Below, one piece after another: positions 1-64,000 of a stretch of 64,000 bases of DNA (positions are counted from its first letter, which is position 1; the number at the start of each line of letters is the position of its first letter). The notes beneath the pieces are model-generated. The model searched no databases. It saw only the letters and a program-made list of their open reading frames with translations, and had not been told where the DNA came from. Both the position numbers and the translations under genes were made by a program. This DNA comes from an uncultured Planctomycetaceae bacterium (GTDB lineage Bacteria > Planctomycetota > Planctomycetia > Planctomycetales > Planctomycetaceae), in the NCBI GenBank assembly GCA_963813715.1, contig CAWFAK010000009.1, positions 64,001-128,000 of the forward strand, written 5' to 3'.

Positions 1-75
1 CGGCGGATTGCCGGATGCCTGACCGGCAGTCTGAGCTGCCGAGCGGCTGGGCAGTAGGGGCGAAAATCGGCGGTG

Positions 76-104
76 TTGCTGATTTGCAGTCTCCAAGTTA
101 GATT
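76..104 (+). promoter_or_regulatory. Putative sigma70 promoter for the small basic ORF
   Basis: TTGCTG (76-81), 17-nt spacer, TAGATT (99-104); GAGGAG RBS at 137-142 ahead of ATG 154. Confidence 0.5.
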
Positions 105-153
105 GTCGTTCGCCAAAAGCCACCGGGGGAAGCACTGAGGAGACGCGAAGGAC

Positions 154-243
154 ATGGGAGTTAAGAAGAGCGGCAAGGGACGACGGAAACTCGGCCGAAA
201 GAAGCGGCGCAACCGCAGCAAGATCCGACATCGCAAGGGTTAG
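154..243 (+). CDS. 29-aa Lys/Arg-rich peptide, candidate small ribosomal or RNA-binding protein
   Basis: My translation is MGVKKSGKGRRKLGRKKRRNRSKIRHRKG*, with 16/29 K+R and no acidic residue; RBS and promoter upstream; below the ORF-track length cut-off. Confidence 0.75.
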   Translation: MGVKKSGKGRRKLGRKKRRNRSKIRHRKG

Positions 244-563
244 TGCCGCACGCGGCGGCCGGGAGCCGACACGCGTCGGCAGTCTCGGCCCTGCGGGCAC
301 TCGCGCCCGGACGCGGCTGGCAACCCATCTCAGGCTCGCCGCATCGTGCGCGCCCGTCCAATCGCCAATCGCCGCTCGTGCGCTCCGGCCCACCCGTCAC
401 GCGGGCAGCGACACAGTTTTCTCGCACGCTTCGCTCGCCGCGTCTCTCGCCAACATCTTGTGCGGCGTCCACGAAAGCCTTAGCCTAAAACGGCAGAAAC
501 CTCGCAAAGTTCCGTGCCGCAGCCCCTGGCAATCTGCGGTGCCCTCTCCGCGGATCCGATTCG

Positions 564-1723
564 ATGGGCCTGTCGGTTTCCTGCGTCAACTGCCACCGCA
601 CCGTACAGGTCAAAAGCGAGCTGGCAGGCAAGACCGTGCGCTGTCCGCGCTGCGGCTCGCCGGTCAGCGTGCCGGCGGCGGCGCAGGCCGAGGAACCGTC
701 GAACGACCGTCCGAGCCGGTCGGGTGCGACTCCCGCGCCCCCTCGCGACGCAGCAGCCATGAAATGGCCCAGCGCAGTTCGTCGAAAAGCGACGCCGGTC
801 AGCGCATTTCCGGCCGGTCTGACGCCAACCAACGTGTTTCCGGCAAGCGCGACTCAGGCAAGTTCGGCGCCGCCAAGGCCGACAGCGCCGCGCACGATCT
901 GGACGACAACGACGAACCCTACATGCCCCGCCTGAAAAAGCGGCGCGGCCCCAACGTGATCGCGACGGCGTTTGTCGGTGCGTGGGAAAGCCTGGGCGAC
1001 CGGCGGCGGGAGTACGCGGTCGGCCTGGCAATCGTCCTCGCCCTCGTCGCGTTGCAACTCGCGTACGGCGGTTGGTTCAGCAGCACGAAGCCGGCACCGC
1101 CTCCCGTTGGTGCCACAGAAGAAGCGACCGACAACGTCGAGCTGCCTGCCAACAAGGGCCCCGTCCCCGTCGTGATCGTCGACGCTGAGAAGAAAAAGGA
1201 CGAGCCAGACAAAGACGCGGACGCCACGGCGCCGCTCAAGCGCACCAAGCCGGTCGCGGGGCAGGACAGCGTCGGGAAGGACAATGCCGCCAAGGACAGT
1301 GCGACTCGAAAGAACGCCGGCCGAATGATCGGGGGCAATCGGCCGGCCCTCTCGGCATTCGGTGCTCGCCAGGATCCGCAGCGCACCCTGCAGCCACCGG
1401 AACATGCAGGACCCACGCAACAGACCATTCCCACGGTCAAAACCGATCACGCCGGGGCGTATAACGCAGCCTCGCCGCCGGAGGTGGGGGAAGTGGTCGT
1501 CGTGCGTCTCAGAGACGGTCTGCACGTCGCCAAGGTGGCTTCGGTCGACGTCTCCGAGTTGCAATGCGATATCGTCGTGCTCGATGCGGGCGCCTATCAC
1601 AAGCGGGGACAAATCAAAGAAACGAGCCGGACCGACACCGTCCGCTTCGGCCAGATGCGGCCGCCGACGTTCTTGAGGTCCAACCGCAACCTGCCGCCCG
1701 ACTTCGGCCCGCCCGCGATGTAG
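564..1723 (+). CDS. Zinc-ribbon membrane protein (frameshift near 740-760)
   Basis: N-terminal CVNC...CPRC finger in the 564 frame continues in the 458..1723 frame, which has one TM helix (YAVGLAIVLALVALQLAYGGWF) and a small beta-rich C-terminal domain. Confidence 0.65.
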
Positions 1724-1879
1724 TTGTTAGTGCAATCTCGTCCGTGCGAAGTGCTCGGCGCCGATCTTGGCGGTGTGATGTGCATCGGCGCGAGCCCATC
1801 GACACGCGACCCCAGGCGGCACGCGACGTCGGCGGCACGAGCGATACGTTCCGCCCCTGGGGGCCATGGCCCCCCCGCG

Positions 1880-2643
1880 TCATTCGAGGTCGAGCTTCAT
1901 GACCTTCAGGCGCGGATCGAAGAGTGACGGTCCGTGCGTCACGCGGATCTTCTTGCCGGCCGCGGTGACGATCCGCGGCCGTGCCGGATGCGGGCGCCGC
2001 TCTCGAGGATGCCCCGCACGGTGGGATAACAAATATCGAGTAGCTCTTCGCGATCCATGCGCGCCCGCTCGACCTCGATCTCGAGCTGGCCGAAGGCCCA
2101 CATGCCGTTGGTGTAGAAGCGGTGAATGCCTTCGTCGATCGTGTCGGACCGCATGTCGATCCACAAGTTGGGGACGAGCTTCTTGAAGGTCAGCGCGGCC
2201 ACTTGCCGCTGAAACGTGGCCGGCTCGTGCACGAGTCCGCCGTTCTCCCAGAAGATGCCCAGCGTTTCCGCGTGCCGGGCGACGGCCGCCACCAGGTGCG
2301 TGAGGCGGACGTGCTTCTCCTGCATCGTGCCGTGCTCGCCCATCAGCGTGACGACAGCGTGCCGCGGGTGACGGCGGAGGCGGGCCGTCGCCTGAGGCCA
2401 CCACCAGGCGGCCGCGCAGGCGGCCTCGAGTTCATCCCCGAGAATGGGCCCCTTCATCGCGGCGACGACGGCCATGTTGCCGCCGTAGGGAAAAATGATT
2501 TCGGTCTTCGTGAGTTTGACGCTGCCTTCGCTGGGGCAGTCGGGAAAGCGCCGGCTCAAGGTGGCCAGAATTTGTCGCGGCGCGGGGAGCGACGGGGAGG
2601 CCATCGCGATCTTCGCGGAGAGGACCGTCGACCCGTTCGACAT
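1880..2643 (-). CDS. DUF4261-like protein (frameshift near the C-terminus)
   Basis: Motifs GIFW..GGLV, P.LWID and YTNGMWAFGQLEIE; the C-terminus KIRVTHGPSLFD lies in the 1880..2404 frame. Confidence 0.6.
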
Positions 2644-3002
2644 CGCGCTGGTTTCCGGAAACTGGCTGCGACCGGGGAAACAGGAACAACCTTCGCGCCC
2701 ATTCTTCCGCGAGCCCCGGCGAGGCGAAAGTCAGCCGGCAAAAGTTGACCGTGCGGGGACCGTCGCCCCGCCCCAGCCCGCCTTGACACCGCCGGCACGG
2801 GGCGGGATGCTGGAGTTTGGGTCGCGTGCGGATCGAGCTCTGCGCCCGGCCTCCTTGCCTCGTCCTACCCCGATTTTGCCCGCCCTGACGCTGCCTCCAA
2901 AAGCCGGTTGACCGCGGCTGTCACCAGAGCCGCCCGCCGGCTGGTTTTCCGATCGCTTCCCGCCATTCGAAACGACTCGCAGAAATTCGCGGAGATTCGT
3001 CG

Positions 3003-5181
3003 ATGCGCTTTCGCAAGACGGCAATGATTGCCCGGCCGGCGGGAATTGTCGGCTGTTTGCTGGCCCTCTCAGGAATATTGGGGACAGGCGGCCTGCGGAC
3101 TGGCAACGTGCGGGCCGACGACATCAAGCGCGAGCAGATCGAACAGCTGCAGAAAGCCCGGGACGACGCGCGGGCCACTCGCGAGTCACTGGAAAAATCG
3201 CTCAAGCAGGCCGAGGAGAAGGCCCGCACGCTCGGCAAGCTGATCACAAAGTTGAAGGGCGACCTGGAGACGACCAAATCGGCGCTGCATGTGACCGACG
3301 AGGAACTGACCAGGCACGCCGACGCCGTCCGCAAATTCAATGAGGAGCGTGCGCAGGCGCTGGTGAAGGCGGCCGGCGAAGCCAAGGCCAGGCGCGATAC
3401 GGCCGCGGCCCTCGTTAAAGCGGCGCAGGATAAAATTCATGCCGAGCAGGACTCGCTCCTGCACTTGAAGGCCGATCAAACGAAGGCGCAAGCTGCCGCC
3501 GTTGACGCGGAAAAACATCTGAAGGAGCGTCAGACTGCCGCAACCAAGGCCAAGGAAGCCGCCGCTGCTGCCAAAGCGGTCGCCGACGCCGCCGCCAAGA
3601 GAGCAGTCGAGGCCGCGCAAGCCGCCGAGAAAGCGCTCGCCGACGCCAAGAAAACCGAAGAGACGATCACCGCCTCGCACGCGGCCGAAAAATCCGCCGG
3701 CGAAAAGATCGCCGCCAACGCAGAAAATGCTCGCGGGCGACGAAAAGGAAGCGGCCAAGTCGCGGCAGTCGCTGACCGAACTCAGTGCGACCGCCGTCGC
3801 CCGCCAGATCGAAGCCGAAAAATCGCTGATCGCGCTGGGCAAGCTCGAATCGTTCGCCCAAAAGGTCGCGCCGATTCTGGCCAAACGGTGCCTCGCCTGT
3901 CACGACGCGAAAACGGCGAAGGGCCGCTTCAGCATCGAAACGTTCGCCTCGCTGACGCGCGGCGGCGAGTCGGGTCTGGAAATCGTTCCGGGCCAAAGCG
4001 CCAAATCGAACCTGGTGACGCTGATCGAAGACGGCACGATGCCGCAGGACGCCGATCCGCTCACCAAGTCGGAGATTGCTGTGATCCGTCACTGGATCGA
4101 CACGGGGGCCACGCTCGATGCGGGGCTCAATCCGGCTGATCCGCTGATTGCCGATATGCCGAGCCTGCCGCAGCCGTTGCCGCCGAACAACTATCGCGTG
4201 CCGATCCCGGTGACGGCCGTCGCATTCAGCCCGGATGGCGATCAACTGGCGACCTCCGGCTATCACGAAATTCTGGTGTGGAACACGGCCGACGGCACGC
4301 AACTCCGCCGCATCACCAACGTGGCCGAGCGGGTCTATGCGCTGCAATACAGCCCCGACGGCAGGTTGATCGCCGTCGGCGCGGGAACGCCGGCCCAGCT
4401 CGGCGAGGTGAAGCTGTTTAGCGCGGCCACGGGCGATCAGGTCGCCGACCTGGCTCGCACGAGCGATGCCGTGTTCACCGTCGCCTTCAGCCCGGACGGC
4501 AAGCGGCTGGCGACGGGCGGGGCCGACCGCGCGATCCGCGTTTACGACGTGGCGACGCGCAAACAGCAACTGGCGATCGAGGATCATGCCGACTGGGTGA
4601 TGGACCTGGCGTGGCTGCCCGACGGTTCCAAAATCGTCTCAGCCAGCCGCGACAAAACTGCCAAGGTCTTCGACGCCCGCACCGGCGATTCACTGATCAC
4701 GTTCAACGGTCATGCCGAGCCGGTCTTCGGCGTGGCCATCGCGCCGGACGGCGTCACCGCGATCACCAGCGGACGCGACAAACATCTGCGGCGGTGGAAC
4801 ATCGCCGACGGCCGCGAGGTCCAGCGGATCGACGGCTTCGGCGACGACGTGCTCCACGTCAGCGTGACGAAGGACGGCCGCATCTTCAGTTGCAGCGCCG
4901 ATCGGACGGCCCGGCTGCACGCACTCGACGGCAAGCTGCTCAAGACCTTTTCCGGGCATAGCGACTGGGTCTACGCACTGGCCTTCTGCACAGCCACCAA
5001 TCGCCTGGCCACGGGGGCGTTCGACGGCGAAATTCGCATGTGGAACGTCGCCGACGGCAAGAATTTAATCAAATTCGTCGCCGCCCCCGGCTACAAAAAG
5101 CCTCAACTGCGGACAGCCGCCCTCTCGAAGCCGAAGAAAGCCGCCGCTCCGGCGGTGGCTCGCTCGACGGACAAAAAGTAA
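3003..5181 (+). CDS. Secreted coiled-coil + planctomycete cytochrome c + WD40 protein (frameshift ~3727)
   Basis: Signal peptide, Ala/Lys coiled coil, CLACH haem motif with the IRHWIDTGA signature, about 7 WD40 repeats (AFSPDG, GHSDWV). Confidence 0.85.
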
Positions 5182-5356
5182 TCCGAGCGCGCGAATGATC
5201 GCTACCGCACCAGCCCCTCCCCTTGTCCCCCGCCTCGCAGCCCGACATAGTTAGGTTACGGGCAGTGTGAGATGCAGACAGTGTTAAATTGTCGGGCAGT
5301 GTCAGATCGGGCGGAGATCGACGCCAGTCCGGCAATTGCACAATGGGGGTGCCTTA

Positions 5357-6006
5357 TGGCGCGCCGCGCTTTGCTCTTGGGTCTTGGATCGATTCTCGCG
5401 GTGGTTGTGACCAGCGGCGTGCTCGCTGCTGCGGTGACCGTCAAGTCGGGCGTCTTTGAAAAAGTTTCGCCGGACGGCAAGACGATCACCGTGAAGTTCG
5501 GGCACGCCGAGGAGTCGACTGAGCTTTCGGTCGCTGCGAACATCAATGTGCGCTACGACGGCAAGCCCACGGAATTGACGGCGATCAAGCCGGGCATGTC
5601 CGTTACGGTGCAGATCGACGGCAAAGAGGCCCAACTCATCATCGCCCGCGCTGCCCGGGACGAAGAGCCTCGGGTGGCCAAGCCGTCCAAGCCGAAGACG
5701 ACGTCAAAGTCGACGAGCAAAACGGCCCTTGCCCGCAAATCGAAGGCAAACGCGCGCAAATCGAGTAAGGCCTCCAGCAGCAGGCGGGACCCGGGTCCGC
5801 TCGACGACATGCCGGTGGCGACGACTCCCTTGGCATCAATGGGAAGTGCCCCGGGCACCAATGCGAACGGACCAAGCCCGCTCGACTCGATGCCCACTGC
5901 CACGACTCCCCTGGCCGGATCGAGAACCAGCAACGGAAACAGGAACGGACCAAGCCCGTTGGACTCGATGCCCGCGGCAACGACTCCGCTGGCCAGCGGA
6001 AGATAG
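5357..6006 (+). CDS. Secreted hypothetical protein with three C-terminal 26-aa repeats
   Basis: Signal-peptide-like N-terminus, small beta domain (LTAIKPGMSVTV), basic linker, PLDxMPxATTPLA three times. Confidence 0.65.
5791..5994 (+). repeat. 78-bp period coding tandem repeat, three copies
   Basis: The CCGCTCGAC..ATGCC....ACGACTCC.CTGGC core recurs with a 78-nt period. Confidence 0.8.
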
Positions 6007-6056
6007 CCCCGAACAGCCGTTTCCGTCGGCAGCGCTGTTGCCCGCCGTCGGAAGAG

Positions 6057-7043
6057 TCACGCGGTGCGGGTGCCCATCATGTTCACGCCGCTGCCGACGA
6101 GCAGGTCGTGCTCGTAGATCCAGCGATAGACTCGTCCCGATTTTTCCGGCGGCAGTACCACGAGCTTCTCGAACCCTGCCGCCTTGAACCAGTCGCATAG
6201 CTCGGCCACCGTGTGGTGGTGCTGATAGGCCGGCGCGTACCAGTCGAACGTGTCGCAGACGCGATTCTCCCACGCCGGATGGGCGCTGAAGTTCACGATC
6301 TTGTTGAGCGTTTTGTTGACGAGCGGCACGCCGCCGAGCGCGGCCCCCACGCGGCACCAGCGTTCGAGTTTCTCCGGCGGCATCCGCACGCTGCGGCGTC
6401 GCAGCGCGTCGTTGAGCCATTCCTGCCACGCCTGGTTACGGCGATAGAGCCAAACCGCGAACCGTCCGCCGGGCCGCACGAGGCGGGCAACCGAGTCGAA
6501 CACGGCCCGCGTGTCGACGTCGTGGTGCATCACGCCGATGGAAAAAACCGCGTCGAACGATTGCGGCTCAAACGGCAAATGCTTGAGGTCGGCCTGGGCG
6601 AAGGCGACGTTTGGCAGATGGGCACAAAGCGCGGCCGCCTTGTCGACGGCCGTCGTATGGTCGACGCCGCGGACGATGGCCCCGGCCTCGCCGGCTACCT
6701 TCGCATAACGCCCGCCGCCGCAGCCCGCATCGAGCACGCGCAAGCCGGCGAGCGACGCGCGGGTCATGCCGGTTTTCGCCTCGAAGGTCGCGCGGTCCTC
6801 GTCATCGTGGGCCACTTCGTAAGTGTTCCACTGCCGGCCGAAGCTCGCCAGGTGTTCTTGTTCGACGAAGCGGGGAATGCCGCCGACGACCGGAAAGCTT
6901 GCGCCGCAACGGCAGACGAGGCGCTCGCCGCTCGCCGCGCTGTTCCCGTCCCCGCCGAAGGGGCTGCCGCAAATCGGACAGCGCAGCTCGGCGGCTAGCG
7001 TGGGATTCAGCGTGGTCTGTGAGGAGTCAGTCACCGAGGACAT
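6057..7043 (-). CDS. Class I SAM methyltransferase with N-terminal Trm112-like Zn domain
   Basis: LRCPIC...C.CG..FPVVGGIPRF followed by SAM motif I VLDAGCGGG. Confidence 0.85.
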   Translation of the reverse strand: MSSVTDSSQTTLNPTLAAELRCPICGSPFGGDGNSAASGERLVCRCGASFPVVGGIPRFVEQEHLASFGRQWNTYEVAHDDEDRATFEAKTGMTRASLAGLRVLDAGCGGGRYAKVAGEAGAIVRGVDHTTAVDKAAALCAHLPNVAFAQADLKHLPFEPQSFDAVFSIGVMHHDVDTRAVFDSVARLVRPGGRFAVWLYRRNQAWQEWLNDALRRRSVRMPPEKLERWCRVGAALGGVPLVNKTLNKIVNFSAHPAWENRVCDTFDWYAPAYQHHHTVAELCDWFKAAGFEKLVVLPPEKSGRVYRWIYEHDLLVGSGVNMMGTRTA

Positions 7044-7425
7044 CGTTGCAAGAAACCGCCGCGGCGAGGTGTACACTTTGTGCGGACCGTACGGCCGTCG
7101 TCGGATGCAAACGGTCTTGTGCGGCGCGCGGTCGGGGATGCGCAGGTGTGAACCGAATGAACGCCACCAAAAATATCACAAACCCAACGAGGTAGACACA
7201 CAGAAACGCGCGCATCAGCTGGCAGGCAATATTGAGAGATGGATCGTCCAGCGATTTCCACTGGGCACCAAAGAGGAATTTGGCAAACAGCCAGTTGTTG
7301 CGCGGCGAATTGTTCCAGAAGAGCGTCGGTGAACCGATCGATTCATAGGTCGCTGGATGGTCGTTCCGCAGACGACGGAAGAGCCAAGTCACCGCCGCGA
7401 ACCAGACGACGACCATGACGAGCAT
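7027..7425 (-). CDS. Small two-TM membrane protein, possibly UspB-like (boundaries uncertain)
   Basis: Two hydrophobic helices flank LRNDHPATYESIG...FLFGAQWKSLDD; lower GC than neighbouring genes. Confidence 0.55.
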   Translation of the reverse strand: MLVMVVVWFAAVTWLFRRLRNDHPATYESIGSPTLFWNNSPRNNWLFAKFLFGAQWKSLDDPSLNIACQLMRAFLCVYLVGFVIFLVAFIRFTPAHPRPRAAQDRLHPTTAVRSAQSVHLAAAVSCNDVLGD

Positions 7426-7504
7426 GATCGCCCAGGCGGTAATGAAGATTGCCGGAATTTCGTCGATAGGCGTGCCAGCATGGTTCGCCCGCCCTCGAAC
7501 CGCC

Positions 7505-8239
7505 TCAGAACTCGACAGCCATCAGATCTTCGGCCAGCTCGGTCTTGGGGAAGATCTTACGGGCTTTTTCCACGCCAATGGGGTCGGCGTCTGTGCGGCG
7601 CGGGTCGAGATGAATCAGGAAGAGGCGGCCGACTTTGGCGTGGCGGGCCAGCTCCGCGACGGGCGTGGTGTTGCTGTGGCCGGTGGTGGTGGCCGCCTCC
7701 GCCAGCTCGTCCGGGAAGTAGCATTCGTGAATCAGGATATCGACGTCGCGGACGAAATCGGTGTAGGTGCCGTCGACGGTGGTGTCGGTGATGAAGGCCA
7801 GCGAGCGCCCCGGCCAATCGATGCGAAAACCGATCGAGCCGCCTGGATGGCCGAGCGCCCGATGCGACACCGTTCCCTGCCCGCGGATCGACACCTTGTC
7901 CGCCAGCGGCTCGAACACGTAGGGCGGCAGCAGCGGAAAGATGGGCGGGGCGAAGATGTGCTCCTTCACGGCGGCCAAGGTCGGCGGCGTGGCGTGCACC
8001 GTGGCTCGCGACGGCTTGCCCGAGAGGAGGCCCGTCAGCAAAAACGGCAGGCCCACCACGTGGTCCAGATGGGCGTGCGAGAGAAAGATGTCGAGCTCGG
8101 CCGTCTCGAGCCGCCCGATCACGCGAAAGAAACCGGTCCCCGCGTCGAGCACCACTCCGGCTTCCGGCAACAGAATGCACGTCGTGTGGCGGCGCTCGTT
8201 GGGGTAAAAACCCCCCGTCCCCAAAAACTCGACGCGCAT
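7505..8239 (-). CDS. MBL-fold metallo-hydrolase, RNase Z/BN-like
   Basis: FLGTGG, LDAGTG, SHAHLDH, TDT, HEC, GHS and LIH motifs. Confidence 0.85.
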   Translation of the reverse strand: MRVEFLGTGGFYPNERRHTTCILLPEAGVVLDAGTGFFRVIGRLETAELDIFLSHAHLDHVVGLPFLLTGLLSGKPSRATVHATPPTLAAVKEHIFAPPIFPLLPPYVFEPLADKVSIRGQGTVSHRALGHPGGSIGFRIDWPGRSLAFITDTTVDGTYTDFVRDVDILIHECYFPDELAEAATTTGHSNTTPVAELARHAKVGRLFLIHLDPRRTDADPIGVEKARKIFPKTELAEDLMAVEF

Positions 8240-8524
8240 CAAGCCGTCTCCGGCGCCCCAGCCCGGCGACACAGTCCGGGCAAATCACGTGCGGCTCTCT
8301 GCATCATAGGCCAGCCGCCGAAACCCGCAAAGCGGACGGCCCAGCCTGCCCCCTCATCGGCCACTTCTCGCGGAACGCTCTGAAAAAACTGTAATCGGCA
8401 CGGCAAATTCGGGCCGCCTGGCGATTCCCGGCGAGCTAGGCTTCATCTGTGGGTGCCGCGCGCCGGGAGTGGACACAGTCCGTTCGCCGATTCGAGGGCT
8501 GCTGGTTCTTTGCGGAGTGCTTTC

Positions 8525-8794
8525 ATGATTCGCAGGCTGTGTGCGTTGCTGTCAGGCCGTCAATGTCCCCCCGCTTTAATCTTGAGCCTGGCGTTCCTCG
8601 CCGAGCCGTGCCTGGCCATCGCCGACAGCCAGACGAAAAAGCCGCCGCAGAAGCCGACTCCGCCCCCGCAACAGCAGCAGCCGACGACGCCGAGCCACTC
8701 GTCCAGAGGCTACAAGTACCAGTCGCTCGACAAGTATCACCCGCACGCCAAGTCGGGGAGCAAGTCGAAGCGTGGTTCGCACGGCTCGACGTAG
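8525..8794 (+). CDS. Small secreted low-complexity protein
   Basis: Hydrophobic segment followed by a Pro/Gln/Lys/His-rich tail. Confidence 0.4.
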   Translation: MIRRLCALLSGRQCPPALILSLAFLAEPCLAIADSQTKKPPQKPTPPPQQQQPTTPSHSSRGYKYQSLDKYHPHAKSGSKSKRGSHGST

Positions 8795-8842
8795 CCGGCC
8801 AGTTCGTGGGCGGACGCAGGGCGTGCAAGGCGGCAATCGTTG

Positions 8843-13267
<4,425 letters not shown>

Positions 13268-13574
13268 CACGGTACAGAGGGTCAATCACGGGAGAAGGGC
13301 ACGTCCAATCGCGCCGCTCCTTCCTTTATAGCAGGCCGGACCAGGCGCACGGACGGCCGTCTTTTGGGCAACTCTTGTGCCCGCTCGCAATCATTATTTC
13401 GCGAGCGAGCTGGGCTAGACAGCCCTCAGATTACGTTCCACAACGTACGGTGTGACCAGTCCGCAAAGCGGACGCCGGCACGCCAGCTTTGACGATCAGC
13501 AGTGGTGTGCGTGCAGGCCCGACGCCCATTCTAAATCCGAGCGTTTGCGGCGACAAAAATGTGAGAATCATGAC

Positions 13575-13606
13575 TTGACCTTCCATGTAGTTGTATATAC
13601 AAATAC
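13575..13606 (+). promoter_or_regulatory. Sigma70 promoter overlapped by a palindromic operator
   Basis: TTGACC at 13575-80, TACAAA 17 nt downstream; palindrome GTAGTTGTATATACAAATAC at 13587-13606; AGGAGG RBS. Confidence 0.75.
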
Positions 13607-13618
13607 CAGGAGGCGAAA

Positions 13619-14071
13619 ATGGCGGACGACAAGCACAATCGTGACATCGACGTCGTGGCTCGCGACTGTATCGCCTTGCGGGTGCGGATGCTCAATCGCA
13701 TCGTGACCAACATCTACGACGAGGCCCTGCGACCACTGGGACTCAAAGCGAGTCAGTTCAACGTCCTGGTGGCGGCGGCCAAGCTCGGTCTGGCTCGGCC
13801 TCAAAGGGTGTGCGAGATTCTTCAAATGGACGTATCCACGCTGAGTCGCAACGCGGAACGAATGATCGCCAAGGGCTGGCTGGAGGCCGTGCCCGGCGAG
13901 GATGGCCGGATGCAGTCGTTGCGTGTTACGGCGCGTGGTTCTCGCCTCCTTGAGCAGGCCATTCCGGCCTGGGAGCAAGCCCAGCGCCGGGCGAGAGGTC
14001 TCTTGGGCCGGGAGGGAGCGGCACTGCTTGCCAAGACGACGGAGAGACTTGGGAAGCAGGCCGTTTCTTGA
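13619..14071 (+). CDS. MarR family transcriptional regulator
   Basis: C...R...R.VT.IYDEALRPLGL..SQF, winged HTH STLSRN, GWL...EDGR. Confidence 0.92.
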   Translation: MADDKHNRDIDVVARDCIALRVRMLNRIVTNIYDEALRPLGLKASQFNVLVAAAKLGLARPQRVCEILQMDVSTLSRNAERMIAKGWLEAVPGEDGRMQSLRVTARGSRLLEQAIPAWEQAQRRARGLLGREGAALLAKTTERLGKQAVS

Positions 14072-14086
14072 ATTTTTTTCGTCTGA

Positions 14087-14104
14087 TAGTTGCATATACA
14101 ACTA
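14087..14104. promoter_or_regulatory. Second copy of the MarR-type operator
   Basis: TAGTTGCATATACAACTA is a near-perfect palindrome matching the 13587 site. Confidence 0.75.
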
Positions 14105-14130
14105 AATCCTCTTGGAAAGTGAAGTGTGTC

Positions 14131-14926
14131 ATGGCTGAATCGCTGCAAATGTCGAACACGAAGGATCAGGACCGAACCGGAATGTTGCGCCGGCCGCTTG
14201 ACGGCTCGCGGCCGCCGCGCGAGAGCGACCTGGCCGGGCTTGCCTTGGCGGGCGGCCGAGCCGCAAAGGCGGACGTCTCTTTACTCCGGGCGATGGTTGT
14301 CGTTGCCTTAGCCGTGTGGATGTCGGCCGTCGTCGTGCTTGGCGCTCGGGGCGCGTTTGTGCGCCCTCCGGGGACGCCGCCGTTGCCGATTGCCCTGGGC
14401 TTCGCCGCGCCTATCGTCGTGTTCTTCGTCGCCTTCCTCGCGTCAGCCTCGTTCCGCGATTTTCTCGCGGGCCGGGATTCTTTCACTCCTGACGGCCATC
14501 CAATCGTGGCGCTTTGCCGGCTTCGGGTTTATCGCACTCTATGTGTCCGGCGTCCTGCCGGGCGCCTTCGCCTGGCCGGCCGGGTTGGGCGACATGGCCA
14601 TTGGGCTGACGGCGCCTTGGGTCGCACTCTGGGTCGCTCACCGACCGGGTTTCGCGGCCGGCCGGCTGTTTGTGATCTGGAACTTGCTGGGGATCCTGGA
14701 TCTCGTCGCGGCGGTCGCCAATGGGGCGTTCAACCAGGTCTTGGCGACCGGCGCCGCCGGCGAGATCACAACCGCGCCCATGGCCCAGATGCCGCTGGTG
14801 CTCATTCCGGCGTTTCTCGTGCCGCTGTTTCTAATGCTGCACGTGACCGCGCTGTTCCAGGCACGGCAGCTGACACGCCCGGCGCTGGGCAAAGCCAGCG
14901 ACGAGTTGGACCTGATCGTGGAGTGA
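14131..14926 (+). CDS. Conserved-type multi-pass membrane protein (frameshift ~14475)
   Basis: About 7 hydrophobic helices; QSWR.AG, LP.AFA.PAG.GD, WN.LG.LD and P..LIP.FLVP...LH motifs. Confidence 0.75.
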
Positions 14927-15004
14927 TTTACCAGGTTCGTGTTTCGCGAGCGGGCCGGCAAGACTGGCGGCTTTTCGGCCGGCGCCTGTCTGGCCGGAAG
15001 AGAG

Positions 15005-17472
15005 CTATCGCGGGCGTTTGCCGTTGCGTTTGCCGGCCGATTCGCGGCGGCGGGAGATGCCGGCTTTCGAGCCCTTGGATGCGTCGGAGTTGGCGGCATC
15101 GGCTGCGTTGAGCAGCTTCTGCCAGAATGACCCGGCCGCCCCGCGAACAGCGCCGGCAGCCTGGGCGGCCGGCTGGCGTCCCTGTTTACCCCCCGCGACG
15201 GCGACCTGAGCATCCTCGTCTGGGGGCCGCTTAGGGTCCGTGCCGGGAGGCGCCGTTGTTGTCGGCTTCCACCAGGTGAGCAGCTTCCGTTCGCCGAAGC
15301 CCCACAAGCTCGACGAGATGTAGTACACGCACAGGCCGGAGGGGAACTTGTAGAACATGGCCCCCATCACGACCATCATGTAGCTCATCATCTTCTGCTG
15401 CATTTCCTGCTGCTCGTCGGTCGGCGGCGGCATGAACATCTTCTGCTGCACCACCATGAGCGCGACCGTGATAATCGGCAACAGGTTGAACGTCGTCCAA
15501 CCCAACCAGGGCACAACGAACGGCAGCTTGAAGAGCGCGTCGGGCGCGGCCAGGTTCTTGAAGTATAAAAACGGCGCGAGCCGCAGATCGACCGAGTACT
15601 GCAGCGCCTGATAGAGCGCGATGAAGATCGGCATCTGAATCAAGAGCGGCAGGCAGCCCGCCATCGGGTTGACCTTGAACTCGCGCATCAGCTCGAGATT
15701 CGCCATCGCGAGCTTTTCTTTGTTGTCGGCGTATTTCTTCTTGATCTCGGCCAGCTTGGGCTGCATCTCCTTCATCCGCTGCGCTTGGGCGGTCTGCCGC
15801 AACGAAACGGGGAACATGCAGGCCCGCACCAGGATGGTGAGGAAGATGATGGCGACGCCGTAAGGCACGCCCATCCCGTGGAACACGTTGAGCACGAGCA
15901 GCATCACGTTGCTGATCTGGGCGAACCAGCCGAAATCGAGCACGCCTTCGGCCTGCAGCGGCGTGAGCAGCGTCTTGCGTTTCGGACCGGCGAACAGCTC
16001 GAAGCCCTGCTTCACCGAGGTCTTGGGCGCCAGCACCACCTTCTTCGAGTCGAGCTGCACGCTCAGGTCGTTCTGCGACTTTTTCGGTAGGCGTTTCGAG
16101 CAGCATCGGCACGCTGCGCTCGATCGTGCGATCCTTGAGCTGGTCGTCAGTCGGCAAGATCAGCGCCGCGAAGTACTGCACGTCGACGCCGATGTACTTG
16201 AGCGGGCTCTTCCACTCTTCGACTTTGTTTTTCTCTTCGTCACTGACGATCTGGCCGATCGTCTTGGTCTGGGCGTTGACTGCTCCGGTGTTGAGCAGAA
16301 AACCCATCTTGAGATCGCGGAACTTCCGCGCGTTGGCCGCGTCTTCCAGCGGCAGGCCGACGGGTCCCTGCAGCGTGTATGAGAGCGTGCGTTCGGCCGG
16401 GCCGGCGTTGGTCAACACGACGTCGAAGTGCAGGAGGTAGCCGTCGGTGTTCGTGTCGCGGACTCCGCGGGCGGCCCGCGTCGAGCCTTCGCCGCCGGGG
16501 ATCGATTCGAGCGAATATCGCTTTTCCAAAACCAGCGTGCCGTCGGGCGAGGGAAACTGAAACGTGACGGCCGAATTCACGCCGGGATGGTTCGGGTCGG
16601 CGGTGACCTGGGCGACTTTCCAGTTGCGGGCCGACAGTCCGCTTTCGCCCTTGGGCAAGAGCGCGTCGAACTCCGGAAAATCGGTGTTGAAGGTGGTCGT
16701 TGCCAGCGAGACGTTGCGGTCGGCCTGCTTGAGTTTTTCGGCGGCCACCTCGAAGCGCGGTGCGCACGCCGTCGATTTCGGCCGACGCTTCGCCGGGCTT
16801 CAGGGTCGACTGCAGCGCTCGCAACCGTTCGGCGGCCATTTCGTGCTCGGCCTGCGCCAGGTCGCGATCTTTGATGGCCTTGATCGTCCGCTGATCGAGC
16901 GAGTTGCCGACAATCTTTAGCGGCACTTCGGTGTTGGAAAGCTCCCGATAGCGCGGATCGTTGAACTCGATCCCGGCGACGGAGCCACCCTTGGTCGTCA
17001 GTTCGGCCTTGAGGAAGTAACCGGTGTCCGGATCGCCGCTGCCCAGCACGATCGTTTGCTGCGGGAACTTGGGAACCGCAGGCTCGCCAGCTTTGGCGGC
17101 AGCGCCCTTCGGAGCGGCGTCTTTCGCAACCGCCTGATCGGCGCCTTTTTTCGCAGCGTCCTTACCCGCGTCTTTAGCAGCATCGTTGGCGGCCGGTTTG
17201 TCACCAGCTTTGACGACCGACGTGTCGGGCTTTTTATCCCCAGCTTTGTCGCCGGGTTGGTCCTTGCCCGCTGCCGCTTTGGCAGCCTCTTTGTCGTGGG
17301 CCGCGCCGGTCTTGCCCACTTGCGCCAGGGCGGCGGCGTCTTTCTTCGCGGCGTCGTTGGCCGCGTTTTGCACTGGCTTGTGAGGGAAGAACCGCGGGAC
17401 AACATAGTTGTTCCACGCGATCAGCATCCCTAACGAGAGCGCAAAGAACAGGACGAGATTGCGAGTCTGCAT
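15005..17472 (-). CDS. yidC: Membrane protein insertase YidC (frameshifts ~16750 and ~16080)
   Basis: N-terminal TM, large periplasmic domain, DFGWF, YGVAIIFLTILVR, GCLPLLIQMPIF and PSGL.VY. Confidence 0.92.
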
Positions 17473-17481
17473 CAAGGACCG

Positions 17482-18243
17482 TCACCGACCGTCGCGGAGG
17501 CGGTCGCCCAAAAAATTATCCAGGTCCGGGATTTCGTAAATCTTGGCGATCGTCTTCTCGAAGTCGTAACGGACGCGGCGGAAAGTGATCGTGGTCTTGC
17601 CCGGCGCCTGATCCGACTCGCCGAGAACGATGTAAGAGGCGCGGTTGTCGCTGTTGCGAGGCTGACCCACCGAGCCGACGTTCACCAGGACCTTTTGATC
17701 GCCCAGCGTGTATTTGAAATCAATCTCCTCGGGAGCGAGGAAATTGAGATCCTCCGTGAAGACTCCCGGTATATGCGTGTGACCCTGAAAGCAGTAGCGG
17801 TCCACTAGGGCGAAGATCCGCTCCATCTTCCTCTGATTATAGATGTCTTCCGGAAAGACGTACTCGTTGAGCGGGTTGCGGGCCGAGCCGTGAACGAAGA
17901 GAAATCCCGGCTCCCGGTGCTGGCGGGGCAATTCGCCCAGGAATTCGCAGCGGCGGTCGTTCCCCCGCACTTCCGACGATTCCAGCATCTTCCGCGTCCA
18001 GAAGATGGCCCGCTCGGCCCCGGCGTTAAAGCCTTCCGGGTCGAACAGGGCCCCCTGGTCGTGGTTGCCTAGCAAGCAGATCCGGCTCTGCATGGCCAGA
18101 TCGATGCACTCGCGCGGATTGGGACCGTAGCCGACAATGTCTCCCAGGCAGTAAATCGTGTCTAATCCCTGACTTTTGATGTCGGCGAGGACAGCCTCAA
18201 ACGCCTCGAGATTCGCGTGAATATCGCTGATAACAGCTTTCAA
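17482..18243 (-). CDS. Calcineurin-like metallophosphoesterase
   Basis: DIHAN, GDIVGYG, GNHD, GHTH and NVGSVGQPR motifs. Confidence 0.9.
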
Positions 18244-18759
18244 CGAGCCTGGCTCCCCAGTCCGGCCGAATTTTCCGCCCGAATTTACCGGCCTGACTGT
18301 GCCGAATTTGCCTGCCCGGCTAGGCGGATTATGCCTGGACGGCGTGCTTAAGCGCGCGGCGGCCTCGCAGACCGGCGAGACGCAAACCGACCCCTCTACG
18401 GCGGCGCAAATCGATCCAGCAGTCTAGTTTGGATCACGCTGGACGGTCAAGCCGGGGCCTTTCTTCACGTTGCCCCAACTCCCCGCGTTTCCGATTCGAC
18501 ACTTTGTTCGCTCCCGGCGCGTTGACCTTCGGCAACTGTGGCCTATGTTTGCGCACCCCAAAGTCATCGCTCCCGGCAAAGTCTCGCAGAGTGAACAGCC
18601 CGACCGGCTTTTCCCCAGCGGGACCGACCGCACATTCAATCCAAGCGGACGGCCGGCGTTCCTGGTTCGGTTCCACCGTCGTCCTCCGCAGATCTGACCA
18701 ACAGGCTTCACGTGCGCCCAACGGGCGGACGGCAGGCCTGTGGCTGGGAGCGTATTACG

Positions 18760-20150
18760 GTGAGCAAGACCCATCACGGTTCGCTGTTGGTGGTCGACGA
18801 CGACAAGCACGTCTGCGAGGCCATGGCTGAGTTTCTCCGCGGCCGCGGACACCGGACCGAAACCTCTTTCACCTGCGTCGACGCGATTGAGCGGATGCGT
18901 GAACATCCGTTCGAGGTCGTCCTCTGCGACGTCTGCCTTCCCGACGCGGACGGTTTTCATCTGCTGCAGTGGGCCGTCGAGCACAAACCCGACACGTCCG
19001 TCATTCTGATCACGGGCTACGGCACGATCGAAAGTGCCGTCGAGGCGATCCGCATCGGCGCCTTCGATTACGTCACCAAGCCTGTGATCGACGACGAACT
19101 CAGCCTCGCCATTCAGCGGGCGCTGGGCCAGCGCAAGATGGTGGAAGAAAACCGCTCGTTGCGGGCGCAGCTCGACGCCAAGTTCGGCTTGAGCAACATC
19201 GTCGGCCGCGACTACAAGATGGTGCGGATGTTTGACCTGATCGAGAGCGTGGCCGATACGCGGACCACAGTGCTGATCCTCGGCGAAAGCGGGACCGGCA
19301 AAACGGTCACCGCCCGCGCCATTCACCAGCTAAGCTCGCGACGGGACAAGCCGTTCGTCGAGGTCTCCTGCGGATGCTGCCCGATTCACTGTTGGAGAGT
19401 GAACTCTTTGGCCACGTGGCCGGCTCGTTTACGGGAGCCACGCACGACAAGGTCGGAAAATTCCTCCAGGCGGACGGTGGCACGCTCTTCCTCGACGAAG
19501 TGGCGACCGCGTCCCCCGGGCTGCAAGTCAAACTGCTCCGCGTGCTGCAGGACCGCGAATTCGAACCGGTCGGCGGCAACAAGACGCACAAGGTCGACGT
19601 GCGGCTCGTGCTGGCCACCAACCGCGACCTGGAATCGATGGTTCGCCGCGGCGAATTCCGCGAGGACCTCTATTACCGGATCAACGTGATCTCCGTCACG
19701 CAGCCGCCGCTCCGCGAACGGATTGGCGACATCCCGCTGCTCCTCGAGCACTACCTGGCCCACTTCCGCGAGCAGACCGGCAAGAAGATCACCGGCTTTG
19801 ACGAGCAGGCTTTGCAGGCCCTGCAGCGCTACTCGTGGCCGGGCAACGTCCGCGAACTGGTCAACCTGGTCGAACGCAGCATCGTGCTCAGTAAGGGCAC
19901 CGTGGTGTCGCTGCCCGAGCTGCCCGACGCGGTTCGCCGCGAAGAGCTGGCCCGCACCGATCTGGCCGGCTGCGTCGGGGCCAACTTGAAGAGCGCCCTG
20001 GCCATGCCCGAGCGGCAAATCATCCTCGACGCGCTGGCGGCCCACGGCTGGAGCCGTCAGGAAACGGCCAAGGCCCTGGGCATCAACCGCACGACTCTGT
20101 ACAAGAAGATGAAGAAGTTCGGCATCGAGTTCGAGCGGCAGATGGTCTAG
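18760..20150 (+). CDS. Sigma-54-dependent response regulator, NtrC/AtoC family (frameshift ~19372)
   Basis: Receiver domain, Walker [38 protein letters not shown], Fis-type HTH. Confidence 0.92.
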
Positions 20151-20257
20151 AGGCGCTTTCCATCCAGCTGTAGCGGCTCCGCGGCGTAAATCGTCGGGAA
20201 TCTTGAGGGATTCATCGCGTCACCGGAGTGCTCGCAGCACTAGCGGATTGACACAAC

Positions 20258-20986
20258 GTGGCTGACGGCTGGCAGCGCGAGGAGATCGACGGTCGGCCGG
20301 CGGAACGATTCGACCCCCATCCGGCAGGAGCAGCCGGAGCGGGGGTCGTCCTGTTTCTGCACGACTTCGACGCGCGGCCCCTCTCCGAAAGCCCGGACTT
20401 CACGGCCGAGCTCAAGCGTCGCGGATTGCGGGCCGTGTGCCCGATCGCCGACCGCTGCTGGTGGACGACCGTCGCCTGCCCTGACTTCGATCCAGAGATG
20501 AGCCCGCTGACGTACGTCCGCGACTCGGTCGTGCCGTTCATCGGCCGCACTTGGAACGTCGCGCCGCCCGCCATCGGTCTATTGGGAATTGGGATGGGCG
20601 GGCAGGGCGTGTTGCAGTTGGCGTATCGCGGGGCACGCGAGTTCCCCTGCGTGGCGGCGATCGCCCCGGCCGTCGACTTCCACAGCTGGTACGGCTACGG
20701 CCTGTCGCTCGACCAGATGTTCGCCTCGAAAGAAGCGGCCCGACAGCAGACAGCCACGCTCCACCTGCATCCGCTCAATTGGCCCAAGCACCAGTTCTTG
20801 TGCTGCGATCCTGCGGACGAATATTGGTTCGAGGGGACCGATCGGCTGGCGATGAAACTCTCATCAATGGGCATCCCCTACGAGCGCGACCTGACGACCA
20901 CAGCCGGCGGCCACGCGTGGCCCTATTTTGAACGCATGGCGAGCCCGACGCTGGAGTTTCTGGCCAAGAGCCTGGCGGCGGGGTGA
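20258..20986 (+). CDS. Alpha/beta hydrolase-fold, esterase-like protein
   Basis: Nucleophile elbow region GIGMGG and C-terminal GGHAW.YF. Confidence 0.75.
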   Translation: MADGWQREEIDGRPAERFDPHPAGAAGAGVVLFLHDFDARPLSESPDFTAELKRRGLRAVCPIADRCWWTTVACPDFDPEMSPLTYVRDSVVPFIGRTWNVAPPAIGLLGIGMGGQGVLQLAYRGAREFPCVAAIAPAVDFHSWYGYGLSLDQMFASKEAARQQTATLHLHPLNWPKHQFLCCDPADEYWFEGTDRLAMKLSSMGIPYERDLTTTAGGHAWPYFERMASPTLEFLAKSLAAG

Positions 20987-21012
20987 GAGGGAGTCTGCTG
21001 AATCCAAGTCAT

Positions 21013-21100
21013 GGGTGGCACTGGCGGCTTGTCCGCCAGTGGCTCTCTCCTGGAGTGCGAGGTAATCAAGACACTGGCGGACGAGCCGCCAGTGGCACCC
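21013..21100. repeat. REPIN-like element, family 1, copy 1
   Basis: 29-bp arm GGGTGGCACTGGCGGCTTGTCCGCCAGTG, 30-nt spacer, inverted arm; lies between convergent genes. Confidence 0.9.
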
Positions 21101-21134
21101 GAAGAAGAACAAGAAGAGGCGGAGAGAGCAGACT

Positions 21135-24100
21135 CTACGACAGCAGCTTCTCGAGGTCTTCGACCGTCATGTCTTTCAACAGGTTGGCGTCAGCTTGCAG
21201 GATGGCGTCGGCGAGCGAGCGCTTTTGGTCCTGCAGCTCGGCGATTTTTTCCTCCACCGTGCCGCGACAGATTAAGCGGTAGGCGAAGACTTTTCGCGTT
21301 TGCCCCACGCGATGGGCGCGGTCGATGGCTTGCGCTTCGACGGCCGGGTTCCACCACGGGTCGAGCAGGAAGACGTAGTCGGCGGCCGTCAGGTTGAGGC
21401 CCAAACCGCCCGCCTTGAGACTGATTAAGAACACGCAGCAGTTCGGGTCGGTCTGGAACCGCGTGACGCGCTCGCGGCGGTCGCGAGTCTGGCCGTCGAG
21501 ATATTCGTAGACGACGCCCCGGCGGTCGAGGTGCTTGCGCACGATGGCGAGCATACTGGTGAACTGCGAGAAGACGAGCGCCTTGTGCCCTTCAGAGATC
21601 AGCTCTTCCAGGTCGGGCAGGAGCACGTCGAGCTTGGCGGACGATTCCTCGTCGCTGGCCTGGTTGACGAGGTGCGGATGGCAGGCGGCTTGCCGCAGAC
21701 GGAGCAGCGCCTCGAGCACGTGCATCTTGGTTTTGCCGAGGCCCTGGCGGTCGATTTCACCCAAGAGCGAGGCGCGGTACGCGTCGCGCAACTCATGGTA
21801 GATGCGGCGCTGTTCCTTCCGCATGTCGCAATGGATCGTCTGCTCGAGCTTTTCGGGCAGCTCGCTGGCGACCTCTTTCTTCGTGCGACGCAGGATGAAC
21901 GGCCGCAGCCCCTGCGACAAGAGCCCGCGGGACTGCTCGTCCTGCGTGCCGGCGGCAAACTGCTTGAAGAGCGAACTGCGACCGAGCATGCCCGGGTTCA
22001 AGAACTCGAAGATCGACCACAAATCGCCCAGGTTGTTTTCGATCGGCGTTCCGCTCAGCGCCAGGCGATGACGGGCCGAGAGCAGGCGGCTGGCCTTGGC
22101 GATTTGCGAGCCGGCGTTCTTGATCGTCTGCGCCTCGTCGAGCACGACGTACTCGAAGGGGATGTCCTTGAGAATCGAGATGTCGCGCCGCAGCGTGCCG
22201 TACGTGGTCAGCACGATGTCGTGCTTGACGAGGTCGGGGCGTTGGGCGGCCCGGCCGATGCCGCTGTACTCGATCGTTTTGAGATTCGGCGCGAAGCGGG
22301 TGCACTCGCTGTGCCAGTTGAACATCAGCGACTTAGGCACCACGACGAGCGAGGGGACGACGCCCTTGTGGCGGGTCTTCCCCTCGACAACCACCGCCAG
22401 GAACTGGATGGTTTTGCCGAGACCCATGTCGTCGGCCAGGCAGCCGCCGAACCGCAGATCCTGCAAAAACTTGAGCCAGCCCAGCCCCTCTTTCTGGTAG
22501 CCGCGCAGCTCGCCATGAAATCCTTTCGGCTCGTCGACTGGCTGCACCCGCAGCGGCGAGCCCAAGCGCGAACGCAGCTCGAGGAATTGGGCGTCGTAGT
22601 CGGTCTCGGGCACGGTGGCGAGCAGTGCGTCGAGCATCGTGACCGTGTTCATCGCGTAGCGGACGTGGTCCTCTTCGGCGGTGCCCAGCGTCGCCAGGAG
22701 CGAAAACCGTTCGATCCATTCCTCGGGCAGGATGCCGAGCGAGCCGTCGTCGAGCCGCACGGTCGTGTCGCCGCGGGCGACGGCCGAGAGCAAATCGGGC
22801 AGGCGGATCGTGCGTCCCTCGAAGTCGACCGTCGCGTGCAGCTCGAACCAATCGACGTTCGAGCGGACGCGGAACTTCAGGTCGGTGGGCTGGCGGACGC
22901 GCTTGCCGTCGGCGTGAACTTGCCAGCCTTCGGCGGCAATTGCCCGCACGGCCGGACCGAGCGAGCGGGCCGAAATTTCGATGTCGCGACCGGTGCGGCG
23001 GGGATCGAGCAGCCGGCGAAAGCCCTGTTCGACGAGCTGCTGCCAACGCTGCTCTTCGCGCTCCTTGTTCCGCACGATGCAACGGCCGAGCGCCCGCTGG
23101 ACGATGGCCCACTGCGAGCTGGAGGCCCGCACCTGGGTGCCGACGTAGTCAAACGACACGTCGCCCTGCAGCCGGTCGCCGTGCAAGAGTGCGCCGCGGG
23201 CGCCCGCAGCGTGATATGGGGCACGGGATCGCAGGTGACTTCTTCGAGCCGCAGCTCCTCCGGCAGATCGAGGCGCGGCAGGGCGGGCATGTCGAGCAGT
23301 TGATCGATGAAGTCGTGCTCTTCGCCCACCGGCACGCGCAGCCGCTCGCCGCGTTCGAGCAGCTTGACCCAGGCGAAAGCGCCGAAGTCGCGGAGCCGCG
23401 CGATCCGCTTGGTCGTCAGCACGAGTCCGCCAGGCACTAACAGCACGGTGCGGCCCAGCGGCAGAATCTCATTTTCGCGGCAGAGCTGTCCGTCAACGCG
23501 CCACGAAGCTTTACCGGTGTCCGCCGGCGATTCGTCCGCCTCGGCCTCGATTGCGTCAGGCTCGATCGCGTCAGGCTCCGCGGCTTCGCTGCCGTCGAGT
23601 TCCTCGCCTTCGTCGCCTTCGTCTTCATCGGTGGCGCGGTCCGACGCTGAGTCTTCCAGCGGGTTCTCGGTCGCGCTGTCGTCGTCGGGCGACTCTTCGG
23701 CTACGCCTGCCGACGCGAAGGCGATGGACCGCTTTTGCTCGGCGTCTGCGTCGCCCGGTTCGCCTTCGTCGGGCACGAGCCGTAGCGAGAGTTCCCACGG
23801 CGGACCATCATCCCAGGTCAGCGGAGCGGACGAGCGTTCGTCGCTGTTGAGGTAGCGGACGCGTCCCGTCGCGCACATCAGCGGCATGATCAGTTCGCAC
23901 AGCTCGTGCGGGATACGGAAACGGTGGACCGCGCTTTGGATTTCCGCCTGCTGGGCGTGCCAGTTGGTCCGCTCGGGCGTGCCGCCGGACAAGTAGGCGA
24001 GGATCCGCGCGTCATCGGAGTCGACGGCTTCGTCGATGCGATTGGGCCGCAGCCGCAGCGGCTTGAGCTTGCCCCACTGTCCGTTGCCGCGCCGTTGCCG

Positions 24101-24693
24101 GTGCGAGGTTTGAATCACGATCTGGCCGATGGAGCGGCTCTGATCGACGTCGATCTCGTAGAAGATTTCCTGCTCGCGGGCGCGGAAGGCTGGGCGGTCG
24201 GCTCCTGGGCCAGCGTCTGCCGCACCTGCAGCAATCGCGATTGCCAGCCGGTCGCGGGGATGGAGGGGGCTTCGATCGATCGAGTTGTGCCACCGCCGCC
24301 GGGCTCGAAGAAGTCGCCGGGCAGATCGTCGTCGTCCCCCGTGAGGTCATCGTCGAGAATCAGCGAGGGGCGCGGCTCGGTGAAGAAAGGGGGAACGTGT
24401 CCCGCCTTGATCTCGCCGCTGAGGTAGTTCCCCTCGTCGACGGCGAGCACCGTGCCCCACAGATGCTTGCAGGACGGCTCGGTCTGGGCCGACGCGACGC
24501 AGTTGCAAAACATCTTCAGGCGGCCGTCCTGCCGGCTGAGCTGCGTCTGGTATTCGACGCCGTCGCGAACGACGGCAAACAACTCGTCGGCCGTGACGCG
24601 GGTAATGGCCACGCGTTCGGCCTTCAAGTAAGCGGCGCCGCGGAAGCGGACGTCGGCACGAAACCGGCCTTCCAGCAGTTCCGCCAACGTCAT
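21135..24693 (-). CDS. SWIM zinc finger + SNF2 family helicase (frameshifts ~24170 and ~23200)
   Basis: CNC...CKHLW SWIM motif, LADDMGLGKT, DEAQ, SGTPIEN and QAIDRAHRVGQ. Confidence 0.92.
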
Positions 24694-24870
24694 GCCTGTC
24701 CCCCCGCGCGGGTTCGAAAAGCCGAGCGCATCCGGTGAGGTTAACGAATCCCGGGACTTTCTGGCCAGTCTGAACGTTCGGAAAGTTCCGCAGGCGAAAT
24801 TCGCGCCGAGGTTTTTCCGTCGAACGCCGTTTCCTTGCCCTGCGCGCTGGGTTAATGCTATACGAGCGCC

Positions 24871-26211
24871 ATGGGTCCGGAGCCGTCACTTTTGAGCGAA
24901 GCTGAAGTGCGGCTCTGGTTTTCCCGCGAAATTCCGCTGGCCGATTTTCGCGGGAAACGGGTGCTCGTCATCGTGCCGGATGCCACGCGCACGGCCCCGT
25001 TGCCGCTGCTTTTTGACGCGCTCTGGTCGCGTCTGGCCGGCGTGGCCGCCCGCGTTCAGGTTTTGATCGCGCTGGGCACGCATCCGCCAATGAGCGAAGC
25101 GCAGATTGCGCGACTCCTGGGATTGGACGAACGATCACCTCAGCGCCACGGCCCACTCGAAATCTTCAACCACGATTGGAATTGCGACGCCGCGCTGTGC
25201 ACTTTGGGACAGCTCTCGGCGGCGGAGACCGCGGAGATTTCCGAAGGGCGGCTCGCGCTCGACGTGCCCGTGCGGATCAATGCCCGCATTCACGATTGCG
25301 ACGTGGCCCTCGTCCTAGGGCCCGTCTTCCCGCACGAAGTGGCGGGTTTCTCCGGCGGCAACAAATATTTCTTCCCCGGCATCTCCGGTCCGGAGCTGTT
25401 GAACTTCTTTCATTGGCTCGGCGCGCTGATCACGAACGTCGAGATCATCGGCGTGGCCGACACGCCCGTGCGACGGGTGATTGATCGCGCGGCCGCGCAG
25501 ATTCCGGTCGAGCGGCGGTGCGTGGCGTTTGTCGTCTCGCCCGAGGCCGGCCTCCACGGGCTGTTTTACGGCACGCCCGAGTCGGCGTGGCGGCAAGCGG
25601 TCGAAATCTCCTCGCGGGTGCACGTGCGGCGCGTCCCCCGGCCGTTCCACACCGTGCTGTCGTGCGCCCCGCCGATGTACGACGAGCTGTGGGTGGCCGG
25701 CAAATGCATGTACAAACTCGAGCCGGTGGTGGCCGACGGCGGCGAACTGATCATCTTCGCCCCGCATTTGAACGAGATCTCGCGGACGCACGGCAAGTTG
25801 ATCGAGCAGGTCGGCTACCACGTCCGCGACTATTTCACTGCGCAGTGGAACCGGTTCCGCGACGTGCCGTGGGGAGTCTTGGCCCACTCGACGCACGTCC
25901 GCGGGACGGGCACCTATGAGCACGGCGTCGAGCGGCCGCGGGTGAAGGTGACGCTGGCCACCGGCCTCTCGCGGGAAACGTGCGAGCGGATCGGTCTGGG
26001 CTATCGGGATCCGGCCTCGATCCGCGTCGAGGATTTCGCCGACCGCGAGGATCAAGGTATTCTGCTGGTGCGGAAAGCCGGCGAGCAGCTGTATCGCCTG
26101 GCGGACGACAGCGCGACCCGTTCTGCCGCCGCGCAAGAACGCGAGGCGGCTGCCGATCGCCCCCTCACTTCCCACAGCCCCCTCATTTCCCACACGAAGG
26201 ACAGGCCGTGA
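24871..26211 (+). CDS. Lactate racemase (LarA/DUF2088) family protein
   Basis: PDATRT, ALGTH and PHEVAGFSGGNK motifs. Confidence 0.85.
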   Translation: MGPEPSLLSEAEVRLWFSREIPLADFRGKRVLVIVPDATRTAPLPLLFDALWSRLAGVAARVQVLIALGTHPPMSEAQIARLLGLDERSPQRHGPLEIFNHDWNCDAALCTLGQLSAAETAEISEGRLALDVPVRINARIHDCDVALVLGPVFPHEVAGFSGGNKYFFPGISGPELLNFFHWLGALITNVEIIGVADTPVRRVIDRAAAQIPVERRCVAFVVSPEAGLHGLFYGTPESAWRQAVEISSRVHVRRVPRPFHTVLSCAPPMYDELWVAGKCMYKLEPVVADGGELIIFAPHLNEISRTHGKLIEQVGYHVRDYFTAQWNRFRDVPWGVLAHSTHVRGTGTYEHGVERPRVKVTLATGLSRETCERIGLGYRDPASIRVEDFADREDQGILLVRKAGEQLYRLADDSATRSAAAQEREAAADRPLTSHSPLISHTKDRP

Positions 26212-26997
26212 CCGATGACCTCAAGCCGCGCCTCGAATTCGCACTCGATGTGGCGCAAGGCCGGAGAGCTGATCCTCGGCTACTACCAGTCGAAAGGGCT
26301 GCGGGTCGAGACCAAGAAGGACCACTCGCCGGTGACGGTCGCCGATCGCGAGGCGGAGGCTTTAATCCGCACGAATATCGTCCGCGAGTTCCCCGGCGAT
26401 GGCGCCATGGGCGAAGAGCTGGGCACCTTCCCCAGCTCCAACGGCTTCAATTGGATTCTCGATCCGGTCGACGGCACCAAATCGTTCATTCACGGCGTCC
26501 CGCTGTTCGGCACGCTGATCGGACTGGAATACGAGAAGCGGCTGGTGATCGGCGTCTGCCGCTTTCCCGTCCTCAACGAAGTGGTTTACGCCCAAGAGGG
26601 GGAAGGGGCTTGGTGGCAAAGCGGCAACGGCCACGAGCAGCCGGCCCGCGTGTCCAAGGTGATTCGCCCCTCCGATGCGCTCTTTTGCATCACCACGATC
26701 AGCGGCTTCGAACGGATCGGCCGCTACGAGACCTTCGAGAAGCTGCGCAAATCAGTGAAGCTGACGCGCGGTTGGGGCGATTGCTACGGCCATGCACTCG
26801 TCGCCACCGGCCGGGCCGACATCATGGTCGACCCGTTGATGAATCCGTGGGACGCGGCGCCATTCATTCCCATCATGCAGGAGGCGGGCGGCCATTTTCT
26901 CGACTGGTCAGGTCGGCCCACGATCTATTCGGGCAACGGCGTCTCGGTGAACGACGCCCTCAAAGACACGGTGCTCGACATGCTGCACCCGGACTAG
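26208..26997 (+). CDS. hisN: Inositol monophosphatase family, histidinol-phosphatase-like (frameshift ~26258)
   Basis: SPVTVADR.AE, GEE, WILDPVDGTKSF, WGDCYG and PWDAA; the start VTDDLKPRLEFA is in another frame. Confidence 0.8.
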
Positions 26998-27041
26998 GCG
27001 TAGCTACGCTTGGTCACGCGTTTCTCTTGCCCTACAAAAGC

Positions 27042-28122
27042 TTAGGCCGCCGATCGCAGCGCGGCCGGGGTGCCGGGCAGCACGAACGGGCCGAGGGGTC
27101 CGGCTGCAGCACCGTTCCAGCTGTGAGCGGCCAGCGATTGCAGCACGCGTTCGGCCGCACGCAGCGCGGCGAGCGCCGCCTTGCCGTCGACCAAGGGCGT
27201 CTGCCGAGCGGTCACGCAGTCGGCGAAGCTCGCCAGTTCCGCCGTCAGCGCGTCCGACGTGGGAACGGCCGGGCGCTCGACGCGGAGGTACTCGGTGAAG
27301 ATTTCGGCCTTGAGCCGGTCGATGTCGGCCCCCGGCTGACGGGCCCGGTCGAGCACGCGTTCGCCGCCGAGCAACCGGGCCGTCGGTGCGTAGTGGATCA
27401 CTTCCCGCGACCCAAAATCGACGCTGACGCAGCCCGTCTCGCTCCAGATCTGCATCGCGCGGCGGGTCGTTGGGTTGACGCGGTTGGCCGCCAGGTCGGC
27501 GATGCAACCGTTGGCAAAGGTCAACCGCGCTTGGGCGCAGTCTTCATTCTCGCCCAGGATCGAGAAACCGAATGCCTCGACTTTTTCCAGCGGCGCGCAG
27601 GCCAGGTCGAGCACGAGGTCCAAGTCGTGGATCATCATGTCGAGCACGACGCCGATGTCCGTCGAGCGAAACGCGTAGGGGCTGAAACGCTCACACTGAA
27701 TGTATTTGGGATGTCGAACCAGGCGACGCGCTTCCTGGTACGCCGGGTTGAAGCGTTCGACGTGTCCCACCTGCAGCGTCGTTCCCGTGCGGGCGGCCGC
27801 AGCCACGATCTCTGCCGCCTTGCGCGGCCGTCGACGCCAGCGGCTTTTCGACCAGCGCGGCGATGCCCCGCTCGAAGAACTCGAGCGCGACCGCGTGATG
27901 AGCGAAGGTCGGCACGACGATCGAGACGGCGTCGACCTGGTCGAAGAGTTGGCGGTAGTCGGCGAGCCAGCGGGTTCCGCACGCTTCGGCCACGGCGCGG
28001 CCCCGTTCGGGACTGGTGTCGGCGACGGCAATCAGCTCGGTCGAGGGAAGCTGGGAGTAGATGCGGGCGTGATGCCGCCCGAGCGCCCCCGAACCCACGA
28101 CGCCCACCCGGAGCCGGCTCAT
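27042..28122 (-). CDS. Gfo/Idh/MocA oxidoreductase, GnnA-like (frameshift ~27825)
   Basis: GSGALG.HH, EKP, VGHVERFNP and DVVLDMMIHDLD-type motif; overlaps the lpxA stop codon. Confidence 0.85.
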
Positions 28123-28973
28123 GCAGCCCTCCGATGGAACGACTCAGTGGGCGGCGTGACCTGGTTGCGATAGATTTCGCGGGCCCGGCCCATCTTGCCG
28201 CGCCGCTGCTTCTCCAAAAAGTTGAGCAGCGTCGACAGCTCGAAGGGGAAGATGCCGTCGAGTTGCTCGGCCAGCTCGGCTCGCACGGTGTCGAGCGGCT
28301 TCATGTCGCGATAGAGCAGCCGATGCGCCCGCTTGATGACGTCGATCGACTCGGGCGTGATCCCGGCCCGCCGCATACCGACGATATTAATCGTGTTGAT
28401 CACCGGGTTGTCCGAACCCGAGGCAAGCATGAACGGGGGAATGTCGTGCGGCGCCCGGCAGCCGCCGCTGACGAAGGCGAGCATGCCGACGGTCGAAAAG
28501 TGATGCACCGTGACGTTGCCCGAGAGGATGGCCCCATCGTGCACGTGGACGTGTCCGCCCAGCAGGCAGCCGTTGACCAGGATCACCCGGTTGTTCACGT
28601 GGCAGTTGTGTCCGACGTGGCAGTTGGCCATCAGCAGGTTCTGGTGGCCGACCCGCGTGGTGTGATCTTCCTTCTCGGCGCCGCGATTGACGGTGACGCC
28701 TTCGCGGAAGATGTTTTCGTGGCCGATTTCCAGACGGGTCGGGGCACCCTTGTAGCCGGAATCTTGCGGCTCGCCGCCGATCACCGCGCCGGGGAAGAAG
28801 CGGTTGCGTTCGCCGATCGTCGTGTGGCCGGTGATCGTGACGTTCGATTGCAGCTCGCAGCCGTCGCCGAGCGTCACGTCGGGCCCGATGCAGCAGAACG
28901 GTCCGATTTCGACGTTCTCTCCGATGTGAGCCCGGGGATCGACTTGGGCTAAGTGTGAAATCTTGACGGTCAT
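28119..28973 (-). CDS. lpxA: Acyl-ACP--UDP-GlcNAc acyltransferase
   Basis: Hexapeptide repeats, GGEPQD, FREGVTVNRG, HVGHNC and INIVGMRR. Confidence 0.92.
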   Translation of the reverse strand: MTVKISHLAQVDPRAHIGENVEIGPFCCIGPDVTLGDGCELQSNVTITGHTTIGERNRFFPGAVIGGEPQDSGYKGAPTRLEIGHENIFREGVTVNRGAEKEDHTTRVGHQNLLMANCHVGHNCHVNNRVILVNGCLLGGHVHVHDGAILSGNVTVHHFSTVGMLAFVSGGCRAPHDIPPFMLASGSDNPVINTINIVGMRRAGITPESIDVIKRAHRLLYRDMKPLDTVRAELAEQLDGIFPFELSTLLNFLEKQRRGKMGRAREIYRNQVTPPTESFHRRAA

Positions 28974-29057
28974 GGTCCGCACCCTGACAAAACCGAAGCT
29001 GACAAACCCAACCTGAAAAAAAACCAACGAGGCAAAACGAACTCGACGAAATTCAAT

Positions 29058-29945
29058 TCAGGCCGCCGCGCGGAGGCCGGTGCTCCCTTCGTAGGCCGCT
29101 TGAGCCAAGAGCTGTCGAATGATCTCCCGATTCAGGTGATGCCCTGATCGATACGCGGAAAAGTGACCCTGGATGTCGCACCCCAGCAGGGCGAAATCTC
29201 CCAGGCAGTCGAGAATTTTGTGGCGGGCAAACTCGTCGGCGCTCCGCAGAGCGTTGTCGATGGGGCCGTTCGGCCCGATCACCAGAAGCTCTCTGGGGCT
29301 GGTGCGGGCTCCGTAGCCGGCAGCCCGCAGTTCGTGCGCTTCCCGCTCCAACACGAACGTCCGCGAGAAGGCCAGTTCGCTTTGAAAGCTTTCGGGAGTG
29401 ATCTCGACCGTCAGCTCTTGAGGGGGAATCGGCGAGCGGGGCCCGTAATCGAGATGGTAGGTGATGGCCAGCGTCGGCCGCGCCACGGGCCGATAGGAGA
29501 TTTCGCAGCGATCGCGGCCGCGTCCGGTCACGAGCGAAGCGGGGCCGCTCACGAAGAGCCGCTTGCGGGCCGCCTGCACGGCCGAGCCGGCCGAGAGCAG
29601 CGCCTCGGTGAAGTCCTGCGAGGAGCCGTCCATGCCCGGCGGCTCGGGGGCGTCGAGCTCGACCTGGCAGTTGTCGATCTGCAGCCCAGCCAGGGCGGCC
29701 ATCACGTGCTCGATCATTTCGATCGCCACGCCGTTGCGCTCGATGGCCGTACGACGCTCGCGCGGGGCCGTGAATTCCAGCCGGGCCGGAATGGGGGCGC
29801 TGCCCGCAAGGTCGCTCCGCTGAAACGCGATGCCGTGTCCGGCTTCCGCAGGATGGAAGCGGAGCGTCACATCGCGACCGGTGAGAAATCCGACTCCGCG
29901 GACTTCGACCGGCCTCCGGATCGTCCGCTCGAACCGGCCGTGCAT
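29058..29945 (-). CDS. lpxC: UDP-3-O-acyl-GlcNAc deacetylase
   Basis: EH..AAL.GL.IDN, DGSS, SRTF, HKILD.LGD and SGH motifs. Confidence 0.92.
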   Translation of the reverse strand: MHGRFERTIRRPVEVRGVGFLTGRDVTLRFHPAEAGHGIAFQRSDLAGSAPIPARLEFTAPRERRTAIERNGVAIEMIEHVMAALAGLQIDNCQVELDAPEPPGMDGSSQDFTEALLSAGSAVQAARKRLFVSGPASLVTGRGRDRCEISYRPVARPTLAITYHLDYGPRSPIPPQELTVEITPESFQSELAFSRTFVLEREAHELRAAGYGARTSPRELLVIGPNGPIDNALRSADEFARHKILDCLGDFALLGCDIQGHFSAYRSGHHLNREIIRQLLAQAAYEGSTGLRAAA

Positions 29946-30079
29946 CTCCCGTCCCTAATCAGTCCCGCAAGGATTGAATTGGGAATGCCCGGTCTGCCGG
30001 GCCCGCTCGTCGCGGACCCGGCCACCGCAGTGCAATGGATCAGGCATTCTCCGCCGCCGTTTGACTCACCGCGTAGCGA

Positions 30080-30727
30080 CTACTGGCGAGCCGCGCCGGC
30101 GCCGTCCGCCGCCGGAGCCGCCGTCATCCGCTGGTACTTGCGGTTGAGGAACTCGCAGATGGCATTGGTGATGTCTTCACTGGGGCGGTAGTAGACCACC
30201 TGGCGGTTGAGGCCCCGCATCACGTCCTCGGGATTCTGTTCCGTGCCGAGATCCTCGGCGCTAAACCGCAGGACCAGGGTGATGTGGAAGTGGGTGGCGT
30301 ACTTCTCGACCGCGTCGGAGACCTCCAGATAGATCTGCTTGTAGATCTGGGCCTCTTTGCGGATCAGTTCGCGCTGCTGGCTCTTGCGGAAGGCGTCGGT
30401 CTGCGACGTGTGCGTCAGCAGCGACTTTTCGACGCGGGCGTACTCCTCGCTGCCTTCCTTAAAGCCTTTGAGTTCGACCGTTTCCTTCTTGATGACTTCG
30501 GCCATGGCCTTGAAGCGGTCTTCCGACTTGGTGAGCTCGCCTTTGAGATCCTCCCGGAGGGCCTCGAACTTCTTGTACTGCTTGAAGACGCGGGCCATGT
30601 CGATCAGCGCGATCTTGTGCGGCTCATCGGTGGCCGGGGCCGCGGCACCGTCGCCACGCACCACGGCCGACGGAACGAGGCCGGCGAACAGCGCAAACAT
30701 AGCGGCATTGATGACGAGTTTTTTCAC
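30080..30727 (-). CDS. skp: Skp/OmpH outer-membrane protein chaperone
   Basis: Signal peptide, KIALIDM..VF, long coiled coil and terminal DIT; lpx gene context. Confidence 0.85.
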   Translation of the reverse strand: MKKLVINAAMFALFAGLVPSAVVRGDGAAAPATDEPHKIALIDMARVFKQYKKFEALREDLKGELTKSEDRFKAMAEVIKKETVELKGFKEGSEEYARVEKSLLTHTSQTDAFRKSQQRELIRKEAQIYKQIYLEVSDAVEKYATHFHITLVLRFSAEDLGTEQNPEDVMRGLNRQVVYYRPSEDITNAICEFLNRKYQRMTAAPAADGAGAARQ

Positions 30728-31021
30728 GGCCTCTGCACTCCTTTGCCTGCCGAAAAGCCCCGATCCTGGGGGCCAATGCGAGCGACGGGGTTAGATTTTC
30801 TTGAAATGCTGAACAGACGTCTTCAGCGCGTCGGCGGAGAATCCGACGAGGGGGGAATTTTGCAAACTGCCCCGATCTCGTCAAGATGAAGTGGGCAGGG
30901 ACGGTTCGGAGGATGCTGGAAGGTGGACGCCGGCTGTCCGGAGGGCGTCGGGCGTACGTCGCAAATCGCTTGTCCGCTAAGGCAATTCGCGACTTTTTTG
31001 GGAATTTGCGGCTTTTCCTCG

Positions 31022-31050
31022 TTGACAAACTGAAAGGCCAAGTGTGAGAT
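31022..31050 (+). promoter_or_regulatory. Putative sigma70 promoter upstream of the DUF1559 gene
   Basis: TTGACA, 17 nt, TGAGAT in an AT-rich divergent intergenic region. Confidence 0.4.
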
Positions 31051-31272
31051 GGCATCTGAACCAATCCGTGTCAAATCGCACATTTTCAGGCCATTTCCAA
31101 GCTGCTTCGGAACTCTTTTTCATCATTCTGTTTACTGCCGGTAAGTCGCCGGTAACAACAAGCAGCGGCGGAACTTACTGGAAAGTCGATTGACGCGTGG
31201 GTTCTTTTACGGGACGGTTCGTTGCCGGCCCAAGTATTTCCACGTCGTTTTCTGAAAAGAGAAGGTGTACGC

Positions 31273-32397
31273 ATGACGAGACGAAAGAAGGGGTTCACGC
31301 TCATTGAGCTGTTGGTCGTGATCGCCATCATCGCGATCCTGATCGCGCTGTTGCTGCCGGCCGTGCAAGCGGCTCGCGAAGCGGCCCGCCGGACCGAGTG
31401 CAAAAACCACATGAAGCAGCTCGCGTTGGCGTGCCACAACTATCACGACACCAACTTCATCTTCCCCTGCGGCTGGATGGCTGAAAACCAGGCTTCGTGG
31501 GGCATGCTGCTGCTGCCGTACATGGAATTCCGTCCGATTTACGACCTCGTGAATTTCAACGTGCTGATGTCGGATGCGACCGGCCAAGCTCCGAACCGTA
31601 ACCTCGACCAGATCGCGTTGCCACTGAACCTGTTCAAGTGCCCGTCGTCGGGCGACGTGAACTTGTCGTCTAACAACCGTTGCGCCGGTGGTGGTTCGAC
31701 GGTCAGTCTCTTCGGCGCCGCTGGCGATATGGCCGATTCCTCGGTCACCCGCGCCGTCTCCAACTACCTGGCAAACTCCGGCATGCCGAACCTGGCCGCC
31801 ACACCTCCTCTGCCCGGTCTGTCGGACGGTATCGGCGTCTACACCCCGACTCTGGGGAACGTCAATCAAGTCAACCAGAATACCAATCCTCCGGTTGACA
31901 ATGGCGGCGTTATGTTCCAGGACAGCCGCATTCGTATCGCCGACATCACGGACGGCACGTCGAACACCGCTCTCTTGTGCGAGCACAAGGGTGCCACCTG
32001 CTCGACGGGTTCGACCAACACGATCTGCACCGAGGCCTCCGGCACGACCTGCTACGCTTACTGGGCCAGTGCTGACGCAGCGGCCGGCAGCGAGACCTCG
32101 GGCAACACCGTTGCCTCCGACGTCTGCTTCACTCCGCTCTTCGGTATCAACGGTAGCGGTCTCGGCTGGACCGGTGCGGCTACCGTCGCGCCGGTTCCGA
32201 ACGTGATCTACCGCGTCGGTTACCCCGGCGACATCAGCTCGCAACACGAGGCGGGCGCCCAGATCGCGTTGTCGGACGGCTCGGTCCGTTACGTCAGCCA
32301 GAGCATCCAGGCCATCGGCAGCGCTTCCGCTCTGCCCGTCCTGTACCTGCTCTGCAACCGGTCGGACCTCCAAGTCTTCTCCTTGCCGCAACAGTAA
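31273..32397 (+). CDS. DUF1559 prepilin-type N-terminal cleavage/methylation protein
   Basis: [42 protein letters not shown] and H-X9-DG ([12 protein letters not shown]). Confidence 0.95.
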
Positions 32398-32442
32398 GCG
32401 GCAGCGCGACGACCTTGGTCTGATGTTCGTTTGAATTCGATC

Positions 32443-32474
32443 GCGACCGCCCCTCACGGGGCGGTCGCTTTTTT
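32443..32474 (+). terminator. Rho-independent terminator
   Basis: GCGACCGCCCC-TCAC-GGGGCGGTCGC followed by T6. Confidence 0.9.
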
Positions 32475-32613
32475 GCGCAATGTCGATCGACCGCAGGTTC
32501 CTGCAATGCACAGTCGGGACGGACGTCTCTCTCGAGCGCGTTTCTCGACGACCTCAGATGCCGATTGTCGCCGAGGCAAATCACGCTCGGTATTCAGCCC
32601 AACCGAGGGCGGC

Positions 32614-33483
32614 TCACGGCAGCCAGAGGGCGCTCGGCGGCTGGGGCTCGTGGCTCTCGCAGGCCAGGCGGCGGGCCTTGATGCGGACGTAGGGAGGCAC
32701 ATAGCGGGCGCGGTGGCCGATCTCGCCAACCGCGGCCTGGTCGTCGGCCCGCGACGGTTCGACCAGGTCCTCGATCGCGAACCCGGCCTGGCACAGCCCG
32801 CCCACGAGCGCGCTCCACGTGTGCAAGAACTCCACGGCCCCGCTTTCGCGGTACGAGCGATCGGGCACGACCGGCAGCGGACCGTCCTGGGCGTACTCGA
32901 GGCCCAACACGTAACGATCCTTGGCGTCCCGATGAGTGACCTGCAGGCTGGCCGGCTGCTTGTGTTGGCTCACATACAGGCCGCCGGCACGCAGCACGCG
33001 GGCCACCTCGCGGTAGACGGCCGTCACGTCCGGGACATAGCACGTGCTCACCGGCTGATGCACGATGTCGAAGGACGCCGCGCCGAGCGGCGCCAGGTCG
33101 TCCATCGACGCCTCGACGAGCCGCACACTGAGCCCGCGCCGGGCGGCCTCGCGCTCGTCGAGCTGCAGCATCGACGGGCTGATGTCGGCCACCGTGACCC
33201 GTGCGCCGGCCGCCGCGTACAAAATGGCCTGCCAGCCGCCAGCGGAGGCCAGGCACAAGACGTCGAGCCCGTCGACCGATCGGGGCAGCCAGCCGCGGCC
33301 GTCGAGCGTACCCAGCGGATCGCGGCACTCCTCGTCGGTGGCGACCTTGGCAAACACGCTGCCCGACTCGGCCAGCCGATTCCAGGCCGCGCGGTTTTGC
33401 GCCCGTGACGCGGCTCTGGCGGCGCTGCCGTCACCGCCATCACTGTGGCCGAGGGACTCAAGCTCTCGGGGCGACAAGTCCAC
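32614..33483 (-). CDS. Class I SAM-dependent methyltransferase
   Basis: VLCLASAGG motif I variant, VTVADIS, FDIV and ARVLRAGG. Confidence 0.85.
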   Translation of the reverse strand: MDLSPRELESLGHSDGGDGSAARAASRAQNRAAWNRLAESGSVFAKVATDEECRDPLGTLDGRGWLPRSVDGLDVLCLASAGGWQAILYAAAGARVTVADISPSMLQLDEREAARRGLSVRLVEASMDDLAPLGAASFDIVHQPVSTCYVPDVTAVYREVARVLRAGGLYVSQHKQPASLQVTHRDAKDRYVLGLEYAQDGPLPVVPDRSYRESGAVEFLHTWSALVGGLCQAGFAIEDLVEPSRADDQAAVGEIGHRARYVPPYVRIKARRLACESHEPQPPSALWLP

Positions 33484-33535
33484 CTCTGGGCAAAGATTTC
33501 GCGCGGCGGCTCAAAGGCGCCGGCCCGCGCACGAA

Positions 33536-34770
33536 TCAGCTCTGGGCGGCTTGAGACGACGGGCGCTTACTGGACTGCCCGACGAGAGCCGAAGTAAAGC
33601 CGATCAGATCCCCTTTTTCCCGGGCCGCGTCGCGGAACAAGTCGAGCCGGCCCGCCTCCTCGCACAGCTGTGCGAAAGAAAAACCGCTCGACTCATCCAG
33701 GTCGCGCAAATGTTCGGCCGCGACCAGCACCGCGTCCCCGAACGCCCCGCCGCGGACGAGCAGATCGACCAGCACGTAAGCGATCAGCCGGCGGTCGTCT
33801 GTTTCGGCGCTGCGGTGAGCCGCTCGCGGAAATAGTCGAGCGAGGCCGCCCGGTCCACGCCTGCCAGCACGCGGAAGAAGTGCCGATGGGCCTCGTAGTA
33901 ATCGTCAAAGGGCGGATCGGACGGATAGTGAAATTGCCGCGAAAGCCGCCGCCCGTATTCGCAGAGCTCAATGGCCTTGGCCAGTTGCGGGCTCTCGGGC
34001 GTGAGGAAACGGGCAAAGCGAACGACGGACGCCAGGTGCGACACGTCGACGTGGTAATTGCCCTCCTCGAACAGCCAATCGCGATCGGCAATCGCCTCGA
34101 GCAGCGACTGCGGCTGAGCCGCGCCTGTCGCTGCCCTGGCCGACGCTGTCGCGGCGTCCGTCGAAGAATTCTCGGCAGCGCGGCGTTCGATGTCCCGGCA
34201 GACCGAGCTCAACAGTTCGTCGTACAGGTGGCTCACCAACAGCTCGGCCCCGCGGAGCCGCTCGTCCGACGAGATTTGGGCGATCGCCTGGTCGAAGGCC
34301 GTGATCGTGTTGCAGGTGCCGCGCGACTTGAGCATCAGCTCGAGCCCCTTCACGGGATGAGCTTTCTCATAGAGGGCGACCGAAATCAGGTCGTCGATAT
34401 TTTCCGGCAGGCCGTTGTTGGCGTCGATCTTCTCGAGCGCCTGGGCCACGACCTGCGGCTCGCGCACGGTCCGCAGGTACATCCAGGCTTGGGGAATGTT
34501 GTTTTCGTCGAGGAAGGCGCGGCCGACCCGGCGGGCGGCCTCGATATAGGCTTCCTCGAATTCCTGCTGGCGGTCTTCGGGAACCTGGTCGAACGACGAG
34601 GGCCGAGCGGTCGGCAGCCCCATCGCGAGTTTTTTCTTGAGCAGGAGCGCGTCGAACAGCCGGTGCCAGTCGTGGCCGGCCTCGAACGTGCGGACCAGCT
34701 CGTCGACGGCGGCCGCCGGTCCGTGGGAGCGGTTGGCTTCGTCGATCTTGGCGAATTCGGAATCGCTCAT
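33536..34770 (-). CDS. Alpha-helical hypothetical protein (frameshift ~33790)
   Basis: Protein-like helical ORF (YHVDVSHLASVVRFAR) whose C-terminus is in the 33536..33775 frame. Confidence 0.7.
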
Positions 34771-34824
34771 GCCGGTCACAACCGCTTTCAAAGCCGAGCC
34801 TTCACTAGCGAGCTCAGAGCCAGC

Positions 34825-35373
34825 TCAGTGACAACAGCCGTTCGAGCCGCCACCCGAGCCGCATCCCCCCGAACCGCAGCCGTGTCCGCTCTCCGCCGGC
34901 ACCAGGCCGTCGGCCCCGACCGATTGCACTTCGACGACGCCCAGTCCGGCGGCCGCCGCCTGCAGCGCAAGCCGCGTGCACTCCGGTCCCCGCTCGTTGA
35001 GCACGTAGAGAATCAGTTTGGAGCGATCGAGAGTCCATTCGAGATCGATCAATTCCAGCTGCAGCTTCCACTCGCGAATGCGAGCCTGCCAGCCGGCGAA
35101 TTGCGATTCGCAGTCGGACCGGAGCGACTGCCCGGCGCGACGATCGTCGTCGCTCAGCGGCCGGAGGATGCGGGCCAGCTCCGCTTCGTCACTCTCGGGG
35201 GCGAACGAACCATTGATCTCAGCCGGGGCGTCTTCCAGGAGCAGCCCCGTTTCCAGCCCGCGATGGCTCTGCACGACCACTTCGGTCCCGCGACCGAGCG
35301 TGCTTCCGCTGGCGTTGACGAACCGGGAGACTTCAGAAATCGCGCCGTATCGAACGAGGACCGTTTTGCTCAT
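34825..35373 (-). CDS. PSP1/RicT(YaaT)-like domain protein with a Cys/Gly tail
   Basis: RG..VVV...RGLE.G, ILR and L.LID.E...D...LILY pattern; tail GCGSGGCGSGGGSNGCCH. Confidence 0.7.
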   Translation of the reverse strand: MSKTVLVRYGAISEVSRFVNASGSTLGRGTEVVVQSHRGLETGLLLEDAPAEINGSFAPESDEAELARILRPLSDDDRRAGQSLRSDCESQFAGWQARIREWKLQLELIDLEWTLDRSKLILYVLNERGPECTRLALQAAAAGLGVVEVQSVGADGLVPAESGHGCGSGGCGSGGGSNGCCH

Positions 35374-35436
35374 GACGCCCGTTTGCTGTCCGCCGGTTGA
35401 CCACCGGGCTAATTGCCACCGTAGATCACCGCTTGG

Positions 35437-37493
35437 CTATTCGCCGCCCGATGCTTCGCCGCTCTCGGTGGCCTGGTCAGTCGATTGCTCAACCTGCACC
35501 AAGGGTTCCACGTCGCCGCGGACGAAACGCCCCATCAGGCTCTCGTACATTGTATGCTGACCCAGAACGGAGCGGGGCTCAAGGGCGGGGAGCAAACTGC
35601 GATAATACATCCACTTGAGCGGGCCGACTTCCAACAGATAACCGGCCGCTTCGCCCGAAGGTACAGGCGCCCCGGCATACGCCACCGTCAGCCGCCGCCA
35701 GGCCGCCGGACTGCGACGCCGTCGCGGATTCCAGTCGATCACCAAGGGCGCATAGAGGCCGCCGACTCCGGTTTGCGACAGCTCCATGCGGCCGTCGACG
35801 CCGATCAAGTGCCCGGAGACGCCCTCCACACGTGAACAGTTGAGACCCAGCGGAAAGGCCCGCGCCGTGCGCCCGCCAAACACCAGCCGCGACTCGCGGG
35901 TGCGGGTTTGGGCGATGAGTGCGGCATCGGGCGCCAGCGTCCAGCGGGTCGTGCTTTCCAGCTTGGCGGCGCTGCCCACAGTCTCGGGGTCCGCCACCAC
36001 GACGTCGGCCAAGAGCGCGAAATCGTCGGTTCGGGAGAGGAATATCTGCCGCTCGATCCGCAGGCCGTCGGGACGCGATTGCAGCTCGAAGTAATCTCCG
36101 TCGTCGTCAGTTTGCCAGCAAACGCACGACCAGTCGGCCGGCTCCACAGTCCGACCGTCAAGCCGCACCTCGATCTCCCAATCGCCGGCGAAGAGCGTCG
36201 TGCCACCGACCGCCATCTCGAGCGTCGGATAACGCCCGTGGTGGGCGACGACGACCGAACTCGCGCTTCGCGACCAACCGTCGCGGAGGCAGGCCAGGCG
36301 GCTCTCGTCGGACTGAAAGACGGGCCACGGGGCACCTTTCGGCAGATGGCCGTTCGACTCGCGCCCGTTTCGCCTACGGCCGTTGCGGGCGGCTCCATTT
36401 CGCCGCGAGGCGCGGCGTGTCGTCCCGCCGCGATTCGCGCTACCATTGGCGCCGTCGGCTAGCGATCGCAAGTAACTGGCGGCCGGGGAGACCTGCTGAC
36501 CGCGAGGGGGCAACGCGCTGGCAGCCGCCGACCAGACTTGCGCCACCCCGTTGACCTCGCCACCGACGAGTGCGGGCCGGCCATCTTCTCGACAGAGCTT
36601 GGCGACCGCCGTCACCACGCCCCGCAACCGCTTTTCCTGCGACGCACCAAATAGCGGCCGGCCGAAATGTCTTCCCCATTCCCGCGCCCGCACGAGCGAC
36701 GTCATCCAACTGGGCAAATCGGCAAGCGCCCTGGCCACGGGAACGCCGGCGGCGTCGCTGGCGTCGGCGATCAACTGCCCGAATGCGGTGCGCCCCGCGT
36801 CGCGAAGCGAGCTCGAACCGGCAACCGGGGCGAACAACAATCCCGCCTGCCAGGACAATTCGGCCTCCCGGGCAATCGCCGCGAGATGCGTGCGGGCAGT
36901 GGGCGGTTCGTCGCCGACGGACGGAGCGGCTTTGGAGAAGCGGGCGAGGCAGATTTCCAAAATGGCCCGCCACAACCGGGCTGCTTGCTCGAGCGATAGC
37001 TCTTGGGCCGCATCGCGGAGAATTTCCAGCAGCATGAGCAGCTCGAGCGGCTGGACCGGGTCCGTCTCGTCGCGGGCAGCCAGCCAAACGTCGAGTGCCG
37101 CGCTCAATTGGGCGGTCGGCGGAGCCTGCTTCCGGGCGACTGCCGCAGTTCGCACGCGGCGAGCACTTTTTCGCTTGGATCGCCCAGCGGCGGACGTGGC
37201 TGAATGCGCAGCGAAAGGCCTTCCAGGCCGCCACCAGCCCGGCACGCGCGGGGCGGGCACTCGAGGTCGTGCAGCGACCAGAGCGCGAGCTTGCCGAGCG
37301 TCTGCGTCGGACCTCGCCGTCGATTTCGCGCTGCTGAACTGTGCGAGGAGCAGGCGGACGGCGCGCTGCCAGTCGCCCGCTTGCGCTCTCGCCGCAGGGC
37401 CTTCGGGGCAGCCGGGTCCCAATCGATCCGGCGGAAGAAGTCCGCGTCGTCCGCGAGCGGATTCGATTCAGTAGCCGGCCCGAACGCGATCAA
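35437..37493 (-). CDS. Large hypothetical protein (start uncertain, probable N-terminal frameshift)
   Basis: Long ORF with a helical N-part and a beta-rich C-part (WSCVCW..DDDGDY.ELQ, IERQIFL, WRRLTV). Confidence 0.65.
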
Positions 37494-37613
37494 TCTCCGA
37501 CCTCAACGCGAGCGTGCACAGGGATGGACCCGCACCAGATTAGCCGATCGGACGTCGATTGAAAACGCGCCGCGAGAGAGTCGCGGCGAGGTGCCCGCAT
37601 ACGCGGACGTTCG

Positions 37614-38889
37614 TTAGCCGGCGATAAGATTCACCACGTCCGAATTCTCGTGAAACAGTTCGTCGTACGGATCGGTTACGCCCACCTGCCCCAGGCGGAT
37701 GACGGCGAGGCCGGGAGATTTTCCCGGCTCGATCGTTCCGAGCCGGTCAGCGAGCCCCAGCGCAATTGCGCCATGCAGCGTTCCCATCCGCAGCAATTGG
37801 GCCGCGTCGGCAGCGGGGAAAATTGCGTCGCAAAAACTGCAACTCGCCCCAAACGCTCAAGTCGGGATTGGAGCAGCGGCCGTCGGTGCCGATCGCAACG
37901 ACGGCCCCGCGCTCGGCCAGCTTTTGCCACGGATGATCGCGGTGTCCGAAGAAAGCGTGCGTCCGAGGGCAGTAGACGAGCGTGAAATTCGGCCGGACGG
38001 CCAGAAAATCCAGCTCGTCCTCGGCGAGATAGTTCCCGTGTGCGATGGCCACGCGCGGCAGCGGTGCGAGCCGGCGGAGAAAGTCGAGCGGCCGCGTGCC
38101 GCCCGGGTAGAGCGGTCCCTGCCAGATGCCGGCCGCCGTCAGCATCTCGACGAGGTCGCCCGTCCCCGCCGCCAGGCACTCGAGCTCGGCCCGCGTCTCG
38201 GCCAAGTGCATCGTCAGCGGAGCGCGGGCATTGAGCGCCAGCGAAATGGCCGAGTCGAGCAGCCGCGGATGCACGGTGTAGGGAGCGTGCGGGCTGAGGC
38301 CACGCACGACACCTTGTGAGCTCATCGTGGATGGATGATCGAGGAACTCGGCCGCCGTCCCCGTTTGCAGGGCGACCGTAGCCGGGTCGAGACCCAGCAG
38401 CTCGCGAAAGGCCACAACGTGGGTCGGACGCTGAGCCAAATCCTGATCGGGGTCGGCAGCCGAATACTGGTCCGGCTTGCCCCGCGTGTCGATATCGCCG
38501 ACGGCGATCGTGCCGCACGTGCGCGATTGGGACAGTCCCGCGCGAATGGCCCGCTCGGCGTCGCCCCGCTGCCGTCGATACGCGACCAGCGCCCGCAGCC
38601 AGGCGGCGAACGGCTGGGCCGGCTGCAGCGGCTCGGCCAGCTCACTGAATTCCAGGTGCGTGTGAGCATTCACCAGCCCCGGCACGAGCGCCACATCGCC
38701 CAGATCGTGCACTCCGGCAGGCGGCTCGCGGTGCACCGCGAGCACGCGACCCGACGCGTCGATTTCGACCGCGCCGCCGGCAAGCGGCGGGCCCGAGACG
38801 GGGAAAATCCAACGGGCACGGACCGAAAACGAGGCACCGGGCGGCGGCCGAAACGTTTGCGGATCCACGTTGCCACTTCCTCGCGGCAC
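37614..38889 (-). CDS. Metal-dependent amidohydrolase, nucleoside-deaminase-like (frameshift ~37800)
   Basis: PGLVNAHTHLE, SPHAPYTV, HLAET..E, HGNY, CPR.H and GTDG motifs. Confidence 0.85.
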
Positions 38890-38916
38890 GACTGGTTCGC
38901 CCCTTCGCCCTATCCG

Positions 38917-41404
38917 TTAGCCGTTGAGCGACTGCCCCGGCGCCACTGGCTCGGCCTTCCGCACCCTCAACTGCGACTGTTTGAGCGCGACAAGCTCCTC
39001 GGCGTCCGCGGCCAACGGTTGTTTGCGGCCGTCGCGGACCAGCCAGGTGATGAGCGTCACGGCCACGACGGCGGCCACGATCAGGCAGGTCGTCGTGTAG
39101 CCGATCCCCTCGCTGTCCTTCGCGACGAGCCACTTCAGCACGGGCAGTTCGACGACCGCGTCGCCGGCCCGCGATCGCACCGACTCCAGCGAGTTGTACA
39201 GAATGTGGAACACGACGCCCGGCCAAAGGCTGCCGCTCCGCAGCGCCAGCAGGCCGAGCACGAGCCCGATCAGCACGGCATTAAACACCTGCTGCGGGAT
39301 GATGTGGCTGATGCCGAAGGCGAGGGCCGAGAGCAGGATCGCCATGCCGGGGCGGGCCGAGCGGGCAAAACCGCTCAAGATAAAGCCGCGAAACGCCAGC
39401 TCTTCGCAGATGCCCGGCGCGACGGCCAGCGCCAGGATCACCAGCCAAAGCGGCAAAGTCGGATCGGCCAGGTTTTGCACCGCGTCGGTCACCGACTTGG
39501 CCAGCGGCGGGAAGAACCAGCCCTGCAGCCATCTTTGCAGCGCCACCGACAGCGGTCCGCACGCGAGCGGCAGCACGCAGGCGACAGCCAGGTAACGCCA
39601 GTTCGGCAGGCGCAGGCGAAACGTCCGCGCGAAGTTCGTCGTCAGCATGATGCCCATGAACAGGGCCGGCAGCCGACAAAGACGAGCTGCTGGGTGAGCA
39701 ACAATCTCAACGTCGAGCGGGGATCGATGTGGCCGCCGGTGACCACGAGGCCGCCGCTCAAAAACCGCGACGCGACGAATTGCAAGAGCAGCACCAGGAC
39801 GAAGCAGAACGTGGCCTCGGCGAAGCTGGGGGTCGATTCCTTGTCGCGGAGCAAATGCCGGATCCAGAGGCGCACGTCGAACCGCTCGGCCTCGCGAAAG
39901 AGGACGTCTTCGCGATTGAACATCTCGATGGCCCACCACAGCCCGGCCAGGCTGTAGGCGATGCTCGTCGCCAGCACGGGAATCCCATAGACGAGGGGCG
40001 CCGAACTGCCGGGCGACGCCAGCACTTCTTTGAGCAAGAGGGCCGGCCCGACCACGGGCAGAATGCTGTAAAGCGGCTCGATCTCGACCACGGGCGACAG
40101 GCAGAACATCGTGAGGCCCAGCGTCACCAGCAAGAGCGGCGTGAGGTAATACTGCCCCTCCTTGGTGCTGCGGGCAAAAGTCGCCAGGGCCAGGCTGATC
40201 GCGCTATAAAACGCCGAGAGCGGCAAGAGCAACAGGATCAGCCAAGTCAGCTCCCACGGTCCGGGGAACGACAGCGTGTCGGCCCCCATCCGTGAGAGCG
40301 CCTCGTTCCGCGCCATGCCGACGACGTATTTGCCCGTAATACCCATGCTCAGCAGGTTGAGCAGCACGGTCGAGATGCTGAAGGTGAGGACGGTGAAGAA
40401 CTTGCCCAGCACGATCTCGCTGCGTTGGGCGGGCGAGATCAGCAGGGTCTCCATCGTGCCGCGTTCTTTCTCGCCGGCCGCCAGGTCGACCGCCGGATAA
40501 AACGCCCCGGTCACCGCCATGATGATCAGGAGCGTGGGAAACATTTTGCTCCACAGGCTGGCCGACACCTGGCGGGCAATCGCCACGTCGAGCAGCTCGG
40601 GATCGACCGGCTTGGCCAGCCCGGCGGGCAGCTTGGCCTCGCTCAGGCGATCCTGCAGCAGCCGCTGCTCCCAGGCGGTCAGCACGAGCCGCACCCGCTG
40701 GTAGGCGAAGGCCGACTTTTCGTCCGCGCTATTTTGCACGACGAGCAGGCGAACTTTTTTGAGATCGCTGGGGTCGAGCGGCGCAGCCCTTGGCACGGGC
40801 GGCGAGCGCTTTGTTGGTTCGCTCGACCTCCTGCTTGAGCCCGGCGGGCGCGATGATCAGCACCTGGACCTTCGAGGCGCTGAACCGCTCGGCGAGCTCT
40901 TCCTTGAGCGATTGCACCCGCTCGACCAGTTTCTGTTCGTCGGCCGAGTTCGCGGTCGTGCCCCAGGCGATCGAGCTGCTTTTCCAACTCCTCGAGCTCT
41001 TGGGATTTGGTCGCGAGTTGCCTCGCTTCGTCGAGCACGACGGCGTTCGCTTCGACTTCCGGCTTGTCCGGCCCCGCCTTGTCCTGCCCCGAGGCGTCCG
41101 ACTCGCCGCGCGGCTTGCCGTCGTGAATCACGCGGAGCTTGTCGGCGTCGTCGGGCACCGCGAACCACTGCTGGTCGAAGTGGTGGTCGCTCAAGAGGGG
41201 CGGGTCGGCCGGCAGGTTGTCCGTGCCCAACAGCACGATCGTCCGCGGCTGCTCCCGGAACAAGAACGAGATCTCCACCATGCCGATTGCCAGGCCCGGA
41301 TAGAGCAGCATCGGCAGCACGACGATCATGAACAGCGTCCGCCGATCGCGGATCTGGTCGCGAACTTCGCGGAGAAAGACCAGGCGGACGTTCCTGCGGT
41401 TCAT
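38917..41404 (-). CDS. NatB-like ABC-2 permease fused to a CPBP/Abi intramembrane protease (several frameshifts)
   Basis: [24 protein letters not shown]-terminal [12 protein letters not shown] and HILYN motifs. Confidence 0.85.
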
Positions 41405-42163
41405 GGGGCGGCCGCCAGCCCTTCCTCGGCTTCGGAGATCAGGTCGAAGAACAACTCCTCGAAGTCCGACTTGCCGAAACGTGCGAGCAGCTCCTGCGGC
41501 GTGCCGGCCGCCAGGATCCGCCCCTTATGAATGATGGCGACGCGGTCGCAGAGCTTTTCGACCTCGCGCATGATGTGCGTCGAAAAGACGATGCACTTCC
41601 CCTGGTCGCGCAGCAAGTCGATCGTTTTGAGCACGGCCCGGGCCACCAGCACGTCGAGCCCGGTGGTCGGCTCGTCGAAGATCAGCACGGGCGGATTGTG
41701 GACGATCGTGCGGGCGATCGACACTTTCTGCTTCATGCCGGTCGACATCTTCGAGCCGAGCACGTCGCGGAATTCCTGCATCTGCAGCTTGGTGAAGACC
41801 TCGTCGAGCCGCTGCGAAAGGCGACGGCTCTTCCATGCCGTAGAGCCGGGCGAAGTATTCGACCAGCTCCCAGGCGGTCATGCGGTCGTAGATGCCCGTG
41901 TTGCCCGACATGAAGCCGATGCGGGCGCGGACTTCGGCCGCCTGGGTCAGCACGTCGTAGCCGGCGACGCGTGGCAATGCCGCTGGTCGGCTTGAGCACG
42001 GTGCTCGAGCACGCGGAGGCACGTGGTTTTGCCGGCGCCGTTGGGTCCCAGCAGTCCGAAGATCTCGCCGGGCTGCACGTCGAAGCGACACGTCCTCGAG
42101 CGCGACGACGCTGCCCCGGCGGAAGTCGGTAAAGCGTTTGGAAACGTGCTCGACGTGAATCAT
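41401..42163 (-). CDS. NatA-like ABC transporter ATP-binding protein (several frameshifts)
   Basis: [11 protein letters not shown] read across frames, [18 protein letters not shown] and STH. Confidence 0.85.
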
Positions 42164-42433
42164 CAGGGATCCGCCCGGGTGACGCGCTCGCTGCACGCCT
42201 CACTGAAGTTTACCGCGTCCCAGGGGGCGCGCAACAGCGGACTTCGCGCCCGGCGACTCGGGAATCCGACCGACACTCCGCCTGTGCAGGCGACGTAAAT
42301 TGCGCCCGAGGCTGCCGGTGCAGGAAAATCAACGGGGGGCACCGCTTTTGCCTGCGCGGATGGCCCCTGCGGGATGCTCGTTGAATAAAAAAAGCAACGT
42401 GCATTCTGCAGTTGTCAATCCAAATCACCGTGC

Positions 42434-42526
42434 GGGTGGCGGGGGCGCTCTGCGTTTCGCGGAAGCCCCCGACTCTTGGATCGCGCCGCATTCCGGGGCT
42501 TCCGCGGAGCGGAGCGCCGGCCACCC
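42434..42526. repeat. REPIN-like element, family 2
   Basis: GGGTGGC..GGCGCTC..CG...CGCGGAAGCCCC is inverted against CCGGGGCTTCCGCG..GCGGAGCGCCGGCCACCC; a single related arm lies at 52054-52088. Confidence 0.75.
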
Positions 42527-42547
42527 GGCCACTGAATAAACCGCGAC

Positions 42548-43685
<1,138 letters not shown>

Positions 43686-43714
<29 letters not shown>

Positions 43715-44508
43715 GCTCCACCCCCTGGGGAATGATTTCCAGCCGGGCCGCCAGCCGCGCGAATAGCCGCAATCCGCTCCGCTCGGCCGGCCCGATGCGA
43801 AAGTGCAAGTTCTTGGTGAGATAGTTGTATGCCGTCGGCTCGGTCAAGCCAAGCAGCGGAGCCTCCCGCTTGGCGATCGCCGCCGCCCGCTTCGACGCCC
43901 AAATCGCGAGCCCGGCCCAACGCCTCTTCGACGGCCGACAGCTCGGTCCCCGTGCGGGCTGCCCACACCGCGAACACAAAGGGCAGCCCGCTCCAGCGAA
44001 GCCATTCTTCGCCCAGATCCCACGTGGCGACGAAGTCTCCGGTCGGCTCGTGCATGGCCCGGTCGCCGATCATCAGCACCGCGTCGGCCCGCGTGGCGTC
44101 GGGCGATTGCTCGAACGGAAACGGCTCGATCCGCGGCGTCACGCCGTACCGCTCTCGCAGCATGATCCGCACCAAGGCCGCGCTCGTTCGCGAGCCGACG
44201 TCGAGCGCCAGCGTGCGGATCAGTCCGAACGGGACGCGGCTATACAGCTTGACGCTCATCACGGGACCGTGCGTGGCCACGCAGGCGTCGGAGATGACTT
44301 CGTAGTTGGGATGCCGCAGCACTTCGATCGAGGGGACGAGCGCAACGTCGAGCCGGCCCGCTTCCAGATCGTCGGCCAGACGGCTCGGATAGTCGAGCGT
44401 CAGCTCGGCTTCGGGAAGCAGCTCGGCAAGCCCCTCGATGAGCGGCTTGGAGTTCAGATAGTTGACCGCACCGATACGTACGGCCCCATCGATCGACGTA
44501 GTCATCAT
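43686..44508 (-). CDS. mqnA: Chorismate dehydratase (frameshift ~43890)
   Basis: IGAVNYLNSKPL, GPVMSV, SRTS..L, IGDRA and DLGEEW...SGLPFVFAVW. Confidence 0.9.
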
Positions 44509-44783
44509 GACGTCCTTTTCCATCCCGGGAGTGTTCGCCGACCGCAGCGCGGCAGTTCTCCCATAGAATGCGGAATCTGGCCGTCTCATTCAAGCGATTT
44601 GGGCCTCCCAGGGCCGTTTCCGCCCGATCGGCGCACGGGCCAGGCCGATTGACCCCTCCCCGACCCGTGCGCCACAATGGCCACCGCCGACCACTCCTGG
44701 CGAGCGGCCTACGCCAGTGAGAACCGCAAACGGTGGCGAGGTTTAACAGGCCTTTTCCCCGACTGAGCGACGAAATCCATCGA

Positions 44784-46088
44784 ATGATGACTCCTTTGCG
44801 TGTTGCCCTGCTGGGGCTGGGCAACGTCGGCGCCGGCGTTGCGAAACTGTTGCTCGAGCAACCGGAGCGCCTCGCTTTGCGGGCCGGCCGGCCGATCGAG
44901 CTGCGGCACGTGATCGTCCGCGATCTGAAAAAGCCGCGGCCCGTGCCGTTGCCGCCCGGCCTCGCCAGCGACGACTATCGCCGCGTGGTGAACGACCGCG
45001 AGGTCGACGTGGCAATCGAGCTGATCGGCGGCGTCACGCCGACGTTCGAGATCTTTCAGGAATTGCTCGACTCGGGGAAGGACGTGGTCACCGCGAACAA
45101 GGCCCTGTTGTGCGAGCGGGGCGACGCGCTCTTTGCGCTGGCCCGCAGCCTGGGGCGGACAATTGCTTTCGAAGGGGCCGTCGCGGGCGGCATTCCGATC
45201 ATCGCCTGCATCAACCAGTCGATGACGGCCAATCAGATCACGGGCATCGAGGCGATCCTCAACGGCACGAGCAATTTCATCCTCACCGAAATGCTGGCCC
45301 GCGATCGGCCTTATCCTCAAATCCTCAAAGAGGCCCAGCGGCTGGGTTACGCGGAGGCCAATCCAGCAATGGACGTCGATGGCACCGACGCCGCCCAGAA
45401 GCTCGGCCTGCTCGTGCAGTTGGCCTTCGGCACCAAGGTGCCACTGACCGCGTTCACGCGCGAAGGCATCGATACGCTCGAGCTGGCCGATCTCAAGTAT
45501 GCGGCGGAGCTGGGCTACACAGTGAAGCTGTTGGCGGTCGCCAAGCTGGTGGACGGGCAGCTTGAAATGCATGTGCAGCCGACGCTCGTCCATCGGGACC
45601 GGCCGTTGGCACAGTGCGGCGGCGCGTTCAACATGATCGCGCTCGACGGGGACGCCGTCGGCAAAACGGTGCTCTCAGGCGCGGGAGCGGGGCAAATGCC
45701 CGCGGCCTCGGCCGTCGTCGCCGACTTGATCGACATGGCCAGCGGCCGCGCGGCCCTCACGTTCCCGCGGATCGACGTTTGGAACGCCCGGCCGCCGCTC
45801 CCCGTGCAGCGCCCCGAGGACGTCGCCAACCGCTATTACCTGCGGTTCAACGTGCAAGACCGGCCGCACGTCTTCGCGGACATTGCCGACATCCTTGGCC
45901 GCAACGGCATCAGCCTGGCCTCGATCATTCAGCACGAGGCGCCCGAGGACGAATCGCGCGAGTCGATCGTGCCGCTGGTCGTGATGACGCACCGCACGAC
46001 CTACGGCCGACTGGTTGCGGCCGATCACGAACTCGACCAGCTCGACTCGCTCCTCCCGCCGCGAATCCGCATGCCGGTCGCCGACTAG
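44784..46088 (+). CDS. hom: Homoserine dehydrogenase with ACT domain
   Basis: GLGNVG, VVTANKA, E.AVAGGIP, NGTSN, GYAEANP..DVDG.D.AQK. Confidence 0.95.
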   Translation: MMTPLRVALLGLGNVGAGVAKLLLEQPERLALRAGRPIELRHVIVRDLKKPRPVPLPPGLASDDYRRVVNDREVDVAIELIGGVTPTFEIFQELLDSGKDVVTANKALLCERGDALFALARSLGRTIAFEGAVAGGIPIIACINQSMTANQITGIEAILNGTSNFILTEMLARDRPYPQILKEAQRLGYAEANPAMDVDGTDAAQKLGLLVQLAFGTKVPLTAFTREGIDTLELADLKYAAELGYTVKLLAVAKLVDGQLEMHVQPTLVHRDRPLAQCGGAFNMIALDGDAVGKTVLSGAGAGQMPAASAVVADLIDMASGRAALTFPRIDVWNARPPLPVQRPEDVANRYYLRFNVQDRPHVFADIADILGRNGISLASIIQHEAPEDESRESIVPLVVMTHRTTYGRLVAADHELDQLDSLLPPRIRMPVAD

Positions 46089-46404
46089 CGCGGGCTGGCG
46101 CGGTAAGAGATCGCTCGGGAGCAAATCGTCTTTCGCGTCAAACCGCAAACCGCGCCCGGCAAGTAGAAGGGAAAAGACGCCGAAAAATCCTCGGTCAACG
46201 CCGACCGCCAACGGCCACGGCGAGTCCGTCCTTGACTATTGCGGCTCGGCATGGTGGGATTTTGCCAGTGTCTCTCGTTGGGTCCAATGCGCGATGGCCA
46301 CGAGAGCCGCGACCGTGTCGACCAGGACAGAACTTGAGCACCAAGCAGAACTTGCCCTTACCGCACAGTTTGCCCCTCACCGCACAAACCAGAAGGAAAT
46401 TCGC

Positions 46405-47739
46405 ATGAAGTTGGCACCCTTCGCGATCGGCGCATGCCTGTTGTTGATCTTCGCGCACAGCGCCGCGCTGGCCGCCGATCCCCCCAAGGCGGACGACGCA
46501 ATTCGCAAGATGTGCGATTTCTACAAGCAGCAGAAATCATTCTCGGTAAAGGGGCAAACGAAGTTAGACATTCACGGGGGCGGGATCAACAACACCGCGA
46601 AATCGACGTTCACCGAGATTGTGGAGCGTCCCAACAAGATTGCGTTCAAGAGCGAAGATCGAGCCGGACTGACCGTCGTTTGCGATGGAGACGACCTCTA
46701 CGTCGCCGTGGCCGCCCTCAAGAAGTACATGCAGACCGACGCCCCCGATTCGCTCACGGAACTGGCCGAGAATCCACTGATGGGCGTGGGCGTACCTGGC
46801 ACCAGCAATTTCGCGATCGACTTCGCGACGACCGATCCTGCCCAGCTGATCCTGAAAGGCGTGACCGCCTCGAAGGATCTCGGAGTGGTCAAACTCAACG
46901 GCCAACCCGCCCGGCACCTGTCGTTCACTCGCGGCAAGATTGAGGGAGAGGCCTGGATCGCTGAAGGCCCGCAGCCCCTCTTGCTGCAGGTCGACTATGA
47001 TCTCTCCAAAATGGTCCGGCTGGGCACCAAAGAAGTGAAAATCGCCGTGACCCAGACGTTTAGCGACTGGAAGTTCGGGTTCAAGCCGTCGCCCAAGGAA
47101 TTCACCTTCACGCCGCCCAAGAACGCCAAGGAAGTGCACAACCTGCTCCGTCGCGGCGACGAAGAGGAAGAGCCTTCGGCGCTGTTGGGGAAGGCGGCCC
47201 CCAAGGTCGACCTCGAGCGGCTGGACGGCAAGCGCGTGAAGCTGGCCGACAATGCGGGCAAGGACGTGGTCATGCTCGATATGTGGGCTACGTGGTGCGG
47301 ACCGTGCCGCGCCGAGCTGCCCCACCTGATCAACGTCGCCAAGGACTACAAAGGCAAAGGCGTGGTGTTCTACGCCATCGATCTGCGCGAGAAGAAAGAA
47401 AAGATCAACGAGTTCTTGAAGAAAGAAAAGTTCGACATGACGATCGGACTCGATTCCGAGGGCAAGCTGGCCGAAGCCTGCGGCGTCGAGGGCATTCCCA
47501 TGCTGATGCTGATCGACAAGAAGGGCGTCGTCCAAGTCGTGCACATCGGCTACAACGACAAAGATTTTGAGAAGGAGCTCCACAAAGAGCTCGACAGCCT
47601 TCTGGCCGGCAAGGACCTGGCAAGCGCCACCATCTCCGAATTCGCAGCGAAGAAAAAGGTGGCGGAAGAAGCCCGGGCGAAGCGGAAGAAGGAGCACGAG
47701 AAAGCGAAGAAGGCGGCGTCCGAACAGACGGCTCGCTAA
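46405..47739 (+). CDS. Secreted DUF2092 (LolA-like) + TlpA/redoxin fusion
   Basis: Signal peptide, ERPNK...DG...Y and F.FTPP..A motifs; thioredoxin motif WATWCGPC. Confidence 0.85.
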   Translation: MKLAPFAIGACLLLIFAHSAALAADPPKADDAIRKMCDFYKQQKSFSVKGQTKLDIHGGGINNTAKSTFTEIVERPNKIAFKSEDRAGLTVVCDGDDLYVAVAALKKYMQTDAPDSLTELAENPLMGVGVPGTSNFAIDFATTDPAQLILKGVTASKDLGVVKLNGQPARHLSFTRGKIEGEAWIAEGPQPLLLQVDYDLSKMVRLGTKEVKIAVTQTFSDWKFGFKPSPKEFTFTPPKNAKEVHNLLRRGDEEEEPSALLGKAAPKVDLERLDGKRVKLADNAGKDVVMLDMWATWCGPCRAELPHLINVAKDYKGKGVVFYAIDLREKKEKINEFLKKEKFDMTIGLDSEGKLAEACGVEGIPMLMLIDKKGVVQVVHIGYNDKDFEKELHKELDSLLAGKDLASATISEFAAKKKVAEEARAKRKKEHEKAKKAASEQTAR

Positions 47740-47774
47740 CGATCTGCTCCTCGCGTCACACATCCGAACTCACA

Positions 47775-47818
47775 CGACCGGCCCAGTTCGCTTTATCGCG
47801 AATCGGGCCGGTCGCTTT
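47775..47818 (+). terminator. Probable terminator hairpin
   Basis: CGACCGGCCC...GGGCCGGTCG stem then CTTT, just after the 47739 stop. Confidence 0.55.
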
Positions 47819-47948
47819 GCGCGGGCCGGCAACTCGCCGGGAGAATTCCACGCCGGCACTCCGTGCGGCTTGACCCCGCTCAGCCGACTGCCCACAGTGG
47901 AGAACCCGCCCGAAAGATCCGCCGTCCCAGCCGCCGTCGAGGGTTCGC

Positions 47949-49282
47949 TTGAGCCAGGATTCGTCCGCGCTACCGCCTCTGTCGAGTCGTCCGAGCCCCA
48001 CCTACAAGTGGTGGGTTGTGGCGATGCTCTGGTTCATCTGCTTCTTCAACTATGCCGACCGGATGGCGATCAACGCGGTCGCCAAGGTGCTGCAACAGGA
48101 CTACCACTTCACGGACGAGGATCTGGGCTGGATCATCTCGGCGTTCATGTTTGTCTACGCCTTGAGCGCGCCTTTTGCCGGACAGGTCGGCGATCGCTAT
48201 CGCCGCAAGTCGCTGATCCTGGGCGGACTGGCGGTTTGGAGCGTGGTGACCGGGGCGACCGGTTTCTGTCGCCGCTGGATCGAGTTCGTGATTGTGCGGG
48301 CGACCGAGGGTCTGGGCGAAACCTTCTACTTCCCCGCGACGATGTCGCTCATCAGCGATTACCACTCGTTGCGAACTCGCTCGCGAGCGATGGGTTTGCA
48401 CCAGACGAGCGTCTACGCGGGGACGATCGGCGGCACGGCGCTCGCCGGATACCTGGCGAGTCAGTATGGCTGGCAGGCGCCGTTCAAGCTGTTTGGGATT
48501 GGCGGCATCGTGCTGGCGATCGTGCTGGCGATCTTCTTGCGGGAACCGGCTCGCAACGAAGCGGAGCGAATCGAAGCCCAAACTCTCGACCACGTCCCCA
48601 ATCCGCCGGCCATTCCGCTGATGCAATTCCTGCGAGAGCTCCTCGAAACGCCGAGCGCCGTGATCCTGATCGTCGCCTTCTTCGGAGCCAATTCGGTCGC
48701 GTTCGTGTTTTTGAGCTGGATGCCGAAGTATCTGGGCGACCAGTTCCACATGGACCTGGGGATGGCGGGCTTCAGCGCCACCTTTTATCTGCGGATCGCC
48801 AGCATCGTCGGATCGATTTTCGGAGGATGGCTGGCCGACCGTTGGCGAATGCACCTGCCGGGCGGCCGGATCTTGAGCCAGGCCTTCGGCGCGCGCTCGT
48901 GGGCATTCCCTTAATTTATTTGTGCGGCAGGCAGGTCGAAGCGACGCCGCTGCTCGTCTATCTGACTCTCTTCGGGCTGGCCGAGGGGATCTATGACGCG
49001 AATATTTGGGCCTCGATGTACGACGTGATTCATCCGTCGCGACGGGGCACCATGCTCGGCCTGGCGAACATGATTGGCTGGCTGGGCGCGGGCGTGGCCA
49101 CGGTCGGCACCGGAATGGCGATGACGCGTTTGCACATGACCTACGGCCAGGTGCTGTCGGTGACCGCCATCATCTACGCCGCCGTCGCGATGCTCTTGAT
49201 CGTCGCCGGCGTCGTGTTCGCCCCGCGCGACATCCGCCGCGCCCAGGCAGACACCGCGCTCGCGGATGGTGTCGCCTCGTAA
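47949..49282 (+). CDS. MFS transporter (frameshift ~48895)
   Basis: FNYADR, motif A G.VGDRY.RK, R..EGLGE and GGWLADR; about 12 TM. Confidence 0.9.
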
Positions 49283-49283
49283 G

Positions 49284-49374
49284 CGAAGCGGGTGGCACTG
49301 GGGGAGTTGCACTTAGGGCCACCCATTCCGGCCCGAAGGGGTTCAGAACCGACGGCTCGCCGTCGGTTCCGCCA
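49284..49374. repeat. Cluster of REP-like hairpins
   Basis: GGGTGGC...GCCACCC at 49290-49324 and GAACCGACGG-CTCG-CCGTCGGTTC at 49346-49369. Confidence 0.6.
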
Positions 49375-49500
49375 TTCGTGTCGCGGCGGTCGCAGAAAGA
49401 AGCCAAGGATTCCCGCATTTTAGCAGGTCTGGGGAGATGGGCGCAATAGCACTTTTGGGTCTTGTTTCTACGCCCCAGAATCCGCCGCTAGAATGACGGC

Positions 49501-49689
49501 ATGGAGTTTCTTTCCTTGGCCATTTATGTGGCCACCATAGGAGTCGTCGCAGGGGCAATTTCCTGGGTGCTCCGCCGCTTCGGGAAAACGCCGTCCTTTA
49601 TTCTCTGTTGCGCTATTGCCGTGTGTCTGGTGGCCCTGCTGGCTACGTTTATCGCTACCTACCCGTGGCGAGGGACTCCCCCGCCTTAA
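49501..49689 (+). CDS. 62-aa two-TM membrane peptide
   Basis: Two hydrophobic helices separated by RRFGK; lower GC than flanking genes. Confidence 0.5.
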   Translation: MEFLSLAIYVATIGVVAGAISWVLRRFGKTPSFILCCAIAVCLVALLATFIATYPWRGTPPP

Positions 49690-49934
49690 CCTAGTGCCAC
49701 CCCTTCGGGGTTCGGAACTCCGCCCGCCCGCCTGCTGCTCCAACCACACATGGGATGCCGCGCTGACCAATCACACCTGCGGGCCAAACCGCATCTGGCC
49801 GCTTATCCCCACTGCCGCACGATTTCCCAACTTGTTTACACGCTCATAGAAACACGACCTTGTTCCGTTTCCAGAATCCGCAAAATGGAGATAGGAGCTT
49901 TTTTTCCGTGCTGTTCACAAGTTGAGAGTGTTGT

Positions 49935-51659
49935 ATGTCCGAGCGAAATGGGAACGGGCACCTGCCCGAAAGTGGGGCGGCGGTTGGGGATCGGGTTAAT
50001 GGCGAGACGCCGGCGGTCAGGCCCGATTTGACCGATGCCCAACGGGCGGAAGCTGTTCTGGAATGGGATCGCCGCTTCGAGGAGGCGCTGGTCGAAGTGC
50101 GGGCCAATTACGATCGGCAGGCCGAGGAAGCCAGACAGGAGAGCCAGCCAGAACCTGTTCGCGCCGGCCTCAATCGCCTGCGGGAGCTGGTCGTGCCGCC
50201 CAAGAAAGAGTTTCGGCTGTTTTCGGCCGCCCAGCTCAATTCGGGGCAGTACGAAACCCGCTACCTCGTCCGCGGCATCCTGGCGGCCGGCCAGCCCGGC
50301 GGCATCTTCGGGGCCTTCAAAACGCTCAAAACGTCGCTGGCGGCCGACCTCTTGATCTCGATCGCCAGCGGCACCCCGTTCCTGGGCCGCTTTCCCGTGC
50401 CCCAGCCGGGACGCGTCCTCTTTCTCTCCGGCGAATCGGGGCTGCCCGCGCTGCAGTCGATCGCCCGGCGAATCTGTGCCGAGCGCGGCCTGTCGCTGGA
50501 AAAACTCGACAATTTTGTCCTTTCGCCGGACTTGCCCCGGCTCGACCTGAGGTCCGACGTCGCGCGCCCTCAAAAAGACTCATCGAAACCGAACGGCCCG
50601 TCTGCGTCGTCATCGATCCGGCCTATCTCACGCTCGGCGGCGACAACGGCCGCAACCTGTTCGCGATGGGCTCGCTCTTGCGGCCGCTGGCCGAACTCTG
50701 CGAATCGACGGGCTGCACGGTGCTCGTCGTGCATCACTGCAAACGCTCGCAAAAAGCGGGCGACCCGGCCACGCTCGACGACATCGCCTGGAGCGGCTTC
50801 GCCGAGTTCTCGGCCCAGTGGCTCCTGGTCTCGCGGCGCCGCCGCATTCGATCCGGCCACCGGACACCACGAGCTGTGGCTGGGCGCGGGCAGCCGCGTC
50901 GGCAACCACGGCCTGTGGGAACTCGACGTCGACGAAGGCCGGCCGAACGAATTTTCGCTCGATGTTCGGCCCCACGGCCCGGTCGATGGTCCGCTCGATG
51001 ATGCTCTTACGGGCGAGCACCGCATCTGGAAGACGATTTTACGCGCGGTGGCCGCGCTGCAGCGGCAACTCGACGCGCAGTTCGTCGCCGCCAGCGAAGA
51101 CCGCCGCCTCCGCCGCCGAGCCGCCACGTTCGACCGGCAAAAGCAGCGCGTGCTCGAGTTCCTCTCCGCCCACCCCAACGGCTGCAACGCCACCCAAATC
51201 CGCGAAGTGCTCGGCTTCAACGGCAACCGAATGAAACGGCTCCTGGACATGCTCTGCGACGACCGGCTCGCGCGGACCGAGGAAATCTACTACGACCGGC
51301 GGAAGGAAATTCTGTACCACCGCGTGCAGGTCATGGATCTATCCGCCACCGCCATCCAATCCAACCGCGTCAGCCCAGTCGATGAAATGAAGTACGAGGT
51401 CCGGTCCGGACACTTTGTCGATCGACCGGCAGCGCGACCGGAAGACCGCCAGCCACCCACCCCGCTGAACGCCGTCGCCCCGGCAATCGCCCCGACTCCC
51501 GTTCTCCCACCGATAACCCGCGGCGAACGGCCCGTTCCCCAAGAACGCCCCAACCGCCCCGGGTGCAGGGGCGTTGCCCCTGCCCCTGCCAGGTCCGGAC
51601 ACTTTTGTGGAAGCAGGGACCGACGCAGACCGGACGTAGATTGCCGCGTAGTCCTGTAG
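49935..51659 (+). CDS. AAA_25/RepA-like (RecA-fold) ATPase with C-terminal winged HTH (compensating frameshifts ~50570 and ~50845)
   Basis: Walker A variant GAFKTLKT, VLFLSGE; Walker B VVIDP and VLVVHH.K are in the 50063 frame; HTH-like VLEFLSAHPNG..ATQIREVLG. Confidence 0.8.
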   Translation: MSERNGNGHLPESGAAVGDRVNGETPAVRPDLTDAQRAEAVLEWDRRFEEALVEVRANYDRQAEEARQESQPEPVRAGLNRLRELVVPPKKEFRLFSAAQLNSGQYETRYLVRGILAAGQPGGIFGAFKTLKTSLAADLLISIASGTPFLGRFPVPQPGRVLFLSGESGLPALQSIARRICAERGLSLEKLDNFVLSPDLPRLDLRSDVARPQKDSSKPNGPSASSSIRPISRSAATTAATCSRWARSCGRWPNSANRRAARCSSCITANARKKRATRPRSTTSPGAASPSSRPSGSWSRGAAAFDPATGHHELWLGAGSRVGNHGLWELDVDEGRPNEFSLDVRPHGPVDGPLDDALTGEHRIWKTILRAVAALQRQLDAQFVAASEDRRLRRRAATFDRQKQRVLEFLSAHPNGCNATQIREVLGFNGNRMKRLLDMLCDDRLARTEEIYYDRRKEILYHRVQVMDLSATAIQSNRVSPVDEMKYEVRSGHFVDRPAARPEDRQPPTPLNAVAPAIAPTPVLPPITRGERPVPQERPNRPGCRGVAPAPARSGHFCGSRDRRRPDVDCRVVL

Positions 51660-51910
51660 TTCCGTAGGGCCGGCTGCCAGCTTACGCAGGCGGCTCGCCA
51701 AGATCGAAACGCCCGGCGAGCGTCGGGCGTCAGCCCGATGGTGCTTTGTCTTAACGGCAGCGTGATCGCTGTCGCCAAGGTTCGCAAGATGAATTGAAGC
51801 ACCCGCCAGCTTACGCTGGCGGCTCGCCGGTTCGGGTGCAGGGGCGCTGCACCTGCCAGTCCGGACACTTTTGTGGGAATGGGGACCGACGCGGACCGGA
51901 CGTAGATTGC
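51560..51910 (+). repeat. ~80-bp imperfect direct repeat pair enclosing REP-like family 3 hairpins
   Basis: 51560-51644 vs 51833-51910 (CGGGTGCAGGGGCG...GTCCGGACACTTTTGTGG...GGGACCGACGC.GACCGGACGTAGATTGC); GCCAGCTTACGC.GGCGGCTCGCC at 51674-51699 and 51803-51828. Confidence 0.9.
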
Positions 51911-51937
51911 GGATCTGAATCGTTAGTGTGAGGCATT

Positions 51938-52027
51938 GGGTGGCACTGGCGGCTTGTCCGCCAGTGTCTTCTGATGGGCAGCGCGACGGACCCAAGAACA
52001 CTGGCGGACAAGCCGCCAGTGCCACCC
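51938..52027. repeat. REPIN-like element, family 1, copy 2
   Basis: Perfectly inverted 29-bp arms at 51938-51966 and 51999-52027, 32-nt spacer. Confidence 0.92.
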
Positions 52028-52098
52028 ACGACCACGTCTTGGCCAAAAGAGAATCCGGGGCTTCCGCAAAGCGGAGCGCCCGGCCACTCGTCGCGTAG

Positions 52099-54028
52099 TC
52101 ATTCGGCGACTTTGTTCGCCGCGGTCGGGCGGTAGTAGTCGCCCGCCAGCCAGCGGACGACCAGGTCCGATTCGCGGGGGCTCAAGCGCGTTTGGAAGGC
52201 CGGCATGTGATTGTGCTCGCCGTAATTCTCCGGGCGGCCCGGGTCGGCGACGAATCGCTTGAGCCAGTCGACGCTGCCGTAACCGGCCAGCGCCGGGGCC
52301 GAACCGTCCTTCGCGCCTCCCTTCTTGCCGCCGGCGGCCGGCGTGAGCGAGTGGCAATCGGTGCAGGCCGACGACAGCTTGACCTTGGCCAGCGCGCCGG
52401 TCTCGAAGATTTTGCGACCCGGCTCGACCAGCGCCTTCTGCTCGGCCGTCTGAGGTAAGCGGCCCGACTGCGACGCGATGAATTCGACCAGCGCATCCAA
52501 GCTCTGTTTGTTGGCCGGATCGTTCAAGGCGGCCTTGTTCGTTTCGGACCAGTCGGCCATTTCGCCGTTGTCGAGCAGGTCTTCGCCGACTTTTTTGTCG
52601 GCGGCGTTCCGCAGCGGCTGGAACTGATGCTTGAAGTCGACGAGCACCGCGCGGACCCAGTCGCGCGAGCCGAAGTTGCCCAGGTCGGCCGCGGTTGCCG
52701 GCGCTTCGACGCGCGCGTCCCCGGCGGCGCTTTCGCCCGCAGGCGCAGCCGCGGCTCCGTTTGCTGGTGTCGGCGCAGCCGCCACGGTGACCTTACGGCC
52801 CGTGCCGTCGGTGCCGTTATAGCGGTGACAGCTCGCGCAGTTGGCCGCGAAGATTTTGGGCCCCTGCGAAAGGGGATCGTCGCGCAACAGCGTCACCGCG
52901 CCGGCGACGGGGATCATGTCCGGGACGGCGGGCCAGCTCGACGGCCCGTTCGCCCGATCGATCGGCCTCGTGGACGGCCAGCTGGAAGTCGGCGTTGTGT
53001 CGATCTTCGTAGGCGGCCAGCCCGGTCAGACCGACGACGCCCGCCATCAGCGCGAACAAAAAGCAAACGTTGAACGCGTGCCCGGCCCGCCAGCGTCCAA
53101 TCAGCGGCATCAGGACAAAAATGATCAGGATGGCCGTCGGCACGTAGATCGCGCCAAACGCCAACCCATAGTGCTCGACCGATTGAAATTTCAGGAAGCG
53201 GAACAGGAACAAGAAGTACCACTCGGGCCGAGCGGCCGAGTACGGCTCGGAGGGATCGGCCGGCGCGCTCAGCTCGGCCCCTTTGAAGACGACGCACAAG
53301 ATGACGACTGCCAGGACGCCCAGGCAGGCGACCGCGTCGCGGAGCACCTGGTCGGGCCAAAAGGTCGTCTCGGGTCGATCTTTCCGACGCACCGTGAGTC
53401 CGTGTCGCCGAAACATGTAGACATGCAGCACCAAGAACAGGACGAGCGCCGCAGGCAGGAAGCCGGCGTGCATCGCGAAGAAGCGGGTCAGCGTGTGATG
53501 GCCGTAGCGAGAGCCGCCTTGCACGAGCTGCTGCAAGAGCGGCCCGACGACCGGCGCGGACCCCATGATCTCCGTCGAAACCTGCGTGGCGTAATAGCCT
53601 TTTTGGTCCCAGGGGAGCAGATAGCCGGTGAGCGACAAGCCGAAGACGATCTGCATCAGGATCAGCCCGAGCCAGAAGTTGATCTCGCGCGGCGCACGGT
53701 ACGCCCCGTCGACGATCACCTGAATCAGGTGCAGGGCCATCAGCACGACCATCGCCTGGGCCGAGTAATGATGGATGCCCCGCACGAGCCAGCCGTAGGA
53801 CATCACGTCCTGGATGAAGTAGACGCTTTCCCAGGCGGTCTGGGCACTGGGGCTGTAGGCCGTCCAGAGGAACAGGCCGGTGATCACCTGCACGGTAAAC
53901 GTGAAGACCAGCGTGCTGCCCCACACGTAACGCCAGCGCGCTCCGCCGGGAATCGGCTCGAGCAGGACCTCGCGCATCAGGTGGCGATAGCCGGTGCGGC
54001 TGTCGAACCAATCACTCAGGCTCGTCAT
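52099..54028 (-). CDS. Cytochrome b of a Rieske/cyt b complex fused to a dihaem cytochrome c (frameshift ~52915)
   Basis: GW.VRGIH, TGYLLPWDQ, TLTRFFAMH and PEWY; CASCH and CTDCH in the downstream frame. Confidence 0.9.
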
Positions 54029-54040
54029 AGGTTGCCGTTC

Positions 54041-54690
54041 TCAGGCCGAGACCACGATCTTGTCGGGAGTGCCCGCTTTGAAAACCTGGTAGCGGACCCA
54101 GACCTCGCTGTTGTTCTTGAGCTTCACTTCGAGCGAGTCGAGGCCGCGCGGCGGAATTTCGTTCTTGCGTTGCCCGTCGAGATCGAAGCCGCTCATGTGG
54201 CAGGGACACAAATAATCGTTCTGCGACGGGGCGGTAATCGACGGCGCAGCCCAGGTGCGGACAGCGGACGTTGAACGCCGTCACCGTGCCGTCCGGCAGC
54301 TTGCGGAGAAACACGCGGCCGACCGGCTGGTTGGCGAACTTGTTCCAGGCGTCGACCGTGTCGTCATAGACGGTGAAAATCTGCGGCCGGCCGTCGGCGG
54401 GAATGGCCGCCAGCGGACGTCACCGGCAGAAAGCCGTCGGCATCGCGTCGACCGTCGCCGCCGCCCGACGAGCCCCGCTTTCGCAGGAGCGGATCGAGAA
54501 AGAAGGTCACGCCCGCGGCGGCCGGCACCACCAACAGCACTCCGCTGGTCAGCACGGCCAAGAGCTTTGTCAAAAAGTTGCGGCGCGGGCCGCCGGCTGG
54601 AGGCGCTTCGCCGAGCGAGCGCGAGGCGTCCGCGGGAGTCGATCCGGATTTTCGCGCGGCGGCCGATTTATCGGCAGAGTCCGAGGGCAT
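54041..54690 (-). CDS. Rieske [2Fe-2S] protein with Tat signal (frameshifted)
   Basis: RRNFL twin-Arg plus TM; CPHLGC; CPCHMSGF after correcting a 1-nt indel near 54230. Confidence 0.9.
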
Positions 54691-54875
54691 GATCAGTCGT
54701 CCGAGTGTGGGAGTCGCTCAATCGCAGTCATGAGTCCAAGAATGTCGGCGGGCAACAGGCGGTGGCAGGTTTGTTGCAGTGTCAGTTTTATTAAAGGCAG
54801 TGGCAGTTTATTGAATCTGGGCGCTGGGTCGTCAAGGAGGGAGCGAAGCGGCGTGGGGCCGGATCGCGGGGGCCG

Positions 54876-55886
54876 TCATGCGGGGGCGGGCGGTTCCGTC
54901 GGAGCGGCGAGGGCGTCGCGAGTGGCGGTCAGCACGCGCTTGAGCGCGTCCGTCAGGTTGCCGTTCAACGTTGCGCCGGAGGCCTGCTTGTGGCCGCCGC
55001 CGCCGAATTGCTCGGCGAGCATGGCGACGTCGACGCCGGCTCGGCTGCGGAAACTGAATTTGACCGTCTTGTTCATCTGCTCGACCGCGATGAACGCACA
55101 CTGGGTGCCGCCGATTTTCAGGCACTCGTTGACGAGGTCCTCGGTATCGACGGGGCGGGCGCCGCAGCGGTCGAAGTCGGCCAGTTCCACCCAGGTGTAG
55201 GCCAGCTTCCCGTCGCTCTCGAGCGTCACCCGGCTGAGCACGCAGCCGGCCAGCCGAATGCGGCCGACCGAAAACTGCTCGTAAAGTTGCCGGTAGAGCA
55301 AGTCGGGCCGCGCACCGAGGTCAATGAGCCGTGCGGCCACGCGGTGCGTCGACTCGCGAACCGACGAAAAACGGAACCAGCCGGTGTCGGTGGCGACCGC
55401 GCAGAACAACGGCGTTGCGACTTCGGGAGGAATGGCCAGATCGAGCGCGTCGGCCATTTCCAGAATCAGCACGCCCGTCGCCTCGGCCTGCGTGTCCTTG
55501 AATTCGAGCGCCCCCAGATCGTCGCTGCTGGCGTGATGGTCGATCACCACCCGGCGGGCCGTGCCGCGACGCATCATCTGGCCGACGTCCTGCAGCTGGC
55601 TCCAGGAACTGGTGTCGACGACGATGTGAACGTCGGTCTCCAGCAGGGCCTCGGGCTTGATGTCTTCGCCGATCTTCAGCACCTTGTGCTCGGGATCGAG
55701 GAACGACAGCGTCGCCGGGATTGCCGACGGATTGACGATGCGGACCTCTTTGCCCAGCGTCCGCAGGATCGCGGCCAGCCCCAGCTCGGAACCGATGGCG
55801 TCGGCGTCGGGCCGCACGTGGCTGGACAAGATAAACCGCTGGTTCGACATCAACACGTCGCGCAGCGGTTCCCAGGGAATCACCAT
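54876..55886 (-). CDS. nrnA: DHH/DHHA1 phosphoesterase (NrnA oligoribonuclease/pAp phosphatase)
   Basis: H.RPDADAIGS, VVD, IDHH, TDTGWF, S.RS and GGGGH..ASG motifs. Confidence 0.9.
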   Translation of the reverse strand: MVIPWEPLRDVLMSNQRFILSSHVRPDADAIGSELGLAAILRTLGKEVRIVNPSAIPATLSFLDPEHKVLKIGEDIKPEALLETDVHIVVDTSSWSQLQDVGQMMRRGTARRVVIDHHASSDDLGALEFKDTQAEATGVLILEMADALDLAIPPEVATPLFCAVATDTGWFRFSSVRESTHRVAARLIDLGARPDLLYRQLYEQFSVGRIRLAGCVLSRVTLESDGKLAYTWVELADFDRCGARPVDTEDLVNECLKIGGTQCAFIAVEQMNKTVKFSFRSRAGVDVAMLAEQFGGGGHKQASGATLNGNLTDALKRVLTATRDALAAPTEPPAPA

Positions 55887-55975
55887 GGCCGCATTGTAAA
55901 AGGTCGCTGCCGATCTCGCGACTGGCCCCGCAACGATTGCGCCGGACTTTCTTGCGCCGGGAACCATGCAAGGTC

Positions 55976-56063
55976 GGGTGGCACTGGCGGCTCGTCCGCC
56001 AGTGTCTTGAGTGGGCCGCTCAGCGGACAAGAAACACTGGCGGACAAGCCGCCAGTGCCACCC
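55976..56063. repeat. REPIN-like element, family 1, copy 3
   Basis: Arms at 55976-56004 and 56035-56063, 30-nt spacer with an internal CCGCT/AGCGG hairpin. Confidence 0.92.
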
Positions 56064-56087
56064 CTGACTCATCGTTTTGGGGGAGGA

Positions 56088-57814
56088 CTATCGCGGCTCG
56101 GGGCCGAGGTTGCCGGCAAAATGGCTGGGCAGCGTGGACGGTTCGACGGGCGGATTGAGCGAGTTTCGTGCGCCGAGCGGCAAACTTTGGGCGGCCAGGC
56201 CGAGCGCGTGGGCTTGGTTGCGCAGGTGTTCGATTTCGTGCAGCTCGCGCTCCACATCCACGTTCGACTCTTCCAAGCAGCCCTGCCGCACGCGGCCCGA
56301 CAGCGCGTCGGAGCCGGCGCCATTGGCCTGAAACTGGCGGCGAATCGTGAACAGGTTTTCGCCCGTCGGCGCCAAGTCGGCCAGCGCGGGCACCCGCACG
56401 ATTTCGATTCGTTGCGGCGAGTCGTGCACGGAAACGGGGCCGGCCTTGACCATGCTGTCCACCGAGATCTCGACGTCGCTGTCGGGTCCCTTGATCTTCA
56501 CCGACGGCAGCACGAAGAGTTCGCGCTGCGCGGTGCGCCACACGAGTTCCCCGCCGACGCTCACCGCGAAACGCCCGCACCGCGTGTAGTACAACTGGTG
56601 GGTCTGGCGGTCTTCAAGCTGGAAGAATCCTTCGCCGTCGATCGCCAGATCGAGCGGACGATCGGTTTTGCGAATCTTGCCTTGGCCAGCGTCGACACCC
56701 ACCGGCCCGAGCCGCACGCCCACGCCGATGCTGCCGCGCGACGAGCTGGCGGCCGCGCTCTCGAGCGCGACGATCGCACGTTTGTAACCGTCGGTGCCGG
56801 CGTTGGCGACGTTATTCAGCAAGACTTGCTGCGCCTGAGCGATGGCTTCGAGGCTGGCGCCGATCGTCCGCGCGGCGTCCCGCTCGCCGTCGGGCAGTAA
56901 GCCGGGTGAGTCACTGGGCGGCAGGAGCGGCTCGCTGGCGGTCGGCCCGGGAGTAGCCTGCGGCCACAGCGGCAGACTCGAGGGGGGCTGGCCCAGTGAC
57001 GACGGGCCAAACGGCGACTGGCCGATTGGCGACTGGCCTAACGGGGAAGGCCCCAGCAGCGGCCGGGTCTCGACGGTCGACGGCGGCGTGCGGCCCAGCT
57101 CCTCGCGGAGCCGCAACAGTTCGCGCACGTCGTGGGGCGACAGAATCCTTGAGCTGTTCGTGCCAGACTTCGCGCTCCTCGGCCGTTGAGTTGGGCAGCG
57201 CTCGATCAATGACGCGGCGACCCGGCGAAATCGGGTGTGGGGAAATTCACGTTCGGCGAATTGACATTCGGGGAATTTAGGCCCGGTGCGATCGGCCCCC
57301 CATCGCCGAATCTGGGAGTCACTGGGGCCGAGGCTGGTGGTTCGACGGGGAAATCCGGTCCGTCCGGCAAGAGCGGCAGTGCGTCGGTCCGTAGTGGCAT
57401 CGGCATCGGCTGAGGAATCGCCGAGGGCCGCGTCGATTCGCTGGCGTCGGCCGTCCGCGGCGGGTGTGGCAGAGCGGCCGGCTCGCGACCCGAGACAGCG
57501 GGCAGGATTCGGTTGGTTCCGACCTCGCTCGACAACAGCGGGCGCTCGCAGGCACCGCTCGCGCAGCCGGTGGTCATGACGTCCGAGATGCGAGTGACCG
57601 TGCGCGGTCCGCTTGCGGGCGGATTGTCTGGCATCTTGCAGTCGGGGTACAGCTGCGGGGGAAGGAAAGACGCGGGCGTCGCCGCGCCCGTCGCGCGGCT
57701 CGCAGCCGGCGGATGGTGGTGTCCTTGACGAGCGATCCAATGTCCGGCAACGAGCAGTGCCGAGACGCAGACCAAAGACAAAACACCGGTCGCCGCGCGG
57801 TTCACAAAGCGCAT
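56088..57814 (-). CDS. FlgG/FlgF-like rod-domain protein with N-terminal membrane anchor and Pro-rich linker (two frameshifts ~57220 and ~57145)
   Basis: NNVANAGTDGYK, TDRPLDLAIDGEGFF, YTR.GRF, GENLF and QG.LE.SNVD; hydrophobic N-terminus from ATG 57814. Confidence 0.75.
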
Positions 57815-58430
57815 GGTTGCCCTCCCTGGCAAAAGCGGGCCGCACGGTAGTCGAATCCGGTAAAAGCGGCAAGATGGATTGGCTCTCAATCGCTTCCGGG
57901 GAAGCGACTTAAGAGCTCGTCGCGCCCACCTGCCGAATCCGTCGGCCGAGCAACTGATGAAGGCTCTCTCAGAATGCAGCTTCCGGAAGCTCGCACCTCG
58001 AAGCACCTACCGATGTCCGGGCCTGTGGACGCGGTACAGCCTGCGCTGTCCGGCATCGAGGTGAGTCACAACGTCGCATGGATGCCCCCCGAGGACGCAT
58101 CGCGAATCGCGGGACGAAATTTTACCGGCTGCAGGGCCGCGTTCGTCTCGACCGATTGCCGGTCGTTCACTATAAAGCGTCCCCCTCAAAGCGGCCGTAA
58201 GCCGCTGAGCGGGTAAAAATTACGCAGTCGTGCGCGGGGCCGCAGGATTCCGACCGGCGCAAACGGGAAACATCGGCGCCTGCGGAATTTCTTGGCAGTT
58301 TCTCATTTGCACGGCAGATCCCTCGCGTGACCGGCCGGACCCAGAGATGCCGGAAACTGCGAGCGGTCTCGCGAAATCCCGCGCCGGATCGCGAACGTGA
58401 GACTTTAATCCTCTTGAAAGGAGTCGTGAC

Positions 58431-60207
58431 GTGATGCAGGGCTTGGGTCGAAAGGAATCTTCATCCGTTGACACCGTGCGGCGGACGGCGCGGCGGCTGG
58501 CCCTCTTCGGCCTGGCCGCGGCCCCGCTGATGGCGGCCGGCACGCTGATCTGGGCTCAGGACGATCCGCGCGACGTAATCGAACAGCGTCGCCGCGACGT
58601 CGATCGCGAACGCCGCCTCGTCGACCACGACGTCAACCGCGAGCGGCGCTTGGACGACCGCGAGTATATCTCCGATCGCCGGCCCGATCCGGGCGCCATC
58701 GAGCGACGCGAAAAACTGGCCCGCGACCTGAAACACGACCTGCTCGACTTCGACAAGAACGGCTTTGATCGCGGTCCGGATCGTCGATATTACGGCGGCG
58801 ACGTGTCCACAGTCGTCGAATCGCCCGAAACGCTCGACCTGTCACGCCGCATCTTCGATCACATCGCGCAGGAGGCCGACGCCCTGCAAGTCGGGCTCAA
58901 CAACGACGTCGACCAGATGCGGGGCGTCCGTAGCGTATTGCACGACGTGATCCAGTTCAGCGCGGGCCCAGGTTCTCGCCGAAAGCTGCCGCCGGACCGA
59001 ACGACTCGGCGTGATGTATGGCGACTTCGAGGCCTTCGATCGCGACTGGCAGTCGATTTCCTACAAGTTGCGACGGATTCCCGAGATCAACCAAAGCGCT
59101 GCGCTCCGGCGCATTGAAAACATCGACAAGCTCGATGCAAAGCTCAACGAAATCTTTAAGGTCAAGCCGCACTTCGACCAGCACGAGCTGCTCCGCGCCA
59201 CGGCCGCGCTCTCCGACAAGCTGCAGAGACTGGTGGAAGACATCGAAGTGGAAATGGTCGATCCCCAGTTGCGCCGCTCGTTGACCGAGATGGCCCGCCG
59301 CACGCAATCCGAGGCCCAGATGGTCTCCAGCGTGTGCGATTCCGAGAGCGATCCGGCGGCTGTCGCCGGCGAGTTCAAGGAGTATCTCGAGTTGTGGCAC
59401 CCGCTGGTCCGCCAGATTCGCCAGGTCGACGCCAACCATGCGCTCGAGCGGACCGTCTTCCGCGTCAGCCAGTCGAACCGGGAGATCGGCGAATTCCTGC
59501 GGATGCCCGCCCAGAATGACACAACCAACCTGGGCTACATCATGGACTCACTTAAACGCGACGTTGACGAATACTTCACGCGGGCGCCGCTGCGACTCGT
59601 GATGGACCTGCCCGATGCCCGCACGGCGCTCGCCACTGCCGGAGAGTTTTACGGCACCTGCGAGCAGTTTTCGCAGGAAGCCACCAACAACGCGTCGCAG
59701 ACCGACCTGGCCGAGGCCTTCCGCAACGTGTCGCAGGCCTGGCGGGCGTTCAACTACACGTTCCGCCCGATGCAAAGCGAGCCGGCTCGCCGCGTGCTAA
59801 ACCGCATCGAGCAGAGCATGGGTTCGCTGGCCGACGCGTTGCAGCTCTATGATCAGCAGTTCGACGGCCGCCGCATCAGCGACCTGGCCTACACTCTGTC
59901 GGCCGCGGCCGACAACATCAACCGCGACACGCAGATCTGGCTGCAGCGCGATCGCCAGGACTTCGCCGACGAGGCGACCCGCGCAACGCAGTCGTTCGTC
60001 GAGCGTTGCCAGCGGTTCAGCGACGCGGTGACCGGCGGTGCGACGGTCGAACAACTGCGGCCGGAAATCATGCACTTGTACGAGCACTACAAGCAGGTCT
60101 ACTCCTTCATCTCGCAGTGCGGCGGCCACGAGCGCGGCCGGTTGGCGGAAAACGCCAAACGCGCCAAAGCGGCCCTGGTCGACCTCCGCACGCAGCTGGA
60201 GATCTAA
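58431..60207 (+). CDS. Secreted all-alpha repeat protein (frameshift ~58960)
   Basis: Signal peptide (RR..RRLALFGL...IWAQD), Arg/Asp-rich segment, about four ~100-aa helical units each with F......W. Confidence 0.7.
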
Positions 60208-60230
60208 TCCGCGTTATGATTTGATTCTCG

Positions 60231-60264
60231 AAGCCCGCCGGCCCAAAACCGGCGGGCTTTTTTT
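60231..60264 (+). terminator. Rho-independent terminator
   Basis: GCCCGCCGG-CCCAAAA-CCGGCGGGC followed by T7. Confidence 0.9.
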
Positions 60265-60443
60265 CGCGCTGATCGGTCAAGCCGTGCGCGGCGTGATTAG
60301 CGGAGGATGTGGGGCAATCGTAGGGTATGACCGGGCGCCTCGGCGGCCGCCGGCACACCATCTTACGGACATTTCGTCAGCGCCCTGCGCAAGAATGGCG
60401 GGCCTGCGCCCGCTTCGCCGGCTGGTCCTACCCTACAAAACCG

Positions 60444-62369
60444 CTACGAATTCAGCTCGGCCGCCTCTTCCCAGTGTTCGTAGAGCGTTGCCAACTCCGC
60501 GCGAAGGTCTTCGTGCTGGCGGGTCACTTCGCGAATGCGCTCGGGTGTGCGATGGATTTGCGGGTCGGCCATTTCCGTCTCGACCTGCCGCAGCGTCGCC
60601 TCCTTATCGGCGATGTCGCGCTCGATCGCTTCGGTTTTGCGATAGGGGAAGCGGCGTTTGCGGCGAGCCGGTTTGCTGCTGTCCGTCGGGGCCGCTGGCT
60701 CGGCGGTCCGCGCGGCGTCGTTGCGCGCTGTCCGCGCCCCTTCGCGGGATTGGCCGAGTGCCAGGAGCCGCTGCTGGGCGAAATGAACGTAATCGCTGTA
60801 GTTGCCGTCGTAGCACTTCCAGCCTTCCGGCTCGCACACGACCACGCGTTTGGCCAGCCGATCGAGGAAATAGCGGTCGTGGCTGACGAAGACGAGCGTC
60901 CCCTCGTACGCGCGAAGGGCTTCTTCGAGCGAATCGCGGGCCCACAGGTCGAGGTGATTGGTCGGCTCGTCGAGCACCAGCACATTGACGTTTTGCGCGT
61001 TGAGCCGGGCGAGCGCCACTTTGCTTTTTTCGCCGCCGCTCATCGCGCCGACTTTCTGCAGCGCCAACTCGCCGCGAATGCCGAAACGGGCCAGCAGGTT
61101 GCGGAGCGTCGCGGGCGTGACCTCGGGCCGGTCGGGGGGACGAATGGCTTCGATGGCGTCGCACTCGGGATCGACGCTCGTGAGCCGCTGATCGAAATAG
61201 CCGAGCTTGACGCCCGTGCCGATGCGGGCGACGCCGCTGTCCGGTGGCAGCTCGCCCAGCAGGACCCGCAACAGCGTCGTTTTGCCGCAGCCGTTGGGCC
61301 CGAAAATCCCGAGGGAATCGCCCCGCCCGACGCGGAGCGAAAAATCGGTGAACAGCGGCCGGCCCAGGCTCTTGGCGACCTGCTGCGCGTCGAGCACCCA
61401 ATCGCCGGGCCGCCCCACCGACGAAAAGTTCATCCCCAGCTCGGCGATTTCAGGCGGTCGCTCGATCTCCTCGACGCGGGCCAGCTTTTTCTCACGGTCT
61501 TTGGCCTGCCCGCTTTTCTGGCCCATCTTGTTGCGGCGGATGAAATCCTCGGTCCGCGCGATGTATTCCTGCTGCCGCTCGTACGTCTTCTGCAACAGCT
61601 CGCCCCGCTCGTGCCGCTGCCGCCAGTACGCGGAGAAATTGCCCGCGTAGTCGGTGAGCCGGCCGGCCCACAGCTCGAGGATGCGGTTGGTGACGCGATC
61701 GAGGAAATATCGGTCGTGGCTGACGATGATCATCGCCTGCGGAGCGCTCACCAGCCAATTTTCGAGCCACTCGGTGGCCGCAATGTCCAGGTGGTTCGTC
61801 GGCTCGTCGAGCAGCATGACGTCCGGAGCCCGGAGCAGCATCCGCGCTAAGAGGGCCCGGTTCCGCTGCCCGCCGCTCAGCTCTGAGAGGGGCTGCGCAA
61901 ACTCCGCGGTCGAAAAACCGAGCCCATGCAGCACCTCGTCGACGCGGTGGTCAATGTTGTGGGCGTCGAGCCGATCGAGCTCGGACTGCACCGAGTCAAA
62001 CCGCTTTTGCAGCCGGGCGACTTGCGCGGGATCGGCCTCGGCGGAGATGTCGCTGGCCAACTCGGCCGACTCGCGCTGCAGGGCATAGAGTGCGGCCAGG
62101 CCTTCGCGGGCCTCGTCCAGCACGGTACGCTCGCTGGAATAGTCAGCCTCTTGCTCGAGCAGGGCCACGTCGGCCGAGCGATGCTGGGTAACTTCGCCCT
62201 TGTCCGGATGATCCATTCCGGCCAGGATCCGCATCAGCGTGGTCTTGCCCGCGCCGTTGGGCCCGACCAGGCCGACCCGTTCGCCCCGGCGGATCTCAAA
62301 GCCGACCCCTCGTAAGACCGGGTCGGCATCGAATTGCCGAAAGACGTCCACAAGTGAAAGCAAGATCAT
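60444..62369 (-). CDS. ABC-F family ATP-binding protein
   Basis: Two NBDs ([21 protein letters not shown] and GPNGCGKT/MSGGE), no TM, C-terminal coiled coil. Confidence 0.93.
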   Translation of the reverse strand: MILLSLVDVFRQFDADPVLRGVGFEIRRGERVGLVGPNGAGKTTLMRILAGMDHPDKGEVTQHRSADVALLEQEADYSSERTVLDEAREGLAALYALQRESAELASDISAEADPAQVARLQKRFDSVQSELDRLDAHNIDHRVDEVLHGLGFSTAEFAQPLSELSGGQRNRALLARMLLRAPDVMLLDEPTNHLDIAATEWLENWLVSAPQAMIIVSHDRYFLDRVTNRILELWAGRLTDYAGNFSAYWRQRHERGELLQKTYERQQEYIARTEDFIRRNKMGQKSGQAKDREKKLARVEEIERPPEIAELGMNFSSVGRPGDWVLDAQQVAKSLGRPLFTDFSLRVGRGDSLGIFGPNGCGKTTLLRVLLGELPPDSGVARIGTGVKLGYFDQRLTSVDPECDAIEAIRPPDRPEVTPATLRNLLARFGIRGELALQKVGAMSGGEKSKVALARLNAQNVNVLVLDEPTNHLDLWARDSLEEALRAYEGTLVFVSHDRYFLDRLAKRVVVCEPEGWKCYDGNYSDYVHFAQQRLLALGQSREGARTARNDAARTAEPAAPTDSSKPARRKRRFPYRKTEAIERDIADKEATLRQVETEMADPQIHRTPERIREVTRQHEDLRAELATLYEHWEEAAELNS

Positions 62370-62491
62370 CGATCGGCCGCTGCTGCGCACGAGGCGGTGC
62401 GGCGCACGCCCTCAGCAGGCCACGCTCGGCACCGGCCGGCTGATACCGCTTAATCCGCGGATTCGCCGGGTTTCAGTCGCAGCCCGTGATG

Positions 62492-64000
62492 CTAGCGAAC
62501 GTCGACCGGTTCGGGCAACGAGGCCCGTTTCGGCGCCACATTGATCGTCGGCAGGATCGTCGACGGCGCCGCCGCTGCCGCCGACCCGCTTGACGTACTC
62601 GCAGGCGACGTGTTCACCGGCGGGAAGTTCATCGTCGACGCGCCAGCCGGCAGTGGGCTGGCAGGAGCCAGGCTCGCGGGCGTCGTATTCACAGGCGTCT
62701 CGGGCATTTCGGGCATCGGCTCCTGCTCGTTCGCGGGGGCCAAGGCCGTCCGCGTCGGATCTGTCGAAATCGGATGTGCACTCAGCGGATCGACGGCGAA
62801 GCCCCGCGGGCCGCGCTTGGCCAGCTGCAGCTTGAGCGAATGCTTGAGTTCCGCTGGGTCGGCCTGTCCGGCCAGCAGCCAGACGCGATCGATCATCAGG
62901 TAGTCGCCTTCGCGAACCAGCTCGACTTTCGCACCGAACCGTTCGTCGCCAAGCATCACGATCTCACCAGTCGCGACGTCAGTGATGCTGCTAAGCGGCA
63001 TGTCGAGGTGCGGCAGCACGGCGTACGCCGCCTCGGGAACCTGTGTGATTTGCGTCCAAACCAGTCGATTGAAATCGCGAGAGCTGATCGTCTTGAGCAG
63101 TTCGAGCTGCGGCTCGTGCCCTTCGGCGGCCGTCGAGGCGTCGCGGAGGGCGAGCGTCAGCAGGCGAATCGGCAACGTAGCCTGCAGCGTGTCCTTGAGC
63201 GATTGCGGCCGGTCGAGCACGGGCATCAGCACGTCGTCAACGTTCACGTCGCCGTTCCAGTCGCGCATTACATAGGTCAGCTCGCGGCTGCCTTGCCGCA
63301 CGGGAATGCGGATCACAGGGCCGCGGAAATCGGTCGGATCCGTGTTGACGGCCGGCGAAATCTCGATTTCCGGCGGCAGAACCTCGGCCAGCGGCAGATT
63401 GCCGAGCCGTCTCCACACCTTGAGATCAAAGTCCTTGCTGGAGTTGGCACGGACGAGCGACAGATTGCCCTTGAGCAGCGCCTGGACGAAGAGCTGCATC
63501 TTGGCCTGGGCGGTAAACAGGGCGGCGAGCCGCTTTTCAGACTTGGAATCGAAGATGGTCACTTCGTCGACCAGGAACTTCGGATTCTCGGGGTCCACGA
63601 TAGGCTTGGAATTCTCGCCGTCGCTGTAGGGAACTTTGAGCGAGATCTTCACCGTATCTTCGCCGCGATGCAGGAGATATTCGGCCGTCAATTCCTGCGT
63701 CGTCACCGTGTCCTTTTCGCCTAAAACTTCCGGCGTCGGCAGCGGCACGAGCTTGGGATCGGCCAGCACCAGGCACTTTTCGTAGAAGGTCGGGGCAGAC
63801 AGTTTCTTCAGCTGTGTCTTGTCGGACCCCTGGTAAGACTTGAGGAAGTCGACCACGGTGCGGATCACGGTGGCCGTGCGCTTGGCGGAGGCGAGCTGGT
63901 CTTTGTCCTTGCGGGACTCGACCTGCACGTCGGCCACTTTCCAGCCTTTATTCGTCAGCCGCATCGACAGAATGAGGATGCCGCGGGCCCGTTGCAGTTT
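62492..64000 (-). CDS. Hypothetical protein, 5' truncated by the window edge
   Basis: Long open frame with repeated alpha/beta units (W.V.DV, F.VDEV, V.VDDV, L.IDRV) and a Pro/Ser tail. Confidence 0.7.
   Translation of the reverse strand, partial: KLQRARGILILSMRLTNKGWKVADVQVESRKDKDQLASAKRTATVIRTVVDFLKSYQGSDKTQLKKLSAPTFYEKCLVLADPKLVPLPTPEVLGEKDTVTTQELTAEYLLHRGEDTVKISLKVPYSDGENSKPIVDPENPKFLVDEVTIFDSKSEKRLAALFTAQAKMQLFVQALLKGNLSLVRANSSKDFDLKVWRRLGNLPLAEVLPPEIEISPAVNTDPTDFRGPVIRIPVRQGSRELTYVMRDWNGDVNVDDVLMPVLDRPQSLKDTLQATLPIRLLTLALRDASTAAEGHEPQLELLKTISSRDFNRLVWTQITQVPEAAYAVLPHLDMPLSSITDVATGEIVMLGDERFGAKVELVREGDYLMIDRVWLLAGQADPAELKHSLKLQLAKRGPRGFAVDPLSAHPISTDPTRTALAPANEQEPMPEMPETPVNTTPASLAPASPLPAGASTMNFPPVNTSPASTSSGSAAAAAPSTILPTINVAPKRASLPEPVDVR

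Follow-up and report, generated by a model that had tools for sequence, protein, structure and literature searches.

The described proteins that come closest to the one reported here are bS22, bL34, eL41 and the mycobacterial bL37. The gene for bL34, rpmH, has its classic position next to dnaA, and the h44/h45 pocket is filled in other lineages by tiny basic helices that look unrelated. For bS22, two reports describe proteins of the Bacteroidota and of Borrelia that are unlike mycobacterial bS22 in sequence and yet sit in this same h44/h45 pocket (PMC12123416, PMC10618245). One of them, from P. gingivalis, was a hypothetical protein, with a sequence unlike the mycobacterial one and the same pocket (PMC12123416); the Borrelia protein was unannotated, consists of 61% Lys and Arg, and the authors who described it expect that further species have proteins of this kind (PMC10618245). 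According to the same reports, bS22 of P. gingivalis, F. johnsoniae and B. burgdorferi (bb0822) are all 30-residue hypothetical proteins that were recognized through cryo-EM only (PMC12123416, PMC10618245).

The window, by which we mean the whole 64,000-nucleotide stretch of DNA from an uncultured Planctomycetaceae bacterium that was analysed, contains near its 5' end a plus-strand ORF whose translation is the 29-residue peptide MGVKKSGKGRRKLGRKKRRNRSKIRHRKG (Table 1). This peptide has 8 Lys, 8 Arg, 1 His and 5 Gly, with no Asp or Glu, a pI of 12.0 and a net charge of about +16, and a six-frame search finds a single copy of its gene in the window's own genome. A sequence-only reading had proposed an uncalled gene at this position, standing alone behind its own promoter and ribosome-binding site. 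When the letters were read again, the start and stop codons and the composition were as described, and so were the GAGGAG motif ahead of the ATG and the two promoter hexamers, 17 nt apart and both kept in the genus. The gene also stands alone as claimed, as the SpoU/TrmL-type methylase gene upstream ends with its stop codon at 20–22 and the next plausible start lies at 564.

Table 1. Features of the peptide locus (window coordinates)
Feature	Position	Strand	Remarks
-35-like hexamer TTGCTG	76..81	+	within conserved block GTTGC[CT]GATT, 75-84; kept in 11/11 genus loci
-10-like hexamer TAGATT	99..104	+	within conserved block GTTAGATTGT, 97-106; invariant in 11/11 genus loci
Shine-Dalgarno GAGGAG	137..142	+	11 nt before start codon; conserved in genus
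CDS of 29-aa basic peptide	154..243	+	ATG 154, stop TAG 241-243
G+C-rich hairpin, no U-tract	257..290	+	14 nt after stop; from folding

To compare the promoter region within the genus, 11 of its 12 loci were aligned, L006 being omitted because it has the same CDS as the window and the same 25 bases ahead of the start codon. Among the aligned loci the 17–18 nt that separate the two hexamers vary and the sequence 3' of the stop cannot be aligned, and conserved blocks around a variable spacer of this kind read, at the level of sequence, as the footprint of a promoter. A scan for consensus promoters reported no site at the locus because only 7 of 12 consensus positions match. Taken together, 154–243 is a real monocistronic gene served by a sigma-70-like promoter and a Shine-Dalgarno site of its own. 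About 150–200 nt past the peptide's stop, the genus loci show another conserved block that resembles a promoter, TTGACAC...GGGATGCT; 10 of the 11 relatives in the alignment have it, and the window's genome has other sequence in its place.

Downstream of the gene, window 238–330 folds with −52.3 kcal/mol (z −2.3; 3 of 200 shuffles fold as well), and the hairpin within it may tentatively be taken as a 3' stabilizing or terminator hairpin. RNA-library contigs extend beyond it, to 373–426, and the sole terminator-like site that a terminator scan returned is on the minus strand and at chance level. Contigs from the metatranscriptomes of three studies cover the gene (97–373, 134–426 and 167–421), and the upstream gene is covered by separate RNA contigs, 1–59 and 1–132. 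This pattern fits a separate transcript for the peptide gene, but weakly, as the ends of a transcript cannot be read from contigs; nor can strand or level, and DNA may be present in such libraries. With a depth of 2–5, the contigs offer no basis for ranking expression or mapping transcript ends and show no sign of high expression or exceptional abundance, and stretches without RNA cover, such as 443–757 in three of the four runs, carry no meaning.

A chance ORF of 29 codons is trivial, but its conservation is not. We assembled a sample of the class consisting of 40 relatives and the window's own genome (41 genomes, 9 families, 29 genera, one class), and a six-frame search returned one strong match per genome in all 41, with E-values from 1e-10 to 1e-2 and zero internal stops. 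Loci were read in 40 of these genomes, the match in G028 being left out, and in every one of the 40 the start and stop codons share the same register; a GGAG-type motif lies 5–12 nt upstream of the start in nearly all homologous loci. Within the genus, 12 genomes encode the identical peptide from CDSs that vary at 25 of 87 sites (mean nucleotide identity 86.5%, minimum 79.3%). Third codon positions account for 24 of these variable sites and a CGA/AGA exchange for the remaining one, all of them synonymous. With homologues in 41 of 41 genomes and not one amino-acid change in the genus, the proposed gene stands.

The locus is also overlapped on the minus strand by longer ORFs (1–393, 3–236 and 161–472 in the ORF list), and neither Rfam nor Pfam families support or refute a non-coding reading; an Rfam search of window 1–1200 gave no match at E ≤ 1. 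On these grounds, the opposite strand or an RNA element might account for the conservation, or the ORF might have arisen by chance. Against this stand the concentration of the variable sites at third positions of plus-frame codons and the retention of start, stop and Shine-Dalgarno motif across 9 families between which the flanks cannot be aligned. Because the changes within the genus are all synonymous in the plus frame, the overlapping minus-strand ORFs and any non-coding reading are ruled out as the source of the pattern, and we regard a non-gene as extremely improbable.

Across the class, 77 unique class-type CDSs could be drawn from all fetched loci, and in these G7, G9, R10, R11, K12, G14, K17, R18 and R25 are invariant, with H26 kept in 76 and I24 in 75 of the 77. 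The invariant Arg positions draw on the whole set of six Arg codons and yet never show Lys, and selection must therefore act on the identity of the residue, beyond its charge alone.

AlphaFold, applied to the 30-residue homologue from locus L034, predicts one helix over residues 6–27 with a mean pLDDT of 79. A Foldseek search of this one-helix model against the PDB found nothing at E ≤ 10, which is what a lone helix would lead one to expect. Look-alikes found by language-model features were unnamed clusters of 32–34 residues first, followed by eL41 (0.90), a cluster that is partly COX24_C (0.87) and HR_L37 (0.84); we treat these as leads only, as composition alone can explain such scores. In the mechanism that we propose, the 29-residue peptide would form one α-helix behind a short glycine-rich N-terminus, and the helix would bind one defined, structured polyanion, being buried in a specific rRNA pocket in the manner of bS22, eL41 and bL37. 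As a first guess, the h44/h45 subunit-interface pocket would be the most likely site. We prefer a shaped rRNA pocket to bulk DNA because the Lys/Arg pattern, three glycines and one histidine are fixed, and also because two hydrophobic positions, 11 residues apart, are fixed. The fixed identity of Lys versus Arg and the predicted single helix would together favour such a specific pocket. Our main reading is that the peptide is a stoichiometric ribosomal protein with its helix buried in a specific rRNA pocket, to which we give a probability of roughly 0.55. The ribosomal role suggested in the sequence-only reading is borne out in part: size, charge and predicted helix match those of the tiny rRNA-buried peptides, whereas the sequence tests against bS22 and bL34 described below failed.

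A protamine-like nucleoid peptide that condenses DNA had been offered as the alternative. The high charge of a 29-residue chain without acidic residues would suit it, the condensed nucleoids of planctomycetes are well known, and the gene is not linked to ribosomal genes in any conserved way. Non-specific binding of a polyanion should, however, tolerate swaps between Lys and Arg, and many positions never swap among the 77 CDSs; G7, G9, G14, I24 and H26 are fixed as well, and a single-copy gene whose RNA contigs do not point to exceptional abundance is not what DNA condensation would lead one to expect. A nucleoid peptide fits the strict Lys-versus-Arg conservation less well than the ribosomal protein does, and we consider it improbable.

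The surroundings of the gene are conserved within the genus only, where trmL is always upstream; in the window, the methylase gene is itself preceded by an ORF whose end we take, by eye, to be the C-terminus of ileS. Across lineages the flanking genes differ (36 and 62 flanking ORFs were scanned) and include those for an aldo-keto reductase, an APP1 phosphatase, an ABC permease, a sulfatase, DnaA, RuvB and PlsX. Among these scanned ORFs there was no conserved ribosomal or translation neighbour, the only candidates seen being one EngA-like fragment and, in the genus, trmL. The peptide gene is an independent unit. A role as leader peptide for the downstream gene was rejected, since that gene is not the same from one lineage to the next. 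Further along the window, a long plus-strand ORF with a membrane-anchor-like segment (458–1723) runs out of frame with the plus-strand ORF 564–935, which has a zinc-ribbon-like N-terminus (MGLSVSCVNCHRT..CPRCG); these are either two overlapping ORFs or one frameshifted gene.

The tRNA/rRNA methylase gene found upstream throughout the genus is one point in favour of another kind of RNA-binding or regulatory micro-protein, such as a cofactor of ribosome assembly or hibernation, or the partner of a different structured RNA or of an enzyme. The same conservation data apply to such a protein, and the lack of a match in Pfam and NCBIfam suits it too. No partner gene is conserved across lineages, however, and to our knowledge the cofactors of assembly or hibernation type are rarely so basic or so invariant. 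We hold these candidates, taken jointly, to be unlikely, and continue with the ribosomal protein as the preferred reading.

The reach of the family was assessed in 301 evenly sampled genomes of the Planctomycetota. A class-type profile matched 20 of them at E ≤ 0.01, 17 strongly, and these 17 all belong to the window's class and are all 17 of its members in the sample; the other three matches are 26-residue ORFs of the form MAKPRRRRK[IV]GSKKR[RK]ARWKVRHK... Iterated profiles added variants of 25–31 residues from families f22, f65, f71, f84, f89 and f93 and from a further f95 genome, most of the 25–31-residue variants carrying an upstream GGAG motif. This brings the total to 37 of 301 genomes at E ≤ 0.02, of which the match in G087 looks spurious, and the core motif common to the family is [GR]RRK[ILV]G[RSQ]KKR[RK]. 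These peptides of 25–31 residues form a family that was met in Planctomycetota alone and that hardly varies within the class to which this genome belongs. The lineage restriction that had been suggested is upheld, and the family is unnamed in the libraries searched.

Deposited matches carry the labels of Pirellulales, Planctomycetaceae, Thermogutta and Planctomycetia MAGs, together with one Kuenenia and two Chitinophagaceae. The MAGs labelled 'Candidatus Kuenenia stuttgartiensis' or 'uncultured Chitinophagaceae bacterium' (L108, L112 and L134) match the query with 68–73% identity; a Planctomycetia-type peptide can be read in L112 and L134, and a motif scan of L108 finds no ORF. The Kuenenia and Chitinophagaceae labels probably reflect mis-binning or mislabelling.

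The exact peptide can be found in public protein collections (sources NCBI, JGI, ENA and Logan), and the gene is in this respect not entirely uncalled; of ten exact peptides from other lineages, a collection of some 15 billion proteins lacks nine and has one, in a cluster of which 10 of 15 members are named, all as 'hypothetical protein'. When 1.84 billion representative proteins were searched with a profile, 276 scored at E ≤ 0.001; the best 150 of the 276 are without exception close relatives, and most of them were called with a spurious extension at the N-terminus. In 4 of 11 protein sequences inspected, the frame continues beyond the peptide's stop, and 3 of these have W directly after the peptide, which is what TGA read as W would give. 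Neither Pfam nor NCBIfam matched the peptide or 25 homologues at E ≤ 10, which places it outside eL41 (PF05162) and bTHX, as we take both libraries to include models of these two. A sequence search of the PDB with the peptide and two family profiles found no chain at E ≤ 10. No paper was found that prints any of five family motifs of 10–11 residues, and the literature on bL37 and bS22, planctomycete ribosome structure, small-protein surveys and L34/rpmH yielded no description of the family. With no hit in Pfam, NCBIfam or solved structures, its novelty is not removed; the family is unnamed in the libraries searched and mostly unannotated. The gene is absent from most annotations, and a family model would put this right in hundreds of genomes.

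Comparison with bS22 and mS38, which the sequence-only reading had named among other tiny basic ribosomal proteins, was made with PF08213 (COX24_C; cut-off 23 bits). This model does not match the peptide locus, its best score in a six-frame search of the same genome is 13.4 bits, at another locus and below the cut-off, and in the class sample it matches 0 of 41 genomes at E ≤ 0.1. In the phylum sample, PF08213 identifies bS22 genes in 18 of 301 genomes, of the form MGSVIKKRRKKMNKHKYKK... Aligned with these planctomycete bS22 sequences by hhalign, the peptide family reached a probability of 2.7%, and the ungapped profile score was no better than that of column shuffles (p about 0.5). As a control, the planctomycete bS22 profile retrieves 18 bS22/mS38 sequences from the PDB. 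Identity with bS22 is not detectable, given that PF08213 misses the peptide and in view of the hhalign result. What survives of the proposed likeness is the general type, with 29 residues, 16 of them Lys or Arg, and a predicted helix over residues 6–27, and not any family or profile match. The bS22 proteins of Bacteroidota and Borrelia were compared with the peptide by description and through the PDB search, in which no chain appeared at E ≤ 10.

No genome of the phylum sample has both a PF08213 bS22 (18 of 301) and the peptide family (37 of 301), and 246 have neither, counts in which related genomes are not independent. This non-overlap is no evidence by itself, because only about 2 overlaps would be expected by chance and the difference is not significant; it is compatible with a replacement of one by the other. 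The PF08213 bS22 genes, which come from other classes of the phylum (L062–L073), have 22–34 codons, and several of them sit within far longer open frames; planctomycete bS22 genes are likely missed or miscalled by gene callers.

The small basic protein bL34 came up for comparison on other grounds. PF00468 matches 223 of the 301 phylum genomes, 193 of them above the cut-off, and reaches the cut-off in 0 of the 41 genomes of the class. A preprint states a loss of L34 in Planctomycetes (bioRxiv 10.1101/2021.01.31.429008), in agreement with this class-wide absence. At the rnpA-yidD locus of the window's own genome (L100, G000:C5:647889-651209) there is no small basic ORF and no rpmH in front. Where PF00468 hits below the cut-off occur in the class, they lie away from the peptide locus. 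A hit of this sub-threshold kind in G016 was rejected as a hidden rpmH, being an ORF that has neither a start codon nor basic character.

These observations raise the alternative that the peptide is a derived remnant or a functional substitute of bL34 that takes its rRNA site on the 50S subunit. In the best ungapped register, G9-R10 of the peptide fall on the invariant G27-R28 of bL34, a marginal likeness (p 0.04–0.09 against shuffles), and dnaA lies divergently 560–740 nt upstream of the peptide gene in three genomes (L031, L032 and L034). The linkage to dnaA is, however, limited to this single lineage, family f6; hhalign gives the peptide family and bL34 a probability of 1.4%, and the HGF-R-RM core that marks bL34 is missing from the peptide. 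Moreover, 14 of the 20 carriers of the peptide outside the class hold a PF00468 match (E ≤ 0.01) at another locus, and in families f22 and f65 it is a full-length bL34 that occurs there. Because both coexist outside the class, the peptide predates the loss of bL34 and is not its orthologue; orthology was rejected, as one of the two per genome would have been expected and 14 of 20 carriers have both. We think it doubtful, to about the same degree as a nucleoid role, that the peptide descends from bL34 or stands in for it. A divergent bL34 was noted in family f95 (L090, L091 and L093), where the HMM match spans only positions 8–39 of 44 and the pattern is K-HGF-L-x-R-x-x-T-S-K-GR...; these genomes have low G+C and carry a 26-residue peptide variant too, and a RACo-type neighbouring gene suggests anammox-like organisms.

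The ribosomal protein proposed here can be specified further, at something short of even odds: it would be a new ribosomal protein family confined to Planctomycetota, an independently evolved occupant of the bS22/eL41 pocket or of a site not yet seen filled in any bacterium, fixed and nearly unchanging in Planctomycetia, the one large lineage that has also given up the near-universal bL34. If the peptide is ribosomal, a major bacterial phylum, structurally unexplored and with no ribosome structure found in the literature, would gain an unnamed ribosomal protein. It would also join the examples in which lineages fill the same rRNA pockets with different tiny basic helices, and would bear on how Planctomycetia manage without bL34.

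Set against the known systems, the peptide resembles bL34 (rpmH, PF00468) in being small and very basic, bL34 being buried in rRNA; bL34 is undetected in exactly the class where the peptide is universal, and the marginal ungapped similarity is to its C-terminal half, whereas HMM and hhalign support is lacking and the two coexist in most carriers outside the class. The eL41 protein (PF05162) and mycobacterial bL37 (HR_L37) are, like the peptide, basic single helices, theirs having 24–25 residues and being buried in rRNA, and by language-model features both rank with the closest clusters that bear a name; the peptide has no match among the Pfam models searched, a set without HR_L37 (PF26427). 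With bS22 of the actinobacterial and mitochondrial type (M. smegmatis bS22 and the C-terminus of mS38), the peptide shares a length of about 30 residues, a Lys/Arg content above 55% and a stand-alone gene. That type is a single (bent) helix and often unannotated, and for the peptide, too, one helix is predicted. The motifs differ, being MGS-V-I-KKRRKKM-xKHK in bS22 and G-x-GRRK-[ILV]-G-x-KKRR-x-R-x-K-I-RH in the peptide family. The kind of protein is already known, that of tiny basic peptides buried in rRNA and missed by gene callers.
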